Below, piece by piece: positions 1-64,000 of a DNA stretch of 64,000 bases. Every line of letters begins with the position of its first letter. The stretch's first letter is position 1. The position numbers were made by a program, and so were the translations under genes. The notes beneath the pieces were generated by a model. That model made no database searches, was not told where the DNA came from, and saw only the letters and a list, made by a program, of their open reading frames with translations. The DNA is taken from contig OZ024742.1 of the NCBI GenBank assembly GCA_964016885.1, forward strand, positions 121,644,001 through 121,708,000. The letters are read 5' to 3'. Source of the DNA: Eledone cirrhosa. Its lineage: Eukaryota.

Positions 1-4
1 ACCT

Positions 5-254
5 ATGTATTTCTTATTTACTTATGTGGAATATTATTTACGTATTTCTTATTTACTTATGTGGAATATTACTTATGTATTTCTTATTTACTTATGTTGA
101 ATATTATTCATGTATTTCTTATTTACTTATGTGGAATATTCTTTATGTATTTCTTATTTACTTATGTGGAATATTATTTTTTATTTTTGTATTTCTTATT
201 TACTTATGTGGAATATTATTTATGTATTTCTTATTTACTTATTTATGTATTTCT
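5..254. repeat. 35-bp minisatellite (ATGTATTTCTTATTTACTTATGTGGAATATTATTT)n, about 7 copies
   Basis: Unit recurs at 5, 40, 75, 110, 145 and onward; explains the three overlapping ORFs at 24-370. Confidence 0.9.
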
Positions 255-531
255 TCAGCCTAGCAATAGCGAGAGAATTAAGTCTTAGTAACCAGATTCT
301 GCTTATATTTCTTTTCTCTCTCAGTACCTTTTACAGTTTTACATGTTCATCGTTCTACTTACCGTTTTGACCTCCTCCCCCTCCCCCTCCCCGGCGTCCT
401 CTTTGACCTCACACCCAGCCGTAGCTGGCACCACCAACGCATGAATGGGTCTACTCCGCCCCTCTCCCCTTTTCTCCTACTGGCAGGTTTGGCTACCTCC
501 CTCACCAACTTGCCATCGCAGAATTACTACT

Positions 532-3500
532 AAGAGGGTATAAAGTCTAAGTATATGCAGTTTGTCAGTTGGTAGTAAGAGGTTAAGTGTTCGATTTGTA
601 GTGCGAACATTTCTCTTTGAGTCTATGGTTACAATAAATTGATCTCTCAATTTTATTGTTGAGTAACCTATTCTTCGAACTTAAGATGTGGAACAGCTCA
701 ACGTTGCATACTCGACAGCTTCTCATACCACTCCGATATGGGGCGCGTTTGATAATTTTTTCCACTCAGGGTGTATTGATGGTTACTTTCCCTCAGTTGC
801 CAGGTCTTGTTTGCAAGGGTAGTTACATAACGGTGCTGGGAATGTTTCATTGCGTAACGGTGTGTATACCAACGAGCTTTAAAAGTATTCCAAGTCGCTC
901 CGATGTAATACCATTTCTGGTTGTCTGATTCCACTGTGCATTGGTAAACCAGGTTAGACTGCATACATTCATTTTGTAATGGACAAGTTTCAGGTAGGTG
1001 GCAGTTGCATTTCTTGTTATGGGCAACGTTGGCATTATTTGTGGGCTGCGATGCCTGAACAAGTGTGTTACGTTTTGTTTGTCTATTAGCGGGTGGTTGT
1101 GTATTAGATATTCTGTTGTGTTCGGTGGTAATTGTATTGTTATTGTTGTAAATTTGTGTTTTGCTGTTGTTATGTATCTTTTTAGCGTTAAGCATCTTAA
1201 TGTGTGCTTCTATATTTGGTGCCGTGGAGTAGGATAGTCTAATAGATTTAGTGTTAAGGATTTTTCTGTATCTATGTGAATCCGGAAAGTGCCTATTTAT
1301 TATTCTAAAGAAAGTAGAGGGTAGGTTAGTACTAATAGAGATGTTAAATATGGGGTTATACCAAATATATTTTCTACTGCGTGACTTGTTTGATTTCGAT
1401 GTTGTACTTCTATTTGCCGTATACTTTGCGGTTCTATGCGTAAATGTGTGTATGCGTGTGTTTCTGGAGTTTGTGTTATGCGTGTTCGTGTGTGCTTCAC
1501 AGAGGCTTTCATCTATATATTCTACTCTATCTAAGTGGCCTGCCTTGTCTAATGCGGTATTGTAGTATTCTGCATGTTCTTCGAAGATTTGCCGGTTAGA
1601 TCAGAGGCGGGAGATCCTAAGGGATATGCTGCATGGAATGGATTTAATTATTGATAGTGGGTGGTTTGAGTTACAGTTGATGTATGCTAAGTTTTCATTA
1701 ATCTTGTGAAAAGGTCTTATAAGTCCCGTATTTAGGTTAAGCGTCACATCTAGAAAGTTAACTGTTTTAGTGCTATACTCGTACGTTATGCTAAGGTCTA
1801 GTTTTCCGAGAGTCTTTCTAATATTCTTACGGAGTCTTTCTATGCTCTGGTTATTTAGGTTCTTAACTAGGAGAATGGCGTCGTCTCTGTAGATTACACC
1901 GTGAAGGTCGCTAAACTCGCTTTGTAAACTATGGGCTATGTAAATACCTACTAAGTCTGTGACTTGAGCCGAGTCGTTAGCCCCCATCGTGATGTCAAAG
2001 TTATTTAATCTATCCTTGCGTTCCCAATAGGCGTTTTCGAATTTAATTATTGTTTTCCTAGCAGCTAGTATGATTTTTATCTCGTCGTCTGTTATGTCAG
2101 AATTGGCTTTGGCGAATGCTAAGGCTTTATCTAAGGTGTTGGGGGATATAGATGAGTAATAATCGTTAATGTCAAATTGTATAAATTTAGATACTTCCTT
2201 GTTTGCTATATTGTTAAACCATTTAATTGTTTCGGTAGCGTTACCCCATAGTTTAATCACTAGTTTATTCTTCATTTGTGCTATCACTCTGTCTAATATA
2301 TGTTTACTAATTTTCCCGATGTCCGATTTGGATGGGCATATAAGTCTAATAGTCGGGTTATAATCAAAATTTACCTTGTGGTCCTTGAGGTTAAATGTGG
2401 GGGTACATGGCTTAAGTGGCTCCGTTCTGTCGTCTATTCCTAGGTGTTTGACTATATTGTGTGCCTCGTTGTTGATGTTTATCAGTGCCGCCTCATTTGT
2501 TTTTTTGTATTTCCTATGTAATTCTTTCCGTATGAAGCTATTGTATGTATTAACATCCATCGTATACACATTTGATGTTTTGTCCGCTTTGACAATAATT
2601 CCATTGGTGGTACGCAGCTTTTTTATGAATGTATTTATGTCATTCTGGAGTTTATTATTCCTCCGCTTTTTGAATTTGATATTCATAATCATCTTCAGTA
2701 AGTCCTGTTCAAAGGCATCCAGTTGAGGGTTGGTAGTGGGTTTTTACACGATTTGAAGCCGTATGTTTCCTTGTTATATTCCACGGTGCGACCATTACGT
2801 CCTTTGTCGAAATGGAAAGTTTTCCATCTAACTCTGCGTATAAAGTCGTTTGTTCGCTGTATCATCCCGAGAGTATAATCCTTTCTCCGAGGTATAGGAA
2901 TGTTCTTTAGGGACATACCTATGTAATGCTTTTCCATAGTAGTACCGTATGTTTAGGTGGTTGCTCGACCGATAAGGAGCCTGTAGTTAGAGAAGCAAAA
3001 AATTGCTTATTGTAATCCAGTTTTTGGTTAAGAAAGCCAGTTTCATGGATGGTTTCAACGTACGGTTAGGGGTAACTCCACAAGTTTGTAAGAATTCCGT
3101 TCAATCTTGGAGTATATGTATAAAAGAGAAAACACAGGTAAGCAATGAAACATTCCCAGCACCGTTATGTAACTACCCTTGCAAACAAGACCTGGCAACT
3201 GAGGGAAAGTAACCATCAATACACCCTGAAGTGGAAAAAATTATCAAACGCGCCCCATATCGGAGTGGTATGAGAAGCTGTCGATTATGCAACCTTGAGC
3301 TGTTCCACATCTTAAGTTCGAAGAATAGGTTACTCAACAATAAAATTGAGAGATCAATTTATTGTAACCATAGACTCAAAGAGAAATGTTTGCACTACAA
3401 ATCGAACACTTAACCTCTTACTACCAACTGACAAACTGCATATACTTAGACTTTATACCCTCTTATATCTAGACCCTTTAATTACCCACAAAACCAATAC

Positions 3501-3646
3501 ATATATCCCCCCTTCTCCCTCATTCCTCTTCTATTTCTTCGTTTTCTTCCTTCCTTCCCTCTTCTTGGCTATCTTTTCCTTTCTTCCTTCTCCCCCCCCT
3601 CTTTGCTTTTATTTTTGTCATTATTATCTTTATTTTTGTTTTTATA

Positions 3647-3696
<50 letters not shown>

Positions 3697-3750
3697 TATG
3701 TGTGTGTATATGTCTGTATGTGTGTGTGTGTGTGTATGTATGTATATATA

Positions 3751-3821
<71 letters not shown>

Positions 3822-3862
3822 GTGTATATATATTTATATGTGTGTGTATGTGTATGTATGTA

Positions 3863-3897
<35 letters not shown>

Positions 3898-4287
3898 TTA
3901 TCTCTTTATATCTCCCCCCCTCTCTCTCTCCCTCTCTATCAAAACTGACCAAAGAATCCTTCCACCTCTACCCCTACCTCCACCTCAGTTTGTCATTCTA
4001 CTTCCTACCTCTTCCCCCTTCCTCTCTCTCTATACTATGCCGTCTGTCCTCTCACCTCCTGATTCCTCTCTCTCTATACTAGTAAATACAATTTCAAATA
4101 AATGTTTTTCTCTATATATTAAGAACTATTTCAAGAGTAACTCACTATTTTGAAAATTTGGACTGTGAACAACAATTATAATTGAGTGGCTGCTATTTGC
4201 AGTATAGCAATATAAGGTTGCACTTACCAATGAAACGGTCGTAAATACCTGGATTAAATCCTTCTCTTAATTCTTACCTGTGTTTTC

Positions 4288-4297
<10 letters not shown>
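532..4297 (-). mobile_element. Penelope-like retroelement (Naiad-like) with inverted 3' segment at its 5' end
   Basis: RT+GIY-YIG ORF on minus strand; 532-852 is the reverse complement of 3143-3464; minus-strand 3142-3120 matches 4273-4297, so 3143-4297(+) is the inverted ORF tail plus 3' UTR ending in (TA)n. Confidence 0.9.
583..2937 (-). pseudogene. PLE polyprotein: reverse transcriptase + C-terminal GIY-YIG endonuclease (~785 codons; two frameshifts, one in-frame TGA)
   Basis: Motifs SLKNIPIP, KADKT, QFDINDYYSSI, ITMGANDS, YRDD, FLDVTL, WYNP..HFP..LSYS (translated manually through 1600-1196), CNC..CPL..C, VYQC..YIGAT, CRVC, LLN..CNH; frameshifts near 2735 and 770; TGA at 1603-1601. Confidence 0.9.
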
Positions 4298-4351
<54 letters not shown>

Positions 4352-4494
4352 CAGTGAAAATAGGGTCACCATTGTATCGTTGACTAAGTAAATTAGCCTA
4401 ATAATTTGGAGTTATAAAAACCCACAGAAATGGAAAAATTGAATGTGCATTAACGTACATGGGACGCTGAAAAAGCTTTGTATCTTATATATAT

Positions 4495-4759
4495 ATTGAG
4501 TACTCTGGTGCGTTATGGTCCACCTAGTTTCTTACCACATCTCCCAGGTTATATATATCTATCTAAATATATTTATAACGAAGGAAGTGTGGTAAGGAAC
4601 CAGGTGGACCAGAGTACTCAATACTTAGGGTAGTAGAGTGGGTAATAGGAAGATGTTCAAGACCTCGACGGCAGAGCTCAAGCCGTTTCGGCGGCTATTT
4701 CTGGACTGAAATAGCCGTCGAAACGGGTTGAGCTCTGCCGTCAGGGTCTTGAACATTTT

Positions 4760-4764
<5 letters not shown>
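4495..4764. repeat. Hairpin-ended (TA)n-inserted element, copy 1, plus an extra inverted fragment at 4495-4552
   Basis: Arms 4645-4701 and 4708-4764 are inverted; homologous to 51038-51235 and 54622-54815. Confidence 0.85.
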
Positions 4765-4833
<69 letters not shown>

Positions 4834-4869
4834 GAAAATAAAAGTTACGGGCGAAAGAGAGTAATATCC

Positions 4870-4927
4870 ATCGTCAATTGTCTGCTAGGAATCATAGGTA
4901 TTTCTTCGCGTTAGAGACAAGATACCT
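4870..4927 (-). ncRNA. Putative non-circularly permuted hammerhead ribozyme (C3U variant core)
   Basis: Minus strand: AGGTA-TC-TTGTCT-..A-GAAA-TACCT-..-AGACAA-TTGACGA-T. Confidence 0.5.
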
Positions 4928-5457
4928 TAGCCTAGGGCGAACAATAACTAAAATAAGTTATTGGGATAAAAAAAGGGGGGAGAGAGAGAAAGAACTTGTA
5001 AACAGACATGTAGGGTGAAGCAACATAACGAGAGGATAAATATCAAGTCAACAACTCGTTTCGAACATAAGATCTGGCGAGTTTGACGAGAGAAAAAAGA
5101 CACGTCTTCACTGTAGCAGTGTGACTGAGAGAAGAGACTGCTTACAGTGGCAGACGAGGGAGGAAGTGAGCTAGCTGAGAGAGGGTGACTAGCAGAGAGG
5201 GTGTGAGTGAAAGTAAGAGGAAGCGAGAAAGAGATAGTTATAGTGGCAAGCGAGCCGAGAGAAGGTGACTAGCAGAGGTGGTGAGCGAAAGTAAGAGGGA
5301 GAAGGAGAGAGAATGGGAGAGGGAGGATAGCAACAAGAGGAGAGGAAAGAGACGGGTCACAGCGGAGAAGGAAACTTATATGAATAAAATGGCGAGCTGT
5401 GTGGTTGTAATTAAGTATAATGAAAATAAAAGTTACGGGCGAAAGAGGGTAATATTC

Positions 5458-5515
5458 ATCGTCAGTTGTCTGTTAGGAATCATAGGTATTTCTTCACGCT
5501 AGAGACAAGATACCT
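5458..5515 (-). ncRNA. Putative non-circularly permuted hammerhead ribozyme
   Basis: Minus strand: AGGTA-TC-TTGTCT-..A-GAAA-TACCT-..-AGACAA-CTGACGA-T. Confidence 0.65.
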
Positions 5516-6129
5516 CAGCTCAGGGTAAACAATAACTAAAATAAGTTATTGGGATAAAAAAAAAGCGGGGAGAGAGAGGAAAATATATATATATATAAAT
5601 ATATATAAAATTAAAATATAGAGTCAGAAACTCACAATAGTCCCCTATGATAAGGGAGCTCAAAGAAGAGAGACCGAACTCTTTATAAATCATAGCTATG
5701 AGCAATGAGAGAAGGCACATAATAAATTATGTCAGATAATAGAGGATAAAGTACCACCCTGGTAAAGTACATAAAAATTACGGATGGAGCGGTAAATACA
5801 AATTGATAAAATAATAATTAAAGTGTACGAACATCCACTAAAACGACATACACCAGTACATAGGATATACGCTATATACATATATATTGGCATAATATAT
5901 ACAACACACACACACACATACACACACACACGCACACACACACACACATATATATATACTACAAAACTATAACTGTCTCATTCGTAAGAAATCATGATGG
6001 CTTTTTACGAATGGAACAGTTCTAGTCCAGTAGAAGTAGTTTCTATAATAAAATAAAGATGCTTGTACTCTATTAACGTATTCAGTACATTTCTAAACTG
6101 TATTTGCCTCCGATATTCATCGGAAATTC

Positions 6130-6199
<70 letters not shown>

Positions 6200-6205
6200 T
6201 ATATA

Positions 6206-6266
6206 TAAAGGTTTACATATACATAAAGTTATAGATATATAACTTTATGTATATGTAAACCTTTAT
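6206..6266. repeat. Near-perfect ~60-bp palindrome at the start of an HHR-bearing module
   Basis: ATAAAGGTTTACATATACATAAAGTTATA..TATAACTTTATGTATATGTAAACCTTTAT. Confidence 0.85.
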
Positions 6267-6460
6267 ATTTAATAATCTCCCGTTAGGTTGAGATACAATT
6301 TGGCGATATTTGGCTGCGCTTTCTAGCAACAAGCCTACCCGCCGTAAGCAACCAATCACATTCTTTCTAGCTTGACCACTGCCATATTGCGGTTCTTAGC
6401 CATTTTTTAATCTAATTTTGGCGCGATCACGTTGGAAAACTAAATGTCTAATTTTGAGTT

Positions 6461-6539
6461 TGTCTCCTGATGAATCCTAACTCAAGACATTCCTATTAAT
6501 TGGATGTCTAAAAATACGGATGAAACCATGGTAGAGATA
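6461..6539 (+). ncRNA. Type I hammerhead ribozyme
   Basis: TGTCTC-CTGATGA-ATCC..GGAT-GAAA-CCATGG-TA-GAGATA. Confidence 0.85.
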
Positions 6540-6818
6540 TAATTACGGTATGTACACATTTCTTCTAAGTTTGAATTTACACCTAATTGTGTATGGTTGA
6601 TGGTATATTTAGTCAGTTTCTACATGCTGTCGAAATGTTGGATAAATACTCTATTGGGGCCACCGCGAAGAGGCCACTTTCGGTTATTTGTCAGAGATTT
6701 CTTCATAAGAGCCTTTCTTCTTATAGCTTGGTCTAATTGATTTTTTATATGGTTAATTATGCTAATTGGGAGAGGAAAAGGTATATATTTTATCTAATAA
6801 TTCTAAGGACATGATTTA

Positions 6819-6866
<48 letters not shown>

Positions 6867-6871
6867 ATGAT

Positions 6872-7154
6872 GTTAACTTTGCCTTTCATCCTTACAGGGT
6901 CGATAAAATGAAGTACCAGTAATGTACTGGTAAATTGCCGGCCTTGTGCCAAAATTAGAAACAATTAATTGTTTCTACTTTTGGCACAAGGCCAGCAATT
7001 AGCCCAGTGCATTACTGGTACTTTATTTTATCGACCCCGTAAGGATGAAAGGCAAAGTTAACCTCTGCGGGATTTGAACACAGAATGGCAAGGGCCGTAA
7101 CTCCATGCGTCAAAGCATGGTGTCCGACCTTCTACCGACACTGCCATTGAACCG
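6872..7154 (-). mobile_element. tRNA-derived SINE (6967-7154) with an inverted 3'-half copy (6872-6966)
   Basis: Core TTTGCCTTTCATCCTTACGGGGTCGATAAAATAAAGTACCAGT, B-box GTTCAAATCC; tail-to-tail junction ACAATTAATTGT. Confidence 0.85.
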
Positions 7155-7201
7155 TTAAGATCTCGTTCCTGGATATGTCAATATTTATAAAACAAACTTT
7201 G

Positions 7202-7262
7202 TATTTTATCTGATGAGAGCGTACCAAAGTTTTGGTACCCTTGAAATATATATAATAGAATA
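7202..7262 (+). ncRNA. Type I hammerhead ribozyme
   Basis: TATTTTAT-CTGATGA-GAG.GTACCAAA/TTTGGTAC.CTT-GAAA-TATATA-TA-ATAGAATA. Confidence 0.85.
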
Positions 7263-7422
7263 AATATGGTTTTATAAATATAGTTTCCATTTATTAATAT
7301 CATTGAAAATATATCCCAGAAAACTTGTCGAGTGCTTCGAATCATCAGTTATAAATATATATATTTGTTGAATTACCAACAAATTAAATATCCCTTTGCT
7401 TATATATATATATATATTTATA

Positions 7423-8299
7423 TACGAGTTGTGTCAGAAAAGTTCCAGGACTGATGTCACAAAAGATTTATTTCAAACCCAAACTTCACACCAAGAGTTT
7501 TCTCCTTCAAAGTAACCCCTAGAGTCTAATGCACTTTTCCATTCTTTTCTGCCACGCTTGCATGCACTCCTGGAAGGATTCTTCCGGGATCCTCCGCAGT
7601 TCCGTCGTCACGGCCTTTTTGATGTCGTCCACGTCTTCAAAACGGGTCCCCTCCGGGTCGTACTCGAAGATCCATGACTCATCACCGGTGATGACTGTCC
7701 CTAGCAAGTCTGGTTCGGTTTTAAGACGCTCGAGGATGTCCTGGCACACTTGCATGCGTCGACCAGCAGTTTTGGCACCATCTTCGCGCAGACTTTACGC
7801 ATGTCCAAATCTTCAGTGAAAATCTTCCAGACGCTCTCCCGATTCATGCCCAGCTCATTTACTAGCAGTCGAACAGGCAGCCGACGATCGCTACGCACCA
7901 TCTGCCTGAAGCGCTCAACGTTGACCTCAGTCCTGGTTGTTGAGGGCCTTCCGCTCCTGGGGTCATCTTCCAAGTCCTTCTTTAAACCTCTTGCACCACT
8001 CAAAAACACGTGAGCGTGACATCGTCTCATCTCCATACACTTGCTGCAGCGGAGTTTTCCCCAACCGTAGCAGAAACTTCAAGTTTGTTCGTTACTCTGT
8101 GCTCATTGCTTGACGACCTGAAACAGAGGACATGTATATAAAATTATGAAGAAAAAAGTTTGATCGCTGCAGAGAGCTAAGATTACAGTTACATACTCCA
8201 GGGGGATTACTTTGAAGGAGAAAACTCTTAGTGTGAAGTTTGGGTTTGAAATAAATCTTTTGTGACATCAGTCCTGGAACTTTTCTGACATACCTCGTA
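7423..8299 (-). mobile_element. Internally deleted mariner (Tc1/mariner) DNA transposon
   Basis: ~98-bp inverted termini (7423-7520 / 8199-8299), TA flanks; transposase remnants DDPRSGRPST, ITGDESWIFEYDPE joined directly to GTRFEDVDDIK. Confidence 0.93.
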
Positions 8300-9564
8300 T
8301 ATATATTAAAAGAGACAATTTAAGATAACCCACAACACCGAGTCTTCCAACATTCTTCCCAGTGCATGCAAGCCAGGCTGTGAAACACTCTCACCACGAA
8401 AGTGCTGGTGGGCAATTCGGTTCTTGATGCAGACAAGAAAGGATCTATGTATTTGTTATGATTTAAGTGGAATTCTACGAGGTTCGCTAAAATGTATTAT
8501 ACTGACAGTCTATCAGTCTATATTTTGCATGCTTCGTATAGTCGAATCCCATCTATTCGTAAATCTGCGCTTTCTTATTCTCTAGATGCTCTTGTAGCTT
8601 ATTCACGTCATCCACCGTATCTTCTTCCTATAGGGAGTGCTCTGAAAATCATGACGGTTGGGGTAAGCTCCATATTGGACATTCTGATCACTTTCCGCTT
8701 AGGTTCAGTTTTCTTTAGGGGATTGTTTTTCCTTTTATCCCTCTTTTCACTGTCCCCAGATGTTTGCCACACCCGTTTCTTACAAATCTGCTCCTTTTCG
8801 TCACCAAACAACGGGTTTGTGCTGCAAGAAGGGATCTTTCCTGCTTCCGGGTCTTCGGATCTTTACCCTAAAGATAAATCCCCAGCTATCTTTGGATCTG
8901 CAAAAAGTGGGGATCTAGGAATAGTTGTTTCTGGGTCTTGCTGTTATTTGATGATGTTTTTACTGCTGTCGCTCATGTCTAAATTACCCAGGTGGGTCTT
9001 ACTACAAGTATAGCAATGGTGCCTTCTACTCTGCAATACAAGTTGTATGGATTTTCCATCTGCATCCACGGTGGGGCACAACAATTCTGTAATGACCTGT
9101 TGTATTCAGAGATCATTAAAATCTTTATGTCGATACAGTTCCTTCTCGATTACAAATCGCTTTAAGTTATTTTAAGTTATTTATCGCTTTTAGTTATTTC
9201 GTAAATCACCTCATGTTAGTACTAAACCACAAAGATGTAGAGGAGCCAAGAGCAAATTTCACAGTTATTGGCCCTGACTAGGACTGCTGTTTTCTACCAA
9301 CCCATATTTTGGGGGTACCAACGATGCGTCACGCGTCAACACGGCCTGTCATTTCAAACGCTCCTTGATCTTGAAGAAGACTAGAGACACGCTAACATAT
9401 GCCCTGTCCCTTTTGATATAAACCGTATTTTTCCACACATCTGGTCACAGACCCATACATAGAAATAGACGGCATACCAATAACATAACATTGATAGATA
9501 TTTGTCTGAGTCGTCGGTATTTCTCTATTATATTTAACCCCCCCCCTCTCTCTCTCTATATATA

Positions 9565-10229
9565 TATATTAAAAACTGAACTCAATGCTAGAAATAATGT
9601 AGTAGGTATTCATACACTGGCTATACCAGTTATGAATTATTTTGAATATAATAAACTGGATGTTATGTTTAGTTCCGTAACTCTTGGTGAAGTCGTAGAA
9701 CTGCCGTGTTGACATCGGCATTTCTTGGGCCTTTTAAGACTGGCGGAGCCCACCCCTCTCTAGCAGATTGATTCCAGATAGAAAGTGAGAGAGGATATGA
9801 GAAAGTGATATAGAATAAAAATCGACTCCAATACTAGACTGGTACTTTTTCTATCGACCTTGCAAGGCTGTAAAACAAAGTTGATCTCAGAAGAATTCGA
9901 ACTCAGAGAGTACAAAGCCGAAACGAATAACACAAAGCATCCTATCCGATGTTCTAAAGACTGCCAATTCGCCGCGAAACTGGAAGCTAACTGAGCTGAG
10001 AATTTAGACACACACACACAAAAAAGGAAACTACTGTCAAAGTATGGAAGTCACCACTCAAAGCAGATATAAATAAAACATACCTGCCCCACATAAAATT
10101 AGAACGTTGTCTGAGACAAATATAGAATTAATATAAAATAACAACATTCGAAGTGGGAAAATTCTTAGAAATAAACTAAGGACGGTTAATAATTGCAATA
10201 AAGAAACACGAAAATACAAAACAAAACAT

Positions 10230-10303
<74 letters not shown>

Positions 10304-10600
10304 ACATATATATATATTTGTGTGTGTATATGGGTGTTTGTATGTACAAGGAACCGAGAAGATGCAAGCTAGAAGCAAATTACACCAAAATAATTACTTT
10401 AGATAACAATACAACAAGAATAGCTATAGCGACAAAACCAAAACATGAAAATGGAATTACAACACACACGAAAAGAAAAAATGGAGAAAAAACCAGGCCT
10501 CCTCATACACACAACAAATACACTGCAAGGCTTGACAGGGGAGAAATAAACCAGATTGAAAGTCAACAATAGCTCAATAGCTCTAGACTAAAAGCAGAAA
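9565..10600 (+). mobile_element. Decayed RTE-like LINE 3' fragments interrupted by a SINE-like piece and (TA)n
   Basis: LKTELNARNNVVGIHTLAIPV and LNSSRLKAET resemble post-RT motifs; similar family at 38.5-39.7 kb. Confidence 0.55.
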
Positions 10601-11142
10601 CAAATATAATACACACCGCATATAATATACACATAATAAAATAGAATAACACACGTTCCATTAAAATACCCAGCGCCAATAATTTAAGCTCCATAGTAAA
10701 ACAAAACGGATGCAATATACTAGCAATATGAGTTTATCACACCAAAAAGAAGTAAAAAACACATCTCAGAAAAACATGTAAAAATTCTAACAAAACAAAT
10801 TATTATTAAAACCTGCATTGAGCAGTTATGTACCTAAAATTATCGTCATATTCCCCCTTGTTAGGGTCCTTTCTCAGCAGCAGCCCTATTCCACGGCTCA
10901 CAATACTGCTAGCTGCAATAGACGTTTTCCATGAGGTCACCAAATAACCTGTAAACATAAATCTCGTAGGGAAGACCATCGAAACCAGTTGATTTGGATG
11001 ATATATCCAACGATATAATGGGGTCTCTTTTTCTATGGGTATTGTATGGCGTACAATTTACATTTTGTAACAAAAATTTAAACAAAACGTGTTTTAAAAA
11101 CCGGTGAAAAAAATTACAGGAGTCGATTCCAAGAGCAATAAT

Positions 11143-11587
11143 AATGGTTTCTTATACATGTACAAGGCCAGCAATTTTGGAGGAGGGGAAAGTCGATTTA
11201 ATCGACCCCAGTGCGTGACTGGTACTTTATTTTATCGACCCCATAAGGATGAAAGACAAAGTTAACCTCGGCAGGAATTGAACTCAGATGATAAAGGGCC
11301 ATAACTCTATGCTGAAAAGCATGGCGTCCAACCCTCTACCGATATTGCCAATCTACCGCCCTCGTTAATAATTTCTAATTTTTAGGCGCAAGGCCAATAA
11401 TTTTGGTGGTGGGTAAAGCCGGTTAAATCAACCCCAGTGCATTACTGGCACTTTATTTTATCGACCCCGTAAGGATGAAAGGTAAAGCTAACCTCAGCGG
11501 GATTTGAAGTCAGAGCGTAACGGACCATAACTCTATGCCACAAAGCATACTATTTGAAGCTCTACCGATATTGCCAAGCCACCGCCA
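11143..11587 (-). mobile_element. Two tandem tRNA-derived SINEs
   Basis: Two full copies of the SINE core (11143-11361, 11368-11587). Confidence 0.88.
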
Positions 11588-11744
11588 AATATTCTTTAAT
11601 AACAATCATACAATATTTTAGAAAGATTGTATACAGCAAAAAACGATAGAAATATGGAGTTTATTGCATGTGAGGATTGCATAAGAATCGAGGAAAATGG
11701 ACTTGGTTGGTAAATATATATCAATATATATACATATGTATATT

Positions 11745-11808
<64 letters not shown>

Positions 11809-12024
11809 TAATATATCTGAGGGTACACTGCACCCCCAGAAATACATAGGTTGTCTATGATTCAAGGTGGTTCCATGGTAATAATTTGATATACCAGAAC
11901 TTAATATCAAGATAAGCAGAACAAGTAAAGTTCAACCAATTTTTCAAAATAATCAAAATTAATTTACAATTAAAATTAATCAAAATTAAAAAAATATACT
12001 ATAAATATTTACCTATTCAAGAGG

Positions 12025-12102
12025 CCCTTACTGTACAGTTTCACTTTGCAACACATTAGATATCACATGGATATTAATGGAAAAACAAAGATCATCAGAG
12101 AA
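12025..12102 (-). ncRNA. Type I hammerhead ribozyme (inverted copy)
   Basis: TTCT-CTGATGA-TCTTTG..CAAAGT-GAAA-CTGTACAG-TA-AGGG on minus strand. Confidence 0.72.
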
Positions 12103-12622
12103 GCATTTTCCTTTCCTAGGGTTAAAAACCTCAGGAACGATAAAATATATGACCTCACTCCTACTAATACAGGTCTGAAAGGTCGTGAAAGTGACCCAAT
12201 ATTTATATTATATTTTTTAATTTTGATTAATTTTAATTGTAAATTAATTTTGATTATTTTGAAAAATTGGTTGAATTTTACTTGTTCTGCTTATCTTGAT
12301 ATTAAGTTCTGGTATATCAAATTATTACCATGGAACCACCTTGAATCATAGACGACCTATGTATTTCTGGGGGTGCATTGTACCCTCAGATATATTAACT
12401 TTATTCATTATTCTCCGTTATGTAGAGAAAAAATTCTGTCGTTCTATCTAGCTGCTAATTTTTTTGGTGGCGAATATAGACAACAAGTCTACGGTTTCCC
12501 GCCTTCACTTTACACCAACGTATTTATGGGTCACTTTCACGACCTTTCAGACCTGTATTAGTAGGCGTGAGGTCATATATTTTATCGTTCCTGAGGTTTT
12601 TAACCCTAGGAAAGGAAAATGC

Positions 12623-12700
12623 TTCTCTGATGATCTTTGTTTTTCCATTAATATCCATGTGATATCTAATGTTTTGCAAAGTGAAACTGTACAGTAAGGG
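12623..12700 (+). ncRNA. Type I hammerhead ribozyme
   Basis: TTCT-CTGATGA-TCTTTG..CAAAGT-GAAA-CTGTACAG-TA-AGGG. Confidence 0.72.
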
Positions 12701-12859
12701 CCACTTGAATAGGTAAATATTTATATTAAATTTTTTAATTTTGATTAATTTTAATTGTAAATTAATTTTGATTATTTTGAAAAATTGGTTGAATTTTACT
12801 TGTTCTGCTTATCTCGATATCAATATATATATATATATATATATATCAATATATATAGA

Positions 12860-13419
<560 letters not shown>

Positions 13420-13521
13420 CGTGTGAATGAAGTAATTACGTCGGAAAGGTCCAGGAAAGAAGAGTGCTCTATGTAGGTTACAGAGCTTAATAGTTATGTA
13501 ATAAACAACATAAGGCAATTA

Positions 13522-13582
13522 TTTCATTTACCAGTGGTTTCTTGAAAGCAAACAAATTTTGCTTTCAATTATAAGAATGAAA
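13522..13582 (-). ncRNA. Inactivated hammerhead (core CTTATAA), partner of 19219-19279
   Basis: Stems and GAAA-CCACTGG-TA intact, CUGANGA mutated. Confidence 0.6.
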
Positions 13583-13686
13583 AAAATCCTGGTGTATTTA
13601 TTGACATTGGATTTTAAAAACAAAAATATAATCTATATGAAAGTGAGGCTGGAAAAGGAAGAAGGAAAGGAAAAATAAACACACAT

Positions 13687-13779
<93 letters not shown>

Positions 13780-13838
13780 TACATACACACACATATATAC
13801 ATACACATATATACACATATACATATATATACACACAC

Positions 13839-13901
<63 letters not shown>

Positions 13902-15231
13902 CATACACATATACATACACGTACAAATACACATACATATACATATACATACATACACACAAATATATCAACATATCCATACATACACATACACACAAAT
14001 ACACAAACACACATACATGTATATATATATATATGGATAAGTATTTTAGACTTTATTTTATCATGAGTTAAGGCTCTATTGATTTTTCCCTGGATTTCAC
14101 TAAATTCTGTGGATGAATTTATATCCTGATTCTCTTTTGAGATGAGTTTGAATTATTTTTCCTACATGTTACGTTAACTATTTTTCCCATCTTGACGACA
14201 TAGTCGCATATATGTTATGGAATACTGTTAGCTTCTCGCTAAAACAATTTCTATACCTTTCATTTATATATATATATACATACATACACATAATCATACA
14301 TATATACACACGTACATACAGACACATACATAAACACATATATACACGCATACATACGCATACACAAATATAGATATATGTACACACACCTACATACGCA
14401 CACACACAATTAATTATAAGAAAAGATATAATAATAAAAATACCGTCTCATAAGAATAAAAATAAATGTAAAAATTATTATAAAGTTGACAGCGATACAA
14501 GCAACAAATAAATGAACAAACACACGTGGTAAGCAATACACACAATTGCACATACACATACATAAAAATAAATACATACACACACACACACATATACACA
14601 TACATATACATATACACATACATACACATATACATATATACACACACATACACACACACACATATATATATATACATACACATATATATACATACATATA
14701 CATACACACATACATATAAATACATACACACACATGTATGTGTGTAAAATTCATTCGCAGATGTATTCATTGAACCTTGTTTAACTCTTAAATATATACA
14801 TATATATATACATACATATATATATATATATATGTAGAAGTTATATTTAATATGTATATATACATACATATACACACACACATATATATACGAAAATACA
14901 TAAAAATTATATATATAAATATAAAAAGGTGAAAGGAGTAAACAAATAGTTGGGAATACGACAAATAATAAATAAATAAATAATTAGAAAAGGGTATAAA
15001 TGTTTATAGCTGATTTAGAGCACTCAACAAGTTCCTGGAGCAAATGGTCAATGAAAATAAGCATTAAATCACTGTATGTAATTATGCATATACATACACA
15101 TACATATATACATATACATATATATATATATATACATACACACACACACACTCACACAACCATACAATTACACACATATATACATACATATACATACATA
15201 TACGTATATATATATACATATAGGAAAAAGT

Positions 15232-15726
15232 ATGATCCCGACGGCAGAGCTCAAGCCGTTTCTGAGGGTAGGTTTTGCTGGAACCACCATAAAATCATCC
15301 CTGATCATCAAAACCTACCCTTTTAAGAAAACCCACTGTACTAATAGGAAATGTATCATATATAAGGTAAACCCCCGAATAAACTGTAAAACTAGAAACG
15401 TAGTTTATAGCATAAGATGTACAGAGGGTACTTGCAGAAACATGACAACAACATACATAGGCGAGACAGCTCGTAGCATCGGTGAAAGGATAGACCAACA
15501 CTGGGGGGAAATAAAAGGACGAAAAAACGTGTCAGTACTATACGAACATGCCAGACAACAACACAACGGTAACATAGACAACATAGAAATTAGAATAATA
15601 TCTAAACATAAAAATGACTCAGCAGATAGGCAAATCAGAGAGGCCAGTGAAATAGAACTTAGAAGGCCAAGGCTAAACAGAAAGAATGAATGGAATAACA
15701 ACAACACCCAAACAACACTGACCTAA
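15232..15726 (+). pseudogene. 5'-truncated PLE GIY-YIG endonuclease domain (open frame)
   Basis: C..C..C-KTRNVVYSIRC..C..YIGETARSIGERIDQH..LYEH..H..RQIREASEI..PRLNRK. Confidence 0.88.
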
Positions 15727-15999
15727 GAGAAGTATAAATAAATAAATAGATAAATAAATAAATAAATACATACACAAGCGCAATAACAACAGACACATAT
15801 AAACACCCACTAGTAAAGATAGAATACATTAACCAATACACAGTCACCCAATCAAGAAAATAACATCAAACAAAGCACTATATACACACGCAAACGCATG
15901 CGCAAAGAAGACAAAATAAAATAAACAAATAAATAAATATATAAACAGACTAAATAAAGATGGCGTAGAAAATACAATGTAACGGGAGGAAGCAATAGC

Positions 16000-16041
16000 A
16001 CCACTGACGATGTTGCAGATGTGCAACGAAAGAACTTTGAT
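16000..16041 (+). ncRNA. Minimal, probably decayed hammerhead in PLE 3' UTR
   Basis: CTGACGA-TGTTGCA/TGCAAC-GAAAG; stem I imperfect. Confidence 0.45.
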
Positions 16042-16288
16042 AAACTATATATATGTGTTTGTGTCTATATTGTATCTGTATTATTTTTGACCGCTGGTCA
16101 GTCAATGGCAACATTGAGGACCGAATAAATTAGATTACCGATATAAAAGACACAGAAGCGAAAAGCGAAAACCAACCAAACTGAGTGTGTTCTGTTATTA
16201 ATTCTGGCAATATTACACAAATATGACCCTCCCCAAGTATAACAATATTTGTTTCGACACACGATTTCATATCAAAAACATCGCAAAC

Positions 16289-16328
<40 letters not shown>

Positions 16329-17121
16329 AATACAACAGAAGCATATAAAATACAATTATATAAATACATATATACATACATATATATATTTACATATATA
16401 CACATATACGCAACACACACACAGAAATAAATATCTAAAAATAAAAAAAGGTGGGTATGTAAAGGGTAAGGTAGAAAGTAGGGGCGAAAAAAGGAAAATA
16501 AATGACATAGGAAAAAGTTTAAATATAAGGGGAGATAAAGGAGAAAAAGAATATAAGAGTACAGAAAGTGAGTTCAGAAGGTAAAAAAATCGTAGTGGAT
16601 GTAAGGCGAAGAGAGCAGAGAAGTTCAAGGTGGTTGAAATGGCTTTCAAGTTTTGTAAAATCCTAAATTTTTCAGTTCAACTAGCCTGAACTCCAAGACC
16701 GAGATCTTCAGATGTTGTCCTCACCTGAAATCACATCTGATCTGTAACTGGATTGACATTCCTACGATAACTCAACCACCTTGAACTTCTTCTCTGCTCT
16801 CTACGCCTTACATCCACTACGGTTTTTATACCTTCTGAACTCACTTTCTGTACTCTTATATTCTTTTTCTCCCTTATCTCCCACTATATTTAAACCTTTT
16901 CCTATGTCATTTATTCCCTCCCCCCCTACTTTCTACCTTACCCTTTACATACCCACCTTTTTTATTTTTAGATATTTATTTCTGAGTGTGTGCGTTGCGT
17001 ATATGTGTATATATGTATATATATATATATGTATGTATATGTATGTGTATATACATTTATATATATCTGTATGTATATGTATGTGTGTATATAATTGTAT
17101 TTTATACGCTTCTATTGTATT

Positions 17122-17233
<112 letters not shown>

Positions 17234-17360
17234 CGTGTGTTTATATTTGTGTGTGTGTATTTTTATATAATTGTTTATGTGTGTATATATATAATAGCCT
17301 AAGAAACCGCTTGTGCTCTGCCGTCGGGGTCATACTTTTTCCTATATGTATATATATACG

Positions 17361-17424
<64 letters not shown>

Positions 17425-17555
17425 GATAAATCTACCAAAAGTTTACGGTAGTGTCCAATCCGTATGAAGAACTCAATGTAATCCGGATATCATGAAAAGA
17501 GAAGATGCATTCAAAAACTACTTTCGGTGAAAAATAAACGGAAAACAGAGTGAAG

Positions 17556-17938
17556 ATAAATTATTAAAAAAATAATGAATAAACAAAGAAACAGTTCCTT
17601 ATATTAAACAAAAAAAATTCATTATTTTACGATCGTTTCTAGGATATATATGTGTTAGAATTGGTATGCATATTCTATAGATCTATGTACAATATTTATA
17701 CAAACTATCAGAGGGAATATACATACCTTCACATATATATGCTGTCTTCTGAAGATAGCATATATATGTGAAGGTATGTATATTCCCTCTGATAGTTTGT
17801 ATAAATATTGTACATAGATCTATAGAATATGCATACCAATTCTAACACATATATATCCTAGAAACGATCGTAAAATAATGAATTTTTTTTGTTTAATATA
17901 AGGAACTGTTTCTTTGTTTATTCATTATTTTTTTAATA

Positions 17939-17944
<6 letters not shown>
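17556..17944. repeat. Near-perfect 389-bp palindrome centred at 17750
   Basis: Arms are reverse complements with a 1-nt spacer; one mismatch seen near the axis. Confidence 0.93.
17747..17876 (+). ncRNA. Hammerhead with long stem II; 5' strand of stem I lost at the fold-back axis
   Basis: CTGAAGA-TAG.ATATATATGTG..CACATATATAT.CTA-GAAA-CGATCG-TA. Confidence 0.6.
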
Positions 17945-17984
<40 letters not shown>

Positions 17985-18271
17985 AATTGTATGGTTGTGT
18001 GTGTGTGTGTTTGTATATATATATATATGTATATATGTATGTGTATGTATATGCATAATTACATACAGTGATTTAATGCTTATTTTCATTGATCATTTGC
18101 TCCAGGAACTTGTTGAGTGCTCTAAATCAGATATAAACATTTATACCCTTTTCTAATTATTTATTTATTTATTATTTGTCGTATTACCAACTATTTGTTT
18201 ACCCCTTTCACCTTTTTATTTTTATATATATATAATATTTATGTATTTTCTTATATATATGTGTGTATATG

Positions 18272-18326
<55 letters not shown>

Positions 18327-18437
18327 ATATATATATATATATTTAAGAGTTAAACAAGGTTCAATGAATCCATCTAAGAATGAGTTTTACACACATACAT
18401 GTGTGTGTTTATATGTATGTACATATATGTGTGTGTG

Positions 18438-18484
<47 letters not shown>

Positions 18485-19218
18485 ATATGTGTGTGTGTGT
18501 GTGTATGTATATGTGTATGTGTATGTATGTGTATATGTATATGTATGTGTATGTGTGTCTATGTGTGTATGTATTTATTTTTATGTATGTGTATGTGCAA
18601 TTGTGTGTATTGCTTACCACGTGTGTTTGTTCATTTATTTGTTGCTTGTATCGCTGTCAACTTTATAATAATTTTTACATTTATTTTTATTCTTATGTGA
18701 CGGTATTTTTATTATTATATTTTTTCTTATAATTACTTGTGTGTCTGCGTATGTAGGTGTGTGTACATATATCTATATTTGTGTATGCGTATGTATGCGT
18801 GTATATATGTGTGTATGTATGTGTGTGTATGTACGTGTGTATATATGTATGATTATGTGTATGTATGTATATATATATACATGTATATATATATATATAA
18901 TGTGTGTGTGTGTGTTTTTGTTTATTTGTGTGTATGTCTATGTATGGATATGTTGATATATATGTTTGTATATATGTATATGTATGTGTATTTGTACGTG
19001 TATGTATATGTGTATGTATATATATATAAATATATATATATATATGTGTATATGTATGTATATGTGTATATATGTGTATGTATATATGTGTATGTATGTA
19101 ATTGTGTGTGTCTGCATGTGTGTTTATTTTTCCTTTCCTTCTTCCTTTTCCAGCCTCACTTTCATATAGATTATATTTTTGTTTTTAAAACCCAATGTCA
19201 ATAAATACACCAGGATTT

Positions 19219-19279
19219 TTTCATTCTGACGATTGAAAGCAAAATTTGTTTGCTTTCTAGAAACCACTGGTAAATGAAA
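19219..19279 (+). ncRNA. Type I hammerhead ribozyme
   Basis: TTTCATT-CTGACGA-TTGAAAGCAAA/TTTGCTTTCTA-GAAA-CCACTGG-TA-AATGAAA. Confidence 0.85.
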
Positions 19280-19304
19280 TAATTGCCCTATGTTGTTTAT
19301 TACA

Positions 19305-19381
<77 letters not shown>

Positions 19382-19441
19382 ATATTGTTATGCTTTGGGA
19401 CACGTTTTCAGATAAAGAATCTTGCTAAACAAATTTAGAAA

Positions 19442-19483
<42 letters not shown>

Positions 19484-20221
19484 TCATCATCAGTAATTCC
19501 CCCACAGCAGAGGATGGTTGTTTATGGAGCCGCATGTTACTTATGTAGAATCTAAACGTTCTGTTGCAAAAGTCATCGCAGTTGTCTCGCAGGAGAGGTT
19601 TCTGTACACACACACACACACACACAGACACATGCACAGACACACAGGGACACACACACACACACACATACACACACACATACACACACACATATATATA
19701 TATATAAGTGCATGTTCTAATGTGTCTCTTTAGCTATTTAAATATCTCTATAATCTAGCGCTTTCTCTATTGGGATTCCCAGTTAGCGGTCACTCAGTGC
19801 ATTTCTTCAGGAATGTACGTCTCTCTAAACTTATTACTATCAAAGCACGACATTATTCTTTGGAAAAAATTAAAATAGAAAAAAAATGTCTTAAATTGGA
19901 ATTTCCTTCTTCCTCTATTGGAATATTGTTAAGGCTTCTATACAGGTACTTATTAATTTATTAAGGATATGAGGTCAGTGTAACATTGCTAATTGGGCGC
20001 CAAATAACATATATCATATTTGAAGAACAATATATAAATATATATACATATATATATGAAAGTAAGGATGTAATGGCATGCGGTATTCGATAGGGATTTT
20101 CCCAGAGGAAATACTTCAACACTTATTTCACTATCTACCTTCCTATCCCTTCTTCTCTCTCTATCTAGGAATTTTCGGTAATTCCGAAATGTATTTTTCT
20201 ATTGTGCCATCACTAGCTTCT

Positions 20222-20475
20222 AGAGTGGAGGCGTGTTGTGTTTATGATCATAATATGCTGGGTTCGATTCCTAAACTGGGTTGAACAAAACGCTTCATTT
20301 CACGTTGCTCCCGTATATCCAGGCGAAAATGAGTACCAGCAATAGTTAGGGGTTTAACTCTACAATGGGTAGGCACCATGTCCAAGGGGAAGTCTTGTAC
20401 ACTCAAATGCATCAGGCCACGAAAGGTGGGGCAAGCACCGGCCTGATGAGCCTCCGGTCTCGAGACAGACTTTAG
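20222..20475 (+). mobile_element. Second tRNA-derived SINE family (also ~23880-23999 -, ~31590-31725 +, ~47055-47268 -)
   Basis: B-box GGTTCGATTCC followed by CTTCATTTCACGTTGCTCC core. Confidence 0.65.
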
Positions 20476-21392
20476 ACATCACTAGGTTCTACATCAGCTC
20501 TACACACTGATTTCGTCGATAGACATTTATTGCTAAAGGGACAATTAGCTATATTTCTGTAGTAACATTCGCATTGAAATAATTGCATAGTGTTTCTAGA
20601 TATTTTATTATGTTTTGGAAATTTGAGACCTCATTTTACCTAAATAACTATAGCAACCTTAAAACTTTTACTATTAAAATGTTTTAGTAACACTGAAAAT
20701 AGTTAAAATGTGAACTTATCGCGATGAGAAACCGTGTTATGGACACAGACTATGATATATGACGTTTAAAACATTATTTCTTAGTGTCGTTAATCTTATT
20801 GGGTAAACTAATTTTTATCTTGTCTTTGAACCTACTTCTCGTTAACAATATATTATATATGTTAGTATTAGCTTGAGTGTTTATTGTTGGAGCTTATCTG
20901 TTTCTGATGCCCAAAATTACGCTTGCAATTGGCAGTAGAGAACGTCTTAAGTCTGGCACTACTATTTCTATGGGGGTATTCATAGAAATATCATTAATAA
21001 AAAAAGTAATTTCAAGTTACAGAATATGTGATTTTAAATGATTAAAAGAGATGATTTGCAAATAAGTGACTAAATCGAGTTAGAAAAAACAGAACAATTT
21101 ATAGAGATTACAAGGAAAGGGAAAGAGTGAGAGGGATAGACGTTTTGGAGAGAAAAGGGCAAAACAAAGAATGAGAGAGAGAGTGTGTGTGTATGAGCAA
21201 GAAAGAGAGTAAGTGTGTGTGAGAGAGAGAGAGTGTGTGTGTATGAGCAAGAAAGAGAGTGAGTGTGAGAAAGAGAGAGAGAGTGTGTGAGGGGAACCGA
21301 GAGTGTATGTGTCTGTGTATAAGAGAGAGAGAGAGTATGTGAGGGGAAGAGAGAGAGTGTATGTGTCTGTGTATGAGGGATATATATATATA

Positions 21393-21795
<403 letters not shown>

Positions 21796-22032
21796 CGACG
21801 GCGATTGAAAATAAAAGTAATAAATTCCTGAGAGAAAGAATGGCAGTAAGTGAAGGTAAAATGTTCTACAACTAACAGGAAACTAAGTGATAACCAATGC
21901 GAGGCCATAGCAGGCTGGAAACGGCTAATTCGTGACATTAATGTCTCTCATCTGTCCGAGGTCGATTAAATAATTACCATGAAGTACTGGTCATTATAAT
22001 CGACAGTACTCTCTTTCAATATTTCTAGCCTT

Positions 22033-22231
22033 GGGAGGTAGATTGGCAGTATCGGTAGAGCGTTAGACAGCATGCTTTGTGGCATAGAATTACGTCCCTT
22101 TACGTTCCGAGTTAAAATCCCCCAGAGGTTAGCTTTGCAGTTCATAAAGCACTAGAAACACACTGGGTCGATTCATTCGACTTTCTCCTCTTTTCTTTAA
22201 ATTGCTGGCCTTGTGCCTAAAGTAGAAACAA
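22033..22231 (+). mobile_element. tRNA-derived SINE
   Basis: A-box TGGCAGTATCGG, family tail AATTGCTGGCCTTGTGCCTAAAGTAGAAAC. Confidence 0.8.
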
Positions 22232-23997
22232 ATATTTCTAGCTTTGTATCTATGAAAGTAATCATTATTGATGGACACAAATGTAAGGTAAAGAGAAACT
22301 GAAGAAGTGGGATTTTTCAATGAAAAAATCAATTGAAAATAAATGGAAGGTATAAATAATTTATAAATGTGATGGTTGAGTGTCTAATTCTTGTTATAGG
22401 AAATGGGAACAGATTATAGGGCTCGGCAGTTGAGGGAAACTGAAAGAATAAGGAATGAGAAAGACAGAAAGTGAAAGGAAAAGGAAAATAAGAATGAAAA
22501 AGCGGGATATGCTGGAACGAAACATATACGTATAAGAGTTGGTTATTGTATAAAAGAGTATATACACACACACACATACCCACACACATATAGCTACACA
22601 CACACACTCACACACACACATACCTACACACACGCACACACACATACCTACACACACCTACACACACGCACACATACCCTCCCACCCCTCACATATATAT
22701 GTATATATGTATAGATATAATAAGCATGAATACGGTATGCAAAGAAAGAGATTTATCTGTCTTCTCAGAATGAATGTAAATGTCGGCATTGACTAATTAG
22801 AATACAAACAAAAATCAGAAAATCTGAAAAACGATAAGTGCTCAAAACTTTTATACTTTACACTTGATGTAAAACTGTGGACTTAACCAAAACACATACT
22901 ATATCTCTATCATCTATTTGCAAATATCAATATAACCGTAGAAAACAGTCAAGATGCTCGATAGATACATAAAAAAGATGTATTCACATATAGGTTTGTA
23001 AACATAAACATTTTTTATAGCTAGTTTTTTTTAGAAAAATACCTTCGATAGATTTTTCGTATGATTGCTTCTAATATATGTTGTATACCGAAGCAATTTT
23101 TAAACTGCTGAGACGCCTGGTTACTCTCATGTTTCCTATATGACACTCAAGACAAACATGTCTTTACGGCCCTGTAATTATTTTGTCTTTCTATTCATTC
23201 CTTCTTAAAAAAGAATTCCAATTCTTCTCTTAGTGTGTTTTTCTCTTGGTTTCTTCCTTAGTCTATCGATGAAACGTTAAAGGTGTTTCTTTTCTCTTCT
23301 CCTTAAGAGCCGACCGATTGTTTTATGTTCCCGTGTTGGATTTTGATATTTTATTAACTTTTGAAACAGTTATAAATAACAGGTAAATCATATCTTATTG
23401 ATGTAAAGGGACACATCAACCATGTAGGAGATCCACTAGAGTATGTAAGTATGCATATTCGTTTGTTTGTCCTCACTCAATACAATAAGTGTAAGAATGT
23501 ATAAAGATAAATAGACAAATAAGCAGCATTGTGTAAAAGTTAACAACGAAAAAATGCCTGTTGTATGGGCCCGTTCTCCATTTAGATTTTATTCCGTGTA
23601 CCATTGCGCAAGTATTAAAGAAGGCAACTACAGAGCTGCATCTTTATAAATATATATAACACACGCACACAAACACACACGCACAAACACATACATAGAA
23701 AAGATAAAGTCTTCCTTCGGTCACAACTGGCCATGAACATTATACCTAGAAAGTTCACATCCCAAGCACAAGTCCAAGCTATTTATTTTTTTTGTGGAAG
23801 CCCATTAGTCGCCTCTGCGCAGGTCTCTCCTCCGCTCTAAACTGCACCGATCTTTTCAAAGGCAAAGGCCGGTACAGTTTTGTCCCAGTGACGTCACAAC
23901 TCTTTTTTACAGCTGAGTAAACTGGAGCAAATGAAATAAAGTGTATTGATCAAGGACAAAATGCCCTCCTCGGCCCGGAATCGAGCGCACGATCTGG

Positions 23998-24034
<37 letters not shown>

Positions 24035-24458
24035 TATGATATAATATAATGAGTCGGGACGTCGAAGGCTGAGTTCTTGCCGTTTCAACAGTTAGTTCTA
24101 AACTGATAGCCGAAGGCCTTGGTGGTTAACTGGCTGTATCATTAGGTGTAGTTTGTCCAAATAAGTGCATACATTGTTTATCTAATTGAGAACTCTCTTC
24201 ACATAAGTGTGTTTTTTAAATATAAGGTTAACAAGCGGTTGTGTGTTTAAATATCTGGTTTAGTTAGTGCTGATATGTATGCATGCCTCTATGTGCGCAT
24301 CGAAGTGTATCTGCCTGATCCACTTGAGATAGAATAATCGTGGAGAGGGGGTGGAATTATATTAATCGAGAAAGTATATAATAATATAACCATATTCTAG
24401 TACCCAATTACTCTGTTGAGTAATGGACTAACCAGTTTCAAACTGAATCCATCCTGAT

Positions 24459-24489
<31 letters not shown>

Positions 24490-24580
24490 TACATATATAT
24501 ATATATATATATATACAATATATATATATATATATACAGTATATATATATATATACAGTATATATATATATATATATACA

Positions 24581-24620
<40 letters not shown>

Positions 24621-24655
24621 TATATATATATATATACAGTATATATATATATATA
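24459..24655. repeat. (TA)n microsatellite punctuated by CAG
   Basis: Repeated TATATATACAG units. Confidence 0.85.
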
Positions 24656-26914
24656 GTGCGATCAGTTATATAGCTAAATTAATAGCAAGATAACGTACAT
24701 TAAAGGAATGCGATGTTACGAATTCTGAGAATGATGAGATTAAAAACCATTAATGTTTCTGAGTTACATAATATATATTAGAAACAATCCTGCAAATAGA
24801 TAGTGGTGTTTAGTTATATAATATAACTTAGAGACAATCATATGAATATTCTAACAAAAGTATTAAAAACCATTTATGTAGAAACGTCTATATTCACGCA
24901 CTTATATGTGGACACGTCTATTTTATATATCTATTGAACATTTTCTTCGTCTGTACTGATATTTGCAAATAGATGATAGAGATATACTTGTTTATGTTAA
25001 ATCACACATGTTTACGTCAAATATAATGAAGTTTAGAGCGCTTAATGTTTTTTTTATATTTTCCTATTTCTGTTATTAGTGAATATCCACATTAACATAA
25101 GTTACAACAGTAAATACACGAAAATGTTTTCTTTACAAAACATCTTAAATATATATATACAAGCCTGTAAATTTGGGTTTCACAAAGGAAAAAAAGTCAA
25201 AGCAAATTAATTCAGATTCCTTAAATCCAAACGATAAATGACTCAGTAAAGTTTTAGAATACATTCTAAAGATTCTGCATGAAGAGTATGTACGCACACA
25301 CATGCATCCACATGCACCCACGCAAAAACATTCATGTAACACTGACAAGATAACTGCAAGTACTCCCACACGTATGAACACATAAATTCATTTATATATT
25401 TACAAATCCCCAGAACTGTCATGGTTAGAAATAAATATTTTCTCTTTATTAGTAATTGACTTGTATTCTGAAAAGAAGAATTAAATGTATTTCCAAGGAA
25501 AACATATTTTCCATACATTCATAAATACATGCATATACAATCCAGGGCCTTCTCACTCCTTTGGAAGAACCACTCCCTGATTGACCTCCCTGCTTTCTGT
25601 TTGGTTTTGGTCATGTCAGGGGTGTCGCCGTACTCACTACGCTTGGCCAAATGCGGGTTGGTGGGTCTATTTAACTCATAGATGGTGTGAATCGCCGTTG
25701 ACTTTGAGGAGTTCATCCAGCTGCTGGGGTTCCACTTATCCTCTATCCAGACTAGGGTCTGATTAGGGAGCCGGTTTATTAACCGACCACTCCACTATAA
25801 AGTAGGTTGTACTGGGTTACATGTTACCAGTAGCAGGAAGAAGCCTGACCTGACCATATATACATAGATATATAAATACATAATTCAATGTCATCATGAA
25901 GACTGCTACGGAAACACCTGGCAAATATTTCTGTTGTTGAATACATACGTTTCCCCACAAAGAATACTGGGGCAGTATTTCCGTCAAAACGTCTGCCAAG
26001 ATTAGACATATCATATTCGTTTAGAATAGAAAATGAATATATAGAATGAAAGAGGTCAGCAGAATGCGCATTTATGGTCAACTGTTTCATTTCGTATAAC
26101 TTCCCTATCCGAATTATAAATTCACGTGTATCCATAACCATTACAGAACATAGTTATCTTACTACGTGTCTAAGCAGTAATTCCGAAATGCTAATATATT
26201 TATCAGCGAATGCACACTTGGCAGATATAATCTGTAAGCGAAACATTAAAACTAAGGAATACTCTTTAAAATTCGACTTGTAAATCGTTTCTATCATCTA
26301 AATTCCAGCCCTTGTGTATTGTTTCTTTGATAAAAAGCAATCCATTCTCTATAGGTAAAATCCAAAGAAGGTAAAAGAAGATAACACACATAAATACACC
26401 CATTTCAAGTCCAAGTCAATATTTGTGCTGGACTTAGGTTATAGTCTGGACTGGCAGCGCTTGACGAGTCTCTCATCCTTAATTTCCTGGGTCGAGATGA
26501 TTGTAGTTATACCAGAGATGCAGTGGTACGACCAGGCAGATCTAAGCATCCAACCGTAGTCAGAGGTACGCCTACAACTGAGTCGGTACTGCTTATCGGT
26601 ATTCTAACAATTGAAACTTGACCATTTCTCATTGAGTTTTCCGCCCAGTCCACCGAAAATCCCTTTTTTACAAGCATATTGTGATAAACCTTTAAATTTT
26701 ACTGAGAATTGATTTAACCGAAGACCAATACAGTTGTTTATGAGGAGGTACACTCATGTATTCACATAGTTTGTGAAGCCATAAGTGAATGGTTGATAGC
26801 CTTCCTCACAGGAAACATAACGTGAAATATAAATAATTTGAAACTAGACGTAGAAAATAAGTAGAACGAAGGAAATGGGTTTGAGGACAAAATTTTCATT
26901 GAAAATATCGTCAT

Positions 26915-27150
26915 CATTGCGATCACTGACATTCCTGACAAAGTCTCTCCACAACTCACGATTTTCCATTGCTCCAGGCACTAACTGTGGCTTGTATCGG
27001 CTGAGAGTTGATAGATGAAGGTTCGAGCAGATCTTACTCTACTGCGCCTCCCGCGAGCTGGTTCCCATAATAGTAGCTTACTCCCCTGGATTGTCTTGCA
27101 AAGCCGCTGCCTATTGAACGTTGTTGCGTGGTCATTTCCCAACAATTTGG
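26915..27150 (-). mobile_element. RTE-like LINE 3' end fragment
   Basis: Manual translation LLLWEPARGRRSRVRSARTFIYQL..AMENRELWR followed by an ATG/GAT-repeat-like tail. Confidence 0.65.
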
Positions 27151-30100
27151 TAAATTGTATTTGTGCATTAAAGCTGTTTGTGTATTAAAGCTGGTTGTGT
27201 ATTATTTGTTTTAAATTAAATATTAGACCTAAATATTTTTTCAAGATTTTTCATTACAATGTCTGTTACAATATGTAAATATCTATTTAAAAATGATCGT
27301 GGTTTTCTGTAGTTTGACTATATTTCATAACTTTCATTTTATTTAAGTAAGACAAACATATTTACTGTATATCATTGATGGCACAGTTTATAAAAATGTC
27401 TCAACATTTAGTTATAATACAAAATCTGGAATTTAAATAAACTAACGGTCGTCTGCCTTCAGGGAAACTTAACCTGCAAAAGTTAGTAGAGTAGAATATA
27501 GTAAAATAGTTCTTTTACCACGAGGAATGGAATTCCAACGTTTTAGAGACGTGTTCTTCATCAATGAAAGGGAAAAAGACATACGTATGCAAATAGCTCG
27601 ACATAGCCTACTTTAATTAACCTACATTAGCATAAGCCGTCATAGATAAACGATGGACGGCTGAGTTGATAGAGTCAAATAATCAACTGAGTGGTCGGAA
27701 TATTACATCCTGTTACTGGCACTATTTGCAAGGTCAACATACATAGGTATAAATAACTAAGTCCAGCTATATTTAAAGAGATATCGATGATAGTGTATTG
27801 TATCCAATACAATGGGGCACCATAGTGTAAATAGTGAGGTAATTCTGAGTTCTTTTATTTCAGTAAGAAAAACTATTAACGTTCAAATAATTCGAGTTGA
27901 GTACTGGCCATACAGACTTGCAAGAAAAGGGTAGTCCGGAATTCCCCGTGGCTTAGTTCATAGAATAATATAGCCTTTAGAACTCCTCTGTCGGCTAGTT
28001 TTTGTTTATATTCATTTTGATGGTACTCTTTGTCTTCAAAATGCCTGTTTCATCCGTCAAATTGAGAGGAGTATATTCTGTCTGAGGCAAGAACCCTGTG
28101 TGTTGGAGTGGTTGATGCAGTGGGTAGCACAGACTGTTCTCCGTAGCAACGCTTTCGTCATGTGCCCGCAGGGCGCATCTGAGATACATCGCCTAGACAA
28201 TGGTGTACAATTTTCCCCTCATCCCATTCCTCAAACTTTCATTATTCAAATTTTGCATCGAAAACATAGTTTAATTAAAATTTGTTGTTTATCACTTATG
28301 GTTTGTAAAATGACCAGTAGTTGGTGACTAAGGACACGTTATATGTTAGTTACATGACAGCATAGCATTAGGAGTTCTCTCGCTAGTTTTCTCACAGCTA
28401 TTTTAATTCATACCGAAGACAAACAAGCGACGGAGCTATCGTGGTCACTCACACGGTTTGTTATAAATAGCAGACAAATCTCCTTCAAATTACACCCTAA
28501 TGCTTTTAAAAAAAGTCACATTGGAAAAATTAATCCTAAATATACCATGTCGGTAAAAAATAAACACGAAATAGTAATAGCTGGAACGATTCATGTCTGT
28601 TTGATCAGGACTGACCTGGCACTAAAAACAACATAACTGAAATAATCTGAACTAAAAACTCATTTGTTGCTGTATTTCTTTTAATCGTTATTATCTGATT
28701 ATCAATCAACCACATGCAATATTCTGTTACCCCATAAACTTAACATTAAATATTCGTACACTTCTTGTCTTTATACTTGATAATTCCAAAAGCCGTACTT
28801 CAACCAAACTTGTGCTATAACCTCGACATTTATCTCCAAAAATCTATAAAACTGAAGTGAAGAGAATTCCATAGATGTCGGATGTACAGAAAAGAAATAT
28901 TCTTCAAATTTGATTCGATATTTTCTATTCAGTAGTGCTTATCATTTTGTCAATGATCTATACTGGTGGCTTGATTTTACTGAAACATCCACTGATATAA
29001 CCGATGATAAAGAAATACTACTATATGCAAGTTTAAAAATATAACCAAATTTTCACAAAGAAAGTTACATAATTGATGAGAGATGTCGTTTTGTCCGGGT
29101 CAATACATTATCTCTAATCTTTACATGTTAGTTTCCCTGACATAAGAATCATTGTTCAGAGAAATTGCTTGAATTTTTCACATAAATAATATGAAGTATC
29201 TTTTATAAAGCTTTTAACCCAACAGAGTAGCTGCACCAATAGCTGACATTGTTGATTGAGCCACGTGACTCTTTCTTTGCTGAGGCACTGTAAACAAAGA
29301 CATTTCTTTATATTTTTCTCAGTCATAATTCAAACTAAAGATCATTCTTGTTTTACTTTTGTTTATTTCCACGAGTTTAAATATTTTCCTTGCTGTAAGA
29401 CATGCAATATATTTTTATGCTTTTTATGAAATGTTTTCAACATAAGAATATGCATTCGTTCACGAAATCCTGTTCAAAACTAAGTACTTTGTTTCACCTA
29501 TTGTCCATTTTGTGGAAGGTCGTTGAGGTGAAATAACTGAACAGATAAACTATTAAACTACGGTTAATGAGTTATTAGTTCAAATCCATATCTGAGCAAA
29601 CCATTTCCTTCAACGCTGCTTCAGTTCACATAGATATCACTTCCACAAGTAATAAGGAAACGATAATTGGTTTGTTTTGTTACTGATATTTAGTGCTAAC
29701 TACTAATGTTCAAGGAATAAGTGAGGTAAACTTAATCAATTACCTGGTTTAATACTACCTTCTTGTTATAGGTGATTCTAGTGGAAACCAATCTTTTACA
29801 AACCTTCAGGTCAGATCTTCGATCTAAAGATAGCCTCTTCCTATCAATCTACAACGAAGTAACATTTTAAAATAAAAGAGTTTGTTACTATTTAGTTAGA
29901 CTTTAAACAACAGCTTTCTCTCTAATCACAAAGAAGTAATAGGGATTTCTAGCTGCAATATCACACGTTTTGAAGGAGGGTATATGGAATGTAATTAAAC
30001 CTCCTACACGGCTAGTACATATTTTATCAACAATAGATTGATAAAAGATAAAGACGACCTCAGTGGGTTTTGAACTGATAATGTAAAGATGCACGACTAA

Positions 30101-31286
30101 ATGAGACGGAGCCATCCTTTTAATGTTGCTGTAGTGTAACAAGAAACAATGTAAAGTCTCGAAGAAGCAATCTTTTTTCAGAAGATTGACCATTACTGAC
30201 ACAAGTAATCTTGTAAAAGATTCATTGATGTTAATTTTAAATTCTAGGTCACCTCCAATTGCATAAACGTATGTGTACATATGTTTGTAAAGCGGTAGGG
30301 TGTAAGTTGAAGGAGATTTGTCTCTTATTCCTAGCAATTTGAGTGACCACATAAAAGCCTATTTGATGACATCTGTTGATGTCAAGGTTGTTTATTTCCA
30401 GGTTACCTTAAATCAAGGGCTATGGCACTTATTTGGTTGGTTGAACGACGATGTACGATACATATATCTATTGCTCAAGATACACCATGTCTCTATTTAT
30501 TTGAGGACCTTAGTGTACAATGGTTTATCGAATTTTAGTGTCTAGCTTTGATTATGTTGTGAAGCAATTTCTTTTCTCAAAATAAATATATCCATAAAAT
30601 TTAAATTATTCATAAAGCAAAATATATTCAAACTTGAACAAAAAAAAAAAGACAACAACCTAAAGACAAACAAACAAAAACAAAAAAACAAAAATGGAAA
30701 ACTGCTTGGTAAACTAACTTCGTGGTAAGTTTTATTCATTGATTACTTAAATGTTTATTATTTTCATTTATTTAATGGTCGTTGGAAAAAAGAGCGAATG
30801 AAATTGTATGCAAAATGTTCAGATTAGTTTACACAACTTATAATGTATGATGTAGATAATCAGTTATAGATTTTCTGTCCAAATCGAGTACCAAAATCAA
30901 ATTTGTATTTAAACAGGTCATTTATTATATTGTGCCATAATTTGGTTTCTAGTTTAGGCATGTGGCCAATTTTTCTAAGGAAAGTTTATAATCGATTGAA
31001 TCGACCCCAGTATACTGCTAATGAGAGTATGGAAAACCAAAGCTCAGTCATTCGTGTATAAGACTTCAATTCAAAAGTCTGGTGTTTTCTAAATCACCGT
31101 CACTGTATTGCTACTCCCCAGAGCTAAGACATGGGACTCAAATATACACGATCAACTTAACGATGTTTAGATGCTGAAAGAATATTGTAAAATTGACGAG
31201 AGTAGTTCATGACCAGCCCACCCGATATACATTACACGAACACGTTTACAGAGTTGCAACGACACAATATTTTCGGTTTTAATATT

Positions 31287-31487
31287 AATTCCTAATTTAA
31301 GCACAAGCCTAGCACATTTTGACAACGGGCAAAACTGTTTCAATCAAGCCTAGCTCTTGATTGGTGTTTTATTATATCGATCCCGAAAGGATGAAAGGAA
31401 ATGCTGATCTCCGCGGAATGTAAAGAACCAGACCAAATAACACAATGGCATTTTAGCCGATGCTCTACCAATTCTTCTAATCTGCCA
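31287..31487 (-). mobile_element. Diverged tRNA-derived SINE
   Basis: Family core ATCGATCCCGAAAGGATGAAAGG. Confidence 0.7.
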
Positions 31488-31934
31488 CTTTGTTCTTGGG
31501 TTAATGTTAACATTTATTTCTGACAAAGATACAAAATCACACATTTTAGAAAGGAGTGATATAGTCGATGATATCAACACTAGTACATAACTGTGGCCTA
31601 GTAGTTAGGAGGTTAGTCTCGTGATCGTGTGAGTATCGTGGGTTCAATATCCAGACTAGCAAACGTATTGTGTCTCTAAGCATGGCACTTAATTTTATTT
31701 TATTCTTGTTCATTCAGTTAAAATTACCAGTAGCAGCAGCAGCTTTGCGTTTTCCTTGAGACGGGCCTCAGGGATTAAGTAAGAGTAACCTTTTAACAAA
31801 ACTGTTCATTTATCGACTCCAAACAAATGGATGGCAAATATCTACAATGACAAGATTTGATATAAAAAAGTAAAATTACTAATACTATAGTGTATTTTTA
31901 AATTAAGAACTATTCTATAATCTCTGAGAAGCAA

Positions 31935-32270
31935 TGAATTGGCAGAGTCGTTATAACGTTGGATAGAATGATGTTGTGGTATTTGTTTCGGCTTTCTGCT
32001 TTCTGAGTGGAAAAATCCCGCCGAGGTCAAATTTGTCTTTCATCCATTCAAGGTCATTAAAAAAGTATCAGTCGAGTACTGGGGCTGATCTTTCCTCTGT
32101 CTCTCTTTCTCATTTCCATTCTCTCTATCCTTCTCTGGAAGAAATTTGCTGTAATCAAACCGGTAGAGGATTGGGCTCTACCATGTTTAAAAATCCCCAG
32201 AAATGCTGTATGTCGATATAGTGCACTTACGACTCTCCCAGGAGTTACAGACCATGCATGCATTCATAAT
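31935..32270 (+). mobile_element. SINE variant with extended 3' part (sister copy ~35120-35452 on minus)
   Basis: SINE head and core; tails at 32090-32250 and 35120-35290 are homologous. Confidence 0.7.
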
Positions 32271-32359
32271 CTCTGAGAGGAACAAAGTAAAATTCGACTC
32301 CAACGTATGTTCTACTGAATCAGCTACCTTTACAATCTTATGTTATGCCACAATGTAAT

Positions 32360-32525
32360 AACTGTTTCTAGTTTTGGCACAAGGCCAGCAATTACCCAGT
32401 ACATTACTGGTACTTTATTTTATCGACCCCATAAGGATGAAAGGCAAAGTTAACCTCAGAACTCAGAATGGCAAGGACCGTAACTCTATGCGTCAAAGCA
32501 TGGCGTCCGACCCTCTACCATTGCC
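32360..32525 (-). mobile_element. tRNA-derived SINE
   Basis: Family core intact. Confidence 0.85.
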
Positions 32526-33124
32526 GTAAAGCCTTAGACATAACCAGATTAGAGTTATAGCTGGAAATTCCCTCTAAAACAAACACTATTCATTGCTAAG
32601 AAACACTTCTCAAATATTTCACACAGTTCCGCATTTATTGGTTTAGTTTGAAACCAATGATCAAATGCATTTAAACCATGACCGTGTATATATATATATA
32701 TATGATATCGTGTATTTATTGGAATTTAAAATTAAGTGCAGAAAATAGACAAAACTAAGGATTACAGCTACATTATTTACACTCACATATTTATATATAC
32801 TTACAGTTTGTCGATAAACCGAAGAATTTAAGGTTTAAGGCATTTAATAACTGACAATTGTTTATACTCACGTTACACTACATATAGCGAATCATTTTAT
32901 TTAACAATTTGCCATTAGTGAGTATAGACCGTGGATGTCAATTAGAATTTAATTAAAATACCTATACATAATAATATAAATATCACTCATCAAAGTATCA
33001 TGATAAAAGTTTACAGTTAGAAATACAGTCTGAAAGAAATATATTATTAGTTGTATATATTATTTCCTATATACCACCTAGACCACCTACTCTTTCCACC
33101 ACTTGTCAACCGAGAGCTTGACCT

Positions 33125-33231
<107 letters not shown>

Positions 33232-33369
33232 GCATACATGCATACACACACATACATATACATATATAAACATACACATACACACATATACGCACGCATC
33301 TACACACACACCTACACACATACACGCACGCACCTACACACACAAACATCTACACAGACACATGCAAAT

Positions 33370-33400
<31 letters not shown>

Positions 33401-35119
33401 CAAAAGTTAAGCTCAGAATAATCATATTATCTAAATATTTTGTTTGTGGAGCACGTGTATTGAACTAAATTTATGTTGTAATAAGATAGACATTTATTTT
33501 CCCTGGAGCACTTATTACTTTCTTTCAAAAGAATATCTTTATTATGGTTATCGAAGCCATTATCTTTTAATTTTACATATAACGTGTGCACCAGGTATTA
33601 ACACATTTTTATTATACGTTTTACAATAGAAACATCGAGTGTTCTGTCAAACTGTTTAAAGTACAGACAAAGAAGGAATTAAAAAAAATATTCTATTCCG
33701 AATACTTTGACATCGAAGAAAGTAACTATATTAAACATCTACTTTGACCCAACAGTCATTTTTACAGCTGAAAATGTTATTGCCAATAAAATCTATTTAT
33801 CATTTATGGACCACATATGTCTAGCTTGGTATTTAACACGTTATAAAATTTGGTCGGCTAAGGCTTCTTAATTTCCTGCAATCCATCAGTTGTTCAATAA
33901 AGAAGAGATATTTTTTTTATTATGGAAAGAAAATTTCAAATCAAAACTATTGTGCTTTAAATTCTTATTCACGTTAAATTATCTAAAGTATTTGGTGAGC
34001 AGAGGTTAGAAGGTGTTCAATTAGGTTTTTCTCTCTCGTTCTCCATTTGACAAACGTGCGCATACAAAAAAAAAAATCTTTAAAATATTTGCTTGTTTAA
34101 ATCCAACATGATTCGTAGGATTAATCTGAAAACTGGTGAACTGTTGCCTCATTGACAATCGACCCAAATTCTAAAATATCTTATTCAAATCCTGTCATGA
34201 TTATCAGTAAACATTGGTTTGACGGCTGTTACCGATGTTTGGTTTCATGTTTACAATGTCAAAGAAAACAGTGTAAAGATTACAGTCAGAGAAAAAACTT
34301 ACTTGAAAAAGATCGGGAAAGTTGAAACGACAGTGAAAAATCAATGCTGAAATGATTGGACATAAGTTTTGTAAAATATTTCAGCGAAATTAAGGCGCTT
34401 TCAGACCACTAGAATTATGCTGAATACTGTTCAATGAAAACGTTTGAGAAACCAGTTAATAGAAGTATGAGAGAAAGAAGAATACTTTCAATGCTACTAC
34501 TTTATGTTTATAAATAAGGCACCGAACTAGTTCTTAATTCATATACAGATTCATTTGAATTAATACAAATAGTTTACGACAGTACATACAAAGTAGAGAT
34601 CGCTTGGCGGAACAGTAAGAAGCGTAGCGAAGCGACAACGCTACAGCTGAATTTAGTTAACTAATAGTATGAAGATCACGCCGTAGAGTAAACAATGGGA
34701 GAACCCCTGTGGATTTCTCTTTTCTTAAATCGCTATACGAAGATAGTTTTGTGTTGGGATTAAGTGACACAGCATGGTAATGCTTCTAATAACCAAGAAT
34801 GTTTAAACGGCATCGCATACTTAACAATATAAATAAAATGAAAATGTCACTGAAGTTATGTTATTAAATTATTTCAGTATATTTTCCTACTCAGGTTCCA
34901 TTATGCTGAGATGTTTCTAGTGATTTGAACTGCAAAATGAAGCAATTGGCTTGAACCACAATGTTCTTGTAATTAAACTATTATATAGAGTCACAGGATT
35001 AAACACAAATTTCTAGCAAATGAACGACAACACTGAGTCACAAATGTTTAGTATTTAAATATTATATTGTTTCATAGTAACATGCTTCTATCAATTAAAC
35101 TTAAATATGGAGCATATAT

Positions 35120-35452
35120 CGACCCGTAACTCGCGATGGAGTCGTAGAGGAGCTGCATTGACATATGGCATTTCTAGGGCATTTTAAAACCTGACAGAGC
35201 CCATCTCCTCTCCAGATCTGAATACAGCAGATGTCTTCGAGAGAAGGACAGGGAGCGAGAGAATGGAAGCGAAAAAGAGATATAGAGGAAGAATCGACCC
35301 TACTACAGGGATGTTACTTTTTTTTATCGATCTCGAATGGATGAAAAGCAAATTTGACCTCGGCAAGATTTGTACTCAGAAAGCAAAGAGCCGAAACAAA
35401 TATCACAAAGTATTCTATCCGACATTCTAATCACTCTGCCAATTTGTCGCCC
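35120..35452 (-). mobile_element. SINE variant with extended 3' part
   Basis: Homologous to 31935-32270. Confidence 0.7.
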
Positions 35453-38130
35453 TAATTATGGAGTATCATATTCTAAAATCATAGCATTCACGAATAATAT
35501 AGCAGCAACATTTTTAAGCATTTACATTTTCTGACATAATGAAAGCGGTTTAAATGGGCATGTCACATTGAACTATAAATGGCCTTGTTTAGTTGCTTAG
35601 TAGTGCATCCAGCCCTTCAATAATGTCATCAAATACTTTTCATCTTAATTAAACTATTGAAACTGATTAGAAAAGAAAGTGAAACTATATGCGACTGGCT
35701 AATGGTTATTACATATGCCAGAATAACAGGAAATGGATATTTGTTTAAAGTAAATGGAAGACTGAAGTCATCATGTGTTAAATATAATCTTTAGATGAAT
35801 ATCTCTCATTCCTAACTACAAGTCAGTATTTCTCCATACTCAAATTTTCCCACCACCACACACACACGTGCTTATGGAAATTATTAAAAGTTTCTCTCAC
35901 TACACAAACATGCATACATATACGAACTCTCAAAAGCGCTCTCTATACGCACACATACAAATACACACAAAAACAACGTTGTTAACTAACGTACTAACCA
36001 CTCATGTCTGACGACGACCAGCAGTGCTTATTAAAATAATATTGCTTTCGGCTGTAGCTCTTTAGGTCTGTTAAATTCCTACGTCTTTTTGGAAAAGCTT
36101 AGAAGCGAAGCTGCATGAGTGCAGTTTAATATACAGAAGTGCCTTCCGTTACATTGCACTCTACATTTTAAATCCTTCAACTACCTGACATTTAACATAT
36201 GTCTTAAACATTTATGATGAAAGCGTTCATGAACCTTTACCTGATGCTTGTAAAAAATGACATGTTTCATATGAGTAAAAAAGAGAAAGCAATACGCATG
36301 CATGATACATATCAATTTTTGTTAACCTCCTGTCAAATTGGGACAAGACCCAAGATTCAATAGCCATGAAGGTTTCAGTTGCTTTATAAGGCCTTAAAGA
36401 CGACTGAACTACATCAGATACCGAGTTTTAATATAAAAGTATTCCTTCTTATCGTCCTTCCCTTCTACGGTGCCCACAAAACGACAGGCGTTTATATTCA
36501 GTGTGTTCGCTCTCCTAGACAAATATTGTAAATGCTAAGGACTTGTCACTCCCGAAATTGTCATACAATGCGCACATTCACTGTCTCCAGTATTTCTATG
36601 TCTCTATACAATTTACATATACATGTAAATACGTGCGTCTCCCAAACACATTCATATATATCCAGACAATGTATGTGGTTAGTATATCTCGGGAGAAAAT
36701 CGCTGGCCAGATTTTACGAACAAAACCAGCCAGCAGGAGACCCAGGAGTAAGATGGTTGGATAACATCTATGCGCTCAGCTGGTCTCTCTTGGAGATCCA
36801 TCCGGATCAATTGGAGACGGTTGTTTCTGACAGAACCCGGTAGAAGGCGTGCTTGTAGACTCTGCCCTCGAAACCCTCCCTGGAAAATTTACTGCTATTT
36901 CTAGCAGGCCGAGGAACATGTAGTGTCATCCGTTATTGTCAAGGTTCAATAATGATGCTCAAGTGCTACAGAATTTAAACCGAAGTAGAGATGATAGTTT
37001 TTCTTTCATACATTTGGAATGAATATATTCTATTCCTGTTTGACGGTCACTGTTTTTTTAAAATAGAATTATAACTCATACGCTTATGCAGTTATGATAC
37101 TATATTTCCTGATATCATTTTTATATCAATGACTAATAATACAATTTATTTTGAGATAACAAAAAGATGCAGCAAACTTCCAGCATATGTTTCTGGTCTC
37201 TTCATTGAAATATTATTTGACAAATTTCTACATATTCAAAATGATCGTGTTGACTAACGTATATATATTATTCTCGTCCTCGTCATTATTGACGATGGGG
37301 ACTCTTATTATGACGTCATTTTTGGCACCTTTCGCTGGGTAAGGAGCGCTTCTGAAAGAACGCAACCACGCTCCGTCTGCTTCCTTCAGGTACTGCGATC
37401 TACAGTCAGGTCGTGCCATGTTAAGAGGTTGAAGCCGAAGGCGTTCGGTGGCTCTTTAATGCAGTCCTTCTAACGCTTTCGTTGGCGGCTTCTGGTTCTT
37501 TTGCTATTTGATAATTCACCAAACTGGAGTTGCTTTGGAATGCGACTATCTTTCATTTGGCATACATGGCTGAGCCATCTACGACTGTTGTTCCGGATCA
37601 TTGCTTCACCAGGAGTTGTCTTTGCACAGCATAGAACCTCTATATTTGTTCTTTTGAGCCTCCATATTATCTTAAGTTATGACGATAAACCACATTCGGT
37701 AGCAAGGCCTCTGATCGGAATGGTAAAGGTTCTGAGAAGCATGGAACCACCTCTTAATTGCTGTGGTTCACCCACGTCCACCCTGACCCGGGGTGGCAGC
37801 ACATTCTAGGGTCCCGGATATGGGCTAAGAATGAACTCGGCTGATGAAGGTCACTCTTCAACACCTCAATGACAACAATAGGTTCCATGTACCTACCTCT
37901 TTACCAGTGAAACCACACACCTTCCCTGTTGGATGGAAATAGTGAGGTACCATACAAACTTGAGCGGAAGAATCTGGCGTGCTGAATAGAAAGGCCAACG
38001 GCCTGCTATGAAATTGTGTAGGGAATTGCCCATAAGTGCAGCAGACAGTTAATATATATATATATGTATATACATACATCCATCTATATATCTATCTATA
38101 TACACACGCACAGACACAGACACACACACA

Positions 38131-38165
<35 letters not shown>

Positions 38166-38200
38166 GTATATATAAATTAGCCTTATATCACTTTCCACAG

Positions 38201-38278
<78 letters not shown>

Positions 38279-38279
38279 A

Positions 38280-38317
<38 letters not shown>

Positions 38318-38529
38318 TGTGTGTGTATGTGTGCGTGTACTTGAATAAAGAGGTAATGTTCCATACAAATAAAAAAATTATAGGTAAAAATTAAATTGGG
38401 AAAAAATCACAGGGGTATGTTTAAAGACTAATTTTTATTTAATTTGACAGAATGAATATTCTTATAATTGTTACATTAAATGGATTTACATTTTGCCGAA
38501 TATTACAACATGTCAATCTTATCAAATAA

Positions 38530-39690
38530 AAACAAGTTTTGCTCTCATTTCCTGTGGGCAGTTGGAATATGTGAATTTTCTGTCAGTTTTAAGTAGCATG
38601 TAACCCACTTGTAGTATTCCTTTCCAATCTTTTCTTTCATCTGTGTATTTTGAGCCCTGTATAGTTAGTTGATTCTTAAATATTTGTATGAGTGTGTTTA
38701 ATCTAATTCTCCTATCTCAATTTATATACCTAGCATGATATTAGTGTTTTTCATTAGTTCTCCTCACTTCAGATTGACTTTAGCGCACTTTTCCAGTTCA
38801 AATTTCATGCCTATTTCTTTTGTAAATTGTGTCCTGTTTGTAGCAGTGTTTTGTGTTGTATTTTGTCTGCAGCATACATCTTTAGATCATCCATATATAG
38901 GAGATCGTTAATTTTATTGTTGTAGCATTTATGTCCCAGTCTACTTCGGTTTAGTTTCTCAGTTAATGGTGTACTAAGCAGAAGAGCAGTGATGAAAGGA
39001 TATCTCTTGGAAATATCCCTCTGTTGATTGGGATGGATTCAGTTTTTATAGTTTCATCTTTCGTTTCTATTTGAAGAACTGTTTGCCACTTACTCATGAC
39101 ATGCCTAAAAAATGTGTTTATTGTTGGTGCTAACGTATTCATGGCTAGTGTGTTCAGTGTATGGGGAACACTGTTACGCCTTTTGGTAGTCGATCCATGC
39201 CATGCTGAGTTTGTTTTGTTTTATTTCTGCAGTTTTCGATAATGGCTTTATTGATTAGCAACTGATCTTTATAGCTATATGAGCCATTGCAGCATCGTTT
39301 CTGTTCTTCTGGAAGTAGGTTTTTTTCCAGATGTTTGGTCAGTTTCTGCGATACAATTGCAATTGAAGTTTTGTATATAGCAAGCAGGTATGCAGGTATA
39401 TAGCAAGCAAGATCTGTAGTTTCTGGGAATTGCTGCGCCATTATTCTTGAGGCTCAGGGTGGTTTTGATCTAAGTGATCCAACCGGGTGATTTTTCTAGC
39501 TTTGGCAGCATCTCATTAACATTTTTTGTAAGTTCATTATGTGTCCCTGTTAAATATTTCAGTCAAAAGTTGGGGATCTTGTCATGTCCCGGTGTATTCC
39601 AATTGCTTGCTTTTTTCAGTGTGCTAGACACATCATCTGTTGTAATATCTCCCCACAGTTGTTTTGCTACAGTATTCGTTGTTCTTGCAT
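38530..39690 (-). mobile_element. Decayed RTE-like LINE reverse transcriptase region
   Basis: SNWNTPGHDKIPNF, PEEQKRC..KDQLLINKAI, LLYMDDLKMY (manual translation near 38880-38905). Confidence 0.8.
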
Positions 39691-39694
39691 GATA

Positions 39695-41597
39695 ATTTCT
39701 ATGCAAAAACAGAGGATGTAACAAAAAAATAACAATGAAAAATTCCCCAATACGGGGGAGACTTCCGAGGGACATTCGTGGAGTAAATCCATTAAAAAGC
39801 CACAGTGACCCTGACCACCAGAGCAAGTGCCCTCTCCCAGTTTTCCACCTTTAATTTACAGTCTCATACTCAGAGTAGGCCCATTCACTCGGGCCATTCT
39901 TGCCTCTCTCACCCATCTTTCAACAAAATGCTGGGAAGAGAGCACTTCCCTCTCTACCCTGATTTTCCTTTTCAAATGAAATTTGAAAAAGTTAATCAGG
40001 GCATCACCGAAGAGGTAAGTGCTCGTCTTCAGCCCTTTCAAACGTGTCCACCATACTATCTCTTTCGCCATGGCCACCAGAGAGATAAAAACTGCCTGCC
40101 CTTCCCGGCTAAAGGAAGAGGGCGGGGCAATCCTCACGATGGACTCAGCTGATAGCTGGATCCGTGCTACACGCGACAGCAGGTGTTCGACATAAACCCA
40201 CAAGTCAGCAATGCTCGGACACTGGGCGAGTGCGTGCAGGACGGTTTCGTCGCCCTGCGCGCATCTCGGACATGCGCGGCTGACGGCACCTCCATGCCTG
40301 TAGAGTTTATCCCGAACTGGCAAAGCTCCTCGCTAGCACTGCCAGGCCAGGGATTTCTGGAAGTTGTCCATAGGCCCCGGCCCGAAAGTCCTTCCAAAGA
40401 GATTGGCTAGTTGATTTTCGTCGACGCCTAGAGTTTTCCCAAGTACGTCGTCGCTCTTTCCCTCCACTAATCCTTTATAGAACACCAAGGTGGAGTTTCC
40501 ACCGATCACATTGCCCGATTGGTCGAGGGCTGTGAGCGCCTGAAGATATTCCAGTCTCCAAGCGCTCCCTCTCGGTCTTTGCTTGACCCAGGACTACAGC
40601 TGGGGAAAGACTTGTCTAGCAAACGGCGACCACACCTGATCGAGGAAGAGGTGGAGATGTCGTAGCCTGAGCGCGTGTCTGCGCATCATCAGCCACGGCA
40701 TGCCCAGCCCTCCACGTAGCGGGTGTTGACAGCAGATGGACCGCCTGACTATCGGAGCGCGTTCCTTCCACAAAAAGTGAAAGAGCAAACGCTCCAGCGC
40801 AGTCAGGCGAGGTTTAGAACAAGGCACGACGGTCAGGCGGTAGTAGATGACGGATGCGATATACGCGTTAGCCACCTCCGCTCGACCTTTCAGGGATAGC
40901 TTCCTCTCCGCCCATTTCTGGGTGAGAGAAGCCACCCTGCTCGTCACCTCGTCCCAGTTTTTGTCCGTCAGGAGGTCCGGACCGAACCAGACCCCTAGCA
41001 ATTTAACCGATCCGTCTGTCCAGCGCCCGACGACGTTGTTGGATGGAATGGACCTGCCTCTCCAGGTGCCGAGCTGCAGGCTCACTGACTTTTCCTGGTT
41101 GATCATTGCTCCTGTCACCGCTTCGTATTCTCTTAGTGTAGTGCCGATCGCCTCGATGTGTTTGGCGTTCGACACCACTACGGTGACATCGTCCGCATAT
41201 GCTGACACGGATCTTCCGCATCCTAGTTCGCGCGGGATCCCCCCCCCCCAACGTCTCCAGTTTGTGCAGTAATGGCTCGAGAGTCAATACGTACAAGAGG
41301 GACGAGAGGGGACATCCTTGGCGGACCGAGCGCATGATGTTGAACGGTTCCGAAAGGTGACTGTTCACTCTCACCACAGAGCAGATGTCGCTGTGCATGG
41401 CAGGGATCCAGCCTCTGAAGACGCGCCCAAAGACAGCCGCCCTCAGGACTGCCGCTAGGCAACGATGGTCGACCCTATCGAAAGCTTTCGACTGATCTAA
41501 ATTGATCAAGGATCCACCCGTGCCAGGTTCCCTAGCTACCCTCTCCACGATGTATCGGATGAGGTGGAGGTTGTCGTGGATGGATCTGTCGGGAATG
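39695..41597 (-). mobile_element. 5'-truncated L1/Tx1-like LINE ORF2 (RT + C-terminal zinc finger), frameshifted
   Basis: IPDRSIHDNL, LDQSKAFDRVDH, VRQGCPLS, AYADD, CPRC..ETVLHALAQC. Confidence 0.92.
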
Positions 41598-41624
41598 ATA
41601 ATAATAGTAATAATAATCCACCCA

Positions 41625-41842
41625 GGGCGGTGGTTTGGCAGTATCGTTAGAGCGTCGGTCACCATGCTTAGTGGTATAGTGTTACGGCCCTTTACGTTCT
41701 GATTTCAAATCCCACTGAGGTTAGCTTTGCCTGTCATCCTTACGCGGTCAATAAAATAAAGTACCAGTAATGCACTGGGTCGATTCAATCAACTTTCCAC
41801 CTCCTTCAAATTGCCGACCTTGTGCCTAATGTAGAAACAATT
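41625..41842 (+). mobile_element. tRNA-derived SINE
   Basis: Full head, core and tail followed by (TTA)n. Confidence 0.88.
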
Positions 41843-42490
41843 ATTATTATCATTAACAGCAGAAGCAAAAATAGAAGCACTATCAGTCTAACCACTCGTT
41901 TGCGTCGAGGTCGATGAATAAATTTCGAGGCAGTGAAATATGGAAACTTTTAGAACGCTATATGAGATGTATTGTGGTATATATTCCGAATCGTTGCATT
42001 CGATATTCAAATTCTGTCTTCTACTGTCTTCTGAGAGTGGAATACAGCTGCAATGGAACGAGACAAACGGTGTTTAACCTTCCATAGCAGACGACGTTAC
42101 CCATCGATTGGAGAGACATCACAATGTCAACAAGAGAAGAAGTAGACACTGCATACAAGCAGCTTCTCTATACGTTAGGCAAAATGAGAGCACATCGTAA
42201 TAACCTAATTCTACATGGAATTGTTTGACCTTAGAATGTCAAAGACCGGAACAATTACCAAAAACAATCTCGTCCGATGGCCTAAATTTCCGTCAATCTT
42301 CTACACTTGATTAGTACTTTATATATCGACCCTGAAATTATGAAATTAAAGTTGACTTTTGTGGGATTTGAACACAAGAGGCAAATAAAATACGGGAAAG
42401 CATTCTACTCGACGTCCCAACGACAATCGAATAGAATAAACACACACACATACGCACACATACGCACACGCACGCACACGCACGCACACG

Positions 42491-42607
<117 letters not shown>

Positions 42608-43339
42608 ACACATCAACTAAGAATATTCCTATACATTCTAGGGATTACTTAATTGTTTTAGTTTTCAGAAAAGAAGATTTCGTAAGAAGCACGACATAGA
42701 AATCGTGTCAGATTTTGATACGGATTAAAAATACATAGAAGTCACCCAAAGAAACATCTGGAACTATTTGAAACAGGTTGTTCAATTTAATAAAAAAATT
42801 CCAGAAATTCAATTGTAGATTCTAGAGTTATATTTAAAGAACTAGCTGAATAGTTTCACTAAGCAAGATTAGGTATATATTAATATAGGTTCACTTAAAA
42901 GGTTTGGAGAAGATTAGTATCTAAGAGCATTATCAGTGACTTTACAGAATCTATTGGTACTACTTATAACCTATTAACAAAGAAGCTAATGAGCTTGCAT
43001 TAGCATACAATATAGACGTTTATATAGACGTTTATATAGAACCCTTTGCGACAACGCACGCCTCACTTTATGCTTAAGAATCATAAAAATAATTTAGCTA
43101 GTCGCCTTAAATATAAATTAATCAAACATGCACAATAGATTTTGGAATATTTAGCAAGAAAAATCTATGCTCTTATTACTTTTTGCTATAGAAAAGTACT
43201 TTAGCCCCGTTTATATTGTCAATTATAGATTGACCTAATAATATTTATGAAGAATAAAAAAAGGGCCGCCAGCAGTTCAAGCATACAAGCCCTCACCTAC
43301 TACAGTAGTAATTCCGATCTAAGAAAAACTTCTTTCTTT

Positions 43340-43408
<69 letters not shown>

Positions 43409-43449
43409 GTATATATATGTATATCTATATATATGTATATATATGTATA

Positions 43450-43549
<100 letters not shown>

Positions 43550-43552
43550 CAT

Positions 43553-43584
<32 letters not shown>

Positions 43585-43619
43585 GGATGTATGTAAAATG
43601 TAAACAGAAATAACAACAC

Positions 43620-44762
43620 AATCGGTACAGTATATGGAAGGAATATATTAGGTTAACGCTTCAAATAGCAGGAAGAAGGTCTTAACGTTTCGGATGCTAG
43701 TCCTTCATCAGAAGAAATAATGAGAAATAAGATAGATTGAGGGGATGGGCGGATTGGAATTGGAAAAAAATGTCTTTAGATAAAAAAAATATATATATAT
43801 AAAAGGCAAAGAGAAATCACAAAGCAAACGACACATTACAATGAAATAATTATTACTTTTACGCTTGATATAGTTGTGTCTACGCATGCGTGTGCGTGCC
43901 TGCATCTCCCTATCTGTGTATGCGTTTTTGTGTTTGTCATGTCTATGTGTGTTTTATGTGTGTGTGTGGAAATTTGTATCGTTTGCTGTTTGCTGTTTGT
44001 CTTTTTCCCCTCTATTCTGTCGTCAGTCGTTAAGTTGCGAGCTGTTTCTATTCCACTCGTTTTTTTTTGTTCTGGCTAGGACTGTCTTTTATTATGTGTG
44101 TGGCCTTCTATTATGTCTGACTTTTGCGTCAGTTCTATGTGTGGAAAGGATCTTCCTTTCTACATTATCTATTGGGCCCCGTGTCCTAATTTGTCATGTT
44201 GATATAGCACTGATGAGCTTTTTTCCTCCTTAAATTCTCGCCAGCGTTCCTTTAATTTCTCTCCTATACTACGGACTGTCTCTCCTATGTATGTCGTCTT
44301 ATTTCTGCATTGTCCCTTTGTACATCTTATCCTATAGACTACATTTCTAGTTTTACTGTTTATCTGTGGGTTTATCCTATAGACAATACAGTTTCTATCA
44401 GTACAGGGGTTTTTCCTAACGGGGTACGTCCTACTTATCCGGGATTTTATGGTAGCTCCTGGTATTTCTACTACTTTAATCCTAAGGTTCATTTTGTCTA
44501 AAACTCTTCTAAAACGATACACTAGTTTGCTTCTAGGGGTAGCATCGACGAACATGACACTCTGGTAGTTTTAGCTGTCATACCCTGAGTTGGCCTTCCC
44601 TATCATTTTCTTAGTCCTTTCTATGCTATTCCATGATTTGCTCCTGTATACTGGGCAAATCCCATTCTTATAATTCTCCATAATGGTTTTGAATTTAGCC
44701 ATGGCTCCTTTGTACACGCTGATCCTATCGCTTTGGTTATCACTAGAGAACTTATTAATCAA
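43620..44762 (-). mobile_element. 5'-truncated PLE: decayed thumb/GIY-YIG region plus 3' UTR; same family as 15232-15726
   Basis: KTRNVVYRIRC..YIGETVRSIGE; clear similarity to the 15232 ORF. Confidence 0.85.
43680..43715 (-). ncRNA. Minimal hammerhead in PLE 3' UTR
   Basis: TCTT-CTGATGA-AGGA..TCC-GAAACGTT-AAGA; palindromic AACGTT. Confidence 0.75.
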
Positions 44763-46019
44763 CCAGTATGACGAATCTTGGCCTTCCGCAATATAATCCT
44801 GGCTACTATTCAGAAATTAACATTATTTTGCGTGCTAGGAAATCTTAACTTTCGAAAATATAACCTAGATGAAAAACGTAGACCGAATTTGCTTGATGAC
44901 GCTGATGTGTGCGGAAGCATTTTGTGTGTATATATGATTCCTCGGGCTGAACGTTAGAATATTTTGTGATGATGAATTATTTGTCATGTGAAATGTTAAA
45001 TGGTGAAACAGATTTAAAAATAATTCATTGAGAGCAACCTTACAAACGTTAATTTTCCAGACATAAAATTAGATGATATATCGAACAGTATACATGTCCA
45101 ACCATTCGAGACAAAATTACGGATAGTATTAGCTAGAAACATTAGGACCATAATTAATATAAAATCATTTTTCATTGTTTATAAGTTGTTACACATAGCA
45201 TTAGTCAATAAATATAATGTTATATATAATATATTTTATATCATTAAATATTCTAATATTTCAGATATTATATTGAACGTAGTTTCGAATTGTTGCAGAG
45301 GTATAGCACCGTTTTCTTTAGATGTAGATGCCTTTACAAAGTATTAGTTCTTCCTTAATGAAGTATTTAGAAGCAATCACTTTCTGATCGGATAGAATGC
45401 ATATACATACATTTATCTTCTAGGCGTAGAAATAGAAGTAAGAACATTCAGTAGAAAAATCCAATTTTTTGCTTTAATATTTTTACAGATATTGCTGCAT
45501 AATTCTCCAACTTGGCCTCACCTCATTTTGCTTGAGAACATAATTTTCTAAATATACGATGTGCATATCTATTAAAGTTTCTTACTCTCATTGCAAAAAT
45601 GTTGCCAGGTTTGTCAAAGTCATTAATACAAAACATCTATCAAACAATAGTAATGGAATCACATAACGTAACTGATATTGCGGGCACTCTTGAAACTCTT
45701 CCGCTCAACTGAAACTAGCTTACCAGTTACTTGGAATATACTGTATAACGATAGAATTAGATGATGGTTCACAACCAGAATTCTATACAGGTGCAACAGC
45801 AAAGGAATTGAAGGTGACGTATTAATGATATAAGGATTCATTAATCAACCTAATAAAAATAAATTCAACAGTTTTTACAGCGATATTTGGAGATTGGAAG
45901 GAAACTTATGACAATGCAGATTTGTATATTCAACCTTGCTTACAAAGATGGTGACTGCCTATATCATCTCAGTGTTCACTTTTGCATAACTGAAAAAGGT
46001 ACTAATATTATCATAGGAC

Positions 46020-46239
46020 ATAGGGATGTGCATTGGCAAAATCGTTAGAGCGTCGGAGAATATGCTTTATGGTATGTAGTTACGGCCATGTGTGTTCTGA
46101 GTTCAAACCGCGGCGAGGTTAGCTTTGCCTTTCATCCATATGGAGTCGATAAAAGAAAATAACTAACGCACTGAGGTAGATTTAGTAGGCTTTCCGCTTC
46201 CCTTCAAACTGCTGGCCTTGTGCCAAAAGTAGAAACAAA
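46020..46239 (+). mobile_element. tRNA-derived SINE
   Basis: Head, B-box GAGTTCAAACC, core and tail. Confidence 0.82.
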
Positions 46240-46953
46240 TATTATCATAAGACTTGAGCATCGTAAACTCAAGAAATAATTTTCTTTGTAGGCGTTTGCT
46301 CAAAGGAATGTTTCTGCTACATAATTTTCAAATAACAGATCCACTAGAAAATTCAATGAAAAAACGTTTTTATTATTTCTGTTTTTGCTTTTCTCAGTTT
46401 TTTCTTATTCTATTTCTGCTTGTGTTCTTTCACATCATTTCTCTTTCTTCTTTTTTTTTGTTAAATTGACTTGAGGGGGATTCCAACTGTTTAATACATT
46501 CTATATCTGGATTTATAAGTGAACAGCAAAATTTCCTATATTTCTTTTATTTTTCATTTTTCTGTTTGTATTCAATTCTTCATTTTGCCTTCATTTTTCA
46601 AATCACCTATTTCGTTAATCATGTACTATCTCTGTAGTATTTGAGCGTCAACGGGGTTTTACGAATGGCTCTAACCAATCGCAGTTGAATAAATTATTCT
46701 ATATTTATTTGAATAAACCTTCAATCGGTTATCGCAACATTCTTAACGATTTTCTGTTGTATTCTCCAAATATTGTTTGAGGTCTAAAGTATTAAAGCTC
46801 AGCATTAGGAAATTTCAAGTTTCAGCTTTAGTATTTTCCACATTCTGTTTTCGGGATCCCGTATTCCTTTACTGGCTGGTTTCACTGAAAGATTTATAAT
46901 TAAATGTTTAACCACCTTATCAACCGTGCTCATGGACCCCCTTCTGCCCACAC

Positions 46954-47001
<48 letters not shown>

Positions 47002-47264
47002 CAAACATATATACATATATAGATAAAAAATTGTATATATATATATTCCCAACGATTCCACTTTCGTCAAATCGGACCGAGGAAACAGTGTTTCCATTGG
47101 TCTTTCCAATTACTAATACTATCTATCGGTCGCAACTCCACGTAGAAGGAGCAACGTGAAATAAAGTGTCTTGCTCAAGGACATAACGCATCGCCCGGTT
47201 CAGGAATCGAACTCACAACCTCACGATTGCGAATCCACTTCTCTAACCACTCAGCCACACCGCT

Positions 47265-47513
<249 letters not shown>

Positions 47514-47627
47514 GTATGTCTCCTTCTTCCTCACTTTCTGTTGCCTCACCATTTTGTTTGTTTACCCTCGCGTCCCCTTTATTTAGTGTCCCAACGACTT
47601 TTTTTAGCCGTTGCTCGTACCAACCGG

Positions 47628-47685
47628 AGGTATATGGTCTTTAAAGCGATGAAATGCCTATGATAGTTGGAAGATCACTGATGAA
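47628..47685 (+). ncRNA. Putative non-circularly permuted hammerhead ribozyme
   Basis: AGGTA-TA-TGGTCTT-..T-GAAA-TGCCT-..-AAGATCA-CTGATGA-A. Confidence 0.65.
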
Positions 47686-48237
47686 GGACAAACTTTTTTC
47701 ATATGTAACCCATTTGCAACTCTGCAACGCCCTTATTATCATATTTACACTATTTTTTCCTCTGCTGCTACACCGTCTTTTTCGTTCTATGTATCTTTAC
47801 CCTTTCTAGCAGTCTCACTCTCTGTTAGCCTCTTCCTCACCTCACCCTTCACTCACTCCTTCTCTGTCACTACCTCTCCTCCTCCTCTTTCTTCCTGTTT
47901 GACCTGTGAGTAACTCTTTTCTCTCACATTCTCGGCCAAGCTGGTCGGAATTTTTTCTCTCTCGTCTACGATTTCACAGAACTTATGTTTACCGAATTCG
48001 CAGACCAGACCCCTTCTTCCTCCCGTTAGACCTGTGCGAAATTCCTTCCTTGCTCACATTTCAACCAGGTTTGATGGTCTTTATTCACGATTTCACCGAA
48101 CTTAAATTCATAGAAATCTGGGACTTGTCGCCTTCTTCCTCACTTTCTGTTGCCTCACCATTTTGTTTGTTTACCCTCGCGTCCCCTTTATTTACGTGTC
48201 CCAACGACTTTTTTTAGCCGTTGCTCGCACCAACCGG

Positions 48238-48295
48238 AGGTATATGGTCTTTAAAGCGATGAAATGCCTATGATAGTTGGAAGATCACTGATGAA
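48238..48295 (+). ncRNA. Putative non-circularly permuted hammerhead ribozyme (second copy)
   Basis: Identical to 47628-47685. Confidence 0.65.
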
Positions 48296-48347
48296 GGACA
48301 AACTTTTTTCATATGTAACCCATTTGCAACTCTGCAGCGCCCTTATT

Positions 48348-48416
<69 letters not shown>

Positions 48417-48469
48417 CAGGAAAGAAGGTTGACATGGTTTGCTATACAAAAAAGGTTTTTAATCTCATA

Positions 48470-48575
48470 GCTGACAATTGTTTCTCTGAACTGGTAGGTC
48501 TAGAGATCGCTATTCGCTTATTTTCACGTTACTCGATCGCCAATACAAAATTATAACCAGTCAGATCTTCGGAGC
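48470..48575 (-). ncRNA. Type I hammerhead, U4C core variant (inverted copy)
   Basis: GCT-CCGAAGA-TCTGACTGGT..ACCAGTTCAGA-GAAA-CAATTG-TC-AGC. Confidence 0.65.
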
Positions 48576-48922
48576 ATGCGACTAAATTCATAAGATTCAA
48601 ACCTCCGTGAATCGAACCAACACAACATAGCTTTAAATTAGGATACCTACTACCCTCAGAAATTTATTCATTAAGTATACTATATCCTTCACAAGTCTAT
48701 ACCACACAAATGTCTGTAAGTACCTCATCAACCCAAAACTTATTCCTTCTCAGCTGCTGCCATCATTTGATCCTAAATCCTAGTTTTTCTCAAATCACTA
48801 CTACAATGTAACTTTACCTTCCTTTTGCCATAATTACAATTAGCACGCTTATCTCTTTGCATGTATGTATATTTTTGTACGAGTGTATATTGATGTGTAT
48901 GTATGTGTCTATGTACACATGC

Positions 48923-49014
<92 letters not shown>

Positions 49015-49391
49015 ATATGCGTATATTACTTCGTTAACCTCTGTATTAACTCAACAACTATTTAGCTTTGACAGTGTTGTCCCACTCATGTATGCTATCG
49101 AAGATGAAAAGAAAGACTGTAAACACTGGCCTATCTTTATAATTTAAAATTGATACACACTTCGATACTCTGTACATGCCAAACTCTTACTTTTGCCTCA
49201 TGACAGCTAGTTTTACACGCCGTAATGTTAGATACATTATACCCCCACCTAAGTAATGTCAGGGTCTCCTCAAATAATTTATTAATAGCATTGTTGTAAT
49301 TGTTGTTATTGTTCTAATTGAATGCCATTACTACTTCATATAGTAGCCTGTATATTCTTTTCTTGCCTGTGTATTCTCTTCATTCTCGCAT

Positions 49392-49497
49392 GCTCCGAAG
49401 ATCTGACTGGTTATAATTTTGTATTGGCGATCGAGTAACGTGAAAATAAGCGAACAGCGATCTCTAGACCTACCAGTTCAGAGAAACAATTGTCAGC
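49392..49497 (+). ncRNA. Type I hammerhead, U4C core variant
   Basis: GCT-CCGAAGA-TCTGACTGGT..ACCAGTTCAGA-GAAA-CAATTG-TC-AGC. Confidence 0.65.
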
Positions 49498-49723
49498 TAT
49501 GAGATTAAAAACCTTTTTTGTATAGCAAACCATGTCAACCTTCTTTCCTGATTTATTATTACTCCAAGTGTTTACAACATAGGAATTACGGCATACCCGC
49601 AGCATCACTATGAAAACGCCTTGTTGAGTCAAACCAAGCCAAGCGTTAATATCATCCACTACCTGGAATACCATAACTGGACTATACCTAAGTGGACTGC
49701 ATTTAACTATTATTTGTTACCCC

Positions 49724-49767
<44 letters not shown>

Positions 49768-49774
<7 letters not shown>

Positions 49775-50987
49775 AACAGAGATAGTTTAAAGCTAAACTT
49801 TGACTGGTAACCATCTCACTCAACAAACATTAGGTTATATTAAAATATAAACCCAATTTAAGTGTTTGGGGTGCTAACAATATGTATAATGTGGAAAAAC
49901 CAGTTGTATTATTTTATGAGATATAATTAAAGTTAAAGTACATCTCTCTTTCCAAACAATTGTTTCATTATAAGTTTTCTACAAATTTGGGAGAATGTTT
50001 CCAGTTTATGTAGAAGCCTAATATATATTCATGTAAGAATATATTTAGGTGGGCACTTATAAATCATCAGTGGAAGCCCATTAAACATTGATATAAGAAA
50101 ACAATTTCTTACCGCTGTAAAAAATCATGTCCGTAAAGTTGCTCTTTCTCACCTCAAATGACCGCCAAATTTGAAATTCCAGCAGTTTTTGACTGAGGAA
50201 GTATCATAGCGACACGAAGCGGGAAGGGGAGACAACCCACGATCCACGAAATGAGGAAAAAAAATAATATACACGCGGGTTAATTAGTTTTTATGAAAAC
50301 ATTATCAATCCAACGTGTTTAAGAACTCAATTGAAAATAAAAAAATAAATATATGCTTGTATAAATTACACACGCATATAGATATTTTCTTAGGCTAAAT
50401 CAGAAGTTGTACCCGAATAAGAATCGCTTCTCATAACCGCAGTAAATGCAGAAAGTTATGCTATAAAGGGCAAATGGGAATATAATTCTCCGGCCGAATT
50501 ATTAAGAGTAAAATATAAAACACAAGCGGGTTAATTAGTTATTTCAAAACCAATATTAATTCCTCGTGTAAAGAACTCAATCAATAAAAGAAAATAAATA
50601 CATATATGCATGTAATTATATACGTAAGCATATATATATATTTTCCTAGGCTAAAAAACAGAGAAGTTACAACCAAAAAAAGCCACAATATTTCACAACA
50701 GTAATAAATACGGAAAGTCAAATTCATAAGTTACCTGGAAATAAACACCTCTGGCCAATCAAGAGTAAATATTTAATACAATAACAGAGATAGTTTAAAG
50801 CTAAACTCTGACTGGTAACCATCTCACTCAACAAACATTAGGTTATATTAAAATATAAACCCAATTTATGTGTTTGGGGTGCTAACAATATGTATAATGT
50901 GGAAAAACCAGTTGTATTATTTTATGAGATATAATTAAAGTTAAAGTACATCTCTCTTTCCAAACAATTGTTTCATTATAAGTTTTC
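49768..50987 (-). mobile_element. Non-coding element with ~210-bp direct repeats 1008 bp apart, internal diverged ~255-bp duplication and a hammerhead-like core
   Basis: 49768-49979 matches 50776-50987; 50265-50510 resembles 50520-50770; minus strand CTGATGA(50070)..GAAA-CA..TG-TA(49980). Confidence 0.7.
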
Positions 50988-50988
50988 G

Positions 50989-51037
<49 letters not shown>

Positions 51038-51040
<3 letters not shown>

Positions 51041-51235
51041 CGAAGGAAATGTGGTAAGGAACCAGGTGGACCATAACGCACCAAAGTACTCAATACTTAG
51101 GGTAGTAGAGTGGGTAATAGGAACAAGTAAGACCCCGACGGCTGAGCTCAAGCCGTTTCGACGGCTAATTCTGGAGTCCAGAATTACCCGTCGAAACGGC
51201 TTGAGCTCAGCCGTCGGGGTCTTACTTGTTCCTAT
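51038..51235. repeat. Hairpin-ended (TA)n-inserted element, copy 2
   Basis: Inverted arms 51117-51175 / 51177-51235. Confidence 0.88.
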
Positions 51236-51295
51236 ATATATATATATATATATATATAATGGAACAAAGGTGTTGCATCATATACATATTTAATT

Positions 51296-51387
51296 ACATA
51301 TCACATATGTTTCACTGTCAATCAGCTCGAGGAACAATCGATTAATGATCGATTCTGACTCTGGAATCGGAAGTTTTTCAGATATGT
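51296..51387 (-). ncRNA. Decayed hammerhead (core CTGAAAA, site GTG); related decayed copy at ~59912-60002
   Basis: ACATAT-CTGAAAA-ACT..AGT-GAAA-CATATG-TG-ATATGT. Confidence 0.5.
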
Positions 51388-51821
51388 GTTAACATGAAGA
51401 CACGCGTCTAAGAGTGGTTGGATATTATTTTATGCTGTCACACACTCTGTTAAAGGAATGTGTCATCGCCGTATTCATCCTGTTAAATCTCTGTTGGGAA
51501 CGGCCTAACACTCACCAGCTTTTACTGCTGTTTCTTGGTCAAGGCGGCATTTTCATTCTTGTGTGACGGCCAGTCTGCCGGAAGTTTGCTGTTACAGTGT
51601 TTGAAGTAAGTATGAAGGGAATAAAGCAATACAAAAATACAAAAGTAAAAAATGCAAAAATAAAACCAATCTTGACAAAGATAAACAGGCGATAAGAATA
51701 TAAATAATTGTTTCTACTTTTGAAATAATACGGTATAGAAGATAGAGAAGGAAGGGATAAGGTGAATAAGTAAAAAAGTAAAAGAATACGACGCTAAAAA
51801 ATAAAAATAAAATAATCAAAT

Positions 51822-51853
<32 letters not shown>

Positions 51854-51945
51854 GTATAAACCCAAAAGATAAAGTGATAACAATACAGATAAAGGATAAT
51901 CAGTAATAGATAAAACCTATAAACATATATATATATATACACACT

Positions 51946-52045
<100 letters not shown>

Positions 52046-52691
52046 TAAACTCATATACACACACACACACATAAACACATACATATATATATACATACAC
52101 ACATATGTCATATGTGTAAACGAAAACATACAAACATAATACTGTGTTCGAATGAAAACATAATACATTTAAAAAAAAAATTAGATGGATAAGTTGGAAA
52201 AGCGAGGGGAATAGTGAATATCTAGACCGACTTCATATAGAAACCGGCGAACCGTTATTACATTCTCTGAAGAGCGCACTTAGCCAATCCTTGAGAACAA
52301 ATTTTCCGAAAGCAAGGATGTATGATCAAGTTGGGTATGTGCCCGTATGGTGTATTTGTGTATGTGTGTGTGCTTATACGCATACGTTTTAGGTTGTGTA
52401 CGATGTTATGTGCGAGTACGTATGTGCATGCATGGGAATGTCCTTACGTATGTTTGCCTTCTTATATATGCTAAGTTATACATGCAGAATGGGCCCAAGT
52501 ACCTGTTCAGGTGTTCGACAAAACGCAGGGCTACCCCAGTGCACGCATAGCCTTGACTCCTGTTGTCTATATGCACCATGCATTCGTCAAGCTCCTATGT
52601 GGGAAAGTTAAGCGCAGAAAAAGGGCATTTCCGTTTCCGGTGGTGCCTGCAAGCCATGATAATCTCGGATTTGAGGTTAACCAAGTTTTGC

Positions 52692-52755
<64 letters not shown>

Positions 52756-52895
52756 CCAAATATTAATATGGTTCATTGATTACTCAATGAATATAGTTTT
52801 ACAATAGATTAAAAGCACTCTTCTACAGAAAGTTTTCTGGAGTTATTATTATTCAGAATAATAATAAATGAAGACATTCACGTAATCAAAATATA

Positions 52896-52962
52896 TGTTT
52901 TATTATATATATTTCGAAGGTACTGTGCTGTTTCTTTCAGTACGTCCTCGTCAGATAAAATA
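52896..52962 (-). ncRNA. Type I hammerhead ribozyme
   Basis: TATTTTAT-CTGACGA-GGA.GTACTG/CAGTAC.TTC-GAAA-TATATA-TA-ATAAAACA. Confidence 0.85.
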
Positions 52963-53757
52963 CATGAATTGATGTATGACATACCTCAACTGTCTTGATA
53001 GTTCAATTCCAGTATTGGCAGTGATTTATTACAACAAATCTCAAAATTTATATACCACAAATAATAACACGATATACTTAAATTTAAAGAAGAAGAGGAT
53101 GTGCAGTGAAATATGGGTACATGGAGGGTGTGAATATGGGGAAATGCAAGAAGAAAATAAATAAACACATACATACCTAAATATTTAAATGAGTAAATAG
53201 AAGTATTAGGGAATAAATATATAAAAAGAAAAAAAGGAAAAGGAGGAGAGAGAGATGAAAGAATATGAGAAAGAAGAAATAACGACAAAAAAGAAAGAAA
53301 GGAAGAAAGAAATGATGCGAATATGTATAGAGATCGTTGTTTTCGAATATTAATTCAAATTGAGGCGACCAATTAGATAACATGAAATGTTTAATATCTT
53401 TTGTATTTCGGTTATGTTTAAGCTAATTATACTTATATATTATATCAAAATTAACCGATAAAATTTTCTTCTATAACCAACAGATACATAGTTTAATTAA
53501 GTAGTATATTCATTAAATATTTTGTTATAATATTTATAAATATTTTTATCTTTAAAGCATATTTAAATAGTTATTAAATATGTATAAAGATATCTATTAA
53601 AACATGCATATATCACCATCAGTATATATATGAAATTAAATATTATATTAAGATCATTTATTATCTGAATTATTCTATTTTCTTTATAAAATCATTTCAA
53701 TTCATTGATTGTCATTTCATTACATTTATAGTTATATTTAATCTTAACAGTTTATAA

Positions 53758-53945
53758 AGGTAACTCTATGTGTCAAAGCATGGCGTCCGACCCTCCACCG
53801 ATACTGCCAATCCACCGCCTGTTAATGAAAATAATTGTTTCTACTTTTGGCAATTACCCAGTGTTTCTACTTTTGGCCAGCAATTACCAGTGCATTACTG
53901 GTACTTTATTTTATCGACCCCGGAAGGATGAAAGGCAAAGTTAAT
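53758..53945 (-). mobile_element. Rearranged SINE pieces (head segment adjacent to the tail of another copy)
   Basis: Family head and core both present, in permuted order; similar at 55562-55792. Confidence 0.75.
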
Positions 53946-54542
53946 GAAAATAATGAACAGAAAAGGTGAAAGTACGCACTGTTGGGGAGGTCAGACACCC
54001 ACATTGAACGGCGTCGATTTATCACCATTTATCCGAACACAAATACTCGGGCATTCATATAAAGATATCAGGGCAGTAAGAAGTTGACCATCGATCGCAT
54101 ACTCCTGCACAAAATTCATTAACATACAGAGTGGTTTAATTAGAAATTAGTATTGGTGCTCTGAAATAGCGATGTATGAGTTTAAACAGCTCATAACAAT
54201 AACAGGGATTCTAGAATCCAGCTTCTATAACTCTCAGCAGAAGCCAAGGGGTATGTTGTCTTGACAACCACTTACAAGTGAGAAACGGTGACCGTCGATT
54301 ACTCCTCTTTGTTTTGCCGAGACTAGGTATGTGACGTTAGTCACTACTTTAAAATTCATAGCGAATGGCCTTCAAAATATTTTAAAATAAACATAGAGCA
54401 TATTACTAAATATACTATCCACACACATACACACATACACACACATACACACATATATACACACACATACGCACATATATATAGGCGCGGAGCTTAGTGG
54501 ATATGTAATCGTGACATTGTGCATTGTATTGTGGAGGAAAAT

Positions 54543-54621
<79 letters not shown>

Positions 54622-54624
<3 letters not shown>

Positions 54625-54815
54625 CGAAGGAAGTGTGGTAAGGAATCAGATGGACCATAACGCACCAGAGTACTCAATACTTAGGGTAGTAGAGTGGGTA
54701 ATAGGAAAATGTTTAACCCCGACAGTTAAGCTCAAGCCGTTTGGACGGCTATTTCTGAACTATTCCAGAAATAGCCGTCGAAACGGCTTGAGCTCTGCCG
54801 TCGGGGTTAAACATT
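54622..54815. repeat. Hairpin-ended (TA)n-inserted element, copy 3
   Basis: Inverted arms ~54708-54758 / 54763-54814. Confidence 0.88.
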
Positions 54816-55358
54816 ATATATATATATATATGTAGAGCTAATTTTTATTGTCCTGTCAGCCAGGCTGCTATTTTTAGCGGCAGGGAATTTCGAGACAAGC
54901 TGGGTTACGAATGACACGTGTAATAATTCATATCGTACATAATTCATTCTCTAATACTTTTAGAAGTGAAATGATCACTAATTTCTCAACAACTACTGAG
55001 GAGCAGAGAAACGGGAGAATTTCACTTAATAAGTCGTTGTGAAACAGTCTCCAACACTGTCTAGTTGTTACCAGGCATTTTTGCCCAATATAGGTGTATT
55101 TTTCTTAATTTTTCTTAATTTAATATTTAAAGTTAAGGATAACATTCTATATTGCTGTAGTTAGTATTTTTTCACCCTAGCAAATTTGGTCCTTACAATT
55201 CGAACACATGTATGTTTATATTAGTGTTCATCTTTATTGTTTATTCAATTATATTGTACGGCTCGGAAAATTTTTTTTTCTTAGAGCTATTTAATTGTAA
55301 GAGACGACCCTGAGTTCTTAACTCAATATATATATATATATATATATACATATGAATT

Positions 55359-55525
55359 TTCCTTTCTGATGTCTTTCTGATTCCAGACGTCTCTATTGAG
55401 CTCGCCTGTCATCGTGAAACCGTTGGTAAATGGAATAATTGCATTGTGTTGTTTATTACATAATTAAATACCTCTGTACTATACATAGAGCACTCTCCCT
55501 TCCTTTACCCTTTCTACGGAAATAC

Positions 55526-55530
<5 letters not shown>
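55359..55530 (+). mobile_element. Decayed HHR module, same family as 13420-13600 and 19200-19310
   Basis: CTGATGT..GAAA-CCGTTGG-TA-AATGGAA then TGTTGTTTATTACATAA..CATAGAGCACTCT. Confidence 0.6.
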
Positions 55531-55563
<33 letters not shown>

Positions 55564-57379
55564 TGACGTTCTACCGATACTGAAAATCCAATTCCCTTAA
55601 ATAATGGCTTCTGATTTAGTTACCAGGCCAACAATTTTGTGGGAGGGTAAAGTCAATTAAATCGACCCCAGTGAGTTATTGGTATATTATTTTATCGTCA
55701 CTGCACGGATGAAAGATAAAGCTACTCTCGGTGGCATTTGATCTCAGAACGTAAAGGGAGGTAACTATATACAGTAAAATATGTCCGATGCTCAATCCAG
55801 GTACCTACAGTGAGGTAAATCCAAAATAATAACACACATACACAAAACAAGACACTACTTCGTGGTTAAATACATTAACATTTACCTAAATGATAGTATG
55901 TCATGGACTCCCATACACCGATGTACGTTTTGATAATAAAAAAATAACGAGACTAGAAGTGATGGAAAAGAAGAGAAAAGATAAATTTGACATCAGAAAT
56001 GCTCGTGTAGATACACTATTTTGTTATTGAAATGAACCGCAACATTTGAATACATTATGTAAAAGAGCTGAATTTGTTTTAAAAGCTTTGCTCACTGGTT
56101 GCATTATTATGTAGATATTATAGTTTTCGTGGATAGCTTAACTTGTGAATGAAGTAGGGTTTTGCCTATGTCATTGAAAGAAAATGTATATAACTCCCCA
56201 TAAAGCCAAAAATAGCCGTTTTGATAACTACTTTCATATGTGTAATAAACTAAAGAACAAAGTATAATCTATCGCACACTTTTATGTGAACATAAACTGA
56301 AGATTAAATCAGTATGATTTGGAAAAAAGAAATTTGAACAACACATTAACTGAAACAAAATTTGACTGCTTTAGTGTGGGTGGTAAGGAGTGGGCGTGCA
56401 TTGTCTGCTAACCAGTTTTCATTGCGTTCACTTTATTTGCATCAATATAACTAAAGTGAAAGGAATGAACGTCACAAGTTCCCTGCCTGAATTCTTAGGT
56501 ATTAGACATGTTAAAAAGAGGACTTAAATTCACTCATATATCAACCCTAATATTTTCAGACAAGCTTTTGAAACAATGGAATAAATTATTGTACCATGGG
56601 GACGAAGAAATTTTATAAATTTTCAGGCAATGCTTCCAGTCTGGGTAAGGTGAATGATTAATTCTCTTTTCCGAAGAGGTCTCACTAGAATAATTTAATC
56701 TAAATTGTAAATAATTCATAGTCACTATTTTCCGACGCACTACATAATATGGTCGAAACATACCTGCACATGCCTGGTAAAAAATATAGATATCCCTCCT
56801 AAGCATAGCATGAAAAACGCAAATTTTCTGTGAGATTAAATCTTAATTGCTCAACTTTTCTTTGACTAAGGTTTGTGTTTTGATACAATGGTTAACAATT
56901 GCCTCTATAATTTCTGTTTTCCTTCTCCAACTAAGAGTTAAATTGCAATTAATTAAGGAAATTTTGCGTAGATAATTCAGGAAATCACCACCTAGTCACA
57001 AATTATTTAAACTCATGCTAATAGTGCACTTGAGTTATTTCCCTTACTTTTGAAATCATGGCCAAATGTCTTTGTAATCCCGTTTTTATATTTGTAAATA
57101 TTCACGATTAAAGCAGCGCTTTTGAAGATGGCACGTTAATATTAAGATTCGATAAAACTAAATAATGTCCACAGCGGAAATCCTGCCTGCAGACAAAGAC
57201 CAGATGTTTCCCTCAGATTTTGTTTGTAAAATTTAGAATCTATTTTCTTTGAAGTTACAGGTAGGTTTATTTTCGTTTTTCAAACAGGAAGCAATTTATT
57301 TAATACATCATCACCTCTTTAGATCGCGAGGTATTTTTATTGCCAAATGTTTCATGATTTAACGTAGACACTTAGTATT

Positions 57380-57545
<166 letters not shown>

Positions 57546-57694
57546 TTGAGTATGTGTTGGTTGGTTAACGACACTACAGTATGCAGAGTAGAGCACTCAA
57601 GGATGTGCGCAGGTGGGTCTGTTTACTCCGGAGTAATTTAAAAACAAGAAGTGTAAGTCAACAGGTTAAAATTAACTTCGTTTATTCATATTCA

Positions 57695-57751
57695 CTGTTA
57701 TATATATTTCGGTGATAACCATTATTCAACAGCAATGACCTCATCAGACAG
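57695..57751 (-). ncRNA. Type I hammerhead ribozyme
   Basis: CTGT-CTGATGA-GGT..GCTGTT/AATGGT..ACC-GAAA-TATATA-TA-ACAG. Confidence 0.82.
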
Positions 57752-58072
57752 CTAGAACTTGAACAGAAAGAACAGAAAAACATAATGGTGGAACAACCTC
57801 TGTTATTTCGGTCCCTTGATATGCCCTGTTCAGAAGTATGGTGTTGTTTTCTCAAAGAATTGGTGGCATATACACCGTGATGCAACATTAGTTAAATCAT
57901 CAAACATAAATGGTATATATAAATATATATATATACAAATGAGATTAATCACCTATACACACACAAACACATATATATGCAAATGAGATTAATCACCTCA
58001 TTTATACAGACGAAAACACTATATATTTTCGTCTGTTTTTAAAGTCCGGCAGTTGCAAGAGCAGGAGAAATG

Positions 58073-58110
58073 GTCCTGACAAAGACCAGTTGAGTTCGAA
58101 ATGCATCGAC
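58073..58110 (+). ncRNA. Minimal hammerhead-like motif, G8A core variant
   Basis: GTC-CTGACAA-..-GAAA-TGCA-TC-GAC; palindromic ATGCAT. Confidence 0.4.
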
Positions 58111-58233
58111 GATTTCCCCTTTTTTGTGTCGAGCACCACTAGATGGCGTTGGTTGCCAGTGTTTTTCATAGCTATGGCTTTCCAAATGTTTATTTATAGA
58201 CATACCGTATTTCTTTAGAAATACGAAATTCAA

Positions 58234-58279
<46 letters not shown>

Positions 58280-58608
58280 CACACATATATACACACACAT
58301 ATATATATAGTCACATCTCTACCTTTCTAATATGACTTGATCCAGCCATGTGTCAAGAGTTGATTAAAAACCTGAGATAGGCTTCCAGGAGTATATTTTT
58401 CTTAATGTCTGTTCATTTCTAATGTACCAAATCCGCACTTACAGTGGTATATAAATAATCCCTAAACACCACTTTAAAACGGTTACGAAGAAAGTTTTTC
58501 CGAATGTAATCTTTGAGGATTTTTAAACAAATTTGAAGGGCTTCATTTTAAATGGAAGAAAATCATGCTTTTTATTTATCTTATAAAAATTACTCAAAAT
58601 GAATTATA

Positions 58609-59040
58609 ATAACCCAGTAAAAATTGTTTCTACTATTGGCACAACGCCAGCAATCACCCCAGTGCATTACTGATACTTGATTTTATCGACCCCCGTAAGG
58701 ATGAAATGCAAAGTTAACCTCGGCGGGATTTGAACTCAGAATGGAATGGGTCGTAACTCTATGCGTCAAAGCATGGCGTCCGACCCTCTACCAATACTGC
58801 CAATTCACCGCCCTTAATATAACCCAGTAATAATTGTTTCTACTTTAGGCACAATGCCAGCAATTACCCAGTGCATTACTGGTACTTTATTATATCGACC
58901 CCGTAAGGATGAAAGGAAAAGTCAACCTCGGCGGAATTTGAACTCAGATCGTAAAGGGACGTAACTATGCTGGAAAGCATGGCGTTCGACCCTCTACCGA
59001 TACTGCCAATCCACCGCCCTTTATATATATAACCCAGTAA
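58609..59040 (-). mobile_element. Two tandem SINEs bracketed by three copies of ATAACCCAGTAA
   Basis: SINEs 58623-58813 and 58832-59020; 12-mer at 58609, 58819, 59029. Confidence 0.9.
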
Positions 59041-59359
59041 TAATGCTAAGCTATTTGTGTAGTGGAGGAATGGATGACAGTTGAGAAAGAATTCTGCATT
59101 GCAGAGGTTTTCACTAATGAATAAATTTAAAGTGTTTGCTGCAATATCTTATAGTAGAAAAACGAGAAAGATATAAAGTCGCTTCTTTTAAAGAAGCGTC
59201 TAAAGGTTCAGCTACTTTGCTGAGCATTACAATCTATCTCTCTTTCTCTCTCTCGCTCCATATATATAGTTCAAAACTAGACATACGAACATGGAAAATA
59301 ATAATGAAGATTCACAGATGCACCTCATGATTTTTTTATATATAGACATATATATTTAC

Positions 59360-59640
59360 ATTACAAAACGAAAAGAAAATAGTTCATACAAAATAAGCTG
59401 TAACTTGTTTTATAGATATAAGTGGGTTTTCAGAAATAGTCATGATTTTGTAATTAGTTTTTGAACTAACTCGACAATCCTTTAGTAGAAAAACTAATTA
59501 GATAATCATGACTATGTCTGAAAAACCAACCTGTATTTTAAAGACCCCTCCTTCACAAAAAATAAAATAAACCCAAACAAAACCCAAAAGTTATAATTTA
59601 TTTTGTATGAACTAATTTCTTTTAATTTTGCATTGTAAAC
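59360..59640. repeat. Imperfect nested inverted repeat, MITE-like
   Basis: GAAAATAGTTCATACAAAATAA / TTATTTTGTATGAACTAATTTC outside; TTTTCAGAAATAGTCATGATT / AATCATGACTATGTCTGAAAA inside. Confidence 0.65.
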
Positions 59641-60267
59641 TAAAATTTATAAATAAAAAGCATGAGATGCATCTTATTCAAATCTATATTAGTGACCCCA
59701 ATGTTACTATTCCAATGTTACGAATTTTAAAAATTATATATATGTGTATATATATATATATGTGTATATATATATATATGAATGTGTGTGTGTCTGATGG
59801 TAGCTATGCTTCCATAGGCGGTATGCCGGTTGAGCACTCTATGTTCTTACAGAGCAGAGTGTGATATAATATAAAACGAAAAATCAGTGATGCATGTGAA
59901 CTCAATTTATTGTGTGTTACAATTGTTTCGCCGGTGGACAGCTCGAGACACGATCATTGTGTGGATCTGTCTGATTCTGGATCTGCTGGTTCGACGGACA
60001 TATCAAATTATTTCGGAGAAAATTCTCTCACTGGGGTGTTAGCGTCAAAAACATCCTCTTCGCGCATCCTGCTATTGGCCGTTGTTTTCCTACGTCATCA
60101 TCATTTTGACCAACAGGTATGATACATCTGACCATCAGCTGTCCATTTTCGCCCACACTTCGATGAATTACTGCTGGATTAGGTAGTTCACCCGTCCACA
60201 CACGCACACACACACACGCACACACACACACGCACACACACGCACACACACACACACACACGCACAC

Positions 60268-60329
<62 letters not shown>

Positions 60330-60336
60330 ACACACA

Positions 60337-60377
<41 letters not shown>

Positions 60378-60494
60378 ACATAGATAACAACAACCGTACG
60401 CATATACTCCCGCTATACATACGCACTTAAGTAGAACATATAAACCTATAAACATACGCAAACACAGACGTCTGCCCGCATGCCCACATACATC

Positions 60495-60551
<57 letters not shown>

Positions 60552-60690
60552 TCGCACAGACGCACACACATGCATACGCGTATATCTGCTCGTATACACA
60601 AACACGTACAGACATATACATAGACACGCACGCACATACACACATGTGTCCGTATACACAGGCAAAAATACAGACTAGCTCACAAACAGA

Positions 60691-60742
<52 letters not shown>

Positions 60743-61822
60743 GGTGGCTGCCAACTCGTTTTCGAGTACGGCCACTACTTTATATCCATGTAGGAGAACC
60801 CTTACCGATGCGCTGAACGAGTGTGACTTTTTAGTCCAGCCAGCGTATTGAAAACTCTGGTACAAACACTACACTTGTGACAATTATTGACACATAGTGC
60901 TGGGCCCATGGTACCATGTGACGACAAGTGCAGAGAGATCTCCAGATATAAAGCAATGCCTGTGCCGTGAAGCTTTTATAGTGAGCAAAGGCACTGCACA
61001 AAGCCAGTCCCACTCTCTTAACCAAGATGATATTTACCAAAAAGAAGAACAAGTCAACATCATTGGATACCATCAGAGTTGCAGGTGTTATATCAGAGTT
61101 TTCCTTCTCCTAGAATTCTGCCTTGACAAAGGCTAAAGGGGTCATCTCTCCCGGTGATTTTGGATGGCTATTGACTCTTAAGAGCTCCTTTGCCCTTTGA
61201 CAGGTTCTGCTTTTAGTCCTGCAGGATGTCCAAAGTCACCCTCCTCACTAAGAAACCTTGGTGGGGTTGCCAGTTTAGTCGCCAACGACCCGACCATGAG
61301 ACATATGTCAGGTCACCAGTTGGTGCTACTGGTAACATGTATCCCAGTATATATATATATATATATACATATATATATACACACAAACAAGCCCTATCCC
61401 TACAGTGGATGCCCGTACACACTCCACACACACACTGGCTTATATACATGCACGCCTACAAAGATACATACATATATGTATACATATACACAAATGTGAT
61501 ATACGCACAAAGTCATATAAAGATACACAATGAGACATACAAAGGGTCATACATGAAAGGATTATCTTGTTATAAACATGCACATATATAAGCAATATAA
61601 CCATAAACATACATCTATACACACATACACACTCACACACACATATATATATACACATACACACATGCATATACATATACACATACATATATACACATAT
61701 ATAAAAGAAATATACAATATACTAAAAATATACATATAACATCATACATGAAGGGATGTATCTTGTTATAAACATGTACATATATAAACAATAAACAATA
61801 TAACCATATACATACATCCACA

Positions 61823-61893
<71 letters not shown>

Positions 61894-61933
61894 GATATTA
61901 AACAAATGGAAACTACATTTATAAAACCATATT

Positions 61934-61999
61934 TATTTCATTATATATATTTCAGGGATATCATATTAAAAATATGGTATGCCCTCTTCAGACAAAATA
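61934..61999 (-). ncRNA. Type I hammerhead ribozyme (inverted copy)
   Basis: Reverse complement of 62209-62274. Confidence 0.82.
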
Positions 62000-62208
62000 C
62001 AATATATAAACAGTTTTATAAATAAATTTGACATACCTTAAAAAATTTTACAACTCCCATTTAAAAAGTTGTTATTTTACAACTTTTTAAATGGAAGTTG
62101 TTATTTTACAACTTTAACAAAAAGTTGTTATTTTACAACTTTTTAAATGGAAGTTGTAACATTTTTTTAAGGTATGTCAAATTTATTTATAAAACTGTTT
62201 ATATATTG

Positions 62209-62274
62209 TATTTTGTCTGAAGAGGGCATACCATATTTTTAATATGATATCCCTGAAATATATATAATGAAATA
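62209..62274 (+). ncRNA. Type I hammerhead ribozyme
   Basis: TATTTTGT-CTGAAGA-GGGCATA.CATATT/AATATG.TATCCCT-GAAA-TATATA-TA-ATGAAATA. Confidence 0.82.
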
Positions 62275-62401
62275 AATATGGTTTTATAAATGTAGTTTCC
62301 ATTTGTTTAATATCGTAAAATACTCCAAAACCAGTTGAGTGCTTTTATATCAGTTATAAAATATTTACTCGTTGTAACCCAACAATTTTAAATAAAACTT
62401 T

Positions 62402-62427
<26 letters not shown>

Positions 62428-62435
<8 letters not shown>

Positions 62436-62540
62436 TAAAAGGAATTCCAACTTTGTCTGATTTACTCATTTTATAAATTTTAAAGGATTGTAAATAAAAC
62501 GGGTAAATCAGACAAAGTTGGAATTCCTTTTATTAATATA
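62428..62540. repeat. Short inverted repeat (~40-bp arms) after (TA)n
   Basis: ATTAATAAAAGGAATTCCAACTTTGTCTGATTTAC / GTAAATCAGACAAAGTTGGAATTCCTTTTATTAAT. Confidence 0.85.
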
Positions 62541-62572
62541 ATCTTCTATACACAATCATACACACCCGTGTA

Positions 62573-62610
<38 letters not shown>

Positions 62611-62839
62611 ATCTAGCTGTCGTCTGTTCTACAGTGTGGATGTCATTCACTTCGCACAGAAGTTTTGTTCAAATTTATTGAGGAAATTTTGTGAGTTCAA
62701 ACTTAATTTTGATACAATTGTGTAGCTTGACCCTCCGTCTGAACTGTCAGGCGGTGGGTCAGCTCATCTTTACCCCTCCTAGAGGTGAAAAACCTGTTTT
62801 AAAAAATTTTGTGTAAAAAATTTCAATCGTCTAACAGAA

Positions 62840-64000
62840 ATGTTAAACGCAGCGAACGAAAATAGTGGTGGGGGGACAGCGGTAAGAGTTGTAAGCTCGC
62901 ACGCTTTAGTCCCCCCTTCCTTCCCAACTAACGTCATAGAGAAGGAAGGAAAAATTAAAATAAAAACAGACGAATCTGCGGAAAAAAAAAAAAAAAATGA
63001 CGAAAACACAAATCTGGACTTGGATTCCAATAACGAAAAAAAAAAATTTGAAAAATTGCATGACAATACTAATAACACAAACAAAGACACAACAAACACA
63101 AAAATAACATTTGAAAATAACACCATATCAGAAAACAAAGCAGACGACGAGATTTCATTTGCACAGAAAACACAGAAATCTTTGACTTATATAGCGGAAA
63201 ACATTTCAGATGTGGTACGAAGGATCACGGACGCCAAACAATACATAAGTGAAGGAGAGAATGGTATTTTATCGGTAAAAATGCCTCAAGAATTCACGAA
63301 AGACATTGAAAGCCGAACGGTCAAGTTTCGGACCATCAACAACAGTACAAAAAAACCTGAACAGCCTTCTCAAGCAGATATCAAAACAGTACTCACAGAA
63401 GTACTTAATGAAACCACTTTCATAAGAAAAGACAGACTGTATGGAAGCCTAGCAATTATCATGAAGAACGAATCGGCGGCAAAAAAATGTGCTTTGTCAC
63501 CGATTCGTTCGAAAAATTTCACCTTTTATCCATCTTATATGGGGAAAAGAACTCAACGCATATGGCTGGATGCAATGATGCCAGATGTGGACTACTGCTG
63601 GCTCATAGCTGGCTTCATCGATCCAGTGAATGACAACGTGATTTCCATTGGGAAAACCACAGGCAATGCGTTCAGTGGAACAGGTATAGAGCTGGTAGTA
63701 CAAATGAAGCCTGAACGCATCGCCCAAATACCCGACAGAATCCTATTAGAGGACCACGGGTATATAAACATTAGCGTGGAGGGGAGAAGGCCGTCCTGCC
63801 ACATCTGTGCAGGCAGAGGGCACCTGAAGGCCGCTTGTCCCCAACTCAACAAAAAGAAAACCCTGCTACCAACACCAGCTCCACCACCACCAACACAACA
63901 GATAAACAAACAACAAAACTCAGTCCCACCCAACCCGTCCCTCAGTAAAACCACAACACCACCACAACACAAACAGTCACAACACATTACCCCAAAACAA
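62840..64000 (+). CDS. LINE (L1/Tx1-like) ORF1 gag-like protein with CCHC zinc knuckle; runs off the window end
   Basis: ATG at 62840 is in frame with VEGRRPSCHICAGRGHLKAAC at ~63776-63838; no stop in the segments I translated; absent from the ORF track, presumably because it has no stop within the window. Confidence 0.8.
   Translation, partial: MLNAANENSGGGTAVRVVSSHALVPPSFPTNVIEKEGKIKIKTDESAEKKKKNDENTNLDLDSNNEKKKFEKLHDNTNNTNKDTTNTKITFENNTISENKADDEISFAQKTQKSLTYIAENISDVVRRITDAKQYISEGENGILSVKMPQEFTKDIESRTVKFRTINNSTKKPEQPSQADIKTVLTEVLNETTFIRKDRLYGSLAIIMKNESAAKKCALSPIRSKNFTFYPSYMGKRTQRIWLDAMMPDVDYCWLIAGFIDPVNDNVISIGKTTGNAFSGTGIELVVQMKPERIAQIPDRILLEDHGYINISVEGRRPSCHICAGRGHLKAACPQLNKKKTLLPTPAPPPPTQQINKQQNSVPPNPSLSKTTTPPQHKQSQHITPKQ

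Follow-up and report, generated by a model that had tools for sequence, protein, structure and literature searches.

A young, non-coding retrozyme-like family with a predicted permuted hammerhead ribozyme in the genome of Eledone cirrhosa

The element at the centre of this study, found in a window of 64,000 nucleotides of Eledone cirrhosa DNA, belongs to a real PLE-mobilised, retrozyme-like family, whose copy number, unit length, covarying fold, PLE-type ends and copying across the predicted cleavage site can be read directly from its genomic copies. With a slight preference over other readings, we take the window element to be an insertion of a young tandem retroelement that would have been copied in trans by a PLE RT from a ligated unit-length circle.

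The insertion terminates at the long fixed 3′ end of the family (+113), and a second, minus-strand element lies elsewhere in the window (Table 1). A generic scan for S-G-C cores recovered exactly four sites in the window, whereas 10 shuffles of one strand yielded no site at all, and the spacing of the cleavage sites came out as originally predicted, with H17 at 47634 and 48244 on the plus strand (610 nt) and at 5509 and 4921 on the minus strand (588 nt; the core at 4921 carries a C3-to-U change). Other features of the original prediction held as well: both units are rich in pyrimidines (67% and 70%), TA runs contain or border both element ends, a Pfam search with the 10 stop-free frames of at least 55 aa gave no match, and the spacer motif has a counterpart in the second element that aligns over 37 nt at 76% identity (E 0.005, low-complexity filter off). 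A tblastn comparison of five PLE protein pieces with 11 units likewise gave no match to PLE coding sequence. The repeat-spacer-repeat architecture that had been proposed stands only in part: the repeat is duplicated (47517-47747 and 48126-48357, 232 nt, 97.8% identical), but since, in the 30 best genomic copies, the end of another unit is always found upstream of the first cut, the insertion represents 1.4 turns of a tandem, i.e., a 5′-truncated partial tandem of one unit, and not an LTR-spacer-LTR arrangement.

Table 1. Coordinates of the insertion, its predicted ribozymes and the second element within the window.
Feature	Position	Strand	Basis or remark
Target tract, (TA)n then (TATG)n, at 5′-truncated end	47269..47516	.	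sequence
Insertion, ~1.4 tandem units	47517..48357	+	5′ truncation 118 nt ahead of first cut
Predicted hammerhead 1, S-G-C order	47615..47685	+	covariation
Predicted unit, cut to cut	47635..48244	+	610 nt, non-coding, 67% pyrimidine, 43% GC
Old internal direct repeat	47889..48141	+	period ~128 nt, 67% identity
Spacer motif common to both window elements	47951..47989	+	
Predicted hammerhead 2, cut after 48244	48225..48295	+	
"Tail", from the short fixed 3′ end of the family (+73) to the long one (+113)	48317..48357	+	
(TA)n target tract at 3′ end	48353..48413	.	
Second element, older subfamily B	4830..5582	-	588-nt unit, ends in (TA)n

Several other features share the window. To the right of the element lies a MITE-like inverted repeat of 171 nt (99%; 48411-48581 and 49386-49556), with a related copy near 21421-21710; a broken LINE-type reverse transcriptase occupies a 53% GC patch at 39859-41704 (minus strand); and an open frame of at least 404 aa without a Pfam match, perhaps a host exon, runs off the window at 62789-64000 (plus strand). 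Microsatellites dominated the repeat search over the whole window.

In the predicted hammerhead 1, the conserved blocks follow the order cut site (cut after 47634), GAAA (47651-54) and CUGAUGA (47678-84). Stem III is formed by 47629-33/47654-58, stem I by 47635-40/47672-77 and stem II by the single pair 47650/47685, while an upstream strand (47615-18) pairs with 47646-49, a further helix joins 47620-24 to 47666-70, and kink-turn-like G.A pairs fall at 47627-28/47662-63. Across 45 selected variants, which span the sequence clusters with at most three per cluster and with truncated rows dropped, 96% of the cells of this 21-pair fold are paired and changes on both sides occur at 13 pairs. None of 500 shuffles reached its score, in a test that is blind to relatedness and concerns a fold derived from the 45 sequences themselves, and slid controls were 30-48% paired. 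Covariation is strong in stem I (6 bp, both-side changes at five of the six pairs) and in the helix -15..-11/+32..+36; stem III is 98% paired, with both-side changes at one of its five pairs. The first pair of stem II is present in 41 of the 45 variants, while pairing at the three positions that follow is seen in 1, 1 and 3 of them; the strand ahead of GAAA pairs instead with the upstream strand at -20..-17 (95%). A kink-turn consists of a 3-nt bulge followed by tandem G.A and A.G pairs between two helices, and the extended stem III loop fits this in all four bases in 37 of the 45 variants, as a fit of sequence only. Members of 27 sequence clusters retain the catalytic core, which is partly owed to the search pattern.

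Block order and covariation contradict a canonical hammerhead of type I, II or III, and these readings were rejected. A helix search found no 3′-side helix of at least 4 bp with the linker between stems III and I, which pairs upstream. The Rfam scan of the window returned no hammerhead, only low-complexity matches of microRNA type, none of which reached the gathering score. Pseudoknot-free folding, whose model is uninformative here, places the ribozyme regions no better than shuffles (z -0.5 to +0.5); circular folding of the units gave z of -2.1 and -3.8 against 25 shuffles each. As a negative control, pattern matches listed from metagenomes (at least 117 stretches) and from viral contigs (14) were inspected; stem I of at least 4 bp forms in 2 of these 131, and we set them aside as chance matches and not relatives. 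We consider it probable that the predicted ribozyme cuts.

The core pattern has 12,290 exact matches in the 3.0-Gb Eledone cirrhosa genome, against none for the reversed control. Of 61 same-strand ribozyme spacings, some of which stem from overlapping loci counted twice, 50 fall at 493-679 nt and resolve by subfamily into units of 493-497, 502-531, 564-590 and 610-637 nt, plus one of 679; the outliers are one spacing of 316 nt and 10 of at least 976 nt, which reflect skipped ribozymes or separate insertions. Subfamily A is young, with a mean difference of 2.24% among 35 units from 25 loci. In one insertion (L020, 1300-1616) two S-G-C subfamilies are joined, likely by an RT template switch. With a looser pattern, 160 older S-G-C-like sites that differ in their stem sequences were collected (control 15); they represent several decayed families with the same ribozyme (L293-L322 among them). 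Contigs of two runs cover the unit and are uninformative on RNA ends or circles.

The units do not contain the RT plus GIY-YIG ORF of an autonomous PLE and are thus non-autonomous, and an RT-coding element bearing the identical repeat was sought in the genome and not found. The 30 best genomic copies, selected by length and by similarity to the window element, all have another unit's end upstream of the first cut; a coding body occurs there in none of them. Random breakpoints in the tails of a coding element, named at the outset as the outcome that would speak against a family, are therefore not what the copies display: unit length is kept and no coding body precedes the units.

The mode of insertion was followed in 71 stretches around the first 100 matches listed on contig C1, with one duplicate dropped. 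Here, the 5′ extents of the copies vary at random from 0 to 741 nt, and a TA/CA run begins 60-139 nt after the cut at 87 of 93 terminal ribozymes. The 5′ side of 89 elements abuts a microsatellite in 41 cases, an inverted sister copy in 27, other DNA in 18 and an inverted PLE piece in 3. Head-to-head pairs combine one short and one long arm in 12 of 13 cases, with ends 28-50 nt apart. The copies thus display what is typical of PLE insertions, namely 5′ truncation, partial tandems, an adjacent inverted copy (27 of 89 sampled) and two closely spaced 3′ ends (30-40 nt apart in PLEs), the so-called tail. The tail was described by Craig et al. (PMC8557442, as far as its accessible text goes) and has been attributed to a pair of internal sites, 3′ of the hammerhead, at which the RT starts (PMC11167929); the short and long end pairs of the family resemble both. 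We regard mobilisation by PLEs as very probable. By comparison, truncated 3′ tails of a coding element, or satellites arising at the DNA level, with no role for a unit-length RNA, are a highly improbable explanation: random 5′ ends are compatible with it, and the two identical units of locus L002 would fit a later DNA duplication, but the copies are dispersed with fixed 3′ ends and paired short and long arms, which argues against either form of it, as does the run of 30 loci without a coding body. Accordingly, the predicted non-autonomous retroelement family is retained, being non-coding, high in copy number and conserved in length, with PLE hallmarks in trans; what falls is the linear monomer as its usual template.

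Copying starts ~70-130 nt downstream of the predicted cut, so a linear cut monomer would yield copies of at most ~70-130 nt that terminate at +1. Selection on +12..+43 only gave 4,109 matches; of the first 100, judged by eye, 94 cross the cut; of the remaining six, three break between +4 and +12 and three rows, at two loci, stop within ~4 nt of the cut, a number of stops not above chance (P ~0.24). As copying begins just 3′ of the cut and nearly all copies cross it, a linear cut monomer is rarely the template; the linear 610-nt RNA cannot be the usual one, and a circle or an uncut precursor remain. One of the two loci with stops at the cut (C1:29085127-29085212, G000) is an inverted pair with both arms starting at the predicted cut, perhaps a rare trace of cut RNA.

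Two units of the same array have on average 2.83 variants in common and two units of different loci 0.35 (12 and 583 pairs), a difference reached in none of 5000 permutations and expected if one template is copied repeatedly, although DNA-level duplication or tandem donors fit such sharing too. It is also partial: of the 140 variants that array units carry, only 59 recur in a sister unit, 5 of 18 units find their nearest neighbour within their own locus, and the units of L022 share no variant. By analogy with other animal retrozymes, which form circles in vivo (PMC7229834, in its accessible part), and given the arrays of 3-5 ribozymes, we lean slightly towards a ligated circle as the main template. 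An uncut read-through transcript of tandem copies, used by the same family and the same PLE enzyme, is a credible but less favoured template, with a ribozyme that would be slow, protein-gated or later-acting and a unit-length RNA that would be a by-product. Such RNA is what a Poseidon PLE mainly uses in vitro, where ribozyme mutants had no effect on insertion (PMC11167929), and Xenopus retrozyme dimers were cleaved in one of nine cases (bioRxiv 10.64898/2026.07.22.740005, in the part available). Copies that cross the cut fit it equally well, and the partial sharing of variants, together with mixed arrays such as that of L005, where one full unit stands beside three from which about one copy of the ~128-nt internal repeat is deleted, fits donors with unlike units. 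Against this, copies of an uncut donor could not outgrow it, yet arrays of 3-5 ribozymes occur; in 6 of the 8 multi-unit loci, the units have in common a variant seen at no other sampled locus; and both the retention of the catalytic core (in part an effect of the search pattern) and the circles of other animal retrozymes count against it as well.

Under the favoured reading, a tandem copy would be transcribed, both predicted ribozymes (47634, 48244) would cut, and the 610-nt RNA would be ligated into a circle. A PLE endonuclease would then nick (TA)n, and the PLE RT, starting at one of the two internal sites, +73 or +113, would run back over the re-formed ribozyme and round the circle, stopping at random, with copying on one or both sides of the break.

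As to the origin of the ribozyme, there is a likeness with Naiads, PLEs that prefer (TA)n, lack canonical hammerheads and survive in cephalopods only as long inactive remnants, according to the accessible text of Craig et al. (PMC8557442). The ends of Naiad_Obim and Naiad_Ovul, inspected by eye in the part of its supplement that was displayed, appear to have the same S-G-C fold, including both upstream helices. Of 47 Naiad consensus ends viewed in the same way, five are of S-G-C type (two from Octopus, three from coral), six from nematodes are C-S-G and one more is weak, the rest having no hammerhead in the part displayed; two further S-G-C cores were seen among Naiad consensus sequences besides these ends. 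Several bivalve and hemichordate Naiad ends, also by eye and within the displayed part, carry a different conserved motif and no hammerhead core. The layout of the ribozyme likely derives from a Naiad 3′ end. None of the 30 older S-G-C-like sites that were fetched has a recognisable Naiad frame of at least 70 aa within 1.5 kb upstream, by eye.

The exact Naiad RT motif has no match in the genome; a looser one has 13 (12 Naiad-like; control 3). Decay is evident in all 13, and neither a long frame nor an S-G-C core downstream was seen with any of them. A protein search with a Naiad-type RT of one lineage as probe, in which 150 of 172 candidates were scored, gave 127 matches, in which open frames reach 298 aa at most, and no intact Naiad partner emerged for the lineage probed. 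Neptune-like PLEs, by contrast with these decayed Naiad RTs, are young, with 30,105 candidates, frames of up to 828 aa and a best-hit median of 98%; they comprise RT, a C-x4-C-x2-C linker, a C-terminal GIY-YIG and a canonical minimal hammerhead. As all Naiad RT sequences recovered were decayed, we hold a Neptune-like PLE to be a more probable helper than a Naiad and give it an even chance. In line with this, family members join Neptune-like elements head to head with no TA between them at L068, L147 and L092; at L061 the join is made via a mini-element piece. The two or three such joins in the sample exceed a rough chance figure of 0.08-0.53 in 21, which rests on assumed copy numbers. They may still be nested insertions, as a TA-free boundary with unrelated DNA is also seen in 18 of 89 elements, the ends of the Neptune arm are all of one type, and no sequence match of the units to Neptune copies was found. 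Somewhat less probably, the helper is a still-active Naiad that was missed or a PLE of another clade, and the Neptune joins are nested in shared TA targets. The Naiad-like layout of the ribozyme, the presence of Penelope-like and Hydra-like PLE pieces in the genome, and a probe that spans one Naiad lineage with 150 of 172 candidates scored all leave room for this, whereas the state of the 13 motif matches, the lack of any join to Hydra-like or Penelope-like pieces among 31 unexplained 5′ flanks and the excess of Neptune joins weigh against it.

Two further leads were rejected. Ribozyme pairs 2.9 kb apart (L061, L062) suggested an autonomous element, but the PLE ORF there runs on the opposite strand with its own canonical hammerhead, and the GIY-YIG ORF upstream in L068 belongs to a separate Penelope-like copy with its own terminal repeat.

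Other PLE-related elements were encountered along the way. At 531-3465 of the window (minus strand) lies a PLE bounded by inverted ends of 236 nt (99%). Its ORF pieces, 380 and 300 aa long, gave no Pfam match, and it has DKT at the DKG motif, which the accessible text of Craig et al. (PMC8557442) assigns to the Hydra clade. Another element, short and abundant, occurs at 43711 (minus strand) and in L011, L054, L061, L118, L125 and others; it carries a minimal type I hammerhead of canonical form, and its fixed end falls in TA/CA runs. In L061 it continues in line into a truncated Neptune-like ORF and in L011 directly into the 5′ end of an S-G-C element, both possibly by template switch. Candidates in canonical CUGAnGA..GAAA order occur at 7210, 13085, 13206, 16004 and 56297 (plus strand) and 57747 (minus strand), the one at 16004 just after a GIY-YIG ORF piece (15082-15723).

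If these readings are correct, non-circularly permuted hammerheads, so far known from environmental sequence and one weak bacterial case, occur at more than 12,000 sites in an animal genome, with a wiring beyond the six block orders in the accessible part of Eckert et al. (PMC10085705). This would account for type I screens having missed Naiad ribozymes and undercounted retrozymes, and a helper switch between PLE clades would amount to a SINE-like change of partner. An RT start just 3′ of the cut, combined with copies that cross it, turns the role of PLE hammerheads into a question of circle versus uncut RNA. At its widest, the picture would be of a Naiad-born, multiply pseudoknotted hammerhead, with split stem II and kink-turn, that cuts and closes a 600-nt animal circle; this circle would have outlived its parent retrotransposon and switched to a Neptune-like PLE enzyme, and scrambled hammerheads would be the "missing" ribozymes of many Naiads. 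Taken as a whole, we consider this picture unlikely.

Among known systems, plant LTR retrozymes (as described in the available parts of PMC7229834 and bioRxiv 10.64898/2026.07.22.740005) share with the family a ~600-nt unit between two hammerheads, but are built with genuine LTRs, hammerheads of type III and PBS/PPT and leave target duplications of 4 bp, whereas the family has neither LTRs nor a type III hammerhead and shows random 5′ ends, partial tandems and PLE-like ends. Naiads (PMC8557442, accessible text) share (TA)n targets, partial tandems, inverted 5′-truncated copies and the tail; they differ in having an ORF and, in cephalopods, in being long inactive, while the family is non-coding and young (2.2% between copies). 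The type-SGC hammerheads, i.e., HRIMA-1 and variants (Eckert et al., 2023, PMC10085705, in the part accessible), have in common with the family's ribozyme the order of cut site, GAAA and CUGAnGA, the core bases, stems I and III and a short linker between stem I and the G block. Within that part they come from metatranscriptomes only, and their stem II is complete and accompanied by an additional helix on the 3′ side. The ribozyme described here resides in an animal genome, its stem II is a single pair that a strand from 5′ of the cut continues, and its stem III is extended through a kink-turn-like loop; lacking the full stem II, it is a variant of type-SGC and not a member. In the openly accessible literature searched, no publication was found to deal with permuted hammerheads, be it in Naiads or in animal genomes, and the family's ribozyme differs from every described retrozyme ribozyme found in the literature searched. 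The closest parallel in behaviour is with metazoan non-LTR retrozymes (Cervera and de la Pena, 2020, PMC7229834; Li et al., 2026, bioRxiv 10.64898/2026.07.22.740005, both in their accessible parts), which likewise consist of non-coding tandem units with one hammerhead core each, and further share a GC content below 45%, thousands of copies and a proposed dependence on PLEs. Their hammerhead is of type I (C-G-S) and that of the family S-G-C, so that type I screens would miss it; their reported circles of 170-400 nt are shorter than its units. The family therefore works like a metazoan non-LTR retrozyme, yet falls outside that class by the type of its hammerhead.
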